From positions 26,271-90,270 of the forward strand of contig JAJZXB010000006.1 of NCBI GenBank assembly GCA_021846395.1: 64,000 nt of DNA. Direction: 5' to 3'. Shown one piece after another: positions 1 through 64,000 of this stretch; position 1 is the stretch's first letter; every line of letters begins with the position of its first letter. Source of the DNA: Thermoplasmata archaeon. GTDB taxonomy: Archaea > Thermoplasmatota > Thermoplasmata > Thermoplasmatales > Thermoplasmataceae. The notes beneath the pieces are model-generated. The model did no database searches. It was not told the origin of the DNA and saw only the letters and a list, made by a program, of their open reading frames with translations. The position numbers and the translations under genes were made by a program.

Positions 1-746
1 ATTTTTCCTACGATAATGGGTATAAAGTTTTTGAGAATATAAATATTGAAGCTGGAAAGGGAAAGGTCATTGCAATAATAGGCCCATCTGGTATAGGAAA
101 ATCGACACTTTTAAGGATACTGGGAGGATTTTTGAAACCTGATAGTGGCGACGTAAAACTCATGGGAAGGAAATTGAATATGCCAATTCCTGAAGTTGCT
201 TTAATACACCAGAGCATTGTAACATTTCCATGGATGACCGCTGAGGATAATGTGAAACTTGCAATGAAGACAAAAAGAATGACAGGTGATCAAATTGAGG
301 AAAAGGCAAAGGAATCACTTGCCAGAGTTGGACTTGATGGCTTCGAGGAGTTATATCCAAAGGAAATGAGCGGCGGCATGAGACAGAGAGTTGCAATAGC
401 CAGAGCTTTTGCAGCTGATCCGTATGTTTTCCTCATGGATGAGCCATTTGCACATCTTGATGAGCTGACTGCAGAGGGTTTAAGGCAGGATATATACAAT
501 ATTTTATTTAGTGGTGAAACCCCTTTAAAATCTGTTATACTGGTATCTCATAATTTAACTGAGGTTCTGGAATTATCGGATGAAATATATATTTTAAATG
601 GAATACCGGCTTCGGTTGTCGGCAAGGTTAATGTGACAATGAAAAGACCAAGAAATCCCAGAAATGATGAATTCAATGCAAACCTTGATATGCTGTACAA
701 TTACCTTACACCGCCTAGGAAGAGGGAGGAGGTTAAAAAGAAATGA
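1..746 (+). CDS. ABC transporter ATP-binding protein (NitT/TauT-like), 5' end outside window
   Basis: The reading frame is open from nt 3 upstream of the listed ORF. Walker A GPSGIGKST, ABC signature SGGMRQRVAIARA and Walker B FLMDEP are all present. Stop codon at 744-746. Confidence 0.85.
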   Translation, partial: FSYDNGYKVFENINIEAGKGKVIAIIGPSGIGKSTLLRILGGFLKPDSGDVKLMGRKLNMPIPEVALIHQSIVTFPWMTAEDNVKLAMKTKRMTGDQIEEKAKESLARVGLDGFEELYPKEMSGGMRQRVAIARAFAADPYVFLMDEPFAHLDELTAEGLRQDIYNILFSGETPLKSVILVSHNLTEVLELSDEIYILNGIPASVVGKVNVTMKRPRNPRNDEFNANLDMLYNYLTPPRKREEVKKK

Positions 747-755
747 GGAGAGACC

Positions 756-2378
756 ATGAATGTGCTTTTACTTATAATTCTGGCTGTTCTGGCAACAGCT
801 GGCCGCGTTATCGGCCTTGTTATTTTGTCAATAATTACAGGATGGTTTCTCGCTTATGCTTCAATTAAGTCAAAATTTTTTGAAAATGCCTACATCATAA
901 TGATTGAAATTTTTGAATCCGTTCCTGTTATTACCTTTTTCCCCATTGTGCTGGTAATATTTATAGCAAGGATTGGCGGCCCTCTTGGAGTTGAACTTGC
1001 AGGAGATTTTCTTGTTTTCACCGCAGTTGTTTGGAATATATGGATGGGAGAATATCAGGCATTTAAAACAGTGCCAAATGAAATGGTTGAGGTTGCAGAG
1101 AATTCAAATTTCAGCTTATTTCAGAAGCTGAGATATTTATATATCCCCTTCTCAGTTCCGCGAATTGCCGCAAATTTATTCCCAAGTGTTTCCGATGGGT
1201 TCTTTTATATTACAGTAAGCGAGGTTTTTGTAGTGGGCATACATACATATCAATCCTTCGGGGTAGGGTCGGTTCTCAATACATTTGTTGCAAATGCAAA
1301 TAACACTGCAATCGAAGAGACACTGATGGTCCTCGCTATTGTAATATCCATAATTGTGCTCATATTGAGGGAATTCAGTAGATATGCAGTAAGTAGATAT
1401 ACACTGGACAACGATGCACCCATTCTGAAGAGAGGAAGGCTTAACATGAAACAAACTGCAAGGGCATTTTCTGTATTGTCAAAAAATCCACTGAGCAGGC
1501 TGGCCACCTACTATAAATACAGAGAGGCGGATAAGCACGAGGATAAATACGAAAAAACTGTAAAAAGGAAAAAGTATTTAAAATATGTATATGCTTCCAT
1601 GGGCATAATTATATTGGCACTGATTTTATATTCATCTGTATCACTTATAATCTCAGTAAAATCCAGTGAATGGTACATTTTATTTTCAAAAACACCATCA
1701 TTGCTTGTTGGCCTTGGATATGACTATCTAAGAGTTGGGTCCATACTCCTTGTTTCAATGATAATAGCCATATTTCTTGGATATTATCTTGCCGTCAATA
1801 AAAGGGCAGAATATGCCGGGATACCGACTATACAGATAGTAAGTGCGTATCCTGCTCCAATATATTTTCCATTTCTATTCATATTCACTGAACCCTTCAT
1901 ATTTTCAATTTTCGGTGGATTCACAAATGAACTTTATGTTTTGGGTCTTGGATTCGTCAGTACCTTTTATTATGTGCTTTATAGCTTCTGGATGGGAGTA
2001 AAGGCAATGCCATCTGAATACTGGGAGATAACAAAAAACCTGAATATGGGCTTTTTTAAAAAAATGAGGAAAGTTGTTATTCCATCAACCTTTCCATACT
2101 TGATAAGCGGTGTATCATCAACAATAAACAGTGCATGGGGGGGATTAATGATTGGTGAATACTGGCCGCATATATATGGCACACATACACTGTATGTACA
2201 TACAGGTTTGATGAAAACAATAGATTTGTCCACATCATCAGGAAATATAGCCCTGGCAGCATGGGGATCTCTTATCTTTGGTATCATCGTTGCCATATAT
2301 TCAGTTATGTTTACAAGAAAAATGATGGATCTTGCCCAGAAAAAATATGTGGCAGAAGAAGGAGTTTATTCAGCCTGA
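756..2378 (+). CDS. ABC transporter permease, fused two-domain form
   Basis: 540 aa polytopic membrane protein with two EAA-like permease loops (around aa 110-135 and 430-455). Start is 10 nt after the ATPase stop, with an AGGAGG-like SD upstream. Confidence 0.75.
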   Translation: MNVLLLIILAVLATAGRVIGLVILSIITGWFLAYASIKSKFFENAYIIMIEIFESVPVITFFPIVLVIFIARIGGPLGVELAGDFLVFTAVVWNIWMGEYQAFKTVPNEMVEVAENSNFSLFQKLRYLYIPFSVPRIAANLFPSVSDGFFYITVSEVFVVGIHTYQSFGVGSVLNTFVANANNTAIEETLMVLAIVISIIVLILREFSRYAVSRYTLDNDAPILKRGRLNMKQTARAFSVLSKNPLSRLATYYKYREADKHEDKYEKTVKRKKYLKYVYASMGIIILALILYSSVSLIISVKSSEWYILFSKTPSLLVGLGYDYLRVGSILLVSMIIAIFLGYYLAVNKRAEYAGIPTIQIVSAYPAPIYFPFLFIFTEPFIFSIFGGFTNELYVLGLGFVSTFYYVLYSFWMGVKAMPSEYWEITKNLNMGFFKKMRKVVIPSTFPYLISGVSSTINSAWGGLMIGEYWPHIYGTHTLYVHTGLMKTIDLSTSSGNIALAAWGSLIFGIIVAIYSVMFTRKMMDLAQKKYVAEEGVYSA

Positions 2379-2420
2379 ACATAAACAATAATCTTAATAA
2401 CTTTAAAGTTATCCTACCTT

Positions 2421-2894
2421 ATGACGGATGTTATAGACCCGAACGCAAGGATCGCGGATCTTGTGGGTTTGTTGCATGTTTTGAGTAATATTTTTGAGGG
2501 AAAGACTAATTTATTTGAACTTGAAAAGGAGATGGAGGTTGATCTGGATGATTTAATGCCCATAGTTTATACTGCATCAAATCTTGGATTTGTCCATTCT
2601 GAGTCAGGAGACATATCAATCACAAACCTGGGAATAAGTTATATAAAATCTGGAATTGTTCAGAGAAAGAAGATTATCAGAGATATTTTAATAAATATTG
2701 AGCCATTTAAAAGTGCCATGGAACTCAAAATCTTTGAACTTGATGAAATAATGGAAAGGCTGATGGAAAATGGAGTTCAGACTTTTAATAACCCCGGTGG
2801 AAATCACGACCTTGAAGTAATCTTGATTGAGTGGGGGATTTATTCAAAATTTCTGTATAAATCAGACAATGGTTTTGAGGTTAAATTTAATTAA
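2421..2894 (+). CDS. ABC-transporter-associated 'AAA-associated C-terminal' domain protein, encoded separately
   Basis: 157 aa. The segment LVGLLHVL...LFELEKEMEVDLDDLMPIVYTASNLGFV...GDISITNLG matches the C-terminal accessory domain normally fused to NitT/TauT-type ABC ATPases. Same operon orientation as the ATPase and permease. Confidence 0.5.
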   Translation: MTDVIDPNARIADLVGLLHVLSNIFEGKTNLFELEKEMEVDLDDLMPIVYTASNLGFVHSESGDISITNLGISYIKSGIVQRKKIIRDILINIEPFKSAMELKIFELDEIMERLMENGVQTFNNPGGNHDLEVILIEWGIYSKFLYKSDNGFEVKFN

Positions 2895-3009
2895 TATCCC
2901 TGCAAATATGTCTGGAATGCATGGGAACTGAATAAAATCCAAATTTTTGCATAAAATATAGGTGTTTGAAATTTCATATAGTTTTTATAATATATCACTA
3001 TTTAAAATC

Positions 3010-4377
3010 ATGAGAAATAACATGAATAAACTGGAAGGAACCTATTCCGGAAGATATATATCCGGCCATGTACCGGAAAATGTTTTTCCTGAAAATGGAA
3101 TATCATCAAGAGCGGCGTATGAATTCATTCATGAGGAATTGAATCTGGATGGAAACCCAGAACTTAACCTTGCAACTTTTGTTACAACATGGATGGAACC
3201 GGAAGCAGATAAATTATACATGGAAAATGCGCATAAAAATTTCATTGATAATTTTGAATATCCACAGATAAAAAAAATTGAAACAAGGATTGTAAGAATT
3301 CTCTCAGAATTATACAGTTTAAAGGATGAAAATAAATTCTTTGGAGCTTCAACCATAGGTTCTTCTGAATCAATAATGCTTGCCCTTTTAGCACAAAAAT
3401 GGAACTGGAAAAATAAAATGAAATCAGAAGGGAAGGATTGCTCAAATCCAAATATTGTTTTTGGAGCAGATACGCATGTTGTATGGGATAAATTTGCAAG
3501 ATATTTTGATGTTGAGCCAAAAATTGTGCCACTTGATGAGAATACATTGAGGGTGAGCCCTGAAAAACTGGTTTCAATGGTGGATGAAAACACAATAGCA
3601 GTGGGAGCTGTCATGGGGACAACATTTACTGGAGCGTATGATGATGTAAAAAAAATAAATGAATTGCTGGAAGATCTAAAAAATAAAACAGGGAATGATG
3701 TGCCAATTCATGTTGACGCTGCCAGTGGTGGATTTATTACACCGTTTATTGAGCCGGAACTTGAATGGGATTTCAGGCTGAATCACGTAAAATCGATAAA
3801 TGTTTCCGGGCATAAATTCGGTCTGGTATACCCGGGACTTGGGTGGATTTTATTCAGGGATAGAAAGGACCTTCCAGAAGATCTGATGTTTTACGTAAAC
3901 TATCTGGGAGATGAAATGCCAACATACACCTTAAACTTTTCAAGAAGTTCGTCAAATATAGCAGCACAGTATTACAACATACTGAGAATGGGGAAAGCAG
4001 GGTACAAAAAAATTGCAGAGAATGTAATGGATAATGCGAAATATCTCGCAGAAAAGCTGAAAAATGTCAAAGATATTGAACTTGTAAGTGCTGCAGAACA
4101 TATACCGGTAATAACCTTCAGAAAAGTAAGTGAGGACGAATACTCACTTTTTGACCTTTCATCTGAAATGAAAAAGTTTGGATGGATCATACCCGCATAC
4201 TCCTTGCCAGAAAATGCCAGCCACATGGTTTTAATGAGAATTGTTGTTAGAGAGGGTTTGAGCATGGATATGATTGATCTTTTATATGATAATATACTGG
4301 AAGGCATTAAAAACCTTCAGGGGAATGCTGATAAAATGAGACAAATATCTCCAAGAAAGGGTCATTTTGTGAGCTGA
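3010..4377 (+). CDS. gadB: glutamate decarboxylase (PLP-dependent)
   Basis: The N-terminal region (GNPELNLATFVTTWMEPEADKL) and the PLP-lysine motif NVSGHKFGLVYPGLGWILFRD are characteristic of GAD. The start was moved from the ORF-track Met (2962) to internal Met 3010 (MRNNMNK); this is uncertain. Confidence 0.85.
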   Translation: MRNNMNKLEGTYSGRYISGHVPENVFPENGISSRAAYEFIHEELNLDGNPELNLATFVTTWMEPEADKLYMENAHKNFIDNFEYPQIKKIETRIVRILSELYSLKDENKFFGASTIGSSESIMLALLAQKWNWKNKMKSEGKDCSNPNIVFGADTHVVWDKFARYFDVEPKIVPLDENTLRVSPEKLVSMVDENTIAVGAVMGTTFTGAYDDVKKINELLEDLKNKTGNDVPIHVDAASGGFITPFIEPELEWDFRLNHVKSINVSGHKFGLVYPGLGWILFRDRKDLPEDLMFYVNYLGDEMPTYTLNFSRSSSNIAAQYYNILRMGKAGYKKIAENVMDNAKYLAEKLKNVKDIELVSAAEHIPVITFRKVSEDEYSLFDLSSEMKKFGWIIPAYSLPENASHMVLMRIVVREGLSMDMIDLLYDNILEGIKNLQGNADKMRQISPRKGHFVS

Positions 4378-4442
4378 TGTTATTTTAAAATAATTTTTAA
4401 ATTAAAAAAATATTAAATATTACATGATAAATGTGGTAGTAT

Positions 4443-4637
4443 ATGATACCTGATGACTACAAAATAGTTAAAATCTGCCCACAGTGTGGATCACCTAAAA
4501 TTAACTGGATAAATGGAGGCATAGGTGGGCCGGTTTATAAATGCGATGATTGCAATTATGTAGGTGCATTTATTCTGGAAGTTCGCCTAAAAGATATACA
4601 AAAATTTCAAAGGGAAATGCGTGAAAATAGGCGTTGA
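4443..4637 (+). CDS. small zinc-ribbon protein (CPxCG...CDDC)
   Basis: 64 aa with two Cys pairs, ICPQCGS...YKCDDCNY. No further assignment. Confidence 0.35.
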   Translation: MIPDDYKIVKICPQCGSPKINWINGGIGGPVYKCDDCNYVGAFILEVRLKDIQKFQREMRENRR

Positions 4638-4754
4638 ATTTCAAAAATTTTAGTTATAATTTTATTGCAATATTTAATAATAGTGCTGTATTATTATGAG
4701 TGGGTTGCTTAAGGCAAAAACAGTGAAATCTATATTTAAATAATAATTTCATAG

Positions 4755-4827
4755 TGGGGCCGTCCGAATTTGAATCGGAGTCACCAACACCCCAAGCTGG
4801 TAGGATACCAAGCTACCCCACGGCCCC
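4755..4827 (-). tRNA. tRNA-Pro (anticodon GGG)
   Basis: The minus strand folds as a cloverleaf: acceptor GGGGCCG/CGGCCCC, D-arm GGGT/ATCC, anticodon stem CCAGC/GTTGG with loop UUGGGGU (U33, anticodon GGG, G37), T-arm TCCGA-TTCAAAT-TCGGA, discriminator A. CCA is not encoded. Confidence 0.8.
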
Positions 4828-4919
4828 ACATAGTCTGGTATTTCACTTTAGAATATAAAAATTTTTAATTCAAAATATGAAATAAAAACATAAAATAACA
4901 TCAATACTTAAGTATAAAG

Positions 4920-5870
4920 ATGAATTTTCAATTCATGGAAATGCATAATGATTATATTGAATCGAATGCCCTTAAAAATAATCCATTGAATGATAAATTT
5001 AAAAGAGAAATTATAAGAATAGAAAATAATGTTAAGGATAGTACGCCGGTATTCATTGGCCTGGCAGGCTTCTTTGGAAGTGCAGGAAGCTTTATGAACA
5101 AAAGCTATACAAACATTGATTTTTATGGCGTTCTGGAAAAATTAAAGGAAAAATATGGCTTTGTCATTATATTGCCTGATACAATGACCTATTACAGAGG
5201 CAATCAATATCTAAATTCTCCAGCTGTTGGTAATTATGAGGATTTTTTAACGTCAGAATTAATAGATTATATAAGGAAAAAATATGGAAAAAGGGATATA
5301 TACCTGTTTGGAAAGTCTTCAGGAGGTTTCGGGTCAATTATGCTATCCATTGGGCACAGGGATATTTTCAAAGGGTTTATAGATGTTTCAGGCGATTCCT
5401 ATTTTACATATTCATATATGCAGGATTTTCCAACTGCCTACAGTGTGTTGAAGAAAGGTGGACTGGAAATGTTTTTGAAGGAGTTCAATAATAAATTTAC
5501 ACATACACAGGATGAGCTGGCCGCAATGAATGTAATTGCCATGTCAGCTTTCTATTCATTCAATGACAAAGGGTTCGATTTACCATTCAATTTAACTGAT
5601 GGATCCCTGAATGAAGAAATATGGAATAAATGGTTGATGCATGATCCAGTTAAGGTATTGCAGCAAAAATTTAGAAATATTCAAGGGAAAAAAATTATTT
5701 TGCAAACAGGAATTTATGATGAATATAAAATGTACATAGGCATGAACATGATACACAACATACTGAATGAAAAAAATATAGAGCATAAATATATGGAATA
5801 TCCGGCAGGTCATTTCAATACAAATCACTTTTACCTTGATTCATTCCCGGAAATTCTAAAAAACTATTAA
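4920..5870 (+). CDS. alpha/beta-hydrolase, putative esterase family
   Basis: 316 aa with a nucleophile elbow GKSSGG and overall resemblance to esterase-D/enterochelin-esterase-like hydrolases. Confidence 0.55.
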   Translation: MNFQFMEMHNDYIESNALKNNPLNDKFKREIIRIENNVKDSTPVFIGLAGFFGSAGSFMNKSYTNIDFYGVLEKLKEKYGFVIILPDTMTYYRGNQYLNSPAVGNYEDFLTSELIDYIRKKYGKRDIYLFGKSSGGFGSIMLSIGHRDIFKGFIDVSGDSYFTYSYMQDFPTAYSVLKKGGLEMFLKEFNNKFTHTQDELAAMNVIAMSAFYSFNDKGFDLPFNLTDGSLNEEIWNKWLMHDPVKVLQQKFRNIQGKKIILQTGIYDEYKMYIGMNMIHNILNEKNIEHKYMEYPAGHFNTNHFYLDSFPEILKNY

Positions 5871-5880
5871 AAAATAAAAT

Positions 5881-6099
5881 TTAATAAGATATTACTTCGT
5901 CGATTAAATCTGCATTTGACAGAATCATTCTTCTGCAGCAATATCTTTCCACACCAAGATCGTCCAGTATTTTTGACTTTTCCTTTCCATTTGGTTCATG
6001 GCCGATCTCATTTATTATTTTTCTTGATTCCTCGGCGAATCTAACGTAATCCGAGGCAATAACTCTTCCACAGCTGAAACATCTTATTGGAATTATCAT
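5881..6099 (-). CDS. rpoN: DNA-directed RNA polymerase subunit N (Rpb10 homolog)
   Basis: MIIPIRCFSCGRVI...RYCCRRMIL matches the archaeal RpoN consensus. Start trimmed to the internal Met at 6099, which is preceded by GGTGAT. Confidence 0.85.
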   Translation of the reverse strand: MIIPIRCFSCGRVIASDYVRFAEESRKIINEIGHEPNGKEKSKILDDLGVERYCCRRMILSNADLIDEVISY

Positions 6100-6103
6100 A
6101 ATA

Positions 6104-6505
6104 TCACCTGTATGATTTCTGCCTTTTTGCTCTGGCTCCTGATCCCATGGGCTTCTTTGGCATTTTTCTCCTAATATCATTTACAAGCATGGTTCTATCG
6201 TATACCCTGAATGTATTTTCAAGTTCATCATCTTTGAAGTATTTAATGATTCCCTTTGATATTGCGGTTCTGCATGCATCCGTTTGACCTGTATTTCCTC
6301 CACCTTGAACGGATACATCTATATCTATTTCGTTCGAACGGTCACCCAGAATTCTCAGTGGCTCCATCAATTTATTTCGTAAAAGTTCTATTGGATACAG
6401 TTCAATTGGAATACCATTTATCAGTATCTTGCCAGTTCCCTTACGTGTAACTGCCCTTGCTGTTGCAGTTTTCCTTTTCCCAATTGTTAAAATATTATTA
6501 TTCAT
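6104..6505 (-). CDS. rps9: 30S ribosomal protein S9 (uS9)
   Basis: GKRKTATARA...GGGNTGQ...KRQKSYR C-terminus. Start set to the internal Met 6505, which overlaps the L13 stop as ATGAATAA. Confidence 0.9.
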   Translation of the reverse strand: MNNNILTIGKRKTATARAVTRKGTGKILINGIPIELYPIELLRNKLMEPLRILGDRSNEIDIDVSVQGGGNTGQTDACRTAISKGIIKYFKDDELENTFRVYDRTMLVNDIRRKMPKKPMGSGARAKRQKSYR

Positions 6506-6923
6506 GAGTCTCACCCAGTATTTTTGATATCTCTCCAAGGCTGACAAATCCAGTGGCATTATTGTTTAATGCCTTTTCAACCTTTACAAATTCCTTACCT
6601 TCTAGAGATTTGGGTATATGTGAATAGACAATACATTTCTTGTATGCATTCAGTCCCCTTGTTTTTTTTACAGGAAGCATTCCTTTTATTCCCCTTCTAA
6701 GTATCTGGTCAGGTGTCTTTGGGTAATATGGACCTTTTCTAACACTTCCAATATTCCTCAAATGCTTGAATTTTTCCAGAACAAGGCTTCTTTTTCCTGT
6801 AATAACAACCTTTGAAGCATTAACTATTATAATTTCCTCACCGTTAAGCAACTGCTTTGCAACGTATGAAGACAACCTCCCATAAATATTATTTTCAGCA
6901 TCTATATAAAGCATTTTTATCAC
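6498..6923 (-). CDS. rpl13: 50S ribosomal protein L13 (uL13)
   Basis: 141 aa with typical uL13 N-terminus (IDAEN..GRL.S..A..LL.G..I.VVNA). Confidence 0.9.
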   Translation of the reverse strand: MIKMLYIDAENNIYGRLSSYVAKQLLNGEEIIIVNASKVVITGKRSLVLEKFKHLRNIGSVRKGPYYPKTPDQILRRGIKGMLPVKKTRGLNAYKKCIVYSHIPKSLEGKEFVKVEKALNNNATGFVSLGEISKILGETHE

Positions 6924-7288
6924 CTGATTATTTTTATATCTGTTCCCCTTGGATTTTCTCTGGCTAAATTCGCCAGTTCCACATATTCTGATCCAGATTT
7001 TTCCAATTTTTCAATAGCCTTTGAAGATGCTTTTAATGCAGATATTTTGATCTTTTTATCAAATATGCCTGCCGACAGTAAAAATCCAGGAATAACCACT
7101 GTATCACCGTCTTTAACCATACTGTTTAACTTGCCAAGATTGACATTTGCATAATTTCTTCTTGAAGAATTCAAACGAATGGATATATCCCTCCAAAAAG
7201 GCGAATTACCCTCTCGCGATCTTTCAAGCAAATTGTTAATTACGTTTATTAAATAAACGCTTGTCTTTTTCTCTACTTTGATCGACAT
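6920..7288 (-). CDS. rpl18e: 50S ribosomal protein L18e (eL18)
   Basis: About 122 aa from the internal Met (MSIKVEKK...); the conserved L18e-L13-S9-RpoN archaeal order supports the call. Confidence 0.75.
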   Translation of the reverse strand: MSIKVEKKTSVYLINVINNLLERSREGNSPFWRDISIRLNSSRRNYANVNLGKLNSMVKDGDTVVIPGFLLSAGIFDKKIKISALKASSKAIEKLEKSGSEYVELANLARENPRGTDIKIIR

Positions 7289-7544
7289 ATTTCGGTATTG
7301 GTAATTTATTAATAAATTTATTGAATTGTAATCAATATAGGTTCGGTCTTCTGGATTTGTGTTCCAGCTGAAATGCAACATAAAATCCAGTTATTTTAAA
7401 AAGATCATCATGAAATGAAAACTCAGGTGAGTGAAAAATGTTTTCAATAGAGGCAGTGAACCCTACTGGCATAAAATGCAGGCAATCTTCCCATTCCTCA
7501 CCAAATATTATTAAATCTATCACCATGATAGTTAATTTTTCAAA

Positions 7545-7850
7545 TTATCTATATTTGCTGTAGTCATATATGAGGTTTATAAGGCTTCTTTCCATTTCTG
7601 CAGAAATAACTCCATCATTTTTCTTTTTTATTATAAATTCCTTTGCCTCCTTTGTACCCTGCTTTGAAATAATTGAATATATGCTTCCTTTCATAGCGCC
7701 CCTTGTGCTTTCCGGTAATTCGTTGACAATGTTGCCAAGCATATGATTGAACTCATCATTCTTTCTCATGTCAAGCTTTTTAATATCAATTTTTTGATTG
7801 TTCCTGTAATTTTTATTGTTATTTCTATTCTTAAATCTATTTTTATTCAT
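7545..7850 (-). CDS. hypothetical basic protein (K/N/R-rich N-terminus)
   Basis: 101 aa, no recognisable motif. It sits where archaea usually encode rpoD upstream of L18e. Confidence 0.3.
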   Translation of the reverse strand: MNKNRFKNRNNNKNYRNNQKIDIKKLDMRKNDEFNHMLGNIVNELPESTRGAMKGSIYSIISKQGTKEAKEFIIKKKNDGVISAEMERSLINLIYDYSKYR

Positions 7851-8147
7851 CCGTATTTAATAATGTTAAAACGATATTTAATATTTGCTAAACAGTATAT
7901 CTCAGTCCACAAGTCACCTATCAGGAAATAATAAAGTTGTCATCTTTAATTCCAGATTGTTTTATAAATAATAAAGAGTTTATATAAACTATAAAACTTC
8001 AGCATTTCAGATGGGAATAGTGGACAGGTAAGATTGTTGAGGGACGAGGCAAACATTTTCTGGATAGGAAATGATACAACAAACTGTATATAAGAGCTAA
8101 CAAGTTCCATTTTTGCTTCACTTTAATCATAAATTTTTTTATCCATA

Positions 8148-9176
8148 ATGATATTTGTTTTTATGAAATCTCTGTGTTTTAATGGCCATCCAAGAAAAAA
8201 TGACGAGTTAATATGCAATATTTGTAATTCTCCATTTGAAATCATTCCAGACAACAAATACAGAGATGAATTGAGTCATAATTTTGAATATATAACCAAA
8301 TGGATTGGCCTGGGCGAGGTTCAGACACCTGTTCTGAATTTTGGAAATTTATCATTTAAGCTTGATTATTTCTCGCCCACATTTTCATATAAAGATCGTG
8401 GTTCAAGGAATTTAATATCGTATTTATTGACAAACAGGGAAAAATTCAAAGGTGATTTAAATGAGGATTCATCTGGCAATGCCGGAGCATCAATCTCAGC
8501 CTATGGAAAAAGCGCAGGATTCAATATAAACATATTTGTTCCGGAAAATGCAAATATTTCAAAATTGAGCCAGATAAAGGCTTATGGCGCAAATATCATA
8601 AAGGTTCATGGTTCAAGGGATGATGTTCAAATTTCGGCTCAGAAACATAAAGGCAATTATATATCCCATGTTTTGAGGCCAGAATTCAGGGATGGCATTA
8701 GAACGCTTGCATATGAAATATTCAATCAAAGTGAAAGGATGCCGGATAATATTTTTGTTCCCGTATCTGCCGGAACATTGTTGCTTGGTCTGTATTCCGG
8801 AATGGAGCATCTATACAACTCCGGTGAAATATCGAAAATTCCGTCAATAATTGCTGTACAGCCAGATAATATTTCTCCCTTATGTTCCAAAGTAAATGCT
8901 GCTGAATACGATCCGGGCAATAAGTTAACATCAATTGCTGATGCCCTTGTATCAAAAAGGCCAATGCTGCTGGATAAAATGTACAGTGTTATTAAAAACC
9001 ATGGAAAATGCATAGGTGTTTCAGAAGATGAAATAATAAAATCCAGAAATGATCTTGCATTGATGGGAATTTATACAGAATACAGTTCTGCAACGGTTTA
9101 TGCAGCATATAAAAAGCATAATTTTGATAATAAATCATTATTAATATTGACTGGAAACGGCCTTAAAAATTCATAA
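8148..9176 (+). CDS. thrC: threonine synthase-like PLP enzyme (fold type II) with N-terminal zinc ribbon
   Basis: PLP-lysine motif SPTFSYKDRG and an N-terminal C...C / CNICNSP ribbon as in archaeal ThrC. 342 aa is short for ThrC, so the assignment is tentative. Confidence 0.55.
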   Translation: MIFVFMKSLCFNGHPRKNDELICNICNSPFEIIPDNKYRDELSHNFEYITKWIGLGEVQTPVLNFGNLSFKLDYFSPTFSYKDRGSRNLISYLLTNREKFKGDLNEDSSGNAGASISAYGKSAGFNINIFVPENANISKLSQIKAYGANIIKVHGSRDDVQISAQKHKGNYISHVLRPEFRDGIRTLAYEIFNQSERMPDNIFVPVSAGTLLLGLYSGMEHLYNSGEISKIPSIIAVQPDNISPLCSKVNAAEYDPGNKLTSIADALVSKRPMLLDKMYSVIKNHGKCIGVSEDEIIKSRNDLALMGIYTEYSSATVYAAYKKHNFDNKSLLILTGNGLKNS

Positions 9177-9300
9177 ATTTAACCAGCCCATTATGAGTGC
9201 TGTTTACGGTTCAGGCAAACTAAAAATGCAAAGAATAGGCAAAAAACTGCAATGAGTGGGTTTACATAAATCATGAAAATATTATTAAATAATTATTATA

Positions 9301-9410
9301 CCGATATTGTTATAATGCCGATATTGTTATAATGCCGATATTGTTATAATGCCGATATTGTTATAATGCCGATATTGTTATAATGCCGATATTGTTATAA
9401 TGCCGATATT
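9301..9410. repeat. perfect tandem repeat, 17-bp unit CCGATATTGTTATAATG x6 plus a partial copy
   Basis: Read directly: six identical 17-mers (9301-9402) and a partial seventh, in the convergent intergenic region between the thrC-like gene and osmC. Confidence 0.9.
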
Positions 9411-9444
9411 TTTCTATTTCCCATTCTTCATAGAATTAATGAAT

Positions 9445-9873
9445 TTAATCCGAATTCATTTCATAGTCTTTTCCATTTATTGTGTAATAGTATGATACTG
9501 GCACTCCTGCATTCTTTACCATTAATGAAACAGAACAGTATTTGGTCATGGAGAGACTTACGGCTTTATTAACATCCTCAGGCTTCACATCACCGTTAAA
9601 AATGTAATGTATTTTGGCATATTTTAAAATTTTTGGATGCTCATCTCTTTTTTCACCTTCTATTTCGCATCTATAGCTTTCTATACTGTTTTTCATTTTC
9701 ATGATTATATTCAGAACGTCATCGCTTGAGCAGGCACCCATTGCCATTAAAACCATCTCGGTTGGAGAGTGATACTGTTCATCATTTACTATGGAGTTTT
9801 TAATTTTTATCTGATTTTTCCCATCATCGGATATAAAGCCAATTTTATCATCAAATTTAAATGATACTTTCAT
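9445..9873 (-). CDS. OsmC/Ohr family peroxiredoxin-like protein
   Basis: 142 aa with conserved Cys motifs (AMGACS, KYCSVS) of OsmC-like proteins. Confidence 0.8.
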   Translation of the reverse strand: MKVSFKFDDKIGFISDDGKNQIKIKNSIVNDEQYHSPTEMVLMAMGACSSDDVLNIIMKMKNSIESYRCEIEGEKRDEHPKILKYAKIHYIFNGDVKPEDVNKAVSLSMTKYCSVSLMVKNAGVPVSYYYTINGKDYEMNSD

Positions 9874-9903
9874 ATAATGGAATTTTAATCGTTTATATAA
9901 ATA

Positions 9904-10488
9904 TTAGCCGTTAATAAATTTTGAAATAATTTCTTTAATAACACTATCTGAAATTCCAGTCATTTTTGACACATCTTCAATATCCATTGTATCAATGAAT
10001 ATATTGACTATTTTTTTATCAAAATCATTCAGATTATCCGCTAACAATTTTAATTTTTCAATTATTTTATCCTTGAATTCAATCAGTTCATTCCTCTTGT
10101 TTTCAAGTTCCTCAATTTCGTTATTTATATCCTGTAAATTCAATAAAAGATCGTTAACATTTTCAGGTAATTTTACGTCATTTTCATAGGAAATATCCAT
10201 TTTCTTAATTTCCATAAAATTTTTGGAATAATCTATTATTATGGTTGAAAATCCCTGAGATTTATATATCTTTCTGGATGCCCCTATATTTGATTTTACC
10301 AGCCCATTGGATGATACAAGTCCAAATTTTTCCAGAAGTTCAAGCTGCTTATTTATTGCCTGCTGTGAAACACCTATCATTTTACTCAGTTCTAGAGCGT
10401 ATGAGTCGTAATTTGCTAGCATTTTCAATAATTCTCTTCTCGTATTATTTTCTAGTGCAGCTAAAATATCCCACAGATCATCTTCCAA
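9904..10488 (-). CDS. winged-HTH (ArsR/TrmB-like) transcriptional regulator with coiled-coil
   Basis: N-terminal wHTH (NNTRRELLKML...YALELSKMIGVSQQAINKQLELLEKFGLV) followed by a heptad-like E/K/L-rich segment. Confidence 0.5.
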   Translation of the reverse strand: MEDDLWDILAALENNTRRELLKMLANYDSYALELSKMIGVSQQAINKQLELLEKFGLVSSNGLVKSNIGASRKIYKSQGFSTIIIDYSKNFMEIKKMDISYENDVKLPENVNDLLLNLQDINNEIEELENKRNELIEFKDKIIEKLKLLADNLNDFDKKIVNIFIDTMDIEDVSKMTGISDSVIKEIISKFING

Positions 10489-10515
10489 AAAATCACCTTT
10501 AAAATAAAAAAATAT

Positions 10516-11055
10516 TTAGTCTATCTTTACCGTTTTGCCTGAACTTTTTCCCTTAACTTTTTCAAGGGTAACGTCAAGTACACCATTTGTAAATTTGGCC
10601 ACTGCACTGTTAACATTTACGGGATTGCTGAAATCAACGTTTTTATAGTATTTCCTTGATGCATTTTCAACTGAAAGCTCCATGTTGTTATCATTTATTG
10701 TTAATTTTATATCTGATTTATCGACTCCAGGCAATTCGTAAGTAATGTAGACGTTCTTGTCATCCTCATTTATATCAGTTAATGGTTCTCTGTAACCTTC
10801 CTTTGCACTCTCGCCAACGCGGGACCTGTTTCTGGGCATATTCCCAAATTCCTGAAATGATGGCTTTCCATCAGGCCCTACTTTATAAGTAAAACCGTAT
10901 ACGTATGGACCCATTATTTTAGATGTGTCTGTTCCATTCATTACTGACTCCCAGAATCTAGCAATTTCATTGTTTATTCTTTTCATATCGAAGCCAAATT
11001 CATTGTACAGGTCATCAAAAATATCGTCCCAATCATCATTTTTTTTGTCTCCCAT
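10516..11055 (-). CDS. small heat-shock protein (Hsp20/alpha-crystallin)
   Basis: Alpha-crystallin domain (VYITYELPGVDKSDIKL...GVLDVTLEK). Confidence 0.85.
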   Translation of the reverse strand: MGDKKNDDWDDIFDDLYNEFGFDMKRINNEIARFWESVMNGTDTSKIMGPYVYGFTYKVGPDGKPSFQEFGNMPRNRSRVGESAKEGYREPLTDINEDDKNVYITYELPGVDKSDIKLTINDNNMELSVENASRKYYKNVDFSNPVNVNSAVAKFTNGVLDVTLEKVKGKSSGKTVKID

Positions 11056-11159
11056 TTATTTCACCTCGGTTGACAACCTTTAGTTGTCAACCTATATATA
11101 ACATAATAATATTTAAATATTTCTATTAATTGCCTGTGAATAAAACAAATCTGGTTATG

Positions 11160-11678
11160 TTAGTCTTCCCCTGTTTTGTGAATGTAAAATGTTCCAATCA
11201 TGGATGCTATTTCATCATCTGATATCGTGAATTTTCTTATTTTTATGTCGCTTTCCAGCAACATTAATTTTGCAAGATCGTCCGGATATCCCTCAGCGTA
11301 TATTATCTCATCAATATGTGCATTCATCAACATTTTAGAGCACACAACACATGGATGCGTGGTTACATATATTTTGGCATTCTTTATGCCTACACCATTT
11401 ACAGCGGCTTCTATAATGGCATTCTGCTCCGCATGAAGTCCTCTGCAAAGCTCATGTCTTTCTCCAGATGGAACGTCCAGTTCGTCTCTTATGCACCCAA
11501 CAATATCGCAATTTACTGAATGAACTGGTGGTCCATTATAGCCGGTTGCCATAACCTGATTGTCCCTGACAATAACAGCACCAACTTTTCTTCTGGTACA
11601 ATTTGATCGGGAGGCGGCAAGATACGCCATTCTCATAAAATATTGATCCCAGGTTGGCCTTTTATACTCAGCTTCCAT
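11160..11678 (-). CDS. dCMP/cytidine deaminase family protein
   Basis: Zinc ligands HAEQNAI and PCVVCSK (CDA fold). Confidence 0.8.
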
Positions 11679-11891
11679 TGTTCAAAATCTCTTCAATAGA
11701 TATAAATATTATTTACTGAGATTATTGACAAGTTATATAAATAAAAAATATTTTTTTCCTATATCGGAAATGATTTAAATATCATGCACGTAGATCTATC
11801 AACATCTGGGCTCTCCATCATTACATTCGAGGGGGGAACTTTGTATTTACAGAAGTTTTGGCAAATTCATTCAAAAATAAACATTTTAGAA

Positions 11892-12536
11892 CTAAATGCT
11901 GAACATATTGTTGGTATATTTCAAAAGCCCTATTTTTACAAGACCTTTCAGAACAGCATTTAAATCTATAGACTCAACGTTTAAATTATAATTCTCCCTC
12001 AAAAGTTGAGATATGGAATCCAGTGGTCTGGGGATGTCCAGAAATTTTTTGGAAAGGTTATAGGTATCTTCATAAGCATTCCATGGAAATACAAACCATG
12101 CCCAATTATCCTTGGTTATTCCCTGACCATAGTAATCCGGAACATAGGATGAACTATTTACATAAAGCATGGATGCCGTTTTTATTTCTTTTGGATTCAG
12201 GGATTTGAGATATTCATATGCAATCTTCATGCTTTCACCCGTGTCTGTTATATCATCAACAAGCAATACTTTTTTATTCTCCAAATTATGATTTAGCTTT
12301 CCGGCAAGGATGGCCTTTCCATCCATTGTTGCAGTCAGTCCCCAGTGTTCCGTTTTGATCGATAAAAGATCCTTGATCAGCAAATAATCAGAGATCATTC
12401 TTGCGGGAACAAGCCCTCCCCTTGCTATACCTATGATTATTTCCGGCATAAAATTGTCCTCTACAAGCATATTCCTGATTTTCAAAGTCCATTCTTCGAT
12501 ATTATTCCATGACACATATGTTGCTTTAAATTCCAT
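11892..12536 (-). CDS. purine phosphoribosyltransferase-like protein with C-terminal extension
   Basis: PRPP-binding motif VLLVDDITDTGES. Start trimmed to the internal Met (MEFKATYV). About 70 extra C-terminal residues relative to typical HPRT. Confidence 0.6.
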   Translation of the reverse strand: MEFKATYVSWNNIEEWTLKIRNMLVEDNFMPEIIIGIARGGLVPARMISDYLLIKDLLSIKTEHWGLTATMDGKAILAGKLNHNLENKKVLLVDDITDTGESMKIAYEYLKSLNPKEIKTASMLYVNSSSYVPDYYGQGITKDNWAWFVFPWNAYEDTYNLSKKFLDIPRPLDSISQLLRENYNLNVESIDLNAVLKGLVKIGLLKYTNNMFSI

Positions 12537-12668
12537 TATTATCCATAGATAAATAAACAGTGATATTTTAAAATTTGTTACTTTTTTTAAAATCATTAAC
12601 TTTAAAAAACAAATGCTTATTAAATTTCCACATGGAAATATTTAATATACAAGTTTACATAAAATATC

Positions 12669-13826
12669 ATGGATTTTTCATTCAGTGAAGAAAATGAAAT
12701 GATAAGGGATAATACAAGAAAATTTCTTGAGAAGAACCTTCTACCATATGTAAATGATATAGACAAAAACGAAAAGATACCTGTGGATTTCTTTAAAAAC
12801 GCCGGAAAAAACGGGATTATTTCACCACTAATAGATAATTCTTTTGGGGGTCCGGGATTATCATTTATCGATTCAACAGTAATATCTGAAGAAATTGCAA
12901 AAATCGATACCAGCATGGCTACATCTGTTTATTATTTATTGAATACATCCTGGGCATATATACTCCAAAAATACGGAAATGAAGAATTGAAAGGAAAAAT
13001 TCTGCCGGAAATTGCCTCTGGAGATAAATTTATTGGAATAGCTTCTACTGAACCTTCAGGAGGCAGTGATGTGGCAAATATAAAAACTTCAGGGGAAATA
13101 AAAAATCACAACCTCATAATTAATGGTGAAAAAACATACATAAGTGGTGCCATTGAGGCAAAAAACAATGGAGGGGGTCACCTAACTCTTGTAAAAACTG
13201 ATGCATCGTCAGGGCATAGGGGCATAACAATGGTGTATGTACCTGCTGACTCTCCAGGAATCAGCATAAATAAACTCGAAAATATGGGAAGAATGGGAAT
13301 TTCAACATCATCAATAACATATAATAATGTGGAAATACCTGAAGAGAATATTATCGGAGAGATAAATAAGGGTTTTTATTATTCAATGGATGGATTTAAT
13401 CATGCCAGAATATTGGTGGCAGCGGCATGCAACGGCTTATCTGATATGATGCTTGAAAGTGGATTAAATTATATAAATCAAAGGAAGGCATTTAACAAGT
13501 ATCTAAAGGACTTTCAAGGCATATCGTTCAAATTCTCTGAATTAAAAACAGATCTTGAAATGGTAAAACTTTTGACTTATAAGGCGGCATACCTCGCAGA
13601 CGTGGATTCAAATGATCTTTATATTTACAGTGCCATGGCAAAATACAGGGCACCTCAAATAGCCCTGGAAATTGTAAAAAATGTCATGATGTGGTTTGGT
13701 GCATATGGCTATACAAAGGATGCAGGCATAGAAAAAAGTGCCAGAGGAATATTCAGCTATCTTGTTGGCGCTGAAGGAGCCCTGAATGTAATGGAAATTA
13801 TTGTGTCCAGAGCCTTTATGAAATAA
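12669..13826 (+). CDS. acyl-CoA dehydrogenase
   Basis: 385 aa with N-terminal alpha, middle beta-barrel and C-terminal alpha domain pattern typical of ACADs. Confidence 0.85.
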   Translation: MDFSFSEENEMIRDNTRKFLEKNLLPYVNDIDKNEKIPVDFFKNAGKNGIISPLIDNSFGGPGLSFIDSTVISEEIAKIDTSMATSVYYLLNTSWAYILQKYGNEELKGKILPEIASGDKFIGIASTEPSGGSDVANIKTSGEIKNHNLIINGEKTYISGAIEAKNNGGGHLTLVKTDASSGHRGITMVYVPADSPGISINKLENMGRMGISTSSITYNNVEIPEENIIGEINKGFYYSMDGFNHARILVAAACNGLSDMMLESGLNYINQRKAFNKYLKDFQGISFKFSELKTDLEMVKLLTYKAAYLADVDSNDLYIYSAMAKYRAPQIALEIVKNVMMWFGAYGYTKDAGIEKSARGIFSYLVGAEGALNVMEIIVSRAFMK

Positions 13827-13827
13827 T

Positions 13828-14205
13828 TTATGATATTTCCTTTACAATATCGCTGTAAAGGCTTTCAATATTTTTTAAAATATCCATTTCCTTAAGGTTG
13901 AATTTTTCGAATTCTGAAACTTTAAAATATGACAGCATTGTTTTGTTCTTGTCCTCATATATCAACAATTTTAATGGTAATTTCAATCCCATCAGCCTTG
14001 AATCCTGCATTAATAACGTTCCGGCTTTTGGATTTCCAAAAATAAATAATACTGTACTCTCAAGCTTTAGCCCGACATTATCTGCTGAACCTGCATGATC
14101 AATGACACAGAATATTCTGATGCCAATTTTCTCAATATAATTCTTTACTCTTCTAACCGTTTCCTGAAAACCATATTTACTTTCAGCCGACATAATATTT
14201 TCCAT
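13828..14205 (-). CDS. DUF302 family protein
   Basis: Core ...FCVIDHA...GNPKAGTLLM...GLKLPLKLLIYED matches the DUF302 pattern. Start chosen at the internal Met; the ORF extends to 14265. Confidence 0.55.
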   Translation of the reverse strand: MENIMSAESKYGFQETVRRVKNYIEKIGIRIFCVIDHAGSADNVGLKLESTVLFIFGNPKAGTLLMQDSRLMGLKLPLKLLIYEDKNKTMLSYFKVSEFEKFNLKEMDILKNIESLYSDIVKEIS

Positions 14206-14531
14206 AGAATGCCATACCGAAACAATATTAAAGTTTTTTATTGTGCATTCAGAGAGTATTATCACCGATATAGTTTTTAACTATTTTTTTCAACTGTATC
14301 AACCTGTCATCGGGCCCATCTACCTTGTCAAACGTGAGGCAATGCAATGTAATCTCACAGTCAGTACTGCCAACCTTAATTAAAACTATCAATGGATCCT
14401 CGTTTTTTTGACATATAAAGATATTATCTATAAATAAAAAAGATTATCTAAAAAATTGCAATTGAGGACATAAAAATATATAAATAAAATGTTATATATC
14501 AGTAAAAAATATAGTAAAAAGGTGCTTATTA

Positions 14532-14813
14532 ATGAAAATGCCAAAACAAATAAAGACTTACTGTCCATATTGTAAAAAACATACTGTTCATGATGTGGAA
14601 AGAGTTCGTAAAAGAAAAGCCAGCGAATTAAGGGCGGGTCAGAGAAGATTCAGGAGAGTTACATCTGGTTATGGAGGTTTCCCAAGACCTAGATATGAGG
14701 GGAGAGAAAAGCCCACGAAGAGAATTGCTTTGAGATTAAAATGCACACAGTGCAAGAAATCCATTACGCCAGCAACACAGAGAGCCAAGAAGTTTGAAAT
14801 TGTCGAGGTGTGA
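14532..14813 (+). CDS. rpl44e: 50S ribosomal protein L44e (eL42)
   Basis: [13 protein letters not shown]...KCTQCKK zinc-ribbon r-protein. Preceded by a GGTG SD and an AT-rich TATA-like stretch. Confidence 0.9.
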
Positions 14814-15016
14814 GAATGGCAGATGAATTTCATAAATTAAAAAATGTTGATAGTTCCTTTGTGAAAATAAAATGCAAAAATTGTGGAAATGAGCAGATTA
14901 TTTATTCAAAAATATCATCAACAGTTGTTTGCAATATATGTGGCTCCACACTGGCAAAACCAACGGGATCCACACTTGAAACCTCAGGGGAGCTTGCAGG
15001 AACTGTAAAGCTGTGA
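14810..15016 (+). CDS. rps27e: 30S ribosomal protein S27e (eS27)
   Basis: C4 zinc finger KCKNCGN...VCNICGS; 4-nt overlap with L44e. Confidence 0.85.
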
Positions 15017-15025
15017 GGTTAAAAA

Positions 15026-15784
15026 ATGCCTAAAAATATCCCGGATGTCGGGGACCTTGTTGTTGTAACGGTTAAAGAGGTTAAAAATTACGGCGCCATA
15101 GTATATCTAGATGAATACGGTGGCATATCTGGATTTGTTCATATTACCGAGGTTGCAACCGGATGGATAAAACACATTAAAGATTATTTAAGAGTTAACC
15201 AGAGAACTGTATGCAAGGTATTGAATGTTGATAAAAGCAGAAATCATGTTGACCTTTCATTGAAAAGAGTAAATGACCATCAAAAAAGGGAGAAAATAGA
15301 GGAATGGAAAAATGAACAGAAAGCGTACAAGTTGCTGGATATGCTTTTTGAGGAATCAAATATTCATGAGAATAATGAAAAACTTTCCATTGAAGACATG
15401 CTAATATCCGAATATGGAACAATATATGATGCGTTTTATGATGCAGCATCAAATAAAGATTTTTTCAATGACGTTGATATTAAATGGAAAGAAAATTTCA
15501 TAAATATTGCAAAGAATAATATAACCATACCAATGGTAAAGATCGGCGGCTATATGGAAATGTATTCCCTTGCGTCAAATGGTATATGCCTTATCAAGGA
15601 TGTACTTGCATCTGTTAAAAATGATAGTGTTGAAATAATATATGTTGGAGCACCAAAATATAAAATATCCGTAACAGGAGAGGATTACAAATACGCAGAG
15701 GATGTGTTAAAAAACACACTTGAAAATGTTGGAAATCAAAGCAAGAAAAATAATATTTATTTTAACTTTGAAAGAGAGGAATAA
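15026..15784 (+). CDS. eif2a: translation initiation factor 2 alpha subunit (aIF2alpha)
   Basis: N-terminal S1 domain (GDLVVVTVKEVKNYGAIVYLDEYGGISGFVHITEV). Conserved L44e-S27e-aIF2a-Nop10 order. Confidence 0.9.
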   Translation: MPKNIPDVGDLVVVTVKEVKNYGAIVYLDEYGGISGFVHITEVATGWIKHIKDYLRVNQRTVCKVLNVDKSRNHVDLSLKRVNDHQKREKIEEWKNEQKAYKLLDMLFEESNIHENNEKLSIEDMLISEYGTIYDAFYDAASNKDFFNDVDIKWKENFINIAKNNITIPMVKIGGYMEMYSLASNGICLIKDVLASVKNDSVEIIYVGAPKYKISVTGEDYKYAEDVLKNTLENVGNQSKKNNIYFNFEREE

Positions 15785-15790
15785 AGCATA

Positions 15791-15979
15791 ATGAAAACAT
15801 TAATAAGAAAATGTAAATATTGTAATATTTACACCATGGAGGAAAAATGCCCCAGATGTGGTAATGAAACATATATGGCATTACCGATGAGGTATTCACC
15901 TGCAGACAAATTCCAGAAATATAGGATAAAATTACTGGGAGGTAATGAAAATGGAAAAGATAATAATAAAGAATTATGA
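15791..15979 (+). CDS. nop10: H/ACA RNP protein Nop10
   Basis: CKYC...CPRCG zinc ribbon followed by the P(M/L)RYSP.DK motif. Confidence 0.85.
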   Translation: MKTLIRKCKYCNIYTMEEKCPRCGNETYMALPMRYSPADKFQKYRIKLLGGNENGKDNNKEL

Positions 15980-16703
15980 AGATGCAGAATTAAATTCGCC
16001 CATATTGATAAGTGGACTGCCAGGGATTGGCAATGTTGGCAAAATAGCAGCAGATTATTTTATAGAAAAATTAAAAATGAAAAAAATAGCAGATATTTTT
16101 TCCGAATATTTGCCACCACAGGTTTTCCTTTTTAACAGCACAGTGCACCTTGTAAGGGATTCAATTTATTATAAAAAAACAGGAAAAAAGAATGATCTTA
16201 TCTTCCTTGCGGGGGATTTTCAGGGCACCACACAGGAAGGACAGTATGAATTGTCCTATAAAATAATGGAATTTCTGGAAAAATATAATATCTCAAAAAT
16301 ATATACCCTTGGCGGGTATAGCATAGGAAAAATTGTGGAAACTCCAAAAGTTCTTGGGGCAGTAAGTGATAAAAAACTTATGAAACCTCTTGAAAATGCG
16401 GGAATTTCGTTTCCAAAGGGAGAGCCAAGTGGCGGAATTGTTGGATCTGCAGGGCTTATTCTTGGGCTAGGAAAGGAGATATTTTCAATTGATGGAGCGT
16501 GCCTTATGGGTGAAACTTCGGGATATTTTGCAGACCCAAAGGGAGCTAAACAGATCATTGAGGTTTTATCAAAAATACTTAAAACAAAAATAGATTTAAA
16601 GGATATAGATGAAAAGGCAAAACAGATAGAAGAAATCACAGAGAAAATGAAGGAAGAATCAAAAAATAAGACAACAAAGGAAGACTTAAATTATTTCGGA
16701 TAA
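15945..16703 (+). CDS. PAC2-family (proteasome-assembly-chaperone-like, COG1938) protein
   Basis: 252 aa; the N-terminal segment LISGLPGIGNVGKIAADYF matches this family. It lies in the position conserved after nop10 in archaea and overlaps nop10 by 35 nt. Confidence 0.55.
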   Translation: MKMEKIIIKNYEDAELNSPILISGLPGIGNVGKIAADYFIEKLKMKKIADIFSEYLPPQVFLFNSTVHLVRDSIYYKKTGKKNDLIFLAGDFQGTTQEGQYELSYKIMEFLEKYNISKIYTLGGYSIGKIVETPKVLGAVSDKKLMKPLENAGISFPKGEPSGGIVGSAGLILGLGKEIFSIDGACLMGETSGYFADPKGAKQIIEVLSKILKTKIDLKDIDEKAKQIEEITEKMKEESKNKTTKEDLNYFG

Positions 16704-16940
16704 ACCGGCTACAGCCCATTCAAAGGGGAATTTTCCCCACAGGTGTAAAATTTTCAATATTTCTTATTAATCTATAATGGTGTTTATGAACAGTGGAAAT
16801 ACGTATTATGATTATCATTCTGTACCATCAAATGCAACATCCTCTAGTTTTCTCTAAATTTATCATACATGCGTTGAAAATGGCATTATTATTTATTTTC
16901 CACCAGTAAGATTAATTAATACCAATAAATTAATTAATTC

Positions 16941-17702
16941 ATGTATGAAATAAAAGGCAAAACTGCAGTTGTAACAGGATCTGGAAGAGGCATTGGCAGG
17001 GAAATTGCAATTAAACTTGCAAAGCAGGGAGCTCATGTTGTTGTCAATGTTAAAAAACGTGTGGATGATGGAAATGAAACCCTAAAGATGGTCAATGAAT
17101 ACAGCGATGGTATAATGGTTCAAGCCGATGTTTCCACAAGGAAAGGCTGTATTGATCTTGCTGAAAAAACAGTGGAATCATTTGGAAAGGTTCACATTCT
17201 TGTTAATAATGCCGGAATTGGCATAGGTATGCCCTTCCTTGATATGGATGATGAGCTGATAAATAAAATCATTTCAACAAATTTAATGTCAAACATTTAC
17301 TGTTCACAGGAATTTGGAAAAATAATGGAAGACAATGGTTCCATTGTTATGATGGCCTCACTTGCAGGTATAAAACCAATGGCCATGCTATCCCTTTATG
17401 GAATGACCAAAGCAGCAATAATAAAAATGTCTGAATATCTTGCAATTGAATTGGCCCAAAGGCATATACGGGTAAATTCCATAGCACCATCTGTTGTAAA
17501 AACAAAAATGGGTGAAAGCCTTATAGATTTTATGAATATAACTGAGGAGGAATATGAAAAAAGATACACACTTACTGGAAAGATAATAATGCCTGAGGAG
17601 ATTTCTGATGCTGCACTATTCCTTATCAGATCTGAAAGCATTACCGGCCAAACAATGGTTATAGATTCTGGGCAATCAATCACGGGTGGATTTTCTCACT
17701 AA
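16941..17702 (+). CDS. short-chain dehydrogenase/reductase (FabG-like)
   Basis: TGSGRGIGREIA Rossmann motif, NNAG, and catalytic YxxxK (YGMTK). Confidence 0.85.
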   Translation: MYEIKGKTAVVTGSGRGIGREIAIKLAKQGAHVVVNVKKRVDDGNETLKMVNEYSDGIMVQADVSTRKGCIDLAEKTVESFGKVHILVNNAGIGIGMPFLDMDDELINKIISTNLMSNIYCSQEFGKIMEDNGSIVMMASLAGIKPMAMLSLYGMTKAAIIKMSEYLAIELAQRHIRVNSIAPSVVKTKMGESLIDFMNITEEEYEKRYTLTGKIIMPEEISDAALFLIRSESITGQTMVIDSGQSITGGFSH

Positions 17703-17865
17703 AATTTTAACATGAATAACAGTTTTCATGAAATAGTTTTTAACAACTTTATCTAATATTAAATGTAAGGATTTATATCACAATTCTTTCATTGAATTTA
17801 TTTCATGATGCCTCTTCCAAAGGGCTATTTTTTCGGAAAAAAATGAAATAAATTTATATTGCATA

Positions 17866-19371
17866 ATGCTATCTTTGTTTTTAGGTGAATATTTGAATAG
17901 TGGAAATAATGAAAAACCAAATTCTGAAAATGATATAAAAACCATAACTGTGGCTTATGGCGATGGCATAGGGCCGGAGATAATGGATGCCACGCTCAGG
18001 ACCATAATGGCAGCAGGTGCAAAAATTAAAATCGAGACAATTGAGATAGGGGAATCAGTATATAAAAGGGGCATAAGTTCTGGTATAGAGCCATCAGCCT
18101 GGGATAAACTGAGAAAAACAAGAGTTTTTCTAAAAGCCCCCATAACCACTCCTGAGGGTGGAGGGTTTAAAAGCCTCAATGTAACAGTGCGCAAAACACT
18201 TGGATTGTTTGCAAACGTTCGTCCGTGCTTATCGTACTATCCATTTGTCGATACAAAACATCCCAGTATGGATGTAGTAATTGTCAGAGAAAATGAGGAG
18301 GATCTTTATGGTGGAATAGAGCACAGACAGACAGATGAAGTTTACCAGTGCCTGAAACTGATAACCAGACCCGGGTCAGAAAGGGTTATAAGATACGCAT
18401 TTGAATATGCAAAAAGATACAACCGCAAGAAGATCACATGCTTCACAAAGGACAACATAATGAAAATGACTGATGGTCTATTCCATAAGGTTTTTGATGA
18501 GATTGCAATGGAATATCCTGAGATAGAGAGTGAGCACTGGATAGTTGACATAGGAGCTGCAAAGCTTGCCGATACACCGGAAAATTTTGATGTTATCGTC
18601 ATGCCAAATCTCTATGGAGATATACTTTCAGATGTTGCAGCCCAAATTGCAGGTTCGGTTGGGCTTGCTGGCAGTGCTAATATTGGAAGTGATTTTGCTA
18701 TGTTTGAAGCCATACATGGTTCAGCACCGAGAAGGGCTGGGCAAAATGTTGCAAATCCATCAGGCCTTCTCCTTGCAGCTGTTCAGATGCTTGTCCATAT
18801 TGGGCAAGGCAGTGTAGCTGAAAAGGTGCACAATGCATGGCTACGTACAATAGAAGATGGGATCCACACGTATGATATATATGATCCGTCAGTGTCAAAA
18901 GAAAAAGTTGGTACAGTTGAATTTGCAGATGCTATTATTGCACGCCTTGGGGAAAAACCACAGAAACTAAAAGCGGTAACCTATCCTCCAAAGGGCGACC
19001 CAATTACAATAAAACTTAAGGATAGGCAACCAGCTATAAAGGATCTTGTTGGTATTGATGTTTTTCTTGATTGGAGAGGCGATGTTAACGTTCTTGGAAA
19101 AAGTCTGGAAAAAATTGCCCAGCCAGAATTCAAACTGGTCATGATAACAAATAGAGGTACAAAGGTATATCCTGGAGGAGTTCCTGAAACATTTATAGTG
19201 GATCATATGAGATGCCGTTTCCAATCGGCTGAAAATGATACTTCAGTAACAAATCAACAGATCATATCCTTGCTTTCTCGCCTTGTTTCATCTGAATTGC
19301 CTCCCATAAAAACGGAGAATCTTTATACCTTTGATGGACAGCCAGGTTTTTCACTGGGGCAGGGGCAATAA
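17866..19371 (+). CDS. icd: isocitrate dehydrogenase (NADP) family with ~130-aa C-terminal extension
   Basis: GDGIGPEI, SLNVTVRKTLGLFANVRP, NLYGDILSD and GSAPRRAGQN motifs of the IDH/IPMDH fold. Residues about 370-501 are extra. Confidence 0.75.
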   Translation: MLSLFLGEYLNSGNNEKPNSENDIKTITVAYGDGIGPEIMDATLRTIMAAGAKIKIETIEIGESVYKRGISSGIEPSAWDKLRKTRVFLKAPITTPEGGGFKSLNVTVRKTLGLFANVRPCLSYYPFVDTKHPSMDVVIVRENEEDLYGGIEHRQTDEVYQCLKLITRPGSERVIRYAFEYAKRYNRKKITCFTKDNIMKMTDGLFHKVFDEIAMEYPEIESEHWIVDIGAAKLADTPENFDVIVMPNLYGDILSDVAAQIAGSVGLAGSANIGSDFAMFEAIHGSAPRRAGQNVANPSGLLLAAVQMLVHIGQGSVAEKVHNAWLRTIEDGIHTYDIYDPSVSKEKVGTVEFADAIIARLGEKPQKLKAVTYPPKGDPITIKLKDRQPAIKDLVGIDVFLDWRGDVNVLGKSLEKIAQPEFKLVMITNRGTKVYPGGVPETFIVDHMRCRFQSAENDTSVTNQQIISLLSRLVSSELPPIKTENLYTFDGQPGFSLGQGQ

Positions 19372-19571
19372 ATATACCCATAAAAATATATAATTTTTAT
19401 TAAAGGGATTTAGAAAGTTAAATAATTCCACTATTATACTGTATTTTTCTTCGCTGTTGAATCTGCTTTTCATATTAATTATTCCATAATACTGTACAAC
19501 ACATATTCATACATTATTATGATTTTAGCCCTATAGGCATCCAAAATATTAAGATGTACATATAAGATGAG

Positions 19572-20003
19572 TCAAGTTACTTGGCATGGCTCATTTGAAA
19601 CTATATCGGTCTGATTAATTTTGTCTATTTCGCGAAGGCTTTTTGTCTTTGTGGGAATTGTAGAGTTGAACGATGCAATAGATCCGCCCTTTGAGTCCTT
19701 GAGCTCAAGTATGCTACCGTTAATAAGTGTTCCATTATTGACACTGGACTTCAACATGAAGTCAGGGAATTGCTGTGATGAGGAATATTTTATGGCCTCT
19801 TTGAGAGATGGGCATTCGGTATTTTTCCAAAAATCAAATGCAAAGTCTTTTTTTAACCCTTTTCTATCGTCCGCATATGCCATAGCTATACCCGCAGCTC
19901 TTTCAATTATTTCCAGCATATCTGAATCCATGTTTACCTTCCTTCTGTTTATCAGTCTTACGATAGACAGGTAAAGTTCCGAAATATCTTCAAAGGCAAT
20001 CAA
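19572..20003 (-). CDS. candidate Type II restriction endonuclease (PD-(D/E)xK-like)
   Basis: 143 aa, immediately downstream of and overlapping the MTase by 4 nt (ATGA). Contains ...E...FPDF-x19-ELKDSK, compatible with a PD...ExK catalytic motif. Confidence 0.4.
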   Translation of the reverse strand: MIAFEDISELYLSIVRLINRRKVNMDSDMLEIIERAAGIAMAYADDRKGLKKDFAFDFWKNTECPSLKEAIKYSSSQQFPDFMLKSSVNNGTLINGSILELKDSKGGSIASFNSTIPTKTKSLREIDKINQTDIVSNEPCQVT

Positions 20004-20914
20004 GTTATCACTTGTTGTTTGTCAAACAAAAAATTTTCAAGGGGCTTCTTGAATGGCCATATTTTATCAAGCGTTTCTGTTGGGCTGTAATAACCACGGA
20101 GTTTGGCAATATCATCTTCTTTCCTCAAAGAATAAAGGCGAGTCTTTACCAATTCAACGTATTTTGGATCAATTTCAATAGCCAAGCTATTTCTTTTTAG
20201 TTGAGAAGCAACCACAGCTGTTACGCCAGTTCCGGCTGTTGGGTCAAGAACAGTATCACCTGGAAGGGATGAAGATAAAACGATCCTAAGAAGAAGTGAT
20301 AGGGGTGCCTGCTGTTTGTGCATTCTTTTGCCACTTTTATCCCTAATTGCTTCATCACCTGCAAAATATCCTGAAGTCAATTCTCTAATATCATCCCAAA
20401 CATCAGTGAGTATGACACCGTTCCGTCTTTCATTCTTGTAGTTCTTTGGTAGTGGAACATTTGCACGGAGTCTGTTGAAGATTCTTGGCCTGTCACCTTT
20501 TGTTGCATAAACTATAATTTGAAACTGTTTGCCATACCGAAACTCAGATGGGACTGCAGATGTCATCTTTTTCCAAATTATAAGATTTTGAAAAGTCCAT
20601 CCAGATTTTCTGAGTGATCTTAAGACTTCTTCTGTGTTTTTTTCTCTTTGCATGAAATATATCGATGCTCCTTCAGTAGATTTTTTATTAATTAATCCTA
20701 GAACATCTTCGATCCACTTCCAGTACTCGCCAGTAGGTTGCTCATCATCAAAATTGAGATAATCTTTTCCCTGGTTGAATGGTGGGTCAAAAAAAGTCAG
20801 GTGGACAGTTTCATTCTCAATACCTCTTAAAGCTTCTACACAATCGTCATTGATTATTACGCTTCCATCTATCTTGGTAATATTTTTTTCTTCCATTTTC
20901 CTCACCATTATCAA
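20000..20914 (-). CDS. DNA methyltransferase, beta-class amino-MTase (N6-A or N4-C)
   Basis: Motif IV FFDPPF near the N-terminus and motif I LDPTAGTGVT near the C-terminus (circularly permuted beta order). Confidence 0.85.
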   Translation of the reverse strand: MIMVRKMEEKNITKIDGSVIINDDCVEALRGIENETVHLTFFDPPFNQGKDYLNFDDEQPTGEYWKWIEDVLGLINKKSTEGASIYFMQREKNTEEVLRSLRKSGWTFQNLIIWKKMTSAVPSEFRYGKQFQIIVYATKGDRPRIFNRLRANVPLPKNYKNERRNGVILTDVWDDIRELTSGYFAGDEAIRDKSGKRMHKQQAPLSLLLRIVLSSSLPGDTVLDPTAGTGVTAVVASQLKRNSLAIEIDPKYVELVKTRLYSLRKEDDIAKLRGYYSPTETLDKIWPFKKPLENFLFDKQQVIT

Positions 20915-21295
20915 AATCGCTTCTTTAAGTTTCTCCCTTCATCTCATTGTATGCATGTCTTAACATGGATTTCACAGAATTCTTAGTTTGCATATTCCAT
21001 CTCCCATTATTTTTGTGCTATTGATCGCCATGCCATCACAGCTCCCGTAATCTCTCACAAGATTATTAACACGGTATACAGAGAATACTCTTCTAATTTG
21101 TTGAGTCATTCTTCTGGTTCCATACTCATAAAAAGATAATCACTGACGTAATAAAAGTTTTTTGATTAATAAATTGCGTATATCCACATTATCCGAAAGT
21201 ATTTACAATGAAGTGGATTTAACGGTTTTTGATGCAATATTTTTTACAAAGTTTATATATAATAACGTATTGTAAATATAGCAGCGAATATCAAT

Positions 21296-21928
21296 TTATT
21301 TGCTTTGTAGCCTCTCAATCTCCTCCCTGATTTCTTCAATTACCTCGGTGTTATGAATTTGTTTTTTGTCCCCCGACTTAATAGAAATCACGTAAAACAC
21401 TTTGCCGCCATATTTTTGAATAAAATTTTCATGAGTCTTTAATTGCAAGGATCTTTCTTTGAAAATCTCTGGAATGTGGGCTGTATCTGCTACTGGTTTT
21501 ATTTGTAGACCAACATATTTTGACCCAACCCTTATAAAGAAATCTACATTAAACAGCCTATCCCATTCATCGGGTGCTGGTTCTATTTTCAATTTTAATA
21601 GTTCCTGGAGCTGCTCATAAATAGTTTTCCTTTCTGTCATATAGCCATCGAAAGTACGGTTAATCACTAAATTTACAATGAAATCAATGCAATCCTCTTC
21701 AGTAATCTCATTAATCTCGGCTGTTAAAACCTCTGTTATTTTTACGTAAAGTTTCCTACCAAGGTCTACCAAACGCTCTCTTGGATAAACGTGACTATAG
21801 TAGTATCTCTCCCAATCCTGCAAGATTTTTGGAGAGCACTTCCTAATCTCCTCAGAGACCTTACCGACATTCCTTGAATTCAGTTGAAACCTGTTGGTTG
21901 CACTATTTAAAATCCATTCCTTTGCCAT
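21296..21928 (-). CDS. candidate Type II restriction endonuclease
   Basis: 210 aa, directly downstream of the second MTase with a 1-nt overlap. Possible nuclease core PDEWDRLFNVDFF...YVGLQIKP (D...QxK variant). Confidence 0.35.
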   Translation of the reverse strand: MAKEWILNSATNRFQLNSRNVGKVSEEIRKCSPKILQDWERYYYSHVYPRERLVDLGRKLYVKITEVLTAEINEITEEDCIDFIVNLVINRTFDGYMTERKTIYEQLQELLKLKIEPAPDEWDRLFNVDFFIRVGSKYVGLQIKPVADTAHIPEIFKERSLQLKTHENFIQKYGGKVFYVISIKSGDKKQIHNTEVIEEIREEIERLQSK

Positions 21929-23166
21929 TATTGTTCACCGGCTGCTTTGATAAAATTTGTCCTATACCTGAAATTGCCGTTTTGTACATTTGCCATCCCT
22001 TGTTTCACTAACTCCTTGTTTACGAATATTTTATTCTTTAAGAAAACATAAGCAGGTACGATTTCTGCTTCTGCCTTTGAAAAGGGATCGAATTCCAAAA
22101 ACACATGCTTTCCTCTTACGTACTCATTCAAATAGGAAAGTATATTTTCGACCTCATTGGATATAATTTTGATTCCATAAAATTTCACTTTGAGCCCAGT
22201 ATCCAATTCCAGTGTTTCTGCGTCTATTACCTTTGTAACCTTATAGAGCTTCTCTGCCCCGAATTTCAACTTCTCTGGAGAAACAATCGGAGAAGCATCT
22301 TGAATATTAGGAACATATTCATATTCCTCTGGAATCTCTATATCTTGAGACTGAACGGCAAATTCTATGTTACTGTCATAGGTTAAGAGGTTTTTGCCTC
22401 TGTTTGTTTTCTCCCTAATTAATGAAAGAAAATTACTATTTATCTCATATCCGATGGAATTCCTATTAAGTTCAAGTGAGACCTTTGATGTTGTTCCACT
22501 ACCGAGGAATGGATCCAAAACTGTGTCTCCAACGAAACTGAACATTTTGATTATTCTTCTGGGCAATTCTTCAGGAAACATCGCTTCATGGCCCACCTGT
22601 CTCTCACCATTGAAGTTCCAGTGGCCATAGAAATACTCCTTCCACTCCTCTTTTGTAAGTTTTGATTTTTCCTTCAAATCCGGGGATACTGAACGATTTC
22701 CTTGCTTTTTGAATATTAGTATGAACTCATAGTCAATTTCAACCAAGCCATTTGGGGGAAAAGGATAGGAGCCCATAACTGAGGCTCCTCCAGTGGTGTT
22801 CATAGTAGTCTTTTTTTGCCAAATAATTGAGCCCATATAATCAAAGCCGATTCTCTCACATTGGATGATAAACTCAGAATGTAAGGGGGCAATTTTGTAT
22901 CTACCATATACTACGCTTCTAAGAAACTGATCACCTATGTTTATGCATAGCCTCGACCCCTGTTTAAGGACCCGGTAACACTCTTTCCACACAGTATAAA
23001 GGCTCTTTAAATACTCATGTAACGATTGCCCAAAACCAATTTGCCCTTCCGCATCATAATTCTTTATATGCCAGTAAGGCGGCGATGTCACTACTAGATC
23101 AACAGTAGAGTCCTCTAATTCCACCATTTTCCTACTATCTCCATTAATAATTTTTGAAGTAATCAT
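21928..23166 (-). CDS. DNA methyltransferase (beta-class, SPPY) fused to C-terminal SNase-like domain
   Basis: Motif IV TSPPYW near the N-terminus and motif I LDPFLGSGTT. The C-terminal ~140 aa resembles staphylococcal nuclease (KVTKVIDAETLEL...FVNKELVKQGMANV, cf. SNase VNEALVRQGLAKV) but lacks the DTPE catalytic residues. Confidence 0.8.
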   Translation of the reverse strand: MITSKIINGDSRKMVELEDSTVDLVVTSPPYWHIKNYDAEGQIGFGQSLHEYLKSLYTVWKECYRVLKQGSRLCINIGDQFLRSVVYGRYKIAPLHSEFIIQCERIGFDYMGSIIWQKKTTMNTTGGASVMGSYPFPPNGLVEIDYEFILIFKKQGNRSVSPDLKEKSKLTKEEWKEYFYGHWNFNGERQVGHEAMFPEELPRRIIKMFSFVGDTVLDPFLGSGTTSKVSLELNRNSIGYEINSNFLSLIREKTNRGKNLLTYDSNIEFAVQSQDIEIPEEYEYVPNIQDASPIVSPEKLKFGAEKLYKVTKVIDAETLELDTGLKVKFYGIKIISNEVENILSYLNEYVRGKHVFLEFDPFSKAEAEIVPAYVFLKNKIFVNKELVKQGMANVQNGNFRYRTNFIKAAGEQ

Positions 23167-23550
23167 GATTCACCCATAATAAAGAAATAGCATCTTAAAC
23201 ATTATATAAATTTAAGGATATCTCTTTTCAAATATTTTTTTTCTATTTCATCCTTGCATTTAAATTATCCGTTTAATATCTGTTATCTCACGGTACAGTT
23301 AATTCGTTGATTTTCAGGTAAATTAACTTGATGTGACGGGAATATTCAACAAAAAACAGATATTTGGAAAGTTTCCCATTGAATAAATGAAATAAATTTG
23401 ATCGAAGGAAATAAAAATATTACCAAGCAATTCCAGCCGGACTCGCACATGGGCGGGATAAACCACTGAAACTGGTAGGTATTTCTGTCATGGTTATAAC
23501 CAGATTGTGATGCATTTATCCACAAAGTTGGCTAATTCCTACATCGCTAA

Positions 23551-23622
23551 TGGACCGGCCGGGATTTGGACCCGGGCCCTCTTGCTTGCGAAGCAAGCGA
23601 TCTACCGCTGATCTACCGGCCC
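23551..23622 (-). tRNA. tRNA-Ala (anticodon CGC)
   Basis: Minus-strand cloverleaf: acceptor GGGCCGG with G3:U70 wobble (Ala identity element), D-arm GATC/GATC, anticodon stem CTTGC/GCAAG with loop UUCGCAA, T-arm CCGGG-TCCAAAT-CCCGG, discriminator A. The T-loop has C at position 55, which is atypical. It abuts the RFC stop codon. Confidence 0.75.
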
Positions 23623-24578
23623 TAATTGATCTCGCTTCCGATATATGATAACTTTGCTATAAGTGCATCCATTTGAATATTATCTGTTCCACCTTCAACT
23701 ATCCTGAATTCGGCCTCAGCAAGAGCCATGATAATTTCAAGTTTTTGTTTATATGCTATTTGTTCTTTTCTTATGGATGAATGCATACCCTTTATTATAT
23801 CTATTCCTGACAGTCCATAGTCTATAAGCATTTTATCAAGCAAATCTCTTGCCTGATTGAAATTTCCCTCAAGAGCAATATTTATCAGGTTTTTATATTC
23901 ATTTTTATTTATTTCCCCTGCTATTCTGTATATTGTCAATGGATCTATTTTTCCAGATGTTTTAATTGCCTGAAGTACATTTATTGCCTTTCTCATATCA
24001 CCTTCAGAGATTTCATATATTGCATTCAGGGATTCATCATCAATTTCAAATCCTTCCTTCTTTGATATTGCCCTCAATTTAGCCTTCATTTCATCCTCAT
24101 TTACAGGAGAAAATCTCAATACTACACATCTTGACTGAATGGGAGGTATAATTTTTGAAGAATAATTGCATGAAAATATGAATCTTGTTGTATTGTAATA
24201 CATTTCCATCGTTCTTCTTAAGGCAGCCTGTGCATCGCCGGTTAAATGGTCCGCCTCATCCAGAAATATTATCTTGAATCCAATGTCATTTGAAGGTTTT
24301 ATTTTGGCAAAATTTTTGATATTTTCCCTTATAATATCTATACCTCTTTCATTTGAAGCGTTCAGTTCCAGAAAATTATCCTTCCATGACTCACCAAAAA
24401 GCTCAATTGCCAGAGCTATTGCTGTTGAGGTCTTTCCTGTTCCTGGAGGGCCAGCAAATATCAAATGAGGTATATTCTTTTCCTTAACAAAGGAGTCAAG
24501 CCTGTTTATATTATCTGATTCACCGATTACACCGGATAGCTTTGTAGGTCTGTATTTTTCAGTCCATATGTTGATCAT
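23622..24578 (-). CDS. rfcS: replication factor C small subunit
   Basis: WTEKYRP...GPPGTGKTS Walker A, DEAD-like FLDEAD, SRC motif (QSRCVVLRF). No intein. Confidence 0.9.
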   Translation of the reverse strand: MINIWTEKYRPTKLSGVIGESDNINRLDSFVKEKNIPHLIFAGPPGTGKTSTAIALAIELFGESWKDNFLELNASNERGIDIIRENIKNFAKIKPSNDIGFKIIFLDEADHLTGDAQAALRRTMEMYYNTTRFIFSCNYSSKIIPPIQSRCVVLRFSPVNEDEMKAKLRAISKKEGFEIDDESLNAIYEISEGDMRKAINVLQAIKTSGKIDPLTIYRIAGEINKNEYKNLINIALEGNFNQARDLLDKMLIDYGLSGIDIIKGMHSSIRKEQIAYKQKLEIIMALAEAEFRIVEGGTDNIQMDALIAKLSYIGSEIN

Positions 24579-24696
24579 ACTATCATTACTAATTACATAC
24601 TTTATTTAAATATTCCTTAAATAATTTTCACAGCATTCCAAGTATTTGTTAAATAAATTGTCTAAATATTAATAAATAGAATAACAATATTGAAAT

Positions 24697-25299
24697 ATGA
24701 AAAATATAGTTTTCCTTGCATCCGGAAACGGCTCCAATTTTCAGGCAGTTGCAGATGCAATTGACTCGGGATTTATTGATGCACGAATATCAAAATTGAT
24801 ATGCAATAATAAGAATGGATTTGTTCTTCAGAGAGCCAAAAATATGGGAATAGAATCAATACTGATAAATTCTAAGAATGATTACAATAACCTTATTTAC
24901 ATTATATTAAAGGAAGAGAATCCAGATTTGATTGTTCTTGATGGGTATATGAAAATATTATCTGAAAATATAATAAACGAATTCGTATATAAAATTATAA
25001 ACCTCCATCCCTCATTGCTTCCGGCATTTGGTGGAAAGGGTTATTACGGAAAAATAGTCCATGAAAACGTTATTGCATCCGGGGCAAGGTATTCTGGATG
25101 CACGCTGCATTTCGCAACTAATGATGTAGACAATGGGCCGATAATAGACCAGAGAGTTGTCGAGGTCCTTGATGACGATACACCTGAATCACTGGAAGAA
25201 AAAATACATAAGGTTGAGCATGAATCCTTAATTTTCTCAATAAATCTTGTATTGAATAAAATTTATGAAATATCAGGTAAAAGAGTTAAGAGATTATAA
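24697..25299 (+). CDS. purN: phosphoribosylglycinamide formyltransferase
   Basis: LASGNGSN N-terminus and the NLHPSLLPAFGG motif. Confidence 0.85.
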   Translation: MKNIVFLASGNGSNFQAVADAIDSGFIDARISKLICNNKNGFVLQRAKNMGIESILINSKNDYNNLIYIILKEENPDLIVLDGYMKILSENIINEFVYKIINLHPSLLPAFGGKGYYGKIVHENVIASGARYSGCTLHFATNDVDNGPIIDQRVVEVLDDDTPESLEEKIHKVEHESLIFSINLVLNKIYEISGKRVKRL

Positions 25300-25860
25300 G
25301 CCCATCCTTATAATTCCAGAATATATCATATAAATTCCAAATATTATTAAAATAATCATTGATGCATATTTTATATATTTTTCATATTTTAATCCAAATT
25401 TATTTATTGCATATGGGAATGTAAAAATCCAGATGAGTATTCCTATGAATAGGCCTATTACAGAGAATATACTCAATGTATTTAACATAAAAATTCCAAC
25501 CGTGAACCACCATATAATCTGAAAAGGATTTGTTAAACCCAGTGATAACCCCATAAAATAATTTCCCTTTCTGGAAAATCTTGGAATTTTTGAATTCAAA
25601 ATCATATAAGCTATGAAAAGCATTAAAAATCCACCGATAAAATATATTACATTCAGCAATATTTCAGGTATATATGCCCTTAAAATGTATACAATAATAA
25701 AGAATGCAATATCAGCACTCATTGCACCCAAACCAACGCTTGCACCATGGAGTTTTGATTTTAAAGATTCATTCGCTATGATTGCATTTACACCTCCTGG
25801 TGGTCCTGCGAGGGATAAACCAAGAATTATGCCAATGAGTATAACGGTAATATTCATCAT
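25294..25860 (-). CDS. LysE/RhtB-type amino-acid exporter family membrane protein
   Basis: 188 aa, about 6 TM segments, N-terminal GPPGGVNA motif. Confidence 0.55.
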   Translation of the reverse strand: MMNITVILIGIILGLSLAGPPGGVNAIIANESLKSKLHGASVGLGAMSADIAFFIIVYILRAYIPEILLNVIYFIGGFLMLFIAYMILNSKIPRFSRKGNYFMGLSLGLTNPFQIIWWFTVGIFMLNTLSIFSVIGLFIGILIWIFTFPYAINKFGLKYEKYIKYASMIILIIFGIYMIYSGIIRMGL

Positions 25861-26043
25861 GGTGAATATTTAAAAAATAGATAATATTTACCTATTTTTG
25901 GAATTATATTATATTTCCTGAAAATTATTGATACTGCTATTTTTAAGTATGTTATCACACATTGAGTTCCCGCACTCTATTATGAGCGATTCAATTTTAC
26001 ATAATTTTAAAGGCTTAATACGATAATATAAATATCAACAAGT

Positions 26044-27318
26044 TCACTCAATAATATCATCCTTTAAAAGAAAGTTTAAAAGCGATGTGTATTTTATTTT
26101 ATAACCATTTTTCTCTATTGCGTCATTAAAATCCCATGTTATGATTTCCATGTTATCACATTTTAATTCCTTTAAGCCCTTATTTAAGGATATAATTTCT
26201 CTTTGTTTTACCTCTTTAAAAGAAGAAGCATAAGTGACATTTATCATTTTTATTATTTTTTCTTTTTGCTTTATTATAAAATCAATCTCATGGTCATTGT
26301 AATCTTTCCAATAATACAACTCATAATTTTTTAGAAATGATAATCTCAATAACTCAATTAAAACAATATTTTCCATTAATTTACCCTTATCAGGATTAAT
26401 TTTGAATGATGCATAATTTATTAAGCCCGTATCAACACAGAAATATTTTCTTTTTGCCTTAAATTGTTCTTTGAATTTAAACGAAAATTTTTTAATTGGT
26501 ATTATAAGATATGAATTTTCTATGTAATTTATGTACTTGGTTAGGGTGTGTAAATCTTTTATCTGAAAATTGTTTTTTATATTATTTATTGATATTTCAT
26601 TACCAGAGTTTGATACTAAATAATCGGCAACCTCTCTTATATTGTTATTTTTTATATTTTTATTATATATTATATCATTTTCAACAATGTCATGAAAAAT
26701 GGTATTTATTATTATTGTACCTATCTTATAAACTTCGGGAAAACCTCCGGAATCCATATAATTATTAAGTTCGTTTATCAATATTCCTAAATTTTCAATA
26801 TTATTATAATCTATATTTTTTATTTTTAAATATTCCCTGAAACTTAATGGGTATAATTTTAATTCCACATACCTTCCAGTTAAATACTTTGCTAAATTGC
26901 TTCCTAATAATTCAGAATTTGATCCTGTTATGATTATTTTTTTATTTATTCTAAATCTAGAAACAAAGAGTTGCCAACCTTTTATTCTTTGGATTTCATC
27001 AAAAATAAAATAATCAATATTGCCATATATTTCATAAAATGCACTTATTAAAATTTCGAAGTCTTCACTTGTGAAATTTGCCAATCTTTCATCAAAGAAA
27101 TTTATATACCCATATTTTTTTTCTTTAAGTAAAAACAAACCAAGTATGGATTTGCCAGATCTCCTTATGCCCGTTATTGCAAGTATATTTGGATATTCAA
27201 GATATTTTTCAGGATTTATTTTTAAAATTTCCCTATCAATTATTTGATTTTCCTTAAAAAAAGTATCCATAGTTTTTCTTTGTGATATTATAATATTTGT
27301 CAATTTTTGTGTGTTCAT
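26044..27318 (-). CDS. AAA+ ATPase with C-terminal DUF4143 (COG1373 family)
   Basis: Walker A GIRRSGKS, Walker B IFDEIQ, and a C-terminal restriction-endonuclease-like region. The gene is markedly more AT-rich than its neighbours. Confidence 0.75.
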   Translation of the reverse strand: MNTQKLTNIIISQRKTMDTFFKENQIIDREILKINPEKYLEYPNILAITGIRRSGKSILGLFLLKEKKYGYINFFDERLANFTSEDFEILISAFYEIYGNIDYFIFDEIQRIKGWQLFVSRFRINKKIIITGSNSELLGSNLAKYLTGRYVELKLYPLSFREYLKIKNIDYNNIENLGILINELNNYMDSGGFPEVYKIGTIIINTIFHDIVENDIIYNKNIKNNNIREVADYLVSNSGNEISINNIKNNFQIKDLHTLTKYINYIENSYLIIPIKKFSFKFKEQFKAKRKYFCVDTGLINYASFKINPDKGKLMENIVLIELLRLSFLKNYELYYWKDYNDHEIDFIIKQKEKIIKMINVTYASSFKEVKQREIISLNKGLKELKCDNMEIITWDFNDAIEKNGYKIKYTSLLNFLLKDDIIE

Positions 27319-27477
27319 TTATCAATAATCACATAGATTAATTTAATCTTTGTGGTTTATCTAATTAATAGAAATTATTATATATATTATAATTTATATG
27401 AACAAGAAAAGTATTATAGCAATATCTATTATAACAATAATGATAATGGCTGGTTTTACTGGACTGATATATTATAA

Positions 27478-27806
27478 CTCTCCACAGGTGGCAAGCCCCC
27501 AAAGCTCTCCATTGACCGGAAGAATGTGTTGAAATTATTGCTGGGAGAAAAAGACCTCTGGATTATCAAGGAGATAGATACCCTAATAAGAGAGAAATTT
27601 TATATTCCATATTCTGAGAGGCAGATACGCAGAATACTTAAAGGATTCAAGATGAGGCATGCAAAACCCTATCAGATGAATTACAGAAAACCTGAGAATG
27701 CGGAGGAAAAACTCGGTACAATGGACCAAAAAGCAGGATGCCATTCTTGAACTGCTGGGCAAGATATCACAGTTGTATAAGAAGGGAGTTAAGGTTTTAA
27801 AATATT
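27478..27806 (+). pseudogene. IS630/Tc1-like transposase internal fragment (remnant)
   Basis: The frame opens without a Met and reads TGGKPPKLSIDRKNVLKLL...YSERQIRRILKGFKMRHAKPYQ, matching the region following the HTH of IS630 transposases. It is interrupted by stops and a frame change, and no DDE domain follows. Confidence 0.5.
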
Positions 27807-27807
27807 T

Positions 27808-28692
27808 TTAAACAATATTCATATTTTTTAAAACAATATAACCCGAGACTATATCTTCCAAACCAATACCCATGGTTTTGAATATTGTTTTATTTCCTTT
27901 TTTAGGATTTAAAATAAAATCCTTTAATTCAATAATTTTATTCTTGTCACTTACCTCGGAAATTTCAGATGATTCTTTCATTGATTGTTCCAAATGCTCT
28001 GTTATAATGATATCTGCATTATCTAAAACGTTCCCGGATGCTTCTCTGTGACCCAGTATATTTGCACCAACAAGATTTAGATGATATTTATCTGGAAGCA
28101 TTGAATTATCGAATATGGGATCGGTTGCGTTTGTAATTGATGTTATCACATTCGCTTTTTTTAATACTGATAAATTATCGGAATAAGTTATATCAAAATC
28201 AAATTTTTCAGAGAATTTCTTTGCGTGCTCATAATTTCTTGAATAAACGTATACATTTTCAAAATCATAGACTTCCTTCATTGATAGCAACTGTGTTTCA
28301 GCCTGAAATCCGGAACCAATTAAGGCAAAGTTTATGTTTTTTTTCTTTATTATTTCTGAGGTAACCATTGCTGGTAAAGCCCCTGTTCTTATCTGGCCAA
28401 GCGTATTTGCATCAATAACATATAGATTTTCTGGATTTGAAACATCGAAAATTATAACAACGAATCTAACACCGTTCTTTGATGCTATATATGTTTTCAA
28501 TCCTGCTATATTGTACTTTTCATAATAGGCCGGCATTGTGTTCAATATTGAATTCCCTGAAAATATCCTGTCTCTGGAATTTGAATGGGATTTTCCACTA
28601 CCATATGATATGAATGCTTCTCTCAGTTCAGATATGCATTGCTTAATAGGCAGATTCTTCTGTACATCATTATCACTGATATAGGTTATCAT
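27808..28692 (-). CDS. ornithine cyclodeaminase/mu-crystallin family protein
   Basis: 294 aa with a Rossmann fold (ALIGSGFQAETQL) and an OCD-like N-terminus. Confidence 0.8.
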   Translation of the reverse strand: MITYISDNDVQKNLPIKQCISELREAFISYGSGKSHSNSRDRIFSGNSILNTMPAYYEKYNIAGLKTYIASKNGVRFVVIIFDVSNPENLYVIDANTLGQIRTGALPAMVTSEIIKKKNINFALIGSGFQAETQLLSMKEVYDFENVYVYSRNYEHAKKFSEKFDFDITYSDNLSVLKKANVITSITNATDPIFDNSMLPDKYHLNLVGANILGHREASGNVLDNADIIITEHLEQSMKESSEISEVSDKNKIIELKDFILNPKKGNKTIFKTMGIGLEDIVSGYIVLKNMNIV

Positions 28693-28805
28693 AATGTGTA
28701 ATCTACCTTTATTTATTAAATATTTTTATATTGAGCATTACAAATGATTTAGAGCACAAAAATGAAATGCCTATAAAATTAAATAAAAATTATAAAATAT
28801 GCAAT

Positions 28806-29207
28806 TCAGGCCAACTTAAATTTATAGCCATATTCAATTATGCCGTTTGTTCCGTCTTCCCTGATTTTTCTGAATGCCATATGAACCTTTTTGCCTATTT
28901 CAACATTGTCCGGATCGCAGTCAACAATCTGGGCCGTTATTACAGGGCCTTCATTTAATTTTATTAAAGCCATAACATATGGTACCTGCCTTTTGAATGC
29001 AGAAGATGATTCATGCACAATTGAATAGGACGTGATTTCTCCATTGCCGGACAGCTTAAATTTTTCCATTTTTCCAATGGATTCCCTATGGCAGTACGGG
29101 CATATGTCCCTTGGCGGAAAATATGTTCTGTTACAGTTTTTGCATTTATAGCCAATTAAATTGTATCTGTATTCTGTTTCTCTCCAGATTCTTGATAATT
29201 CTGTCAT
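28806..29207 (-). CDS. DUF35 zinc-ribbon/OB-fold protein (thiolase/HMGCS scaffold)
   Basis: CKNC...CPYC ribbon plus OB-fold. It lies downstream of thiolase and HMGCS, as in the archaeal three-protein complex. Confidence 0.8.
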   Translation of the reverse strand: MTELSRIWRETEYRYNLIGYKCKNCNRTYFPPRDICPYCHRESIGKMEKFKLSGNGEITSYSIVHESSSAFKRQVPYVMALIKLNEGPVITAQIVDCDPDNVEIGKKVHMAFRKIREDGTNGIIEYGYKFKLA

Positions 29208-29217
29208 TTGATCACCT

Positions 29218-30393
29218 CTAATACCCCTCCAGAATGTGTATCACGGAAGATGTTCCTGTTCCCGCCATATTATGCAGTAAGGCATACTTTGCATTTTTAA
29301 TCTGCCTTTCACCTGCCTTTTCATTTAACTGCAAATATGCCTCAACCACCTGTCCAACACCAACTGCACCATACGGATCTCCCTTTGCCTTTAAACCTCC
29401 TGATGGGTTTACAGGTATTCTTCCACCTGTCTTTATTTCATCGTAAACAAGCTCTTTGGCCTTTCCCTTTTCAACAAAACCAAGATCCTCAAGTTCCAGT
29501 AAAGCATATATAGAAAATGAATCGTGCAATTCAACAAAGGATATGTCATCTCTTTTTACATTTGCCCTTCTAAATGCCTTTTCAGCGGCAAGCTTTGTTG
29601 ATTTCAACGTATATATGGAATCTCTGGAACCAACTGACAAATAATCCTGGGCAATTGCGGACCCTATGATTTTGATTCCTTCCTTTTTATTTCTTTTCAT
29701 ATACTCCTCGGATGCTAGAACAACAGCAGCTGCACCATCACTTACAGGTGAACAGTCCATCAGATTCAATGGTTCGGCAACGGGAATTGCATCCATGGCC
29801 TGCTTCAATGTCAATTTATTATGGTACTGTGCATTAAGATTCTTTGATGCGTTTAGATGGTCATTCACGGGGACCATGGCAAGTGCTTCCTTTTCCACAT
29901 TGAAATCATGCATGTATTTTCTTGCTATTATTGCTGCCATTGCAGCGGGTGTTGCACCATAAAATGCCTCCCATTCCCTATCCAAAATGGATGACATCTT
30001 CTCTATGATGTCACTGCCATGGATATCTGTCATTTTCTCAACACCACCAACAACAACCACATTATATTCTCCGGATTTTATTGATAGATATGCTTCTCTT
30101 AAAGCCGCTCCTCCTGAAGCGGTTGAAGCCTCAACCCTTATTGATGGTATCCCTTCATTGGATAATCCCGAGAAATCTGCTATCAACGCCCCTATATTTT
30201 CCTGCTCATTTATTGTCCCTGCCAGGCCATTTGCACCGTATATTGCATCTATATCCTTTGAATATATGCCCGCATTTTCTATTGCCTTTAAACCTGCTTC
30301 AACCGCCAAATTTCGTAAGGATTTATCCCATAATTCACCGTATTTTGTTTCTCCTGCGCCGATAATATACACATTATTACTCAACACTATCAC
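29218..30393 (-). CDS. acetyl-CoA C-acetyltransferase (thiolase)
   Basis: 391 aa thiolase fold with catalytic Cys near aa 85 and the C-terminal GxGxG region. Confidence 0.85.
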
Positions 30394-31438
30394 CCGTTAT
30401 GATAATTTTTCTGAATTTTGAATAGGTTCCGTAATCTATATACATGATCTTTTCAATCATCTTTTTGATTGTGGGTGCCCTATCTCTTTTATACTTTTTC
30501 ATTTCATCTGTAACTGTCATATCAAATGCATCCGAACCTGCACCAGAACCAAATGATACCGCTAAAATTTTATCACCAGGCTTTGCTTCATCAAGTATTG
30601 CAGATAATCCAGTCATTGTTGAACCGGAATAGGTATTTCCAATATATGGTGTTAACAGCCCAGTTTTGTACTGTTCCTCGGTAAAGCCAAGCATTTTTGC
30701 AGCCCTCATAGGGAATTTTCCATTTGGCTGGTGGAAAACAGCGTAATCGTAATCAGAAGGTTTAGTATCCATTTTTTCCATCATGGCCTTTCCTGCCGCT
30801 ATTATGTGCTTGAAATATCCAGGCTCTCCAGTGAATCTTTCACCGTGCTTTGGATATGGTTCGCCCTCCCTTCTCCAGAAGTCCGGCGTATCGGTGGATA
30901 CAGACAGTGTATGATTTATTTCCACTATAACTTTTTCTTTACCAATAATCACAGCGGTTCCGCCGGCGGATGCCGTATATTCAAGTGCATCTCCCGGTGC
31001 ACCCTGTGATGTGTCTGCTCCGATTGCTATTCCATATTTTATATAGTTTGAATCAACCATTGCCTTGACGTTCTGCATTCCTGCAGTACCTGCCTTGCAT
31101 GCAAATTCATAATCTGCAGCAAAATACTGTAATGGCATCCCAATGGAAGCAGCTACTATGGTTCCAGTTGGCTTTACAGCATATGGATGCGATTCTGATC
31201 CAACATAAATTGCACCAATATCCTGTGGATTTATATCACACCTGGATAGAGCATTTCTGGCAGCCTCAACCGATATCGTTGCAACATCCTCATCTGGTGA
31301 GGGGACCGATTTGCTAAAAATAAATAAGTTATCCCTCATTTTCTCCGGTTCATCCCCCCATATTCTGGCAATCTCTTCAGGTTTTATCCTGTATACAGGG
31401 ATATAGGAACCGTAACTGACTATACCTGACATAAACAC
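30377..31438 (-). CDS. hydroxymethylglutaryl-CoA synthase
   Basis: 353 aa HMGCS/KAS-III fold with active-site Cys (FACKAGT); overlaps the thiolase start. Confidence 0.85.
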
Positions 31439-31576
31439 CTAAATGTGTTAATATATATAAAAATTCACGTGTTGATATTCGTTTATTCACGTATATATTA
31501 ACTGTGTTATATAATGAATTACATTATAAATTTATTAAAGTTATATAAAAAACATTTATATACCACAATTCGTTAA

Positions 31577-32419
31577 TTGATTATGGGATTTGTAAATGTA
31601 GATATAATAGCACTGTTTATTGTTCTTTTAATAGTAGTTGCAATATTATTATCAGGAATACACATATTGAAGGAATGGCAGAGAGCGCCAGTACTTACTC
31701 TGGGGAGATATACAGGCTTAAAGGGGCCGGGACTTATTTATGTGACGCCAATCATAAGCAAAATAACCGTGGTTGTATCCACGAGAATTCAGGTTGTGGC
31801 CTTTAAGACGGAATCAACGTATACACAGGATAATGTTCCGGTTAATGTTGATGCAGTTATGTATTTTCAGGTAATAGATGCTGATAAGGCCGTTTTAAAT
31901 GTTGAAAGTTATGCAACTGCAACACAGCTTGCAGCACAGACAACATTGAGAGAGGTTCTTGGCAAATCTTCATTCGATGAAATTTTATCAGAAAGGGAGA
32001 AAATTGGAGAAGCAGCAAGGCAGATTATAGATGAAAAAACAGAACACTGGGGAGTCAAGGTGTCATCTGTGGAAATAAGGGATGTGCTTGTTCCTCAGAC
32101 ATTACAGGATGCAATGTCAAGACAGGCATCAGCTGAAAGAGAGAGAAGGTCGAGGGTTACACTGGCTCTAGCTGAGGTAGAAGCTGCGGGTAAAATGGTT
32201 GACGCAGCAAAACAGTATAATAATAACCCAATAGCATTTCAGTTAAGATGGATGGACATAGTGTACCAGATTGGTCTTGAAGGCAGGGGCTCATTGATAA
32301 TGATACCACAGAATGTTCCAGCAGCTGGAGATACCTCGCAATTCTTCACAGCCACTGCCCTGAATAACTATATCAAAAAGGGGAGTGTCGGCGGTAGTGA
32401 CAATAAAAAATCTCAGTGA
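31577..32419 (+). CDS. SPFH/band-7 (stomatin-like) membrane protein
   Basis: N-terminal TM segment, SPFH domain and a C-terminal coiled-coil (AERERRSRV). Confidence 0.85.
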   Translation: MIMGFVNVDIIALFIVLLIVVAILLSGIHILKEWQRAPVLTLGRYTGLKGPGLIYVTPIISKITVVVSTRIQVVAFKTESTYTQDNVPVNVDAVMYFQVIDADKAVLNVESYATATQLAAQTTLREVLGKSSFDEILSEREKIGEAARQIIDEKTEHWGVKVSSVEIRDVLVPQTLQDAMSRQASAERERRSRVTLALAEVEAAGKMVDAAKQYNNNPIAFQLRWMDIVYQIGLEGRGSLIMIPQNVPAAGDTSQFFTATALNNYIKKGSVGGSDNKKSQ

Positions 32420-33113
32420 GCTCTTTTATATTAAGCTCATAGGGTCTTTTATCCTTTAAGGGCCCGCTGTAATTTTTAATAATTGTGGATATTTTTTTTC
32501 TTCTTTTTGAAAACATATCTATAAGAAATTTATCAAACTCAATTATATCTATATCATATTTCTTTTTTACAATTGCAACAACAGCGGAATCAACATCAGG
32601 GGGCGGAAAGAATGAGCGCCTACTGACTGTAAATGACAGCCTTACATCTGATCTTACATTCGCATTAACTGTTAATCTTGAGTAGTCTTTGCTTCCTGGC
32701 TTTGCAACCAGTCTTTTGGCAAACTCCTTTTGAACCATAATGACAGCCATGTCAAAATCAAAATCTAGTATTTTGAAGATAATTTTGGATGATAAATTAT
32801 ACGGTATATTTCCTATAATTTTGTCATAATGGTCATTTTCAATGTTCAGAAAACTATCCTTAACAATTTTAAATTTGCCATCAAGTATATTTTTACTGTA
32901 TCTTTCAGATAATTCATCAAAAAAGCGATGATCGGGTTCCACAGCGGTTAAAAAAATATTATTTTTTAAGAGTGTTTCAGTCAGTATTCCATGACCCGGA
33001 CCAATTTCAAGAATTTTCTCTCCTTCCTGAATGTCCAATTCCCTTATTTCCTTTGCTGCAATATTTTTGTCGCTTAAGAAAACCTGCCCATATTTTTTCC
33101 CAAAAGTATTCAT
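32373..33113 (-). CDS. ksgA: 16S rRNA (adenine1518/1519-N6)-dimethyltransferase
   Basis: GQVFL...EIGPGHGILT SAM motif and NIPY motif. Confidence 0.9.
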   Translation of the reverse strand: MNTFGKKYGQVFLSDKNIAAKEIRELDIQEGEKILEIGPGHGILTETLLKNNIFLTAVEPDHRFFDELSERYSKNILDGKFKIVKDSFLNIENDHYDKIIGNIPYNLSSKIIFKILDFDFDMAVIMVQKEFAKRLVAKPGSKDYSRLTVNANVRSDVRLSFTVSRRSFFPPPDVDSAVVAIVKKKYDIDIIEFDKFLIDMFSKRRKKISTIIKNYSGPLKDKRPYELNIKELTEIFYCHYRRHSPF

Positions 33114-33658
33114 TTTGCAACAAATAGCTTGTATTTTTCATATCTGTTTTCAAGTTCCTCTATAATCCTGTTTACAATCATTTTCTTGGGATTGTGGGCA
33201 CTTTTAACTCTTTCGGAGATATCATCAAATGATTTGAATGGGGCCATTTTTCTTTCATTTAGAATTGACCACATACTTTTATTTCCAAGCCCAGGCAATA
33301 ATTCCAGAGTGTGCATTCTTGAATTGACTGGTTCAGAATTGTTGAAGAAATTAATAAATCTTTCAGGATTTTTATCTATTATAGTTTCTATTGTATATGG
33401 CAGTTCACTAACTGCAGCACTTGTAAGTTCCTTATATGTTATTCTTCTTTTTATTGAAACGATTTTATCTCTTAGTTCTGGAGATCTGCCTATATATATC
33501 CTGTCTCCAACCGATATCACTATATTTGATTTGGGTATCAATTCGAGAAGTTTAAATTCATTTTCTCCAATGGCAATTATCAGAGAAGATTTTCTAAAAT
33601 TCTTGTCCTCAGCTCTACCTTGCGGCAAATAATCCAGAATGTAAGCGTATTCTTCCAT
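33110..33658 (-). CDS. DUF655 family predicted RNA-binding protein
   Basis: 182 aa in the conserved archaeal position between rpoF and ksgA. Confidence 0.65.
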   Translation of the reverse strand: MEEYAYILDYLPQGRAEDKNFRKSSLIIAIGENEFKLLELIPKSNIVISVGDRIYIGRSPELRDKIVSIKRRITYKELTSAAVSELPYTIETIIDKNPERFINFFNNSEPVNSRMHTLELLPGLGNKSMWSILNERKMAPFKSFDDISERVKSAHNPKKMIVNRIIEELENRYEKYKLFVAK

Positions 33659-33660
33659 AT

Positions 33661-33969
33661 TTATAAACCCTGAAGTATATCTATTATACTATCTAAAACT
33701 TTGTCATCCAGGATCAAATCGTATGAAGATAGTATTGCAAGTAATTCCTCCTTTCCAGCAGGCTTTATATCTATTATTTTAACGGTTACTTCTTCAGGTA
33801 TTTTGTGTATTTTGTTTATTTTTTCTTTGAGTTTCTTAATATTTTCATTTTTATTATATTTCAGAAATTTTTCTGTGTATGATAAAACATCTGTTTCCAC
33901 TTTTGTTTTATCTTCCAGATTTATAAGTTCATTGTACACATCAATATTTGTTTTATACGTAACTTTCAT
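33661..33969 (-). CDS. rpoF: DNA-directed RNA polymerase subunit F (Rpb4 homolog)
   Basis: About 102 aa from the internal Met, which overlaps the L21e stop as ATGA. Conserved L21e-RpoF-DUF655-KsgA order. Confidence 0.6.
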   Translation of the reverse strand: MKVTYKTNIDVYNELINLEDKTKVETDVLSYTEKFLKYNKNENIKKLKEKINKIHKIPEEVTVKIIDIKPAGKEELLAILSSYDLILDDKVLDSIIDILQGL

Positions 33970-34271
33970 TGATTTAACCTCTTGAGGTGTACAGGAGAAG
34001 AAATTACCTTTCTTGAGGTCTTGCCAATTTTTAAAGAAACCACATAACATGATCCTTGTATGCCGGTAACCTTTCCAGTTCTCCCCTCAAAATTATGAAA
34101 TGGCATTCCAGTATGAACTGCAGAATTTATAACGATGGCCACTGTATCGCCTACATTGAATGTTTTTAACAAATCGTTAACCTTTGGCGTTCCTCTTTCC
34201 TTTATCTTTTTTGTTAATTTACTCCTTGACCCTGATCTGGATCCATTAGACATTTTTGTTATTTTAATCAC
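33966..34271 (-). CDS. rpl21e: 50S ribosomal protein L21e (eL21)
   Basis: 101 aa with an L21e-like core. Confidence 0.85.
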   Translation of the reverse strand: MIKITKMSNGSRSGSRSKLTKKIKERGTPKVNDLLKTFNVGDTVAIVINSAVHTGMPFHNFEGRTGKVTGIQGSCYVVSLKIGKTSRKVISSPVHLKRLNQ

Positions 34272-35409
34272 CCCTATTTATATTTATGACATCGAGACTT
34301 TTAATATATAATTTATCTCCATACATGGACGAAAGGCTGGGAACTGTCCTACCTTCATCCCCATTTACAAGTTCTTTTATATATGTCCCTGACTCTGCAC
34401 ATACTTTTATTATGGCAGTATTATACCCTATGCTGTCTATATTTATATATTTTATTTCTTTTTTTCTGATGATATCAGATCTATTTCCAATGACTCTTAT
34501 CGGTGTCCGCTGGCTTATCTCAATCCCAACAAGTTTTCCGGCAGCTTCCCTGAATCTCTGCTCATCTATGCTATTTTTTGATTCTATTTCTGCGAAATAA
34601 ACCTTATCGTATTTGGATTCCTTTATTTCCTTCACTGTGCTTTTGGTGCAGAAAGCGAGATCTGAGATAAATATGTCCTTTCCCGATGAGTTAACCGCTT
34701 CTTTAAATTTATCAAGATCTATATTTCTAATTTTGGGATTAACGGCTTCAATCACAAATTCCCTACCGTTGCCAAGCATCATTACATCAACATCCTCCCG
34801 GCCTGCCCCGTGGAGATGGTAATTTTCAGATGTTGTCATTTTTATCAGTTCATCCCCTATTATGCTTTCTATTGACTCACCAGAACCGTGGATCCAGCGT
34901 GTTTGTGGTATATCTCTCCTTTTTTTTATGTATTTACCATAAACATATAGTGATTTAATGACCAATTCAACATTATCATAAATTGTATTTATGTGTATAG
35001 CTATATCTGGATCCTTTGAATGATCCTTTCCAGATCTCAATGCAAAATATTTTCCAAATTCCCTGTTGAACTCCTTTTTTATGCTTTCCCCCTTAGATCC
35101 ATAATCATTCTGGAGTGTTTCCTCACTTATAAGAAGATCCTTATCAAATTTTGATCCAATGAGAAAACTGTCATATTCATATTCTGCTGTCCTATCGTTA
35201 ACCATCCCATAATATTTATCAAACTGGTCAAAGATATTATTGCAAAGCCAGCATTTATCAACTTCCCTGGCGTTGCCATACAGTGATTTATATGCAAACA
35301 GCAAAGACCTTCCCCTATCTAGATTTGTCATACCGGTATCAACATTGGCAAAAACTCTTCCAGTACAGCGAATGCATAAATTATGTTCAAATAGAGATTG
35401 TAGAATCAT
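34264..35409 (-). CDS. pus10: tRNA pseudouridine synthase Pus10
   Basis: N-terminal zinc ribbon CIRCTGRVFA...CWLCNNIF, as in archaeal Pus10, followed by THUMP-like and catalytic regions. Confidence 0.7.
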   Translation of the reverse strand: MILQSLFEHNLCIRCTGRVFANVDTGMTNLDRGRSLLFAYKSLYGNAREVDKCWLCNNIFDQFDKYYGMVNDRTAEYEYDSFLIGSKFDKDLLISEETLQNDYGSKGESIKKEFNREFGKYFALRSGKDHSKDPDIAIHINTIYDNVELVIKSLYVYGKYIKKRRDIPQTRWIHGSGESIESIIGDELIKMTTSENYHLHGAGREDVDVMMLGNGREFVIEAVNPKIRNIDLDKFKEAVNSSGKDIFISDLAFCTKSTVKEIKESKYDKVYFAEIESKNSIDEQRFREAAGKLVGIEISQRTPIRVIGNRSDIIRKKEIKYINIDSIGYNTAIIKVCAESGTYIKELVNGDEGRTVPSLSSMYGDKLYIKSLDVININRGD

Positions 35410-35427
35410 AAAAATTTAAAAATAAAT

Positions 35428-35559
35428 TTATCTGGCTTTAACTATTTTTTCGGTATTCGGCCTGTCCTTTATAAATACTCTGGATCCACATTCACATTCA
35501 ATATCTGCTGTCCCCACCGATTTTTCAAGAGGCCTTCCACAAATAATGCATTTATACAT
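35428..35559 (-). CDS. rpoP: DNA-directed RNA polymerase subunit P (Rpb12 homolog)
   Basis: 43-aa ORF not in the supplied track: [34 protein letters not shown].... Start overlaps the L37ae 3' end; conserved L37ae-RpoP adjacency. Confidence 0.6.
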
Positions 35560-35809
35560 GTGAATTTATCTCCTTTATAACTTCACTGCTATATTCCGGA
35601 GTGTATGATCCACCTGCAAATTTATATCTGCAGTGGCGGCATTCCCATATGCCGTTTGCAACCCTTTTAACCTTATTTTGTTTGCATGATGGGCATATAT
35701 AAAAACTTATCTTTTGCCTGTATACCTTATTCCATGCTTTTCTTACAGTTACACCATATCTTGGACCGAACCTCCCTGAGGCGCCAACCTTTACTGTATG
35801 TTTCGTCAT
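35552..35809 (-). CDS. rpl37ae: 50S ribosomal protein L37Ae (eL43)
   Basis: GRFGPRYG...CPSC...CRHC zinc ribbon. Confidence 0.85.
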
Positions 35810-35810
35810 T

Positions 35811-36617
35811 TTAATTCACCTTGAATAATTCTTTCCTTAATCCACTACCTGTATCACATGATGTTTTTATAGCTTTGCGTATTTCTTCAAGAGAAAATTC
35901 TCCAACATCTCCTTTTTGCATAGCGTGTATGTGATTATCCTCCGACATTGTTATGGTGATTCTACCATTTGAAACCTGTTCTTCCTGTAAATCTGGATCA
36001 CATACAAGCTCATCACCTATTTTTGCCATTGTCACCGAAACTGGTGTTGAATTAACAGGCAATTTAAAATCCTCCTTGCCCAATTTTGAAGCTGGTACCA
36101 CTGCACTTCTTAATGCTGCTACAACTGCCATAGTGCACGCGTCTATAATGTTTCCATCATAATTAAGTATGTCAATATCAACGAATATCATCCATACCTT
36201 CACACCTGACTCTATAACAAGCTTTGAAGTGTCAATAACCTTGCTTTCCCTTATTCCACGGTCTACAACACGGGAGAATTCAATAGCCTGTTCACTTGGT
36301 GGGCCGGATTCAAACGTTGGAAAAGCCATTGGCAATAGTTCCACATTGAGTGCCATAACACCGTTGTCTGGGGAATCTGGAAATGGTGTTCCCTCTTCTA
36401 TTTTTATTCCAGCAACAACCTTTGTTTTACCAAGTTCTACCATTGCTGAACCGCTGGCTTTTGGTATGTAGTTTTCAGTTATTTTAACTTCTCTGAAATC
36501 GTTTATGGCTCTTCCGTCAAGTCTTTTCCCATTTTTCAGGCTTTCAAGTATAACTCCTTTTTTAATTTCTGATATAACTGCATTGGAATCCATAGGCATT
36601 TTATTCACCGCCTTCAA
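35811..36617 (-). CDS. rrp42: exosome complex component Rrp42
   Basis: RNase PH-like domain lacking the phosphate-binding residues, downstream of rrp41. Confidence 0.85.
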
Positions 36618-37335
36618 TAGAATATGTTTTCATTAAAGCATCCCTCTGTATTTTGGATATATCCTTCATAGCATTAACAATCATCGATGTTGCTTCATCA
36701 AATTCTTCAGGTGAAACATCACCATCAATCTGCAATAAAACAACCTTCCCAGTTCTTGGGAGAATTGCCATGGGTATATCTGCTTCACCATAATTGTCCT
36801 CGTCCTTTGAAAGATCAAGAACAATCTTTCCGCCAGCCTTGCCAGCTGTGCATCCAACAACAAGGTCCCTCATTGGAACTCCTGCATCTGCTATTGCAAC
36901 TGATGATGCCGTTAAACTTGCAATTCTTGTCCCAGCATCAGCTTGAAGCACCTCTATGAATACATCCACCTCTGCCCTCGGCAATTTTTCAAGTATAATT
37001 GCTGAAGAAAGAGCCTCTGAAATAACTTTTGAAATTTCCATTGTCCTTCTGTCGGGTCCAGGTCTTTTTCTCTCCTCAACACTGAATCCTGCCATACTGT
37101 ATCTTGCCTTAACTATTGCCCTGTCCATATTCTGTGCGTGTTTTGGATATGCCTCTCTGACATATACTGCAACAACTACTTTATTTGCTCCCCATTCTAT
37201 ATATGCGGAACCGTCTGCCTTTTCAATAACTCCTGTTTGAAGTTTAATCGGGCGCATTTCGTTTGATGATCTACCATCAAGTCTTAGTCCGTCATCTGTT
37301 ATTAATTTTACATTTCCTTCCATATCAATTTCCAC
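36601..37335 (-). CDS. rrp41: exosome complex exonuclease Rrp41
   Basis: RNase PH domain (LRLDGRSSNEMRPI...GSAYIEWG). Confidence 0.9.
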   Translation of the reverse strand: MEIDMEGNVKLITDDGLRLDGRSSNEMRPIKLQTGVIEKADGSAYIEWGANKVVVAVYVREAYPKHAQNMDRAIVKARYSMAGFSVEERKRPGPDRRTMEISKVISEALSSAIILEKLPRAEVDVFIEVLQADAGTRIASLTASSVAIADAGVPMRDLVVGCTAGKAGGKIVLDLSKDEDNYGEADIPMAILPRTGKVVLLQIDGDVSPEEFDEATSMIVNAMKDISKIQRDALMKTYSIEGGE

Positions 37336-38002
37336 CTTTTAATTTTTTAAAATATTCACCCATTCTATCAGTCAACCCTACTGTATGTGCCTCTCTTTCC
37401 ACCATTTTAATGGCATTTATAGCAATATTTACATTGTCCGGCTCACCGTCTATCCAGATAAATCCATTTTGCCCAACTATGATTTTGGTATCTGTTTCTG
37501 ATTTTATCAAATTGATCATATTTCCACCTTTGCCAATTACACGTGGAACTTTAGGCGGCTTTACCAGAATTACCTGACCTTTTTCAAGCTTTCTCATACC
37601 TGTATCTCGCATGCTTACCCAGCTTTCTTTGATCTCATTTGATACAGATATCCGTGCATAAATAAAGTCTCCTGCTGCAAGATATCTTGTCAAATCACCT
37701 GCGTTTACGTGCCATGGGGTATCGTTAATATGCAACAGAGAATAATATGGAGAATTTATATCAACAGTCCACATTGTTGGACCTATGTCCATTATTTTCC
37801 CTATTACCTTATCATTGACCCTTGGCAAATAAGGGCTATTAAATGGGGCTATATCTATAAATTTTTCACTTTTCTGTATAACTCCAAAGTACTCAGAAAA
37901 GTATTGTGAATCATCCTCATAAATGCCATTTCTTGGTCTTAAATCGTTTATTTCAATTCTATCTCCCGGATATACTATTTCTTTTGTTTCCAAATATTTC
38001 AC
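37325..38002 (-). CDS. rrp4: exosome RNA-binding subunit Rrp4
   Basis: N-terminal domain, S1 and KH domains (VIGKGGNMINLIK). Confidence 0.9.
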   Translation of the reverse strand: MKYLETKEIVYPGDRIEINDLRPRNGIYEDDSQYFSEYFGVIQKSEKFIDIAPFNSPYLPRVNDKVIGKIMDIGPTMWTVDINSPYYSLLHINDTPWHVNAGDLTRYLAAGDFIYARISVSNEIKESWVSMRDTGMRKLEKGQVILVKPPKVPRVIGKGGNMINLIKSETDTKIIVGQNGFIWIDGEPDNVNIAINAIKMVEREAHTVGLTDRMGEYFKKLKGGN

Positions 38003-38090
38003 CCTTCATAACCTAAATTCTATATATTAATTTTGATATTAAATTATAAATTAATATATAAAACATTTTTATTGTCAATAAATTTATAAA

Positions 38091-38783
38091 TCATTTCACA
38101 AGTCTAACCTCTGCATCACCTTTGGATTTTTTATTGACAATATCCATCAGATCTCCCTGCATACCGGCTGGTATTTCAACTATACAGAGATATTCGCCTG
38201 CATTTGACCATTCTTCCTTAAGTATATTTCCGAATTTTGATATATCACCATATAATTTTCCATATGCGTCACCGGTTAATTTTACAGCCATTCTCACCTT
38301 TTCTATTCTTATTGGTATTAATGGCCGAATGGCTTTGAGAACTGCCTGAACCTGCTCTTCCACACTCTTGAATGCATCTATTCTTATTTTGGCTTCTTCC
38401 ATAGCTTCTTCTATCCTTATTGCAGGAATGGGAGTATTTGTCTGTGGATTTATTGCTTCCCTGACGATTTCGTTTATTACCTGTTTTTTCTTTCTTTCAA
38501 GCATCTCCTTTCTCTGTTCAGTGGTTAATTGTATTTGCCCCCTTTTGACTATTTCTATGGCAATCTGTGCAATATCATCTGTTTTAAATACATCCTTTAA
38601 TATTTCTTCATTCGAACGATCCCCCTTTCTTGCATCCTTAAAAACTTCCGGGATTGCCAGATCATTTTCTATATCAATTTGACCGGATCTTATTCTGCCT
38701 GCAGCATCGGGATCGACAAGAATCTCAAATTTGTAACCGTGTGATTCAAATCTTGCAATTACTGCATCATCTATACTTACCAT
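38091..38783 (-). CDS. sbds: ribosome maturation protein SBDS homolog
   Basis: 230 aa in the conserved position upstream of rrp4. Confidence 0.85.
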   Translation of the reverse strand: MVSIDDAVIARFESHGYKFEILVDPDAAGRIRSGQIDIENDLAIPEVFKDARKGDRSNEEILKDVFKTDDIAQIAIEIVKRGQIQLTTEQRKEMLERKKKQVINEIVREAINPQTNTPIPAIRIEEAMEEAKIRIDAFKSVEEQVQAVLKAIRPLIPIRIEKVRMAVKLTGDAYGKLYGDISKFGNILKEEWSNAGEYLCIVEIPAGMQGDLMDIVNKKSKGDAEVRLVK

Positions 38784-39105
38784 AATGGATGATTATTTAT
38801 TCGGATAAAAAATTATAGTTTATTAAAATATTATGAATAATATAAATTTGAACCATAAACATTCATTTTTAGGTTATGGAAAAAAGTAACTTTTACACCT
38901 GTATAATATTATAAATTATTAAAAATTTCAATATACTGTATATTTATTGTAAATATATATACATATATATGAAAAATAATATATATTACTACATATTATT
39001 ATATTATGAACAAATACCTTGCCATAATAACAATAATAGTTATGGCAATGTTTATAATGGTTTCATTTTCAGGGGATATTTATAAAAACGATTTAAAGAA
39101 TATTA

Positions 39106-39921
39106 ATGAAAGGCCTGCATCCAATAATTATAAAAAAAATAGGAAATATAACATACATGCATAATTTCATTATAAAAAATAATGGAACGATATTATCCAA
39201 TAATATAAACAGATCAATAATAAACAATATAAATAACAGTTACAATAGGAATATAAACACAACCAATAATAATTTAACACCCATATCATATAATTATCAA
39301 AAAACAAACAATACAAATTATCTAATTGAAAAATATAATTTAACCTCTAAGAATAATGTATTGTATACAATGGCATTCACAGATAACTTTACCAAATATA
39401 GGGTGGAAATAGGTGATATAATAATAAATAAAGGTAATAAGAATATATCAGAGGTATATGCAAATATAGTGCCTAAGAACTCTTCAAAGATACTATATGG
39501 AAATGAATTCACTATAAATTATAGATCATCCTATAATAATCAGATGAAAGCTTTAATAAATTCCATTTATTTATCATCACTGTATTATATGAATTCAAAC
39601 AATATTACAATGCATAAATTCGGTATAGAAAATAATTACATATCAATGGCAATGAATTCAATGTTGGGTAAAACAAATAATACTGTAAAGAATATGGAGA
39701 TAAATAGTACAAATGCAATGGTAATTGATAACACTTTTTATTGTATTCTTTCTATACTGGCTCTTGCAGGTTTTATTGTTGCACAATTTATTCCGGGTTT
39801 AGATGTTGGAGTTGATGCTACCGTGGCGGCTGTCTATGCAGGTTATTTTCTCACATCATTCCTTGGTGGATTGGCGGTAATAGGGGTCACTCATGCCTGT
39901 TCTGATACACATTGGAGTTAA
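39106..39921 (+). CDS. Asn/Ile-rich protein with Gly-rich hydrophobic C-terminal module (possible frameshifted secreted precursor)
   Basis: 271 aa; the N-terminal ~200 aa are low-complexity and N-rich. The C-terminus CILSILALAGFIVAQFIPGLDVGVDATVAAVYAGYFLTSFLGGLAVIGVTHACSDTHWS is two hydrophobic helices. An upstream frame-shifted signal-peptide ORF exists (see findings). Confidence 0.4.
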   Translation: MKGLHPIIIKKIGNITYMHNFIIKNNGTILSNNINRSIINNINNSYNRNINTTNNNLTPISYNYQKTNNTNYLIEKYNLTSKNNVLYTMAFTDNFTKYRVEIGDIIINKGNKNISEVYANIVPKNSSKILYGNEFTINYRSSYNNQMKALINSIYLSSLYYMNSNNITMHKFGIENNYISMAMNSMLGKTNNTVKNMEINSTNAMVIDNTFYCILSILALAGFIVAQFIPGLDVGVDATVAAVYAGYFLTSFLGGLAVIGVTHACSDTHWS

Positions 39922-39930
39922 GATGAGAAT

Positions 39931-40176
39931 ATGAAAAACGATAAGGAAAAACTAATGTTAAAAAGGTTAAAGGGGTTAAAAATTGCAATAACGGTAATGG
40001 CTATACCCTCAATTATTATAACCATAGTCGCATTGTTAAATTTAGAAGTTGCTTATGAAAATAGAATTGATTTCTTTTATTTATATTTAATATGTTTGCC
40101 CTCGTTATTATTTTATATATATTTATATATACATAATAAAAAAAAACTTAACCATATAAAAAATATATTATGGTAA
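39931..40176 (+). CDS. small two-TM membrane protein (immunity-like position)
   Basis: 81 aa with two hydrophobic segments flanked by K-rich ends; 9 nt after the upstream gene and 4 nt before the next. Confidence 0.35.
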   Translation: MKNDKEKLMLKRLKGLKIAITVMAIPSIIITIVALLNLEVAYENRIDFFYLYLICLPSLLFYIYLYIHNKKKLNHIKNILW

Positions 40177-40180
40177 CCAG

Positions 40181-40564
40181 ATGAAAACTTTAATAAATTC
40201 CCTGTATTTATCATCACTGTATTATATGAATTCAAACAATATTACAATGCATAAATTCGGTATAGAAAATAATTACATATCAATGGCAATGAATTCAATG
40301 CTGGGTAAAACAAATAATACTGTAAAATCCATGAATATAAGTGAAACGAATGCAATGGTGGTAGATTATAGTTGGTGGTGCATTTTACAAATAGTTAGTG
40401 AAGGGTTCGGACTATTTGCTGTGCTTGCTGCCATTAGTTTAGCAATATTTGCTACTAATGGAATGGCATTGTGGGAAATAGCATTGACTTGGGATAGTAT
40501 AAGTGCAGGTATAGCCAGCTTAGGTCTTACTATTTATATAACTGCTGAAACATGTGATTGGTGA
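40181..40564 (+). CDS. orphan paralogous C-terminal module of the 39106 gene
   Basis: Its first ~53 aa are about 90% identical at the DNA level to 39543-39700. It then has a divergent Gly/Ala-rich hydrophobic C-terminus ending ...AETCDW (cf. ...ACSDTHWS). Confidence 0.4.
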   Translation: MKTLINSLYLSSLYYMNSNNITMHKFGIENNYISMAMNSMLGKTNNTVKSMNISETNAMVVDYSWWCILQIVSEGFGLFAVLAAISLAIFATNGMALWEIALTWDSISAGIASLGLTIYITAETCDW

Positions 40565-40808
40565 AATAAGTATGATAAAGAACATTATTAAAAGGAACTA
40601 TATTTTAGTATATCTAATTAAATGATATTAAATAATACAAACTCCGGTTAATTAACCCGTATTATTTATCATATTGAATATATATTTAGGGCTTTTCATC
40701 CCACTTATTTATAAGACATGGCTTTATGAACTTATTCTTGCTTTCATATTCCTGTCAAGAAATGTCCATATTATGGTGAAAAGTTATCTTCAGGCATCAT
40801 AATTTCGG

Positions 40809-41069
40809 CTACTTATGGAAGAACAGAAGAATTTGAAAGTATTCCATAGACTCATTTGCTTCAAGGAACGGGGGAAGTGGAATCAGTTCAGTTATATCCT
40901 CATGATATTGAGCAATTCTCTTCACATAGACGGAGAGTTTTGCTATTACTGTTGAGATATGAGATATTGATCTTGCCATTCTACCGCCATATTTACCACA
41001 GCTAAATTCAATAGAACTTATATGGAAATCGATAAAAATGCGGTCTCTAAGACTTTCGTGGATGGTCAT
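40809..41069 (-). pseudogene. truncated ORF, possible gene/IS remnant
   Basis: 86-aa ORF; the frame stays open upstream without a start codon (FGKIYEKA-MTIH...). No family assigned. Confidence 0.2.
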
Positions 41070-41216
41070 GGCTTTCTCATAGATCTTGCCAAATCATTCT
41101 ACAAGAGGGAAATAAATGAGTGTATAAATCAATAATTATATATGATAATACCATGAATTATAACGTTATGGCTATTCATGGCTATATTTATTTATTGTAA
41201 TGTATTATACTTAACA

Positions 41217-43904
41217 ATGACGGATGAATTCAATTTGGATTTTTTTAAGGATAGAGGTTTCGTAAGAAAACAATGTGTTTCATGCTCATCCTTTTTCTGG
41301 ACAATTGATAACGATAAAAAAACATGTGGTGATCCTGCATGTGAAAGCTATTCGTTTATTAACAATTCACCTGTATACAAAAAATACAATATTGATGAGA
41401 TGAGAGATGAATTTTTAAATTTTTTTATTAACGATGAAAATTTCAAGCATAGATTTGTTGAACCCTATCCTGTTGTTCCAAGATGGAGAGATGATGTTCT
41501 TCTAGTTAATGCTTCAATATATGATTTTCAACCCCAGGTCACATCAGGGCTTGTTCAGCCACCCGGAAACCCATTGACAATGTCTCAGCCAAGTATAAGG
41601 ATGATAGACCTTGACCTTGTTGGAAAAACGGGAAGACATTTAACAACCTTTGAAATGCTGTGCCACGATTCATTCAATTATGAGAATAAATACGTTTACT
41701 GGAATAATGAAACTGTAAGATATTCATATATTTTCCTGACTGAAAAACTGAAAGTCGATGAAAATTTGATAACGTACAAAGAAAAACCATGGTTCGGTGG
41801 TGGAAATGCCGGCAACGCTGTAGAAGTATTTGTACGGGGGCTTGAAGTGGCAACTCTTGTATTTATGGATTTAAAAGAAGATACTGGCGGGGACATAGAA
41901 ATTGATGGCACAAAATACACAAAAATGCCATTGAGAATTGTTGATACAGGATATGGACTTGAAAGGCTGGTTTGGCTATCAAATGGCACCTCAACCATAT
42001 ATGAATCCATTTATAATAACATTATTGACCTGATTTTGGAAGATTCAGATGCAGAAAGAATCGACAGCAAAATAATGGAAGAAATATCAAAAATATCGGC
42101 TTCAGTAGATCCATACAGTGAAAAAAGGGTTATGGATCAATTGAAAATATATATGGATCAAAATTCAATAAAATATGATGATGAGTTCATTAAAAAATTG
42201 AGGCTCATGCGTGATGTTTATTCTCTTGCTGACCACACAAAAACTTTACTTCTAATGTTTTCTGATTATGTAATACCATCAAATGTGAAGGTTGGTTATC
42301 TGGCGAGGACGTTGATAAGAAGATGCTTCAGGTTCATAGAAGAACTTAGCTTCAGGCATGATCTCCAATACATACTGAATGCCCAGTATGAAAATTCAAG
42401 GAAAATTGTAAAAAGGTTTGATGTAAATTTCATTAATGACATATTATCCATTGAAAGGGAAAAGTATGATACTGTAAATAAGTCTGCGTATAATACCGTA
42501 AGGAAATTTATAAAAAATGATCTTATTTCACATGAAAACCTTCTAAAATTATATGAATCGTATGGCATAAATGAGGATATGATTTTTGATTACTATCATG
42601 AAATAACAGGCAAATATTTGGAAATACCGGATAATTTTCATGAGTTGCTCATAAAAAACAGGGAGAAAAAAACTGGCAAAATAAACGAAAAGTGTGATTA
42701 TCCACCCATAAAAACAAGGCCCTTATATTATGACAATGCAGATATTATGGAATTTACTGGAAATGTTTTGTATTCCGGAGACAGAAGAATTATATTAAAC
42801 CAAACGGCCTTTTATCCTGAGGGGGGTGGGCAGCCATATGATCTTGGATATTTTATATATAACGGTAAAAGAGTGAATGTGCTAAATGTTCAGAAATACA
42901 ATGATGCAATTGTTCATTTTCTTGATGGCTATATACCTGAAAATGCCAGAATCAGGGGATATGTTGATTATAACAGAAGAAAGCAGCTTATGATTCATCA
43001 TTCAGCAACACATCTGATCCTTGGAATTATGAGGGAATATTTCGGTGACCATATATGGCAGAGTGGTGTTAAAAAGGATATAAATGATTCTAGGATAGAT
43101 ATTACCCACTATAAAAAAATTTCAAATAATGATATTGAGGAAATAGAAAATAGGTGCTTCAAGTATATTAGAGCTGGAAAAAAAATAACTGTGACAAATG
43201 AAAACTGGAATTTGGCAATAGAGAAATATGGCTTCCGATTGTTTGAAGGAGGCGTTCCATTATCGTCAAAATTAAGGGTTGTTTCCATAGAAGATATAGA
43301 CTCAGAAGGATGTGGTGGCACACATCTTGATAATACCATTGACATTGGCTTTATTAAAATAATCAAGGTGGAAACTCTGCAGGAAGGCATACAGAGAATT
43401 ATATTTTCTGCCGGTCCTGCTGCATTGAGATACGTTCAATCTCTGTACAGTATAATAAGAAACCAGCAGAATTTTATGAAGGTTGATGAGGAAAAAATGG
43501 TTGATTATTCAAGGAACATGCTTGATGAAAATATAAATCTAAAAAAGGAACTGGAGGATAAAACTAGTTCGTATATAGGAAATGTCATTTCACAGTTTGA
43601 GCATTCGGGAATCTTTAAGCTTTATAAATCTTCAATGAATCGGGGAGATCTGAACAAATTAATCAAGGGCTTGTATAAGATAGATGGCAACAAAATTATA
43701 TTGAATACTTCAGGAAATGCTTCAGATATAACTATAATTTCAAAGCAATCTTTGCAAATAGGAGAAAATATAATAGTAGCACTGAAAGAAAGGGGAATAA
43801 GCAAGCCTGAAGGCAAAATTGGCAACGGTATAACTATTTTACATGTTGAAACGCCAATAAGTGAAAAGTTAATAAAGGAGATTTTAGTTGATATAACGTT
43901 ATGA
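41217..43904 (+). CDS. alaS: alanine--tRNA ligase
   Basis: Archaeal AlaRS catalytic core (WFGGGNAGNAVEVF) and editing-domain HxxxH (IHHSATHLI). Start moved to the internal Met (MTDEF...). Confidence 0.9.
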   Translation: MTDEFNLDFFKDRGFVRKQCVSCSSFFWTIDNDKKTCGDPACESYSFINNSPVYKKYNIDEMRDEFLNFFINDENFKHRFVEPYPVVPRWRDDVLLVNASIYDFQPQVTSGLVQPPGNPLTMSQPSIRMIDLDLVGKTGRHLTTFEMLCHDSFNYENKYVYWNNETVRYSYIFLTEKLKVDENLITYKEKPWFGGGNAGNAVEVFVRGLEVATLVFMDLKEDTGGDIEIDGTKYTKMPLRIVDTGYGLERLVWLSNGTSTIYESIYNNIIDLILEDSDAERIDSKIMEEISKISASVDPYSEKRVMDQLKIYMDQNSIKYDDEFIKKLRLMRDVYSLADHTKTLLLMFSDYVIPSNVKVGYLARTLIRRCFRFIEELSFRHDLQYILNAQYENSRKIVKRFDVNFINDILSIEREKYDTVNKSAYNTVRKFIKNDLISHENLLKLYESYGINEDMIFDYYHEITGKYLEIPDNFHELLIKNREKKTGKINEKCDYPPIKTRPLYYDNADIMEFTGNVLYSGDRRIILNQTAFYPEGGGQPYDLGYFIYNGKRVNVLNVQKYNDAIVHFLDGYIPENARIRGYVDYNRRKQLMIHHSATHLILGIMREYFGDHIWQSGVKKDINDSRIDITHYKKISNNDIEEIENRCFKYIRAGKKITVTNENWNLAIEKYGFRLFEGGVPLSSKLRVVSIEDIDSEGCGGTHLDNTIDIGFIKIIKVETLQEGIQRIIFSAGPAALRYVQSLYSIIRNQQNFMKVDEEKMVDYSRNMLDENINLKKELEDKTSSYIGNVISQFEHSGIFKLYKSSMNRGDLNKLIKGLYKIDGNKIILNTSGNASDITIISKQSLQIGENIIVALKERGISKPEGKIGNGITILHVETPISEKLIKEILVDITL

Positions 43905-45655
43905 TTAATTCAGATGAGATTGTAAATATAGGGGAAGAATATTATAAATCCACAAAAATCGAGATTCTTGATGATTCCGTTATATTTCATATAGAAAAAA
44001 CAGGGAACGAAGAAACATTTTCCTTATTTCTGGATAAACTCAATAATATAGGGTATACCGCCTTTACTGATAAATACCCTGATTACCGTATTATCGTTAT
44101 AAAAGAATACAATATGAATAGAAAATATGCACTTAAAAGCTTAATGTTATTTTTAACGGTTATAGCCATGGTGTATACCGGCTATTCATATTACGAATAT
44201 TATTCTTCCAACCTTAATTTGTATCGAGATCTCATAAATGGAACCATTTATTTTGTAGTTCCTCTCCTGTCCATAATGTTTTTCAGAGAATTCGGAAGAT
44301 TCATAGCTTTTAGAAAAAACGGAATAAAATATTCCTTCCCGATTTTTATACCTGCCCCAGGATTGGGAACACTTGGAATTATAACATCATCACATAAACA
44401 ATTCAAAACTGAAAAATCAATGATAACGGCAGGCTCATATTCAATTATATTTGGATTTTTATTATCCATTTTTATGATTATTTTTGGTTCATTGGTTGAA
44501 CCCATATATCTCACACATGCAACAACCACCAATACATCAATTTATACCTTGAAATTCCCACTTATTTTTATCATGCTGATAAACCACATAATTCCGGTTA
44601 ATGTAATGCCTCCACCAATTGAAATGGCAGGATATATTGGCCTGATCATAACATCCATAAATGCTTTGCCCCTTGGCTTTATGGATGGGGGACTTATTTT
44701 CTCTGCACTGGCAGGTAAAAAATTCTTTCTTTTTTCATATGCCTCTCTTTTAATACTGGTTGCAGCAAGTTTCATATTCCCTCTCTTTATAATACTTATA
44801 ATCGTTGCCCTTCTTCTGGGTATAAAGGGGCCATTGCCTTTGAATAACTTTGTACATCCTAGTAAGAAGATTATTTCTCTGGCCATTGTTGTTATCTTAA
44901 TTGCAATAGCCGGATTTGTGCCGTTGCCATTTGAGCATAATTATCCCGGAAATATTTCTGTATCAATGCCGAAGTATTTCATGGTAAATAGTGATGACCC
45001 TGGAAATACAACATTCAATGTTACTGTAACTAATCATGGAAGTGCTCCCATCACTCCTGTTTTTTCCATTTCAAATGTGACATTTAAAACAGTTTCTGAC
45101 GGCGCTTTAAATATAGCACCGGGCCATTCGGCAGTTTATGAGATGAAACTTTTAACTTACAAATTTAACTATACTGGAGCAAAAAATTACACATTCAATG
45201 TTTTTGCCGGACCATCGCAATATAAACAGATAATTGATATTTATTATGTGCATGCGGGTACAGGACTTGGATTTAACAATGTAACTAGCCCGATAAAAAG
45301 CAGCAACAACACCAGTAGCTCAAACAATATAACGCCAACAAACAATGGGAACCCACTCATCATAAATGCAAAGGTAAACCAGGTCGTGAGTTTCAATATT
45401 ACAAACAGCATGAACACCAACATGACTTTTAAACTTTTATCACTGCCACTGTCTGGCCGTATGAATACATACATGTATTACAACAGTCGTATGGTCAATA
45501 TAACTGGTGAACATCACATTCTGGGTAAAACAATAAAACTGAAACCCGACCAGTCGGTCAATATAAGTTTAATGTCCAAAACGCCAGGTCAGTGGATTAT
45601 ATTGATTTACAGCCAAAATTTGGCGGGATTTGTGGAAATCAATGTAGACAAATGA
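43901..45655 (+). CDS. M50/site-2-protease-like polytopic membrane protein with degenerate active site and N/T-rich C-terminal domain
   Basis: FREFGRFIAFRKNG aligns to the M50 HExxH helix with both His replaced by Arg; the downstream LDG-type motif (FMDGGLIF) is retained. The C-terminal ~250 aa carry many N-x-T/S sequons. Confidence 0.45.
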   Translation: MINSDEIVNIGEEYYKSTKIEILDDSVIFHIEKTGNEETFSLFLDKLNNIGYTAFTDKYPDYRIIVIKEYNMNRKYALKSLMLFLTVIAMVYTGYSYYEYYSSNLNLYRDLINGTIYFVVPLLSIMFFREFGRFIAFRKNGIKYSFPIFIPAPGLGTLGIITSSHKQFKTEKSMITAGSYSIIFGFLLSIFMIIFGSLVEPIYLTHATTTNTSIYTLKFPLIFIMLINHIIPVNVMPPPIEMAGYIGLIITSINALPLGFMDGGLIFSALAGKKFFLFSYASLLILVAASFIFPLFIILIIVALLLGIKGPLPLNNFVHPSKKIISLAIVVILIAIAGFVPLPFEHNYPGNISVSMPKYFMVNSDDPGNTTFNVTVTNHGSAPITPVFSISNVTFKTVSDGALNIAPGHSAVYEMKLLTYKFNYTGAKNYTFNVFAGPSQYKQIIDIYYVHAGTGLGFNNVTSPIKSSNNTSSSNNITPTNNGNPLIINAKVNQVVSFNITNSMNTNMTFKLLSLPLSGRMNTYMYYNSRMVNITGEHHILGKTIKLKPDQSVNISLMSKTPGQWIILIYSQNLAGFVEINVDK

Positions 45656-45905
45656 GTGTTGTGGCTGTTAAGCTATAGATTTAACTGTAACGTTTTAGAG
45701 TTACCAAGATTCACGATATTTTCCTTTTTTTATTATATTGTATGACTCCTTAACATATGCTTTATTAAAATATTAGTGGAGTATCTGAGTACTTCCTCGA
45801 TATATCTTTTCCTTTATGTAGGCATTTTCTATGATACTGGCTCAAATCTTTGTGTGATTCAAATGCATCAAACACCATTGGTAAATATATTCTGGAAACA
45901 TCAAA

Positions 45906-46511
45906 TTAATTAATATTTTCAAAATTTGATTTTAAATATTTTTTTATTTTTTCCTTAGTATCTTCATAGTCAACGTTGTTTATTAAAAAAACATCATATC
46001 CTTTACTTTCTTCAATTGAATAATCCGATATTTTATTATACACGGGTAATTGTTTTATCAATCTTTCACCAGGCGAATTTTTATGCGTATATTCTGTTCT
46101 GGAGACCAGCATGTTTTCGTGCTTTTTATCATCCGATACATAAATGAAGATTTTTAAAATTTTATCAACAATGTCTTTATTCAGGAATGCAGGAAGAAAA
46201 TAAAGAGTTTCAAGAATTAGTGGTTCACCGTTTGATATTGCCCTGTTGAAGACCGAATTTATACCCTTATATATAACCTCACTCTGGGCAGTATATCCTC
46301 TAACTATATTCTCATCCGTTTTCTCCCCAAAAAATTGCCAGGAATCATATACACTTTTTGATAATATTTCTGATGTGGTGTAAGGCCTTAAAAATTCTCT
46401 TAAATAATCTCCTGATAAAACTATATTTATATTAAATTCTCTCGCAATATAGGAAGAGATGCTGGTTTTGCCAACACCAGGAATACCGCCAACCAGTATA
46501 ATTGGGATCAT
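45906..46511 (-). CDS. P-loop kinase, 2-phosphoglycerate-kinase-like (COG2074-type)
   Basis: Walker A GIPGVGKTS followed by SGDYLREFLR. Confidence 0.45.
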   Translation of the reverse strand: MIPIILVGGIPGVGKTSISSYIAREFNINIVLSGDYLREFLRPYTTSEILSKSVYDSWQFFGEKTDENIVRGYTAQSEVIYKGINSVFNRAISNGEPLILETLYFLPAFLNKDIVDKILKIFIYVSDDKKHENMLVSRTEYTHKNSPGERLIKQLPVYNKISDYSIEESKGYDVFLINNVDYEDTKEKIKKYLKSNFENIN

Positions 46512-46628
46512 GCATCCTTATAGTTTTATCTCTTAATAATTTTTTCAGTCAGCAAATAACTCTATTATTTATTATATTTTAAGCTGTAATTTTGTCAATA
46601 AATTTTTAAATGATAAATTAATACTTAC

Positions 46629-47261
46629 ATGATCAATATGGCAGCAGAAACGTGGAATGTTAAGGATAAATTAAAACCAGTGGGGTTGGATGGTATATCA
46701 GATACGCAAATAGATTATCACTTTGATACACACTATAAAGGTTATGTGACAAAATTGAACGAAATCTGGTCAAAATTGCCAGGTGTTGATTTAACTAAGG
46801 CAAATCAGAATTACAGCGACCTAAGAGAAATGAAACTAGAGGAAGCTTTCAACTATGATGGGTCCATGCTGCACGAATATTACTTTGAATCCCTAAGCAA
46901 GGAGCATGTTGAGATGCCTTCTTCAGTTAAGGAACAGGTTGAAAAGGACTTTGGGAGTTATGAAAACTTTGTTGCACTTTTCAAAGCTACAGGTACAGCA
47001 TTCAGAGGCTGGGCTCATTTAATATTTGATCTGAACTGTGGAAAATTGAGGGTTATGGGTGCAGATATACACAGTGCATCTGCAATATGGAATGCCCTGA
47101 TGATCTTGCCACTCGATGTTTATGAGCATGCATATTACGTAGATTATGGAGCAAAAAGAGCACCATACATGGATGCATTCATGAAAAACGTCAACTGGAA
47201 GGTTGTGGAAAAAAGAATCGAAAGAGCAAAAAAGGTTTATGAAGCTTTCAAAAAAGAATAA
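46629..47261 (+). CDS. sod: superoxide dismutase (Fe/Mn)
   Basis: Metal ligands: H in YHFDTHY and the D..H motif DVYEHAYY. Confidence 0.9.
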   Translation: MINMAAETWNVKDKLKPVGLDGISDTQIDYHFDTHYKGYVTKLNEIWSKLPGVDLTKANQNYSDLREMKLEEAFNYDGSMLHEYYFESLSKEHVEMPSSVKEQVEKDFGSYENFVALFKATGTAFRGWAHLIFDLNCGKLRVMGADIHSASAIWNALMILPLDVYEHAYYVDYGAKRAPYMDAFMKNVNWKVVEKRIERAKKVYEAFKKE

Positions 47262-47270
47262 TTTTATTTT

Positions 47271-47912
47271 TTGTTTTTTATGATTACATCAAACGATTAT
47301 TTATCAAGGCAAATTTACAGTATAAAACTGGAATATGGGCAAAAAATAAACGAGAGAATAATGGATTTTATCAACATGGGAAAATCTGATAATTATTCAC
47401 TGTTTATAGAGTTGAGTTTCTGTATATTGACTGCAAATACATCGGCCGAGATGGGCATAAAAACCCAGAGATTGATCAATACTGGATTTATTGAATACGA
47501 CCTTGATAAACTGAAAGATGAGTTGAAAAAGAACAGGTACAGATTTTACAATAAAAGGGCAGAATACATAGTTGATTCCAGGTTTATTATACCAGAAATA
47601 AAGAATTTGCTGCTGAATAAAGATCATGAGTATATAAGGGATTATCTTGTGAAAAATATTAAAGGAATTGGGTATAAAGAAGCTTCCCATTTTTTGAGGA
47701 ATGTTGGCATATTTGACTTTGCCATTCTGGATAAACACATAATGCGTCTGATGGATGAAAATAATTATATAGATGATGTAAAATTAAGTACAGGTAGTGA
47801 TTATATTAAAAACGAACTGATATTTAAAAAAATAGCAAGAAAATTTCATATGAAGCCGGGTGTAATGGATATTTACCTGTGGAAAATTGCAACTGGAAAA
47901 ATTTTGAAATAG
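47271..47912 (+). CDS. ogg: 8-oxoguanine DNA glycosylase/AP lyase, archaeal Ogg2-type (HhH-GPD)
   Basis: HhH-GPD region IKGIGYKEASHFLRNVG...D with catalytic Lys/Asp spacing; about 210 aa as in Ogg2. Confidence 0.7.
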   Translation: MFFMITSNDYLSRQIYSIKLEYGQKINERIMDFINMGKSDNYSLFIELSFCILTANTSAEMGIKTQRLINTGFIEYDLDKLKDELKKNRYRFYNKRAEYIVDSRFIIPEIKNLLLNKDHEYIRDYLVKNIKGIGYKEASHFLRNVGIFDFAILDKHIMRLMDENNYIDDVKLSTGSDYIKNELIFKKIARKFHMKPGVMDIYLWKIATGKILK

Positions 47913-47919
47913 GTGATAT

Positions 47920-48597
47920 TTGCTGAAGGTCATAGCTACCCATGAATATGTCAGTAATTTTATAAAATATACTGGAGATAAAAGGGGGATGGTTCTAGGT
48001 AAATGCCTTGATGAAACAGTTTCAAAAATGAATTATTACAATTATAAATATCAGATAAATAGGGATATAAGTTTGAAGGCACTCAAGAGCTATACCGTAT
48101 TTCTTAAATCGGAATTTGAAAAACATGATATTGTTATTGATAAGAGTGAAATGAGGACATATTATGCAATGGGGTGGAAGTTTATAAATGCCTTTAAAAA
48201 AAGTGTGCTTTATGAAAATATGTTATTGAGAGATAGAACTAGAATTGTTACAATTAATGATGATGTTGGAATATATGCACAGCCGGACTTTGTAGATTAT
48301 GCAGATAACGTAATATATGAAATGAAAAGCTTTTCATTAAAGCCCCTGCCCGAGTATGTAAGAAAACAGGTGAGAATTTTCCAGCTTGCATACCCGAATT
48401 TCAATACGGTGATTATAGGATTTCCAAGAAATGAGGAATATATAAAGCCACAGATTGTTAAACTCACGGATCCAAAGGAGAGAACAAAAAAAATATTGTT
48501 AAAAAAACTTTACAGATATGCCATGGAATATGGCAAAAATATAGATTATGAAGAAGCTATAGGCAACAGAAAATGCATTAACTACCGTATAGATTAG
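47920..48597 (+). CDS. hypothetical PD-(D/E)xK-like nuclease
   Basis: QPDFVDYADNVIYEMK fits PD-x(n)-ExK. Starts 8 nt after ogg in the same orientation. Confidence 0.4.
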   Translation: MLKVIATHEYVSNFIKYTGDKRGMVLGKCLDETVSKMNYYNYKYQINRDISLKALKSYTVFLKSEFEKHDIVIDKSEMRTYYAMGWKFINAFKKSVLYENMLLRDRTRIVTINDDVGIYAQPDFVDYADNVIYEMKSFSLKPLPEYVRKQVRIFQLAYPNFNTVIIGFPRNEEYIKPQIVKLTDPKERTKKILLKKLYRYAMEYGKNIDYEEAIGNRKCINYRID

Positions 48598-50021
48598 GCA
48601 TTTATCTCCTTCTTTTTCAATTCTTTTTCAGTAATATAATAGGCATTGAAACCATTCTTAACCATTACTGACGCAGCATATGCGCTGTTAAGGCCCTTTT
48701 TACAGTAAAAAACATATCTCTTATCCTTATTTGATTTTGCCATAAAGTCATTGAGATATGCAATATTTAAATTGATTGAGTCATAATGATGCCATTTCTC
48801 ATATTCATCACCATTGCGTAAATCAACAAAAACCGTATTTTTTTCCTCATTTCCAGAAAATTTCCTGTTTATCATTGAATTCACGTATTCATCAATATTA
48901 TTTTTATTTAAAGAAATGAGTTCCATGAAATAATCATCTATGTTGAATTTTTTAATCTCTTCCATAAAATCATGGCGTTTTACCTTAATGCCTGGATTTT
49001 TAGAGAAAAGAGAGCAGAACTCACCAATTGACTCACTGAAATAGAGCCCTTTATTTTTTGAATAGTCTATGGTCTCTTCCTTATCAAATCCTATCAGTGG
49101 CCGGAATACAGGATAACCCATATCACCTGACATTGCATTCAGGTTCTCAGGGGTTTGTGAAGAAACCTGACCTATTGATTCCCCTGTTACAATGCCATTA
49201 TATCCATGTTCACGGCATAATTTCTCAGCATAATCGTAAAGCAATTTTTTGAAAATTAAATTTGCATATTTCTGCCCGGGATTTTTAATAATGTATGAAA
49301 TAAGATTCGATCCATCTATTATGTATATCTTTGAATTGTATCCTACAGAGTATTTATTGAGGAGATTCTTTGCTATTTTTAACATAGATACTGTATCGTA
49401 AGGATGTGCAAGTGTGCAGAATAGCAGGTCAGTTGCTGAGCCACGTTTCATAACCATATATGTGGATACCGGCGAATCAATTCCGCCAGAAAAAAGGGAA
49501 ATCAGTTTGCCCTCTGATTTTAACGGCAATCCACCTGGGCCAGGGATTTTATCTGTAAAGGTATAGAGCTTATTATCCCTTATTTCAACATATACCATTA
49601 TATCGGGGTTTTTAAGGTCCACCCCATCTGAATATTCGTATAGCGCATCTCCAAGCATTTTTTCAATTTCAAGAGAATTAAAAGTATGGGTGCCCTTCCT
49701 TCTCACATTGACTGCAAATTTTTTATTTACAACCTTTTCTTTGAAATTCTGCAAAACAATGGTTGCTATTTCTTCCTTATTTTTGAATGTATGTTCATCT
49801 GCATATGAAAATGATTTTATTCCAAAAATTCGTGGCAATATATCATTGAATTTTTGGTCATTGGATAAAATAAATATTCTGCCATCAGTTTTTTTGTATT
49901 CAAAATCAATATTATTTTTTGAGGTTTCCGATCTTATATTTTCCATTAATAAATGCTCCATCTCTCTTCGAGATTTATCGCCCTTAAGCCCAATTTCGGA
50001 ATATCTGATAATAAACATCAA
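48594..50021 (-). CDS. thiI: tRNA 4-thiouridine synthase ThiI with C-terminal rhodanese domain
   Basis: THUMP N-terminus, PP-loop SGGIDSPV, and a C-terminal rhodanese with active Cys (YVFYCKKG). Confidence 0.85.
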   Translation of the reverse strand: MMFIIRYSEIGLKGDKSRREMEHLLMENIRSETSKNNIDFEYKKTDGRIFILSNDQKFNDILPRIFGIKSFSYADEHTFKNKEEIATIVLQNFKEKVVNKKFAVNVRRKGTHTFNSLEIEKMLGDALYEYSDGVDLKNPDIMVYVEIRDNKLYTFTDKIPGPGGLPLKSEGKLISLFSGGIDSPVSTYMVMKRGSATDLLFCTLAHPYDTVSMLKIAKNLLNKYSVGYNSKIYIIDGSNLISYIIKNPGQKYANLIFKKLLYDYAEKLCREHGYNGIVTGESIGQVSSQTPENLNAMSGDMGYPVFRPLIGFDKEETIDYSKNKGLYFSESIGEFCSLFSKNPGIKVKRHDFMEEIKKFNIDDYFMELISLNKNNIDEYVNSMINRKFSGNEEKNTVFVDLRNGDEYEKWHHYDSINLNIAYLNDFMAKSNKDKRYVFYCKKGLNSAYAASVMVKNGFNAYYITEKELKKKEINA

Positions 50022-50278
50022 TTATATATTTTATATGTGTATATAGTCTTTTATTCTTTCATAATGTTAAATCTGAAACTATGCCAACAACTTTTTTAAG
50101 TTGTGATCAGGCTTATTGTTAAAATTTTTGGTGTAACCCAAAACACCATATCTACTCCTTAATGTTTCCTGGAATGCCTTTTTAACTATATGCATATAGA
50201 ATTTCACAGCATACCAATTTTATACCAGATATACAATTGTATAGAAAATCCTTATTATTTTTATATAAATATGACACC

Positions 50279-50833
50279 ATGGAAGAAATAAAAATTGTTG
50301 GATTCGGAGGGAGTTTAAGAAAGAAATCATATAATGGGTATTTATTAAATATCAGCAAGGGTCTTATGCCTGCAAATTCAAGCCTTGAAATTCTGGACAT
50401 TTCTAAGCTTCCCATGTTTAATCAGGATGAGGAAGATAATTTTCCCGAAAATGCCAGGGTTTTCAAGGAAAAAATTAGAAATTCAGATGGCGTTCTCATA
50501 TCAACACCGGAATACAATTACTCCATTCCTGGATTTTTAAAGAATGCCATAGACCTGGCATCAAGGCCATATGGAGACAATCCCTTTGAGAATAAACCCG
50601 TGGCTTTAATGAGTGCATCCATAGGCATGTTTGGTGGGTCAAGGGCACAGTACCATTTAAGACAGAGCTTTGTATTTTTAAATATGATACCAATTAACAA
50701 ACCTGAAGTCTTTGTCACAATGGCAGCAAATAAATTTGATGAGGATGGAAATTTAAAAGATGATATGACCATCGAGATTATGAAGCAATTGCTGAAAAAC
50801 CTTGTCGAAACTGCAAGGAATACAAAAAAATAA
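50279..50833 (+). CDS. NADPH-dependent FMN reductase family flavoprotein
   Basis: Flavodoxin-like fold (IVGFGGSLRKKS...ISTPEYNYSIPG). Start at the internal Met (MEEIK). Confidence 0.7.
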   Translation: MEEIKIVGFGGSLRKKSYNGYLLNISKGLMPANSSLEILDISKLPMFNQDEEDNFPENARVFKEKIRNSDGVLISTPEYNYSIPGFLKNAIDLASRPYGDNPFENKPVALMSASIGMFGGSRAQYHLRQSFVFLNMIPINKPEVFVTMAANKFDEDGNLKDDMTIEIMKQLLKNLVETARNTKK

Positions 50834-50842
50834 TATTTATTT

Positions 50843-52018
50843 TTATTTATAGGTGCCAGAGATGACCCATGGTGGCTCATTTGGATCAAGTGGTTCCATA
50901 ACATCAGTTTTGCTCTCTTCAAGAATTTTTTCATTTACCTCAATTCCTATTCCGGGCTTTCCTGATAATTTCAAATAACCATTTTCCACATTATAACCTG
51001 AAAATAATGATTTTTTCCACTGGGGCCATGATTCCTCAAAGCATTCCTGAATTAGGAAATTTGGTATGGTATAGTCCACATTCAGCGTTGCTGCTGTCTG
51101 TACAGGGCCAAATGCATTGTGGAATGCAACAGGAGTCCCGAAAGAATCTGCTATTGCGGCTATTTTTTTTGCCTCAAGTATTCCTTTTGAATTTGTTATA
51201 TCCGGTTGAATGATATCAACAAGTCCGGAGGAGATGAATCTGGCAAAATCCTCCTTGTTCAATAATCGCTCTCCCAGTGCAACAGGTGTATTTACATATT
51301 TTTTGAATTCATACACGCCATTTTCAAGTTCAGGATGGACGGGTTCCTCCATGAATAGTGGGTTGAATGGGTCCAGAGCCTGTCCTGCCATTATTGCATA
51401 TTTGGGTGCAAAACGACCGTGATATTCTATCAGCAGGTCTACATCATCTCCCAGTGATTCTCTCATGTTTGATACAATTGCAACTGCCTGATCCAGTCCT
51501 TTTTTGCTCAATTTATCATAATTATTCCCAAATGGGTCGAATTTAAAGGCTTTATATCCTTTATTTACAAGGGCCTTTGCCTTTTTAACAAAATCATCAG
51601 GTTCAACGCAATCTGAATACCAGCCGTTCGCATATGCCTTTATATTTTCATTGAATTGCCCACCTAGAAGATTGTATACGGGTGTTCCAAGGTCTTTTCC
51701 TATCAAGTCCCATGATGCTATTTCAAATGCACTCAAGGCAGCGGTTTCCTCTATGGATTTTGATATGTAGAAGGCATTTTTATAATATTCCCTGTTGTTT
51801 TTTTCAATATCAAAATAATTTCTTCCATTAAATATCCTTGCTACTTCCCTCAGGCTTTCCTTTACTGGCAATGTCATCAATGTTGTTGGAGCTTCCCCAA
51901 ACCCAACATTGCCATTTGATGATGTTAACTTCAGCACGAGAATTGTTGAACTCCACGGTGATGATTTTTCTTCAGGCGATCCAAGTTCCAGTATTTCAAT
52001 ATCCTTTATTTTTTCCAT
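50843..52018 (-). CDS. enolase-superfamily dehydratase (mandelate racemase/muconate lactonizing family; gluconate/galactonate dehydratase-like)
   Basis: MR/MLE N-terminal capping domain and a barrel with metal-ligand acidic residues (EEP motif FMEEPVHPE). Confidence 0.75.
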   Translation of the reverse strand: MEKIKDIEILELGSPEEKSSPWSSTILVLKLTSSNGNVGFGEAPTTLMTLPVKESLREVARIFNGRNYFDIEKNNREYYKNAFYISKSIEETAALSAFEIASWDLIGKDLGTPVYNLLGGQFNENIKAYANGWYSDCVEPDDFVKKAKALVNKGYKAFKFDPFGNNYDKLSKKGLDQAVAIVSNMRESLGDDVDLLIEYHGRFAPKYAIMAGQALDPFNPLFMEEPVHPELENGVYEFKKYVNTPVALGERLLNKEDFARFISSGLVDIIQPDITNSKGILEAKKIAAIADSFGTPVAFHNAFGPVQTAATLNVDYTIPNFLIQECFEESWPQWKKSLFSGYNVENGYLKLSGKPGIGIEVNEKILEESKTDVMEPLDPNEPPWVISGTYK

Positions 52019-52043
52019 GAAATATATAATTATTCAAAGAGTA

Positions 52044-54002
52044 TTAAGTTTTTTTATTGGGATTAATCTCATTTTTGTTCACGTCAAATTTTTTTAGTGT
52101 GTATAATCTCCTTGTACCGAATGGTGAAAACGGCTTTCCATTTCCAAAATAAAACTTTGAAAAGAATTCCACGTAAAGAAGCCTTGCACCCTGTATGCCC
52201 GGTTCAAATACTGCAATTACAAGGTTGAAAAGCTGGCCAAATATAAGTATTACAATACCAAAAATTATGATATAAAATGGAGCCGACAGTGTTGATTTGA
52301 AAACTGTGTTTATTACAAGGGCAAGAACAACTGATGCCAGAAGAATTCCCACAATTCTTGTATATGAGAGTATGTGGCTGATAATTGAGGGTATTTCCAT
52401 TAAACTTTGAACTCCTTCAAATGAAATTACAAGGACAAAACCCGATACAAATAAAACAAACCCGATTAATGATGAAATATTTGTTGGGGATAGGCTTATT
52501 TTGTGTATTAAATTCAACCCAAGTATTGCGAGAGCCCATGCCATCATTATCCATCCTGCCTTGGCAACTGCAGCCTTTTTATGATTTATATATATGTTAT
52601 TTATTATCCCAAGAATAAATCCAAATGTGACAAGCCCCAAACCGGTGTAGCCTGAAATTAACAGTAATTTTCCCAAATACATAACGGGGATGGGTGTTGT
52701 TGCGACTCTAAATGGAACGGGATATATTGTAAATCCAAAAAATTCATTGAATATTATCCCAAAGAATATGGAAATAATCGATGCTGGAATAAGGGCTTTT
52801 GATAGATTCTTTAAGGCATTTTTCCCAAGGATCATCAGCACGAATCCTGAAATTTTTTTGGGTATATGGCTAACCTTTGGTGGGTGGTCAATCCTGTGTA
52901 TGATGAACAGTGAAAACAGCAGTATAACAAGTCCATATCCTGCATCCCCTACCATTATGCCAAAAAATACGGGAAATATCAACGCAAATATCAACGTTGG
53001 GTCAAATTCATATTCCTGGGGAAGCGAATAGAATCTTATGAAAAATTCGAAAATTTTAAAATGTTTGGGGTTTGAAAGTTTTGTGGGTGGGTCTTCCTTT
53101 GTTTTAAGCACCTGCAATATCACTTCATTATCAGAATCTTTTTCAAGTATTTTCCTTGCATTTTCCAGTTCTTTTTCAGGTATCCACCCCTCCATGGCAA
53201 AAACATTTTCTGATGAGGCAAGCTGGGTTGTTATTTCTGCCTCTTTGAAAGCTATTTCCAGCTGTTCTTCAATTTGAATAATTTCCTCATAATTCTCCCC
53301 TGAAATATTATTCAGTTCATTGAGTGCCACTTTGCGCTGTTCGGTAGCATCCTTTATTTTTCTTTGAGCTTCCTTCAATAAATCCAATGGCATTCCGTTA
53401 AACTCAGGAATGTGGATAATGCGTGTTGAAATACCTGATAAAGCAGATAAAAATTCTGCCTCATATTTCCTGTTGATTGTAACAAGAGAATAATTATCGT
53501 CCAGTGAAATGATATCTGTATAATCATTTTTTAATCTGTTTATTTCTTCAGATTTTTCTATAATATAGCTTTTAACATAGGAATTATTCAAAATAGAAAT
53601 ATCGCCTCTAAAATTTTTTAAAATGTTAAAAATCTTTACGTAATTTTCATTTTCCTTTATTGCTGATAACAAGGATTCATCAGTTTCTTTTATATGGAGC
53701 AAGCTATCCTTTATATTTATTTTTGATATGGCATCAAAAAGTTCCTTTTCTGATTCAAAATATGTTTTATGCTTTACTTCTTTCACATTGAGCATTGACA
53801 AATATCCCTTAAATTCTGAAAGATAGTCAGATAATAGCTTATAATTTTCACTGTTATATTGATTTGGAAATAATTTTTCAACATCAGAGTTGACGCTTTC
53901 TATTTGCATGACTCCAAGATCGTGCAGGTCCTGTATAATTGTGGATCTTTTCTGATTTGTGCCGATTATGCGTATCCTTGCCATCCTTTCAGGTTTCAAC
54001 AT
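52044..54002 (-). CDS. atpI: A/V-type ATP synthase subunit I (a)
   Basis: 652 aa with a soluble coiled N-terminal half and a polytopic C-terminal half. Confidence 0.85.
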   Translation of the reverse strand: MLKPERMARIRIIGTNQKRSTIIQDLHDLGVMQIESVNSDVEKLFPNQYNSENYKLLSDYLSEFKGYLSMLNVKEVKHKTYFESEKELFDAISKINIKDSLLHIKETDESLLSAIKENENYVKIFNILKNFRGDISILNNSYVKSYIIEKSEEINRLKNDYTDIISLDDNYSLVTINRKYEAEFLSALSGISTRIIHIPEFNGMPLDLLKEAQRKIKDATEQRKVALNELNNISGENYEEIIQIEEQLEIAFKEAEITTQLASSENVFAMEGWIPEKELENARKILEKDSDNEVILQVLKTKEDPPTKLSNPKHFKIFEFFIRFYSLPQEYEFDPTLIFALIFPVFFGIMVGDAGYGLVILLFSLFIIHRIDHPPKVSHIPKKISGFVLMILGKNALKNLSKALIPASIISIFFGIIFNEFFGFTIYPVPFRVATTPIPVMYLGKLLLISGYTGLGLVTFGFILGIINNIYINHKKAAVAKAGWIMMAWALAILGLNLIHKISLSPTNISSLIGFVLFVSGFVLVISFEGVQSLMEIPSIISHILSYTRIVGILLASVVLALVINTVFKSTLSAPFYIIIFGIVILIFGQLFNLVIAVFEPGIQGARLLYVEFFSKFYFGNGKPFSPFGTRRLYTLKKFDVNKNEINPNKKT

Positions 54003-54006
54003 GATT

Positions 54007-54327
54007 TCACTCTTTAATGTGTTTATTTAATATTTTATATGCATATTTTTCAATTTCTCCTAGAGATAAGTCAAGAGTTATCACCTGTGATTTTGCATTT
54101 GTTTTATCAATGGCGTCTGCAAGCTTTTTTTTCTCGCTTTCCTTGACCGATTCGATATCGCTATTGTATTTGTTTATTATCTGATAGTTTGTATTTTCAA
54201 ATTTTTCAGAGCATTGCCTGACAGCTTCTGAGAGTTCATTCTCTCTTGATTTTTTTAAATCTTCTATGGCTTTTTTATTTTCGTCTTCCTTATTTTTTAT
54301 AACATTTAATTCATCAATTTCGGTCAT
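54007..54327 (-). CDS. atpH: A/V-type ATP synthase subunit H (putative)
   Basis: 106 aa charged coiled-coil protein between atpD and atpI. Confidence 0.45.
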   Translation of the reverse strand: MTEIDELNVIKNKEDENKKAIEDLKKSRENELSEAVRQCSEKFENTNYQIINKYNSDIESVKESEKKKLADAIDKTNAKSQVITLDLSLGEIEKYAYKILNKHIKE

Positions 54328-54417
54328 TTATATATCACCATTATAATTACTATTATAAATATAAGCGTAATCAATATATTTATAATAAACATTATTTTTC
54401 TAATTTTTTTAAATTTT

Positions 54418-55074
54418 TCAGGACTGTTCACTTTCATTATTCACCACGTGGCTTTTAACAAACTTCAGTGTGGAGAATGAATCCCTATCTCTTTCATCCA
54501 GATATTCCTTGATTATTTTCAAATTGTTGTTAAATCTAGGTATCATTATATTTTCAATTGCATTTGACCTTCTGTTTGTTTTGTCTATTTCATATAACAA
54601 TTTACGCATTGAGTTTTCCTTTTGGGCTATTTCCAGCAATTCATTGAATATTTTTTTGAATGTTATTACAGTATCATATATTGAAACAGGAACTGAGCTA
54701 ACAAGATACTCATTGCTCAACACATTTCTATTCACACTGATATTCAACTCTGGAATTTTAACGCCCATAATGTTTTTCATATTTATTAAAATGTCAGGAT
54801 TGGAGGACATATATGAAATTCTCTCTATTTCAAGTGTTCCATCAACAGTTTCTGCAATTTTTATCTGGGAAATTCCATTTTGAATATCATTTCTAACATT
54901 TTCCCTCATTCCCTTAACTTCATTGTTTATTTTGAGAAATTCCATTACCAAGGCTGACCTCTTCATTTTCAGAAGATCGAGCCCTCTAGAAGCAACCTTG
55001 ATCTTCTTCTTCGTATTTATCAATTCAATTCTTGTTAATCTGAAATTATTTGCCATTATTATCCCATCTCCCAT
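54418..55074 (-). CDS. atpD: A/V-type ATP synthase subunit D
   Basis: 218 aa coiled-coil central-stalk subunit directly after atpB. Confidence 0.8.
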
Positions 55075-56440
55075 ATTTTGATATATGGGCTGACTTTACT
55101 TTTTTCATTTCGTCTTTCGGCAGAACAGATAGGAGATCCCATCCAAGATTCAATGTTTCCTCTATGGTTCTATTGTCATTCCCCTGATTCACATATTTAT
55201 TTTCAAAGTTATCTCCCAATTTGAGATAGAGCTTATCCACCTCACTGAGTGCTTCTTCTCCAACAATTTCACTGAGTGATCTTGCATCCTTGCCCTTTGC
55301 ATAGGAGGAATACAGTTGATCTGCAAGGCCTCTATGGTCTTCCCTAGTGTGGCCTGCTCCAACACCCTGATTCATCAATCTTGATAATGACAATAAAACG
55401 TCAACCTCAGGATATATATTTTTTCTGCTTAAGTCCCTTGATAGTGTTATCTGCCCTTCTGTTATATACCCAGTTAAATCAGGAACTGGATGTGTAATAT
55501 CGTCACCCGGCATGGTTAAAATTGGAATCTGTGTAATGGAACCTTTTCTGCCCTTTATTTTACCTGCTCTTTCATATATCGTGCTTAAATCTGTATACAT
55601 ATATCCTGGATATCCTCTTCTACCAGGTATTTCATCCCTTGATGAGGATATTTCCCTTAAAGCCTCACAGTAATTGGTCATATCGGTCAATATAACCAGG
55701 ACATTCATATCCTTCTCATATGCCATATGCTCAGCAGTGGTCAATGCAACCCTTGGCAATATAATTCTATCCATCGAGGGATCTGAAGCAAGATTTAAAA
55801 ATATCACAGAATTTGAAAGTGCTCCGGAACTGCGGAACTGCCTCATGAAATAATTTGCTTCTTCGCTGGTTATTCCTATTGCTCCAAAAACAACACCGAA
55901 TTCTTCGTTTCCCTTAAGGGTTGTGGCCTGCCTTGCTATTTGGGTAGCAAGCCTGTTGTGTGATAATCCTGCACCGGAGAAAATAGGCAATTTCTGTCCC
56001 ATTACCAGAGTGTTCATGCCATCTATTGTAGATATCCCAGTCTGTATAAACTCACTTGGTTCCTCCCTTGAATATGGATTTATTGCTGCACCAGTAATGT
56101 CCACCTTCTCTCTGGAATATATTTTTGGGCCATTATCTATTGGCTCACCAAAACCATTGAAAATTCTTCCGAGCATGTCATCAGAAACAGAGAGCTTAAA
56201 GGTGCTCCCCGTCATTTTAACACCGGTACCCTCCGGGCTCATTCCCGTGGTTGAGCCATAAACCTGAACTATAGCAACTCCATTTCTCGTTTCCAAAACC
56301 TGCCCCTTTACCCGTTCACCATTGTCAAGAATAACATCAACGATTTCATTGTATGATGCATTATTGATATTATTTATGAACAGCAGAGGACCATTAATCT
56401 GCGATATTGATCTGTATATTATTTCAGACATTTTGAACAC
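55046..56440 (-). CDS. atpB: A/V-type ATP synthase subunit B
   Basis: 464 aa non-catalytic nucleotide-binding subunit (P-loop-like GAGLSHN...). Confidence 0.95.
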
Positions 56441-59282
56441 CCTCCATTATGCTATTGTATTCATCCTCTATTTCCTTTATAATACCGTTATAGAACTTCT
56501 CAAAATCCCCTTCCTTTATCTCCTTCATTCTAGATATCTTTGATCTAACAGGCAAAGACGAGGTCTGTGTTAATTTCTTTCCTGCATCTATTGCCTTTTC
56601 CTGATAGTCATTCAGTGTTTTTATAATTGTCAGCATCATGAACTGCTTTTTTATTGAACAATATGTATCGGTATCATCAAAGGCATTCTGTTGGAGAAAA
56701 TCTTCTCTAACTATCTTTGCAACATCAAGTATGTTTTTCTGTTTTTCCGGCAATGAATCATAGCCAACCAGCTGGACTATTTCCTGCAGTTCAGCTTCTT
56801 TCTGCAAGATACTCATCATCAGCGAATGAATATTAATCCAGCCAGGGTCAACATTATCCTTTAACCATGAAGATAATGAATCAAGGTATAGTGAATAGCT
56901 ATTCAGCCAGTTTATTGATGGAAAATGCCTTCTTGAGGCCAGAGAAGCATCAAGCGCCCAGAAAACCCTTGTAACCCTTAAAGTATTCTGCACAACTGGA
57001 TCTGACAGGTCTCCTCCAGGTGGTGATACAGCACCTATCAGCGTAACTGATCCGGTCCTATCATCCTCTGCTATTATCTGAGCATTTCCTGATCTTTCAT
57101 AAAATTCAGATATCCTTCTTCCTAGATATGCTGGATATCCCTCTTCCCCTGGCATTTCCTCAAGCCTGCCTGAAATTTCTCTCAGGGCCTCTGCCCATCT
57201 GCTTGTTGAATCAGCCATTACAGCTACATCATAACCCATATCTCTGTAATATTCTGCTATTGTAACACCGGTGTAAATACTTGCCTCTCTGGCAGCAACG
57301 GGCATGTTTGATGTATTCGCTATTAAAATTGTTTTTTCCATTAATGGTTTTCCACTTTTTGGATCCTGCAATTCTGGGAATGTTGAAAGTATTTCAGTCA
57401 TTTCATTCCCTCTCTCTCCACAGCCAACATAAACAGTTATATCTGCATCTGACCATTTTGAAAGCTGGTGTTGAATTACCGTATTATGCAGTACTATACC
57501 ACCATAACCTCCAACGAAATTTCTTCCATAATCTGGAACAGAAACATCATAAACATCAAACTCTCCGTATATCTCCTCCATTTCAACAATTTTGTCGAAA
57601 AAAACATAATCATTTTTGCTTATTACAGGATCAACAAGAAGAGTTCCCCCATTTTCTGTGATATTTAAATTGCTTTCATCAGAAATTAACATATTTTCTG
57701 AATTCTGCCCTGCCAAAAGCTCGGATAATTTATGCATACTATCACTGGAGTCAATGTAAATATTATTGCTTGATATACTGTGCATTATTCCAAATCTTGT
57801 TAATAAGTAAGAAAGCTGTACTGAAATCCATCTATTTTTTGCCTTTAATTCAAATGGGTTCCCATCAGAAGAACAGTACGATCTTAAAAATGAAAGCACT
57901 TCTTCATTTCCGAATTTCAAAATAAAATCAGGTATTTTTGCTATTCCAGCTGATAAGACTATATCATTTATTTTACTATTTTTAATGACCACTTCTGCCT
58001 TGTTTTTTATTCCCCTATATCCGAAAATATTCTCCGTTACCTCAAGGAATTTTTCAAGAATAGATTCACTGTTGCTTGAAAAAACAACATTGTCTTCGTT
58101 TATATGGCCACCAGATATCAAATATCCAAAAAACTTGGACAGCTCATTTGGCTGAATTTCCATGGAATTATTTCCCTCTGTAACGTAATTTATTTTATCC
58201 TGATTTATTATTTCAGTATTTCTGGCAGATACAATGTAATCTCCTGTGCATAAATCTGACGCCTTTGTTTCCCTTATATCACCGTCTACATCCCTTTTGA
58301 ATAATTTATGTACGGGTGTGACTCGAACTTCTCTTCCACTCTCAGTTTTTATTCTTATTACAGAATCGCTTTTGCCATGATAGAGAAGAGAGGATTCACT
58401 TTGTTCTATTTTATCTTTATAAAATGAAAGGATCTTTAATGGTGAATCGAGCTCTATAATTTCCTCATTACCATTAACCGTTATTTTTCCATTGTTCTTA
58501 TTTTCGCTGTAAAGATTTTCCATGGTAACTATGGAACCGCTGGCCATTAAAACAGGTGTATCTCCAGTTACACATTTCCCACTTCCAAATGGGCCTGGAA
58601 CGGCGACAGTACCGCCCTTTGCAACTGGAAAAAAGGAGTCAATAACCCTCTGACCCGTTATCAATGGCAATTCAGGGGGAAACTTTAAAAACACCTTTCT
58701 TGGATTCCTTACTGGCCATATCTGCTTTAATTTAATTTCGAATTTTTTTGCATCGTCTGATATTATGCATACTGTGTCTGAAACTTTAAATTTACCAGAT
58801 TTTATTTCTTTTATAATACCGCCCATTCCTTCAGGAACCATGATTTTTGTTTTTATAAGATCAGTCTCAGGAACCTCACCAATTATGTATCCTGCCTTTA
58901 CCTCATCACCTTCCTTTACAAGAGGTGTGAAGTCCCATTCCCTGTTTTCGTCAAGCGGTGGTGCTGTTGCACCCCTTACTATGAAATCACCGGTTTTTGA
59001 TTTAATTATATCAAGTGGCCTTTGAATACCATCATAAATTGACTTCAGCAAACCTGGACCCAGTTCCACTGATAGTGGTTTGCCTGTTGATACGACCGGT
59101 TCTCCAGGCTTTAACCCACTTGTATCTTCATAAACCTGAATTGTGTACCTGTTGCCAACTATTTTAATAACTTCACCAACAAGACCGATATTGCCAACCT
59201 TAACCACATCAAACATTTTTCCCTTCAGATCTGTTGCTATTACAACCGGACCTGAAACACTGTATATTACACCACCATTCAT
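56424..59282 (-). CDS. atpA: A/V-type ATP synthase subunit A, intein-containing
   Basis: 952 aa: 588 aa of extein (P-loop GPFGSGK then [11 protein letters not shown]...) interrupted by a 364-aa intein. Confidence 0.95.
57483..58574 (-). mobile_element. VMA-type intein inserted in the AtpA P-loop (Cys1 ... His-Asn / +1 Thr)
   Basis: The insert begins with Cys immediately after GPFGSGK and ends ...GIVLHN followed by T. It has degenerate LAGLIDADG-like blocks ([21 protein letters not shown]). This is the canonical VMA-a insertion site. Confidence 0.85.
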
Positions 59283-59514
59283 TTTAAATCACCAATTAAT
59301 AAAAAATTGTACTTATTCGTACACAACCCCTGATAATTCAACAGTTTTACTGATCTGTTAATATCGATTTTTCCTACCATATTATAAAGAATATTGCATA
59401 CACGTTTAAAAAAATAATGCTTAAATTTCATTTCAACTTTTACAAAGAAGAAAATTTTAGGAAACGAATAATTATTTTTTTTTGAGTATGCTTTCATAAA
59501 GTTTTTCACCATTA

Positions 59515-59823
59515 TTAACTTATATCTATTCCAAGAATTTTCTTGGCAAGATCATAAACTGATTCTTCCTCTTTTACGCCTGGTATCGGGATAAATACCA
59601 CAAGCGGGCTAATTGTACTGTTATATAAATTCAATTCATCTTCGGTTAAGTATTTTTGTAATGATTGAGATGCCAGAATTACATTATACTTTTTTGAATT
59701 GTAAAGGGCCTTCAAAGTTTTTGATCCATTTTCTTTTTCAGCTATAAAAGTGCTGTTTATGCCAACCAGCTTAAATCCCATCGCAATCTCCCTTTCTCCA
59801 ACTACACATATATTTTCATTCAT
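59515..59823 (-). CDS. atpF: A/V-type ATP synthase subunit F
   Basis: 102 aa between atpC and atpA. Confidence 0.8.
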   Translation of the reverse strand: MNENICVVGEREIAMGFKLVGINSTFIAEKENGSKTLKALYNSKKYNVILASQSLQKYLTEDELNLYNSTISPLVVFIPIPGVKEEESVYDLAKKILGIDIS

Positions 59824-60873
59824 TTAGATCAACATTTTTTCAAGTATTTTATCATCAAGATTGTAAAATCTACCAATTATTATGGTTCTCAAATTATCCC
59901 TCTCTCTTTCAGCTGTCAATATATACCCAAGGATAAAAGGAGCGCCAGTTGTTCTCATCATCAGCGGAATATATTTATCAACTATCGCCTTCCTCATTGA
60001 TGTGTCAAATAATGAAAGGCTACCGTTTTTCCTGTAAAAATCAATTGCATCATCAATATTATACGATTTGAATGTTTCCAGAATTTGTATGGTATTTTTT
60101 GATCGGTACATATCCTCAAGTATATTCTTGCTGCGGAATCCATTTTCAATAAGATATTTTTCAATATTTTCGTATGGAACCTGCAATTCCAGTGCCTTGA
60201 TCATTGTGAGAATGTTTTTTACATCGATAATTTCCTTTGTATAATTTATGATTATGCTCTCATCACCGTTAAAATATTTTATATTATTTACAAGATTAAT
60301 ATAATAATTATAATCAATTGCCGAGATCATTGGGGAAATATCGCCAGTTTTTTTATACTCATCAATATATTTTAACAGGTAATTATAGCCATACTCTAGA
60401 AGATAATTAACTATTGATTCCACATCGTTTCTTGCCAACAGAGATCTGAAATTTTCCGGGGATAAATTTCCGGCAAATATTCCAAGAGGTATATCCCTGA
60501 AGCTCAAAATAAAACTGTCATTGTACTTTATTTCATGGTTAATGACCTTCGAAATAATTATTGCCTTTATTGACTCGATATCCCATTTAGAAATGTATAA
60601 TTTTATATAGTCTTTAATTTCGGGCGGAACAGCAAATATTGCAAGTTTTGAATTGTTAATGACATGTCGGTTTATTGCAGAAATTAAAAGGTTTATTTCA
60701 TTATCATTCATGAAAGACAATTTGTCTATATCTTCTCGATAAGATGTGCTATAAAGCTTTAATCTTATATCCTTTAAATCGAGATTCATCAATGATTTTA
60801 TGAAATCACTGCTTAAAAAATCAGTGAAATGAACCTTTAATCTTCCAAAACTTCCTGGGTAACCTGCATTCAT
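59824..60873 (-). CDS. atpC: A/V-type ATP synthase subunit C
   Basis: 349 aa helical protein between atpE and atpF. Confidence 0.8.
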   Translation of the reverse strand: MNAGYPGSFGRLKVHFTDFLSSDFIKSLMNLDLKDIRLKLYSTSYREDIDKLSFMNDNEINLLISAINRHVINNSKLAIFAVPPEIKDYIKLYISKWDIESIKAIIISKVINHEIKYNDSFILSFRDIPLGIFAGNLSPENFRSLLARNDVESIVNYLLEYGYNYLLKYIDEYKKTGDISPMISAIDYNYYINLVNNIKYFNGDESIIINYTKEIIDVKNILTMIKALELQVPYENIEKYLIENGFRSKNILEDMYRSKNTIQILETFKSYNIDDAIDFYRKNGSLSLFDTSMRKAIVDKYIPLMMRTTGAPFILGYILTAERERDNLRTIIIGRFYNLDDKILEKMLI

Positions 60874-60881
60874 TTAGCCAC

Positions 60882-61445
60882 CTATTTTATATTTTCATAG
60901 AAATACAGTGATAGTTCATCCGAAATACTGTCAAAAATAGAATTCAATCTAAAGTCAATCATTTTTTTGCCATCTTTTGTTACTGCTATTAATCCAGATT
61001 TGATGTTTTTGTCAACTATGATATTTGCCGAGGTTAAAATTGATTTGATTTTTTCCTCATCATTTTCCGAACAGTGTATTATGAGATCATTGCCAAATTT
61101 TGTTATTGCTGTATCTATCATGTTCTGAAGCAGTTCACGGTATTTCGATGATTTATTTAGGGAGGTGATATGCGATCTGCTTTCCTCAAGAGCGTTTTTT
61201 ATAATATCCCTTTTTCTACTGTCAATTATCTGTTTAGTCTGTATTTTAATCCGGTCTTCATATTGACCTATTATGCTGCGAGTATCATTTTTTCCCTTGA
61301 TAGCAAAATCCTCTTCAAGGTGCTTAATTTTTGTATTGCATGTTGCCTTGATTTCGTTTATTTTCTGATCATAGTAGTCGTTTATTTTTTTAATCTGTTC
61401 TTCTCGCGATCTGTCAATTTCATTTAAAATATTTTCAAGAGACAT
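60882..61445 (-). CDS. atpE: A/V-type ATP synthase subunit E
   Basis: About 187 aa from the internal Met (MSLENILNEI...), a coiled-coil peripheral stalk subunit. The start is 6 nt after the atpK stop. Confidence 0.75.
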   Translation of the reverse strand: MSLENILNEIDRSREEQIKKINDYYDQKINEIKATCNTKIKHLEEDFAIKGKNDTRSIIGQYEDRIKIQTKQIIDSRKRDIIKNALEESRSHITSLNKSSKYRELLQNMIDTAITKFGNDLIIHCSENDEEKIKSILTSANIIVDKNIKSGLIAVTKDGKKMIDFRLNSIFDSISDELSLYFYENIK

Positions 61446-61450
61446 AAAAA

Positions 61451-61681
61451 TCATATAACATGAAGAAGAAGAATTATCCCCAACACGAATCCTATAATCC
61501 ACAGTGTTTCAGGTATAACAAAGAAGAAAAGAACCTGTCCGAATTTTTCAGGCTTTTCTGCAATAATACCCATACCGGCAGCTCCTATACCCTGTTGCGC
61601 CATACCAGTTCCGATCAAACCTCCTGCAATAGCTATTGACGCCGCTATTGCCAGTAATGCATCTGCTGTAGTAATAACCAT
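61451..61681 (-). CDS. atpK: A/V-type ATP synthase proteolipid subunit K (c)
   Basis: 76 aa, two TM helices, conserved ...GQVLFFFVIPETLWI... with the essential Glu. Confidence 0.85.
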   Translation of the reverse strand: MVITTADALLAIAASIAIAGGLIGTGMAQQGIGAAGMGIIAEKPEKFGQVLFFFVIPETLWIIGFVLGIILLLHVI

Positions 61682-61709
61682 AAATATCCTTAAATGAATA
61701 TTAAAACAC

Positions 61710-61719
61710 GTTATATAAA
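61710..61719 (-). promoter_or_regulatory. TATA-box-like element upstream of the atp operon
   Basis: Minus strand TTTATATAAC lies about 30-38 nt upstream of the atpK ATG, followed by an AAGGAT SD-like leader. Confidence 0.3.
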
Positions 61720-62302
61720 ATTATTTATTCTGGCATTGTTAACTTTTAGTAGATGATTAAAGGCAATTGGACACGGTATTTAAAATTTTGTGTAAATTTA
61801 AGGATATCCATTTTGAAACGTTTTCTCTAATTTATCTTTGCATTTAAAGTATCTGTTCAATCCTTTATTATCCCATGATACATTCAATTCATTGACCATC
61901 AGGTGAACTACCCTGGCGTATTATGGCTCAAAGAATAAGCCGAGTACAAATTATATTTATGAACATGCAACAGTTTCCGTTGTTGCAAAGAGAATAAGAT
62001 TTGTTATTGGTGTTTTGCATGTGGAAGAGATGAAGATACATAAAATGGTTTCAAAACTTATAGAAATGATGGGATGACAAGGAGAAAAGTGATAGAGTTT
62101 GTTTACATGGGAAAACACACATTTTCGGAATAGATGATGGATGGAGCTTATATGGAAAGAAATTCAGGGGTTCTAACGGTTTATTACCGGCATATACAAA
62201 AAAGAAAAATTTATTTATATATATTATACATTTATGCAAAGGAAAAAATATTTAATGTTAATATCGCTAGTTCCTGTGCCATGGTATTATTGAGGTGTTA
62301 AA

Positions 62303-62515
62303 ATGAATAAAAAATATTATTTAATAATAGGAATTTCCGGAATGGTTTTATGGCTTCCTTATATTATTATCACATATTATTCACTTAAATATCTAAACAT
62401 ATACGGCTATGGAACATTTATCACCCAAATACCTGCAGTACTTATTTTTGTTTTTGCATTTTCGTCATTATTGACCGCTCATGATAAATATAAAAAAAAT
62501 AAGGGTTCTTCCTAA
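62303..62515 (+). CDS. small hypothetical two-TM protein
   Basis: 70 aa hydrophobic ORF; no homology recognised. Confidence 0.25.
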   Translation: MNKKYYLIIGISGMVLWLPYIIITYYSLKYLNIYGYGTFITQIPAVLIFVFAFSSLLTAHDKYKKNKGSS

Positions 62516-62599
62516 TTTCCTATTATTAAATTTAATGTCCTTAATGAAATACCATAGTTGGAGAGGAAATCAAGGTTTACAAATGATTTAAAGCACGAA

Positions 62600-64000
62600 A
62601 GCCACTGAGTCTTGCAATGTGGATGAAGTGCAAATATTTATATTATTGAATTGCATATTTTCGATATATGAAGATATCACAGCCGATAAAGCCTACAGAT
62701 CATTTTAATGATAGGTATTCATCTATTGATGCAATACAACTAGAAACTGTAAATAAACATATTGGGGAACAGAACCATGTCTGAGAAATCAGATAAAATT
62801 AGCAAATCTATACGTGAAACAAGGGAAAGGAGGAAGTCACAGACATGCATATCCTATGAACTGAAAATAGATATATCACATCTAGGCAAAACAAAGGTAA
62901 AGAATCTTAATCGTATCTTTCTTGAGGCAAAGTGGTTTTATAATTATATCTTATCAGAAGATGATATCTATAACCAGGATTACAGGATTAATAAAGTTAA
63001 GATAAAGGTAAAGGACCATTATGAAGATAGAGATATATTGTTATTATCATCACAGATGAAACAGGAAATTGTTGATAAAACTAAGGATAGCATAAGGGGC
63101 CTTTCAAATTCAAAGAAGAATGGCAATAAGATTGGAAAACTTCATTTCAAAAGAAGGATCAACTCAATACCTTTGAAGCAATATAAAAATACATATAATA
63201 TTTCAGGTAAATATGTTAGAATCCAGAGGATAGGCAGGTTAAAGGTTTCCGGTATTGAACAGATACCAAAAGATGCTGATATAGCTAATGCAACACTTGA
63301 ATCTAGAAATGGGGATTATTTTATCCATATATCAACATTTACAAAACCAAAGGATATAGAACATTCTGATAATGGTATTGGTATTGATTTCGGTATTAAA
63401 AGTTCATTAACACTATCAAATGGAATAATCATTAATGAAGATATACCACTAACAGGGAAGGCTATAAAACTTCATAAAGAACTATCACGTAGAAAACAGC
63501 ATGGGAAGAACTGGTATAAAACACTGAATAAATTAAATAAAGAGTATAATAATATAACACAGAAGAAGAAGGATGCTAGAAATAAGATAGTTAATATTAT
63601 AACAAATAGTTTTGAGACAATTGCATTCCAGAATGATCCCATAAAAGGATGGATGAGATTGTGGGGAAGAAAGATTCAAGGATCAGCAATAGGAGGAATA
63701 ATGGATGATTTAAAGAGAAAATCACGTACTCCTAAGATTGTTCCAAGATATACACCCACATCACAGGTATGCTCAAAATGCAATCACAGGCAGAAGATGC
63801 CTCTGAAAGAACGAACATTCAACTGTGAATCATGCAATATCTCTATTGATCGGGATCTAAATGCATCAATAAATATATTAGAATATATGGTACCTGTGGA
63901 ACACAGGGAATATACGCCTATGGACATTAAAACCTATACCTACAACATTTAATGAAGTTTATTTTACTTTATGTGCGTATTTAGCATTCATATATGTGTG
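62600..64000 (+). mobile_element. IS200/IS605-type insertion sequence (tnpB-only), right end runs to or past the window edge
   Basis: TnpB ORF with no adjacent tnpA. Element boundaries are not determinable from sequence alone; the 3' ~150 nt plus downstream would encode the omega/right-end RNA. Confidence 0.45.
62762..63952 (+). CDS. tnpB: IS200/IS605-family TnpB (OrfB) RNA-guided endonuclease
   Basis: RuvC-I IGIDFGIK, RuvC-II (ETIAFQND), zinc finger CSKCNHR...CESCN, RuvC-III DRDLNASINI. The start is probably at MSEKSDK (62777). Confidence 0.85.
   Translation: MGNRTMSEKSDKISKSIRETRERRKSQTCISYELKIDISHLGKTKVKNLNRIFLEAKWFYNYILSEDDIYNQDYRINKVKIKVKDHYEDRDILLLSSQMKQEIVDKTKDSIRGLSNSKKNGNKIGKLHFKRRINSIPLKQYKNTYNISGKYVRIQRIGRLKVSGIEQIPKDADIANATLESRNGDYFIHISTFTKPKDIEHSDNGIGIDFGIKSSLTLSNGIIINEDIPLTGKAIKLHKELSRRKQHGKNWYKTLNKLNKEYNNITQKKKDARNKIVNIITNSFETIAFQNDPIKGWMRLWGRKIQGSAIGGIMDDLKRKSRTPKIVPRYTPTSQVCSKCNHRQKMPLKERTFNCESCNISIDRDLNASINILEYMVPVEHREYTPMDIKTYTYNI

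What the first reader, a model, noticed from the sequence alone, without database searches (positions are those of the whole stretch)
19572..23622. Two back-to-back compact Type II R-M systems forming a defence islet abutting tRNA-Ala
Between icd and the tRNA-Ala/RFC locus lie two minus-strand MTase plus small-ORF pairs, each with the downstream ORF overlapping its MTase stop (ATGA and 1-nt overlaps). The MTases are different beta-class amino-MTases (DPPF...FxGxG and SPPY...FxGxG). The small partners (143 and 210 aa) have no recognisable family but carry PD...ExK / D...QxK-like cores, as expected for fast-evolving Type II REases. tRNA 3' ends are classic integration hot-spots, and the islet ends about 385 nt from the 3' end of tRNA-Ala(CGC); the tRNA itself has an unusual C55 in its T-loop.
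Basis: partly seen in the sequence, partly recalled or inferred. Interest (0 to 1): 0.6.

Follow-up and report, generated by a model that had tools for sequence, protein, structure and literature searches.

The report
One intact, one decayed restriction-modification module
Next to a tRNA-Ala gene, this Ferroplasma-like archaeon carries one complete, ordinary restriction-modification system of the MjaI family and the leftover methylase of a second system whose nuclease gene has lost its last ~60%. It is a routine variable defence patch, not two compact new systems.

Summary
The gene layout is real: four minus-strand ORFs lie between icd and tRNA-Ala(CGC)/RFC, as two methyltransferase-then-small-ORF pairs.

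**Pair 2** (M2 412 aa, R2 210 aa) is a complete Type II module. R2 is a full-length member of Pfam RE_MjaI (1e-45), so it does have a recognisable family. M2 is a beta-class SPPY methyltransferase with a conserved C-terminal staphylococcal-nuclease-fold domain. The same gene pair recurs in bacteria and archaea. The target is probably CTAG with m4C methylation, but this is untested.

**Pair 1** has an intact DPPF methyltransferase. Its 143-aa partner is only the first ~135 residues of a highly conserved ~327-aa protein family that always follows an orthologous methyltransferase. That family is absent from Pfam, NCBIfam and PADLOC and looks like a PD-(D/E)XK nuclease. Homology stops at window position ~19594 and no remnant lies downstream. 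System 1 is therefore degenerate: a solitary methylase plus a nuclease stub.

Comparison with three relatives shows that the whole 4.1-kb interval, starting 2 nt after the tRNA, is a variable slot with different content in each genome. No att repeat or integrase is present.

Verdict: an ordinary new member of known kinds. Interest is low.

The parts
23551..23622 (-). tRNA-Ala(CGC). Its first base is the last base of the RFC stop codon TAG. It has the G3:U70 pair and a T-loop UCCAAAU (C55). Its 3' end marks the proximal border of the variable slot.
   Evidence: ARAGORN. Rfam RF00005, 67 bits. Alignment with relatives.
19406..23548 (.). Variable slot (the 'islet', 4143 bp), defined by the synteny break. 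The flanks are 85-88% identical to Thermoplasmata MAG TL1-4.bin46 (L008). L008 carries an unrelated 1742 bp here.
   Evidence: blastn of window against L008, L009 and L010. ORFs and Pfam of the relatives' slots.
23195..23330 (.). ~135-nt sequence upstream of M2. It has a second copy (78% identity) at window 61781-61915. It contains the TATA-like box TTTATATA (23210-23203, minus strand), 37 nt upstream of the M2 ATG.
21928..23166 (-). M2: 412-aa beta-class amino-methyltransferase (TSPPYW at aa 27-32, DPFLGSGTT at aa 218-226). It also has a C-terminal staphylococcal-nuclease-fold domain (about aa 305-410, nt 21937-22254).
   Evidence: Pfam PF01555 3.4e-47 and PADLOC MTase_II PDLC03259 1.7e-122. 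PDB 2zie 9.6e-53. Homologs of 62-85% identity and ~413 aa. AF2 plus Foldseek hit to SNase 2rdf, TMt 0.72.
21296..21928 (-). R2: 210-aa MjaI-family Type II restriction endonuclease, full length. Its start overlaps the M2 stop by 1 nt (TAATG).
   Evidence: Pfam RE_MjaI 9.8e-46, profile 1-164/164. PADLOC REase_II 1.8e-32. 58-59% identity to partners of M2 homologs in L034 and L036. Same pair in L037.
20000..20908 (-). M1: 302-aa beta-class amino-methyltransferase (FFDPPFNQG, DPTAGTGVT), apparently intact. The mechanical ORF extends to a TTG at 20914.
   Evidence: Pfam PF01555 1.7e-38. 55-61% identity over about aa 20-290 to the methyltransferases that precede full-length R1-family genes, and 82% to L033. 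Nearest solved structures are M.MboIIA and CcrM.
19572..20003 (-). R1 stub: a 143-aa ORF with a TTG start that overlaps the M1 stop (TTGA). Residues 1 to ~136 match the N-terminus of a ~327-aa family and keep E...PD...ELK. The last 7 codons (NEPCQVT*) are unrelated sequence.
   Evidence: Homolog searches and alignments. Breakpoint. The same stub occurs in >=20 contigs.
19594..19594 (.). Truncation breakpoint. Protein and nucleotide homology to intact relatives ends here (...GTTTCAAA|TGAGCC...).
   Evidence: All tblastn HSPs end at 19596. blastn against L033 ends at 19594. Side-by-side sequence.
19406..19593 (.). 188 nt of unassigned DNA between the breakpoint and the point where synteny with L008 resumes. 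It holds no remnant of the missing R1 C-terminus.
20915..21295 (.). 381-nt spacer between the two modules. It holds no gene of recognisable family and matches nothing else fetched.

Best explanation
The 4.1-kb interval between the 3' end of tRNA-Ala(CGC) and the end of icd is a variable slot in a Ferroplasmaceae genome. It holds two horizontally acquired methyltransferase-first R-M modules in different states.

**Module 2 (M2-R2)** is a complete Type IIP system.
- It is transcribed from its own TATA box.
- M2, a beta-class SPPY enzyme, methylates the host's sites, probably as N4-methylcytosine.
- R2, an MjaI-family endonuclease, is translationally coupled to M2 by the TAATG overlap and cuts unmethylated incoming DNA at the same site. 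By family membership that site is probably C^TAG.

**Module 1** is degenerate.
- M1 is an intact DPPF enzyme, probably an N6-adenine methyltransferase, and presumably still methylates its target.
- Its partner gene was cut at nt ~19594 by a deletion or rearrangement. Only the N-terminal accessory domain and the first half of the putative PD-(D/E)XK core remain.
- It therefore no longer restricts. M1 now acts as a solitary methylase.

**Shown by computation:** gene identities, family memberships, the truncation and its breakpoint, conserved pairing of each module elsewhere, and variability of the slot.

**Inferred:** methylated bases, the CTAG specificity, nuclease activity of the R1 family, inactivity of the stub, and the way the DNA arrived.
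For: **M2-R2**
- Pfam, PADLOC and PDB hits.
- R2 aligns end to end with partners of M2 homologs.
- The M2-type methyltransferase followed by an RE_MjaI gene recurs in Kryptonium (L034), Archaeoglobales (L036) and another Thermoplasmatales MAG (L037).
- MjaI, MthZI and MaeI cut C^TAG. M.MjaI and M.MthZI are beta-class m4C enzymes with SPPY (PMC5867850, PMC11033074, PMC2615612).

**M1 and the stub**
- The R1 family has >1,684 hits, nearly all ~327 aa, with 67% mean column identity.
- It lies immediately after a PF01555 methyltransferase in 5 of 5 independent contexts. Those methyltransferases are 55-61% identical to M1.
- The window ORF aligns only to family residues ~1-150.
- The AF2 model (pLDDT 86) places strands 171-179 and 188-193 and a C-terminal domain beyond the break.
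- Distant ~275-aa relatives share only profile positions ~80-320, so the conserved core is mostly missing from the stub.
- No C-terminal remnant lies downstream.
- The close relative L033 reads in frame to at least 227 aa, and its homology with the window ends at 19594.

**Slot variability:**

**Not an assembly artefact:** the identical arrangement occurs in >=20 contigs from many samples.
Against: - No biochemical or methylome data exist for either module.
- M2 (412 aa, with an SNase-fold domain) differs in architecture from M.MjaI and M.MthZI, which PMC5867850 gives as 303-364 aa. CTAG specificity is therefore an extrapolation from the REase family only.
- CTAG depletion in the window (zero-order O/E 0.19) is matched in L008, which lacks the islet at this locus (0.11). 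It says nothing either way.
- The stub keeps all the motif residues and its native TTG start.
- Its divergence relative to M1 (R/M identity ratio 0.72-0.87, against 0.83-0.95 for intact pairs) is not clearly that of a pseudogene.
Confidence: 0.8

Rival explanations
1. One reading: both pairs are complete compact Type II systems, and the 143-aa ORF is a small but functional fast-evolving REase.
For: The ORF keeps the invariant E, PD and ELK residues, starts at the family's native position, overlaps the M1 stop and is fixed in >=20 contigs.
Against: - More than 1,684 relatives are nearly all ~327 aa and carry many invariant motifs after residue 150 (VDGSFFET, DQTIIA, RPRLRIMAEVH.EGNPH, HKRNGEH). 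All of these are absent here.
- Homology ends abruptly 7 codons before the stop.
- The modelled core sheet is incomplete.
- The conserved region shared with distant relatives is profile positions 80-320.
Confidence: 0.06
2. The ~327-aa partner family of M1 is not a restriction endonuclease. It is some other methyltransferase-associated protein, such as a repair nuclease, a regulator or a modification-dependent factor. Pair 1 was then never an R-M system.
Against: - A strict two-gene M-then-partner arrangement, abutting or overlapping, occurs in 5 of 5 unrelated genomes of different phyla.
- E31, PD94-95 and E114-x-K116 are invariant, on a helix and a beta-hairpin as in PD-(D/E)XK enzymes.
- A patchy phyletic spread with very high conservation is typical of mobile R-M modules.
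Confidence: 0.12
3. The islet is the decayed remnant of a tRNA-Ala-targeting integrative element. The same deletion that truncated R1 removed its integrase and distal att site. This is compatible with the main explanation and concerns only how the DNA arrived.
For: - The variable DNA starts 2 nt after the tRNA 3' end in all four genomes compared, each with different content.
- Acidiplasma aeolicum has unknown ORFs plus an AAA ATPase at the same place.
- The R1 breakpoint lies only 188 nt from the distal border.
- The same modules sit beside recombinases elsewhere: IS110-like in L033, resolvase in L037 and L001.
Against: - No copy of the tRNA 3' segment exists anywhere in the 64-kb window, even with mismatches allowed, or in L009.
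- The slot holds no integrase or fragment of one.
- GC content (0.33-0.40) is like the flanks.
Confidence: 0.3
4. M2-R2 is intact but recognises a sequence other than CTAG.
For: M2 belongs to a ~413-aa methyltransferase+SNase-fold family, not the 303-364-aa M.MjaI/M.MthZI type. Identity of R2 to characterised R.MjaI could not be measured here.
Against: R2 matches the whole RE_MjaI profile at 1e-45. M2 has SPPY, as the m4C CTAG enzymes do.
Confidence: 0.25

Closest known systems
MjaI / MthZI / MaeI Type II R-M systems (C^TAG; M.MjaI and M.MthZI are beta-class m4C methyltransferases)
   Same: R2 is a full-length RE_MjaI-family protein. The gene order is methyltransferase then endonuclease, and the host is archaeal. 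The methyltransferase is beta-class with SPPY.
   Different: M2 is ~50-110 aa longer and carries a C-terminal staphylococcal-nuclease-fold domain that the published M.MjaI/M.MthZI lengths do not suggest. Specificity and activity are untested here.
Uncharacterised ~327-aa methyltransferase-linked protein family (e.g. P0112 in a Marinimicrobia MAG, P0032 in Bathyarchaeota, P0107 in Hydrothermarchaeota), all labelled 'hypothetical protein'
   Same: The window ORF shares 41-51% identity over its first ~135 residues, including the invariant E, PD and ELKDSKG. Its upstream methyltransferase is orthologous (55-61%).
   Different: The window copy lacks residues ~150-327. The family itself has no described function, and its REase nature is inferred.
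EcoRV-like branch of PD-(D/E)XK Type II endonucleases (EcoRV, HincII, SwaI, SfiI, BglI, NlaIV, ThaI) and archaeal Hjc
Solitary (orphan) methyltransferases left behind by R-M decay
   Same: An intact methyltransferase sits next to an inactivated or truncated endonuclease gene.
   Different: Whether M1 is still expressed and has acquired any regulatory role is unknown.
tRNA-adjacent genomic islands / defence islands
   Same: A hypervariable segment begins at a tRNA 3' end. It holds clustered R-M modules, and each relative carries different cargo.
   Different: There is no integrase and no att direct repeat, and the segment is only 4.1 kb.

Membership tests
Beta-class N6/N4 amino-methyltransferases (PF01555) | Significant match to the N6_N4_Mtase domain | tested here: met
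   M1 1.7e-38 and M2 3.4e-47, both covering the full profile. PDB relatives are M.MboIIA and CcrM for M1, and TTHA0409 for M2.
Beta-class N6/N4 amino-methyltransferases (PF01555) | Motif IV ((D/S)PP(Y/F)) lies N-terminal to motif I (FxGxG-like) | tested here: met
   M1 has DPPF at aa ~43 and DPTAGTG at aa ~224. M2 has SPPY at aa 28 and DPFLGSG at aa 218 (translations).
MjaI-family Type II R-M system (CTAG) | Endonuclease matching RE_MjaI (PF09568) over its full length | tested here: met
   9.8e-46, profile 1-164/164. PADLOC REase_II 1.8e-32. No truncation relative to homologs.
MjaI-family Type II R-M system (CTAG) | A cognate methyltransferase gene directly adjacent, with the pairing conserved elsewhere | tested here: met
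   1-nt overlap. The same pair occurs in L034, L036 and L037.
MjaI-family Type II R-M system (CTAG) | Methyltransferase of the M.MjaI/M.MthZI type (m4C, SPPY, 303-364 aa) | tested here: inconclusive
   SPPY is present, but M2 is 412 aa with an extra SNase-fold domain. Lengths are from PMC5867850.
MjaI-family Type II R-M system (CTAG) | Recognition and cleavage of C^TAG, with protection by Cm4TAG | not testable with these tools
   CTAG depletion (O/E 0.19) is equally strong in a relative that lacks the islet at this locus.
~327-aa methyltransferase-linked putative REase family (R1 family) | Sequence homology including the invariant E...PD...ELKDSKG | tested here: met
   7.5e-71 to 1e-27 against family members. 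The motif residues are retained.
~327-aa methyltransferase-linked putative REase family (R1 family) | Full-length protein (~320-330 aa) with the conserved region at positions ~80-320 | tested here: not met
   The window ORF is 143 aa. Homology ends at family residue ~150 (nt 19594), with no downstream remnant.
~327-aa methyltransferase-linked putative REase family (R1 family) | Lies immediately downstream of an orthologous PF01555 methyltransferase | tested here: met
   5 of 5 contexts. Those methyltransferases are 55-61% identical to M1.
PD-(D/E)XK nuclease superfamily (for the R1 family) | alpha-beta-beta-beta-alpha-beta core fold carrying the catalytic D and (D/E)xK | tested here: inconclusive
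tRNA-targeted integrative element / genomic island | Border at the tRNA 3' end and presence/absence variation among relatives | tested here: met
   The synteny break is 2 nt after the tRNA in L008, L009 and L010. Each holds different content.
tRNA-targeted integrative element / genomic island | Direct repeat of the tRNA 3' segment (attL/attR) | tested here: not met
   The 23-nt and 13-nt 3' segments, with up to 3 and 2 mismatches allowed, occur only in the tRNA itself. The repeat scan found nothing relevant.
tRNA-targeted integrative element / genomic island | Integrase or recombinase gene in the element | tested here: not met
   The slot holds only the four ORFs, and none has a recombinase domain.

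The most novel reading that the evidence does not exclude
The 143-aa stub may not be junk. It keeps the family's native TTG start, its N-terminal helical domain and every putative catalytic residue (E, PD, ExK). It is fixed in at least 20 metagenomic contigs. It could be retained as a working small protein, for example as a subunit 'poison' that blocks re-invasion by intact homologous nucleases, or as a nuclease module that works with another partner.

In addition, its parent ~327-aa family, absent from Pfam, NCBIfam and PADLOC, would be an undescribed Type II endonuclease family of unknown specificity, spread across archaea and bacteria.
Probability: 0.05. Interest if true: 0.55.

Novelty: new member of a known kind. 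Interest (0 to 1): 0.22.

Why it matters
- It corrects the annotation. One functional-looking MjaI-family R-M system, probably CTAG/m4C, can be predicted for this uncultured acidophile. A second methylation motif is expected from a solitary methylase, which helps in reading metagenomic methylomes and in binning.
- It gives a clear, dated example of R-M decay. The endonuclease is lost by deletion while the methylase is kept, in a tRNA-adjacent slot that turns over between close relatives.
- The one item of wider use is a by-product. A large, very conserved, uncurated ~327-aa methyltransferase-linked family is a good candidate for a new restriction enzyme. The window itself holds only a fragment of it.

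Tried and rejected
- **Curated families for the 143-aa ORF and its relatives.** Pfam, NCBIfam, PADLOC and PDB sequence or profile searches found nothing for the ORF, its full-length relatives or its distant relatives.
- **Downstream remnant of R1.** tblastn for a frameshifted C-terminal remnant in 19201-20100 found none.
- **att search.** A repeat scan and direct searches for the tRNA 3' segment in the window and in L009 found none.
- **Relaxed selection on the stub.** The R/M identity ratios overlap those of intact pairs, so the test is inconclusive.
- **CTAG avoidance as evidence of specificity.** It is uninformative, because a relative without the islet is equally depleted and the third-order Markov O/E is 0.88.
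- **Plasmid records.** tblastn of the R1 family and R2 against PLSDB gave no match.
- **Foldseek of the R1-family model against PDB.** No significant hit. The afdb50 library was unavailable.
- **PDB sequence search with the M2 C-terminal domain alone.** Only noise. The fold search was needed to show the SNase fold.
- **Spacers against all fetched loci.** No match, except one internal repeat in the window.
- **Rfam on the islet and on the second repeat copy.** Only the tRNA was found.

Full report
**1. What is in the sequence**

Four ORFs lie on the minus strand between icd and the tRNA-Ala/RFC locus:

| Feature | Coordinates | Strand | Size |
|---|---|---|---|
| icd (flank; Iso_dh plus bacterial-type C-domain) | 17866-19371 | + | |
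| small ORF | 20003..19572 | - | 143 aa |
| M1 | 20914..20000 | - | 304 aa as listed, 302 aa from the ATG at 20908 |
| R2 | 21928..21296 | - | 210 aa |
| M2 | 23166..21928 | - | 412 aa |
| tRNA-Ala(CGC) (flank) | 23551-23622 | - | |
| RFC small subunit (flank) | 23622-24578 | - | |

- Both large ORFs are PF01555 N6_N4 methyltransferases (1.7e-38 and 3.4e-47). They have many PADLOC Type II MTase hits.
- Motif IV (DPPF in M1, SPPY in M2) precedes motif I (DPTAGTG, DPFLGSG), which is the beta-class order.
- The M1/small-ORF junction is cTTGAt, not ATGA. The ORF begins at TTG, and its first ATG is codon 25.
- The closest relative also starts with a Leu codon at the same aligned position, so TTG is probably the native start.

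**2. Source organism**

- The RFC protein is 93% identical to a Thermoplasmata MAG (TL1-4.bin46).
- It is 88% identical to Acidiplasma aeolicum and 84% identical to a Ferroplasma MAG.
- Window GC is 0.34.
- The window therefore comes from a member of the Ferroplasmaceae.

**3. Pair 2 is a complete, known kind of system**

- R2 matches Pfam RE_MjaI over the entire profile (9.8e-46, 1-164/164) and a PADLOC REase_II model (1.8e-32). The statement that it has no recognisable family is wrong.
- R2 aligns end to end (58-59% identity) with the genes that follow M2 homologs in Candidatus Kryptonium (L034) and an Archaeoglobales MAG (L036).
- A third copy of the pair (411 aa + 210 aa) sits in another Thermoplasmatales MAG in a different neighbourhood, with a resolvase, DndB and PIN (L037). 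M2+R2 therefore moves as a unit.
- M2 belongs to a very conserved ~413-aa family, 62-85% identical across many archaeal and bacterial phyla.
- Its N-terminal 260 residues resemble TTHA0409 and N4-cytosine or N6-adenine beta-class enzymes.
- Its last ~105 residues adopt a staphylococcal-nuclease fold: Foldseek 2rdf and 4evo, TMt 0.72-0.73, rmsd 2.4-2.5 A. Pfam SNase is detected in many homologs.
- The thermonuclease signature V-R-L-x-G-I-D-x-P-E reads V-K-F-Y-G-I-K-I-I-S here. My reading is that this is a non-catalytic, probably DNA-binding, domain.
- Published work states that MjaI, MthZI and MaeI cut C^TAG. M.MjaI and M.MthZI are beta-class m4C enzymes with SPPY, 303-364 aa long (PMC5867850, PMC11033074, PMC2615612).
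- CTAG/m4C is therefore the best guess for M2-R2. The longer architecture of M2 means that guess rests on the endonuclease family alone.
- CTAG is strongly depleted in the window (38 observed against 200 expected from base composition). It is equally depleted in L008, which lacks the islet at this locus, and the Markov-corrected ratio is 0.88. This is not evidence.
- A TATA-like box (TTTATATA) lies 37 nt upstream of the M2 ATG.

**4. Pair 1 is a methylase plus a nuclease stub**

*No curated match.* The 143-aa ORF has no Pfam, NCBIfam, PADLOC or PDB sequence match.

*Parent family.*
- The first search returned 27 homologs. Several extended far beyond the ORF's C-terminus.
- A profile search then returned more than 1,684 proteins, nearly all 320-331 aa, with 67% mean column identity.
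- The window ORF aligns only to family residues ~1-150.
- It lacks every conserved block after that point: FYLxRT, VDGSFFETxPK, DQTIIA, RPRLRIMAEVHxEGNPH and HKRNGEH.

*Breakpoint.*
- All tblastn matches to the window stop at nt 19596, and nothing related lies in the 200 nt before icd.
- A relative from the same sample series (L033) has a methyltransferase 82% identical to M1. Its partner reads in frame to at least 227 aa.
- Nucleotide homology between L033 and the window ends at 19594. After that, the window reads seven unrelated codons (NEPCQVT) and a stop.
- The arrangement is not an assembly error. The same 143-aa ORF, 200 nt from icd, is present in at least 20 contigs from many samples, including GCA_027368435.1.

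*What the family is.*
- In 5 of 5 independent contexts it lies directly after, and abuts or overlaps, a PF01555 methyltransferase. The contexts are a Thermoproteota MAG, a Marinimicrobia MAG and three other metagenomic or MAG contigs.
- Those methyltransferases are 55-61% identical to M1.
- An AlphaFold model of P0112 is confident (pLDDT 86, pTM 0.83). It places the invariant PD (94-95) and E114-x-K116 on a beta-hairpin, followed by a helix and strands 171-179 and 188-193.
- Foldseek finds nothing significant.
- In a library clustered at 50% identity the family has 225 representatives. Distant ~275-aa members share only profile positions ~80-320, so the first ~80 residues are an accessory domain.
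- None of these relatives hits Pfam, PADLOC or NCBIfam.

*Conclusion for pair 1.*
- The family is most likely an uncurated Type II endonuclease.
- The window retains its accessory domain plus about 55 residues of a ~240-residue core, and so has very probably lost activity.
- A test for relaxed constraint was inconclusive. The R/M identity ratio is 0.72-0.87 for the window and 0.83-0.95 for intact pairs.
- M1 itself aligns without gaps or frameshifts to its orthologs. Its nearest solved relatives are the m6A enzymes M.MboIIA and CcrM. With DPPF, it is probably an N6-adenine methylase that now acts alone.

**5. The tRNA-adjacent slot**

- blastn against L008 shows 85-88% identity from window 25836 down to 23549, which is 2 nt past the tRNA 3' end.
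- Homology resumes at 19405, 34 nt past the icd stop, and continues through icd, the SDR gene and beyond.
- Between those points the window has 4143 bp. L008 has an unrelated 1742 bp with a SnoaL-like gene and an MFS fragment.
- Homology with Acidiplasma aeolicum (L009) and a Ferroplasma MAG (L010) also ends at 23549. After that they carry, respectively, unknown ORFs plus an AAA ATPase, and a small zinc-ribbon-like ORF.
- The slot is therefore hypervariable. It begins at the tRNA, not 385 nt away from it.
- The tRNA 3' segment has no second copy in the window or in L009, even with mismatches allowed.
- There is no integrase, and GC content matches the flanks.
- Acquisition through a tRNA-targeting element that has since decayed is possible. 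The R1 breakpoint is only 188 nt from the distal border, so one deletion could have removed both. This is not demonstrated.

**6. The tRNA**

- C55 is real (T-loop UCCAAAU).
- It is shared by L008 and L010, whereas Acidiplasma has the usual U55.
- The window's tRNA-Pro is normal.
- Psi55 is described as nearly universal (PMC1616971 abstract).
- This is a lineage feature of one tRNA and is unrelated to the islet.

**7. Verdict**

- System 2 is a new member of a known family.
- System 1 is a decayed member of an uncurated, but by context ordinary, R-M family.
- Nothing here is mechanistically unusual.
- The only broadly useful lead is the uncharacterised ~327-aa family, and the window holds just a fragment of it.

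Noticed in passing
window 23195-23330 and 61781-61915: A ~135-nt sequence upstream of M2, including its TATA-like box, has a second copy at 78% identity. That copy lies in the intergenic region between the ATP synthase c-subunit gene (61681..61451, -) and an IS605 OrfB/TnpB gene (62762-63952, +). The window holds only these two copies. There is no Rfam hit, and the RNA fold z-score is -2.7. It could be a small mobile element, an IS end relic or a shared regulatory segment.
   Followed up: partly
window 21937-22254 (M2 residues ~305-410): M2 carries a C-terminal staphylococcal-nuclease-fold domain. This domain is conserved in a ~413-aa methyltransferase family that is always followed by an RE_MjaI gene. 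The thermonuclease catalytic motif appears degenerate (V-K-F-Y-G-I-K-I-I-S in place of V-R-L-x-G-I-D-x-P-E). Published CTAG methylases are given as 303-364 aa, so they seem to lack this domain.
   Followed up: partly
window 23551-23622; L008 2215-2286; L010 1313-1384; L009 1778-1849: tRNA-Ala(CGC) has C at position 55 (T-loop UCCAAAU) in the window and in two Ferroplasma-like relatives. Acidiplasma aeolicum has the usual U55, and tRNA-Pro in the window is normal. This tRNA would lack the near-universal Psi55.
   Followed up: partly
window 23622-23624: The first base of tRNA-Ala is the last base of the RFC small-subunit stop codon (TAG|GGCCGG). The same holds in L008 and L010. Acidiplasma has a 46-nt gap. 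This suggests co-transcription of RFC mRNA and the tRNA.
   Followed up: no
window 26000-27500: A markedly low-GC segment (22-24% against 34% for the window) carries a 424-aa AAA_14/DUF4143 ATPase gene (26044-27318, -). It is possibly another acquired segment, upstream of RFC.
   Followed up: no
L033 1-3622: This contig from a related organism holds two inverted copies of an M1/R1-like module meeting inside the R1 gene, next to an IS110-like transposase. It is either a real inverted duplication or a hairpin assembly artefact. It shows the R1 gene reading to at least 227 aa in this lineage.
   Followed up: partly
L001 3696-4720 (also L002, L003): In a Thermoproteota MAG the R1-family gene is split into a 98-aa and a 243-aa ORF with a 4-nt overlap. 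This looks like another independent disruption (a frameshift) of the same putative endonuclease beside an intact methyltransferase.
   Followed up: no
L020, L021, L023 (methyltransferases at ~2820-4004): Some orthologs of M1 are 382-394 aa. They carry an extra ~110-aa N-terminal domain that is absent from M1 and from the L001 and L017 enzymes. Its function is unknown.
   Followed up: no
window, whole 64 kb: CGCG is the most depleted 4-mer palindrome (8 observed against 53 expected from base composition), ahead of CTAG. CGCG is the site of ThaI-type systems listed for Thermoplasma, Picrophilus and I-plasma.
   Followed up: no
L034 1-1709: In Candidatus Kryptonium the M2-R2 module lies directly after another methyltransferase plus an unannotated 358-aa gene. 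A HEPN gene and a Schlafen/AlbA_2 gene are also nearby. R-M modules cluster there too.
   Followed up: no

What the first reader, a model, noticed from the sequence alone, without database searches (positions are those of the whole stretch)
39006..40564. Polymorphic-toxin / archaeocin-like cassette: N-rich precursor, small 2-TM protein, orphan paralogous C-terminal module
There are three tightly packed plus-strand ORFs in a stretch far more AT-rich than the flanking SBDS/exosome and alaS genes. The first gene (39106-39921) has an N/I/K/Y-rich low-complexity body and ends in a Gly/Ala-rich, two-helix hydrophobic module with two Cys and a C-x-D-(T-H)-W tail. An 81-aa two-TM protein follows immediately (39931-40176). 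The third ORF (40181-40564) repeats about 160 nt of the first gene at about 90% identity (39543-39700 versus 40183-40340), giving ...YLSSLYYMNSNNITMHKFGIENNYISMAMNSMLGKTNNTVK.... It then carries a different hydrophobic Gly-rich C-terminus with the same Cys spacing and ...C-D-W end. A full gene, a small membrane protein, and an orphan module sharing a pre-toxin homology block with a divergent tip is the layout of polymorphic toxin/immunity loci and of class II bacteriocin clusters. The C-terminal modules resemble membrane-active peptides more than enzymes. Nothing like this is described for Thermoplasmatales as far as I know.
Basis: partly seen in the sequence, partly recalled or inferred. Interest (0 to 1): 0.75.

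Follow-up and report, generated by a model that had tools for sequence, protein, structure and literature searches.

The report
Archaeal swappable membrane-toxin and immunity cassette
A wall-less acid-loving archaeon (Ferroplasma group) carries a surface-protein gene whose greasy C-terminal tip, with a small membrane-protein gene next to it, is swapped between strains like bacterial polymorphic toxin/immunity cassettes, an arrangement that is little documented in archaea.

Summary
ORFs 39106-39921, 39931-40176 and 40181-40564 exist. A roughly 190-nt block is repeated at 90-94% identity, and the sequence after it is unrelated (33%).

Comparative data support the polymorphic-toxin layout.
- The family is small and has no Pfam, NCBIfam or PDB match. 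It is mostly Ferroplasmaceae, with distant relatives in other archaea.
- It has a conserved body ending at an invariant Asp, then a 45-75 aa hypervariable two-helix tip. There are 75 distinct tips in 38 classes.
- Nearly every tip is followed by a 2- or 4-TM ORF that co-varies with it (Mantel r=0.71, 0/5000).
- Arrays hold up to five orphan modules.
- A second haplotype of this same locus is identical for 4,972 nt but has a replaced tip-plus-ORF2 cassette. The junction lies inside the orphan's homology block.

This tract is polymorphic between related alleles, yet the body stays under purifying selection (dN/dS about 0.1). The orphan's own partner gene appears decayed.

Toxicity and immunity are inferred, not shown. 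It is not a class II bacteriocin cluster.

The parts
38871..39005 (+). Upstream non-coding region that travels with the cassette (probable promoter region)
   Evidence: It is 84-88% identical to the upstream regions of L003, L004 and L008, which lie in unrelated genomic neighbourhoods. No promoter was tested.
39006..39137 (+). N-terminal signal peptide or membrane anchor plus linker of the main protein (MNKYLAIITIIVMAMFIMVSFSGDIYKNDLKNINERPASNNYKK). It lies in a different frame from the body. The ORF as it stands runs to 39164.
   Evidence: In-frame homologues read ...NNY(T/V)KIGNITFMHNF (P0001/L043, L002, L007, L010-L019).
39132..39139 (+). A8 homopolymer that carries one extra A relative to in-frame alleles. 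A +1 shift or loss of one A is needed to join the signal peptide to the body.
   Evidence: Tract length is A5 in the in-frame alleles L043, L007 and L002. It is A6 in the shifted alleles L001, L003, L004 and L008, and A8 in the window. In-frame and shifted alleles are intermixed on the body tree.
39139..39543 (+). Conserved, N-x-S/T-rich extracytoplasmic body domain (a beta-sheet). The annotated ORF start at 39106 is probably not the native start.
   Evidence: AF2 with 33 sequences gives pLDDT 80-97 for residues 56-210. dN/dS is about 0.10-0.13. There are 14 sequons. Distant relatives carry PKD domains N-terminal of this domain.
39544..39729 (+). Pre-tip homology block 1 (two helices and a strand), ending at the invariant Asp codon 39727-39729. 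It is the recombination substrate.
   Evidence: An HMM of this block finds 49 copies in 25 sources. The Asp is invariant within the Ferroplasmaceae set and is kept in at least 90% of sequences once distant relatives are added. Identity to other loci stops here.
39730..39921 (+). Tip 1: a 63-aa hypervariable hydrophobic two-helix module with Cys at tip position 5 and Cys 7 residues from the C-terminus (...HACSDTHWS)
   Evidence: It is 85% identical to the orphan tip at L003 7222-7413. It is 74.5% (nt) and about 60% (aa) identical to the allele at the same locus in L037.
39931..40176 (+). ORF2: an 81-aa two-TM protein with Lys/Arg-rich termini, the putative cognate immunity or partner protein for tip 1
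   Evidence: It is 67% identical to the 87-aa ORF that follows the same tip type in L003, and 41% identical to the one after the related L007 tip. It co-varies with the tips. It is 80% identical in L037.
40174..40366 (+). Homology block 2 (the 5' part of orphan ORF3, whose ORF starts at 40181). It holds the right-hand junction of the cassette replacement seen between haplotypes.
   Evidence: It is 90-94% identical to block 1. The last mismatch between the window and L037/L038 is at 40204, followed by 0 mismatches to 45176.
40367..40564 (+). Tip 2 of the orphan module: 65 aa, YSWWC...ETCDW. It is a tip type of its own, with 37.5% identity to the nearest relative.
40572..40802 (+). Possible decayed partner gene of tip 2. 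One frame reads as a roughly 77-aa hydrophobic protein interrupted by three stop codons.
   Evidence: The sequence is identical in five other contigs of the same population. No homologue was found, so this is a weak inference.

Best explanation
This is one locus of an archaeal polymorphic toxin/immunity-type system.

Architecture. The main gene encodes a Sec-targeted protein that is either secreted or anchored by its N-terminus. It has a conserved, probably glycosylated extracellular body. The body ends in a roughly 62-aa helical homology block and an invariant Asp. A 45-75 aa hypervariable tip follows. The tip consists of two very hydrophobic, Gly/Ala/Ser-rich helices with almost no Lys or Arg. 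A Cys at each end could staple the hairpin on the outer, oxidising side of the membrane.

Inferred mechanism. The hairpin is delivered from outside into the bare membrane of neighbouring wall-less Ferroplasma cells. There it oligomerises or perturbs the bilayer and collapses the very large pH gradient these acidophiles depend on. The small 2- or 4-TM protein encoded immediately downstream sits in the producer's membrane with both ends in the cytoplasm. It neutralises only its cognate hairpin by helix-helix binding.

Shown here. New tip-plus-partner cassettes are stored downstream as promoterless orphans. They are exchanged with the expressed gene by homologous recombination in the block.

State of the window copy. 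Tip 1 and ORF2 form an intact pair. Tip 2 is an orphan whose partner gene has probably decayed. Export of the main protein is currently uncoupled by a +1 A in an A-tract, so the gene is either off or needs slippage to be expressed.
For: Shown.
- The body is conserved and the tip is hypervariable, with a sharp boundary at the invariant Asp. L001 is 96.5% identical to the window up to 39689 and unrelated afterwards.
- There are 75 distinct tips in 38 classes.
- Nearly every complete tip is followed, within -40 to +25 nt, by a 65-95 aa 2-TM or a 134-157 aa 4-TM ORF.
- Tip identity predicts downstream-ORF identity: Mantel r=0.71, 0 of 5000 permutations.
- The same tip-plus-partner pair is the expressed end in the window and an orphan in L003.
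- Arrays hold 1-5 orphans (L003, L015, L039).
- There are up to five loci per genome, each in a different neighbourhood.
- L037/L038 equal the window for 4,972 nt (40205-45176) but have 109 mismatches in 39590-40204. A third haplotype, L039, switches arrays about 100 nt into the block.
- dN/dS is 0.58 in the tip, 0.21 in ORF2 and 0.16 in the block.
- L039 holds a lone partner gene with no tip (2067-2309). L018 and L015 hold decayed orphans with intact partner genes.
- The toxin-then-TM-gene pair is kept in distant relatives from other archaea (L027, L029).
- An extracytoplasmic location is supported by the N-terminal hydrophobic leader and by PKD domains in relative P0079.
- Tip chemistry: Gly 12.4%, Lys+Arg 0.6%, exactly two Cys in 34 of 40 tips, first Cys at tip position 5 in 35 of 40, and a C-terminal Trp in 22 of 40. 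AF2 predicts two helices in the tip.

Inferred from established knowledge.
- Membrane-depolarising polymorphic toxins with small membrane immunity proteins are known in bacteria: CDI ionophores (PMC11630599) and the EsxX and TelE glycine-zipper toxins (PMC12744356, PMC10434224).
Against: - No toxicity, secretion or protection has been measured for any member.
- There is no sequence or fold similarity to any known toxin or immunity family.
- The tip is modelled with low confidence (pLDDT 30-42).
- Tip/partner co-variation is also what simple physical linkage would give.
- In the window and in five related loci the signal peptide is out of frame. L006 has an independent frameshift. In these genomes the protein may therefore not be exported at all.
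- The window orphan has no intact partner gene. This is awkward if orphans are ever expressed.
- GxxxG motifs are not enriched. Only [GAS]xxx[GAS] is modestly enriched: 6.5 per tip against 5.7 +/- 0.26 in shuffles.
- Tip dN/dS is below 1.
Confidence: 0.6

Rival explanations
1. It is a non-lethal self/non-self recognition (allorecognition) system. The variable membrane hairpin of one cell meets the variable small TM protein of another. A match or mismatch controls adhesion, membrane fusion or DNA exchange between wall-less cells, rather than killing. This would be analogous to IdsD/IdsE in Proteus (my own knowledge).
For: The same evidence for polymorphism, cognate pairing and cassette exchange applies. 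Both partners are membrane proteins. The hosts lack a cell wall, so membranes can touch directly (established for Ferroplasma). There is no enzymatic toxin domain.
Against: Orphan arrays and lone retained partner genes (L039 2067-2309) are typical of toxin/immunity stockpiling. The tip chemistry resembles membrane-active peptides. No signalling or adhesion domains are linked to it.
Confidence: 0.15
2. It is a diffusible archaeocin. The tip is cleaved from the precursor at or after the invariant Asp and released as a roughly 6-7 kDa disulfide-stapled hydrophobic peptide. The body would act only as a leader or chaperone, as in the processing of halocins C8 and S8 from larger precursors (my own knowledge). 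ORF2 is the immunity protein. This differs from the best explanation only in the delivery mode.
Against: No protease or exporter is linked. There is no homology to halocins or class II bacteriocins. A peptide with no charge would be poorly soluble. Cleavage is pure conjecture. The computed hydrophobic moments of the body helices are low (0.09-0.17).
Confidence: 0.15
3. In this genome the locus is a decaying relic. The frameshift has inactivated the main gene and the orphan's partner gene is already dead. What remains useful, if anything, is ORF2, as protection against neighbours that still make tip 1.
For: A +1 A separates the signal peptide from the body. L003 has also lost the hydrophobic leader by deletion, and L007 has lost it through a 5' replacement. 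There are three stops in 40572-40802. Many orphans elsewhere are truncated.
Against: The body ORF remains open, with dN/dS of 0.10-0.13 at dS of 0.55-0.77 between frameshifted copies. In-frame and shifted alleles that are otherwise about 97% identical coexist (L043 versus L004) and intermix on the tree. This suggests switching or recent polymorphism rather than old decay. Tip 1 and ORF2 are intact.
Confidence: 0.25
4. It is an ordinary variable surface glycoprotein with a two-helix membrane anchor and a small assembly partner. Variation would be driven by virus or predator evasion.
For: The protein has an N-terminal leader, a sequon-rich body and C-terminal hydrophobic helices.
Against: The exposed body is the conserved part and the membrane-embedded tip is the hypervariable part. 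This is the opposite of what evasion predicts. An anchor needs no cognate co-varying partner and no silent orphan cassettes. There is no PGF-CTERM or other sorting-signal match.
Confidence: 0.05

Closest known systems
CDI ionophore toxins: CdiA-CT with small membrane CdiI, including orphan cdiA-CT/cdiI modules (PMC11630599, PMC3150448)
   Same: A large surface protein carries a polymorphic C-terminal membrane-inserting helical toxin after a sharp demarcation motif. A small integral-membrane immunity protein is encoded immediately downstream and is specific for its cognate toxin. Orphan CT/immunity pairs keep a stretch of upstream homology that is used for recombination.
   Different: There is no sequence homology. 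There are no FHA repeats, VENN motif or CdiB two-partner secretion, only a Sec-type leader. The tip is a two-helix hairpin rather than a five-helix bundle with an entry domain. The host is an archaeon with no outer membrane or wall to cross. Activity is untested.
T7SS LXG toxins with a C-terminal glycine-zipper membrane-depolarising domain: EsxX, TelE, TspA (PMC12744356, PMC10434224)
   Same: They have short, hydrophobic, small-residue-rich C-terminal toxin modules, membrane-protein immunity genes downstream, and polymorphic loci.
   Different: There is no LXG domain and no T7SS. GxxxG itself is not enriched here. The tips are flanked by a conserved Cys pair.
Rhs/YD-repeat and other classical polymorphic toxin systems (Zhang et al. 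2012, PMC3482391)
   Same: The evolutionary logic is the same: a conserved delivery part, a variable tip, an adjacent immunity gene, silent cassettes, and displacement by recombination.
   Different: The classical systems found in archaea are few and were judged to be bacterial imports carrying enzymatic toxins (PMC3482391). This family has no bacterial homologues in 1.84 billion representatives, and its tips are non-enzymatic.
Halocins C8 and S8: archaeocins processed from larger precursors (my own knowledge; bioRxiv 10.64898/2026.07.27.741052 for distribution)
   Same: An archaeal hydrophobic, Cys-containing peptide sits at or near the C-terminal part of a roughly 300-aa secreted precursor.
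   Different: There is no homology. In halocin C8 the immunity protein is part of the same precursor, the leader is a Tat signal and there are ten Cys. No orphan arrays or cassette swapping are known for halocins.
VARTIG modules of Thermococcales (PMC8416519)
   Same: It is an archaeal, PTS-like hypervariable module in a surface protein, with a variable C-terminal part generated by recombination and variable downstream genes. Its function is unproven.
   Different: The variable part there is an Ig domain, not a membrane hairpin. The protein families and the lineage are different.

Membership tests
Polymorphic toxin systems (generic definition) | Conserved N-terminal or delivery region joined to a hypervariable C-terminal module at a sharp boundary | tested here: met
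   Alignments A1, A2 and A4 show the invariant Asp followed by unrelated tips. blastn break-points fall at 39689-39730.
Polymorphic toxin systems (generic definition) | Cognate partner (immunity) gene immediately downstream that co-varies with the C-terminal module | tested here: met
   A TM ORF follows nearly every tip. Mantel r=0.71, 0 of 5000 permutations. The immunity function itself was not tested.
Polymorphic toxin systems (generic definition) | Downstream orphan module/immunity cassettes that keep a homology stretch | tested here: met
   The window ORF3, and arrays of up to five orphans in L003, L015 and L039.
Polymorphic toxin systems (generic definition) | Exchange of modules by recombination between strains | tested here: met
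   The window and L037/L038 have 0 mismatches over 40205-45176 and 109 mismatches over 39590-40204. L037 and L039 switch arrays inside the block.
Polymorphic toxin systems (generic definition) | The C-terminal module is toxic to non-immune cells and the partner protects | not testable with these tools
   This needs expression or competition experiments.
Polymorphic toxin systems (generic definition) | An export route for the toxin | tested here: inconclusive
   In-frame relatives have a Sec-like hydrophobic leader. In the window it is out of frame through the A8 run. No signal-peptide predictor was available.
CDI (CdiB/CdiA/CdiI) | CdiA with haemagglutinin/FHA repeats, a VENN (or equivalent) motif and a CdiB transporter | tested here: not met
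   There is no Pfam or NCBIfam hit at E<=1. No such genes lie in the neighbourhood.
Class II bacteriocin clusters | A small prepeptide with a double-glycine or Sec leader, and a dedicated ABC transporter with C39 peptidase plus an accessory protein | tested here: not met
   The precursor is about 300 aa. No bacteriocin, ABC or C39 family is hit. The neighbours are SBDS, exosome, alaS and an M50-like gene.
Halocin C8 / other halocin families | Sequence homology to the halocin precursor and a Tat leader | tested here: not met
   No family hit. The leader lacks a twin-arginine motif (sequence).
LXG/T7SS glycine-zipper toxins | An N-terminal LXG domain and a glycine-zipper (GxxxG repeat) toxin | tested here: not met
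   There is no LXG hit. GxxxG occurs 0.88 times per tip against 0.90 in shuffles.
Archaeosortase-type C-terminal sorting signals (PGF-CTERM and relatives) | A short, conserved tripartite C-terminal signal recognised by NCBIfam models | tested here: not met
   No NCBIfam hit at E<=1. The tips have two helices, are 45-75 aa long and are hypervariable.

The most novel reading that the evidence does not exclude
This is an archaea-native conflict or allorecognition system adapted to wall-less extreme acidophiles. It has three linked features.
- A completely uncharged, disulfide-stapled helical hairpin inserts from the pH ~1 outside into a neighbour's naked membrane. Its few Asp and Glu residues would be protonated outside and trapped once they are deprotonated inside.
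- Its expression is gated by a slippery A-tract placed exactly between the signal peptide and the body. This tract acts as a reversible on/off switch (phase variation) or a recoding site.
- The body fold is new.
If the outcome of a mismatch is control of cell fusion or gene exchange rather than killing, this would be a molecular basis for the species-boundary recombination patterns long noted in Ferroplasma populations (my own knowledge).
Probability: 0.15. Interest if true: 0.9.

Novelty: new variant of a known kind. Interest (0 to 1): 0.72.

Why it matters
Polymorphic toxin systems are considered rare in archaea and, where present, mostly borrowed from bacteria (PMC3482391). As of 2021 none had been characterised experimentally in archaea (PMC8416519).

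This family has no bacterial homologues. It has its own body fold and non-enzymatic membrane tips. It shows population-level cassette replacement caught in the act at a single chromosomal site.

It offers a compact, testable model of about 1.5 kb for how wall-less acidophilic archaea compete with or recognise each other. It also gives a library of about 40 natural hairpin/partner specificity classes for studying helix-helix recognition in tetraether membranes.

The recurrent frameshift between leader and body, with the body still under selection, is a separate puzzle. The candidates are phase variation, recoding, or a function that does not need the leader.

Tried and rejected
- Pfam and NCBIfam scans of the three ORFs gave nothing significant. 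The best hits were Clarin-2 at E=0.022 and AA_permease at E=0.009, both far below their cut-offs.
- A profile search against PDB sequences gave nothing.
- The viral contig scan found no relatives.
- I looked for an 'empty site' between SBDS and alaS by scanning metagenomes with SBDS. The only usable hit (L025, 77% identical) has different synteny, so it gave no information.
- The putative decayed partner gene (40572-40802) has no detectable homologue among 60 or so partner ORFs, so it stays a weak inference.
- Makarova et al. 2019 (mBio 10:e00715-19, PMC6509191) is the main survey of archaeal polymorphic toxins, and it is not held. I therefore could not check whether this family is listed there. 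Full-text searches combining Ferroplasma or Thermoplasmatales with toxin, immunity or archaeocin terms found no description.
- GxxxG enrichment was tested and is absent, so I do not call the tips glycine zippers.
- The hydrophobic moment of the body helices is low. This does not support the idea that they shield the tip.
Full report
**What is in the window**

Three plus-strand ORFs sit between SBDS/exosome genes (minus strand; SBDS, Rrp4, Rrp41) and alaS. They are 39106-39921 (271 aa), 39931-40176 (81 aa) and 40181-40564 (127 aa). GC falls to 0.19-0.26 across 38800-39600, against 0.32-0.43 in the flanks.

The repeat is real. The 186-nt block 39544-39729 recurs at 40181-40366, an offset of 637 nt, with 90.3% identity. 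The sequence after the block is 33% identical, which is random.

ORF 39006-39164 encodes MNKYLAIITIIVMAMFIMVSFSGD..., a Sec-type leader or N-terminal anchor, in another frame. Skipping one base in the A8 run at 39132-39139 joins it to the body and gives a 304-aa protein. In-frame homologues read exactly across this junction as ...NNY(T/V)KIGNITFMHNF.

**The family**

The word-indexed protein search found only 15 relatives, one of them named 'hypothetical protein [Ferroplasma sp.]'. An exhaustive profile search of 1.84 billion representatives found 66 clusters, most of them orphan-sized.

A scan of species-representative genomes found 18 loci in six genomes: five 'Thermoplasmata archaeon' MAGs and Acidiplasma aeolicum. 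There are up to five loci per genome. Each locus lies in a different neighbourhood, for example the his operon, ribosomal protein S7, the proteasome alpha subunit, AbiEii, or peptidase M13.

Distant full-length relatives come from GC-richer archaea. One is labelled Nitrososphaerales, and one carries PKD domains ahead of the conserved body. Nothing matches Pfam, NCBIfam or PDB sequences, and there are no viral relatives.

**Anatomy**

Alignments show a conserved body, then a helical block that ends at an Asp, then unrelated tips. The Asp is D208 of the 271-aa ORF, codon 39727-39729. It is invariant within the Ferroplasmaceae sequences and is kept in at least 90% of sequences when the distant relatives are included.

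With a 33-sequence alignment AlphaFold2 models residues 56-210 at pLDDT 80-97. The model has a beta-sheet (61-137), two long helices (143-162 and 167-189) and a last strand (201-207). The tip forms two helices at low confidence. Fold searches gave no credible relative.

Forty distinct tips from the loci are 45-75 aa long. They contain 12.4% Gly and 0.6% Lys+Arg. Exactly two Cys occur in 34 of 40 tips. The first Cys is at tip position 5 in 35 of 40, and the last lies within 1-14 residues of the C-terminus. The final residue is Trp in 22 of 40. In a helical hairpin the two Cys would lie side by side, on the face where both ends emerge. Including protein hits, there are 75 distinct tips in 38 classes at 45% identity or more.

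**Cognate partners and orphans**

An HMM of the block finds 49 copies in 25 sources. Nearly every complete tip is followed, from 40 nt of overlap to 25 nt downstream, by a 65-95 aa two-TM ORF or a 134-157 aa four-TM ORF with Lys/Arg-rich ends.

Tip similarity predicts similarity of the following ORF: Mantel r=0.71, with 0 of 5000 permutations reaching it. Of 20 tip pairs at 45% identity or more, 14 have partners at 35% or more. Only 3 of 646 other pairs do.

The window's tip 1 plus ORF2 recurs as an orphan pair in L003. There the tip is 85% identical and the partner 67% identical. A more distant tip in L007 (40%) has a correspondingly more distant partner (41%).

Arrays contain up to five orphans (L015; also L003/L009 and L039). 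Some arrays hold decayed orphans with intact partner genes (L018, L015). One holds a lone partner gene with no tip (L039 2067-2309). The gene pair is also kept in the distant relatives: P0076 with a 149-aa four-TM ORF, and P0072 with a 77-aa two-TM ORF.

**Cassette exchange caught at this locus**

ORF2 has an identical copy in several metagenome contigs of the same clonal population. It also has an 80%-identical variant, P0095.

P0095 lies at the same chromosomal site in L037 and L038 (GCA_027448205.1). From 40205 to 45176, a stretch of 4,972 nt covering tip 2, the spacer, alaS and the next gene, there is not one mismatch to the window. From 39590 to 40204 there are 109 mismatches. Block 1 is 88.6% identical, tip 1 is 74.5% (about 60% at the protein level) and ORF2 is 84%. 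The right-hand junction therefore lies in the first 25 nt of the orphan's homology block.

A third haplotype (L039/L040) carries the same variant tip and partner. About 100 nt into the block it switches to a different, longer array. Between the window and L037, dN/dS is 0.58 in the tip, 0.21 in ORF2 and 0.16 in the block.

**The frameshift**

In-frame alleles have A5 at the site (L043, L007, L002, L013, L017, L018). L001, L003/L009, L004 and L008 have A6, and the window has A8. Each shifted allele carries one extra A.

L043 and L004 are otherwise about 97% identical in this region, yet they differ in frame state. On a tree of the body region, in-frame L007 nests among the shifted alleles. L006 has an independent 1-nt deletion 10 nt further on.

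Frameshifted copies have diverged to dS 0.55-0.77, but their bodies remain open with dN/dS 0.10-0.13, the same as in-frame copies.

So uncoupling the leader from the body is recurrent and does not release the body from selection. Candidate explanations are reversible switching at the A-tract, transcriptional or ribosomal slippage, a function for the leaderless form starting at the conserved Met (MHNF), or homogenisation by gene conversion. I cannot decide between these.

**The orphan**

Tip 2 is a class of its own, with 37.5% identity to the nearest tip. It is the only complete tip without an intact following TM ORF. The stretch 40572-40802 reads in one frame as a roughly 77-aa hydrophobic protein with three stops. 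It has no detectable homologue, so its reading as a decayed partner gene is only suggestive.

**Mechanism**

Shown here:
- the conserved/variable architecture;
- cognate linkage of tip and partner;
- orphan storage;
- recombinational replacement;
- extracytoplasmic hallmarks.

Inferred:
- The hairpin is a membrane-active toxin delivered to neighbours. Ferroplasma is wall-less, so no envelope needs to be crossed.
- The small TM protein neutralises the cognate hairpin within the bilayer. This is by analogy with CDI ionophore toxins and their membrane CdiI proteins (PMC11630599) and with the membrane-depolarising EsxX and TelE toxins (PMC12744356, PMC10434224).

Speculative:
- The near-absence of basic residues, with acidic residues around the hairpin turn, may favour insertion from the acid side.
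- The invariant Asp may mark a processing site.

The main rivals are non-lethal allorecognition, a cleaved diffusible archaeocin, and, for this particular copy, a decaying relic. It is not a class II bacteriocin cluster, a halocin, a CDI or LXG member, or a sorting signal (see the membership table).

**Novelty and limits**

Zhang et al. 2012 found classical polymorphic toxins to be rare in archaea and probably bacterial in origin. A 2021 paper states that predicted archaeal systems had not been experimentally characterised. I found no description of this family. However, the key survey, Makarova et al. 2019, is not held, so prior cataloguing cannot be excluded. I rate it a new variant of a known kind, with high interest for archaeal social biology.

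Noticed in passing
window 39132-39139 (A8); compare L043 ~154-158, L004, L008, L001, L007: A homopolymer between the leader and the body is A5 in in-frame alleles and A6 or A8 in shifted alleles. On and off states intermix on the tree, and the body stays under purifying selection (dN/dS about 0.1). This could be phase variation or recoding in an archaeon.
   Followed up: partly
L006 ~5990-6005: There is an independent 1-nt deletion, again between the leader and the conserved Met (MNNF) of the body, in a different lineage of the family.
   Followed up: partly
window 40572-40802: One frame reads as a roughly 77-aa hydrophobic protein with three in-frame stops, directly after the orphan. It may be a dead partner gene. 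The sequence is identical in five other contigs of the same population.
   Followed up: partly
L039 2067-2309: An 80-aa partner-type gene (a relative of the L007 partner) sits in an array without any preceding tip. It looks like a retained 'immunity-only' gene.
   Followed up: no
L002 7745-8921 and L006 1263-5255: AbiEii-family toxin-antitoxin genes lie next to two of the loci. This suggests the cassettes can sit in defence or variable islands.
   Followed up: no
L027 7117-7560 (minus strand): A VKOR-family gene (extracytoplasmic disulfide formation) lies about 1.2 kb from the distant family member P0076 in a Nitrososphaerales MAG. This is of interest given the conserved Cys pair, but it may be coincidence.
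   Followed up: no
window 43901-45655: A 584-aa protein has a weak Peptidase_M50 match (below the Pfam cut-off) and a long Asn/Ser/Thr-rich C-terminal domain. Its start overlaps the alaS stop by 4 nt.
   Followed up: no
window 40809-41069 (minus strand): An 86-aa ORF with no family match lies between the cassette and alaS. It is also called as a gene in the related contigs L031, L033 and L034.
   Followed up: no
L003 5848-5911 and L007 5836-6045: The 5' ends of two main genes have lost the hydrophobic leader. L003 lost it by deletion. In L007 the body is fused in frame to the 3' remnant of an upstream oxoprolinase-like gene.
   Followed up: no
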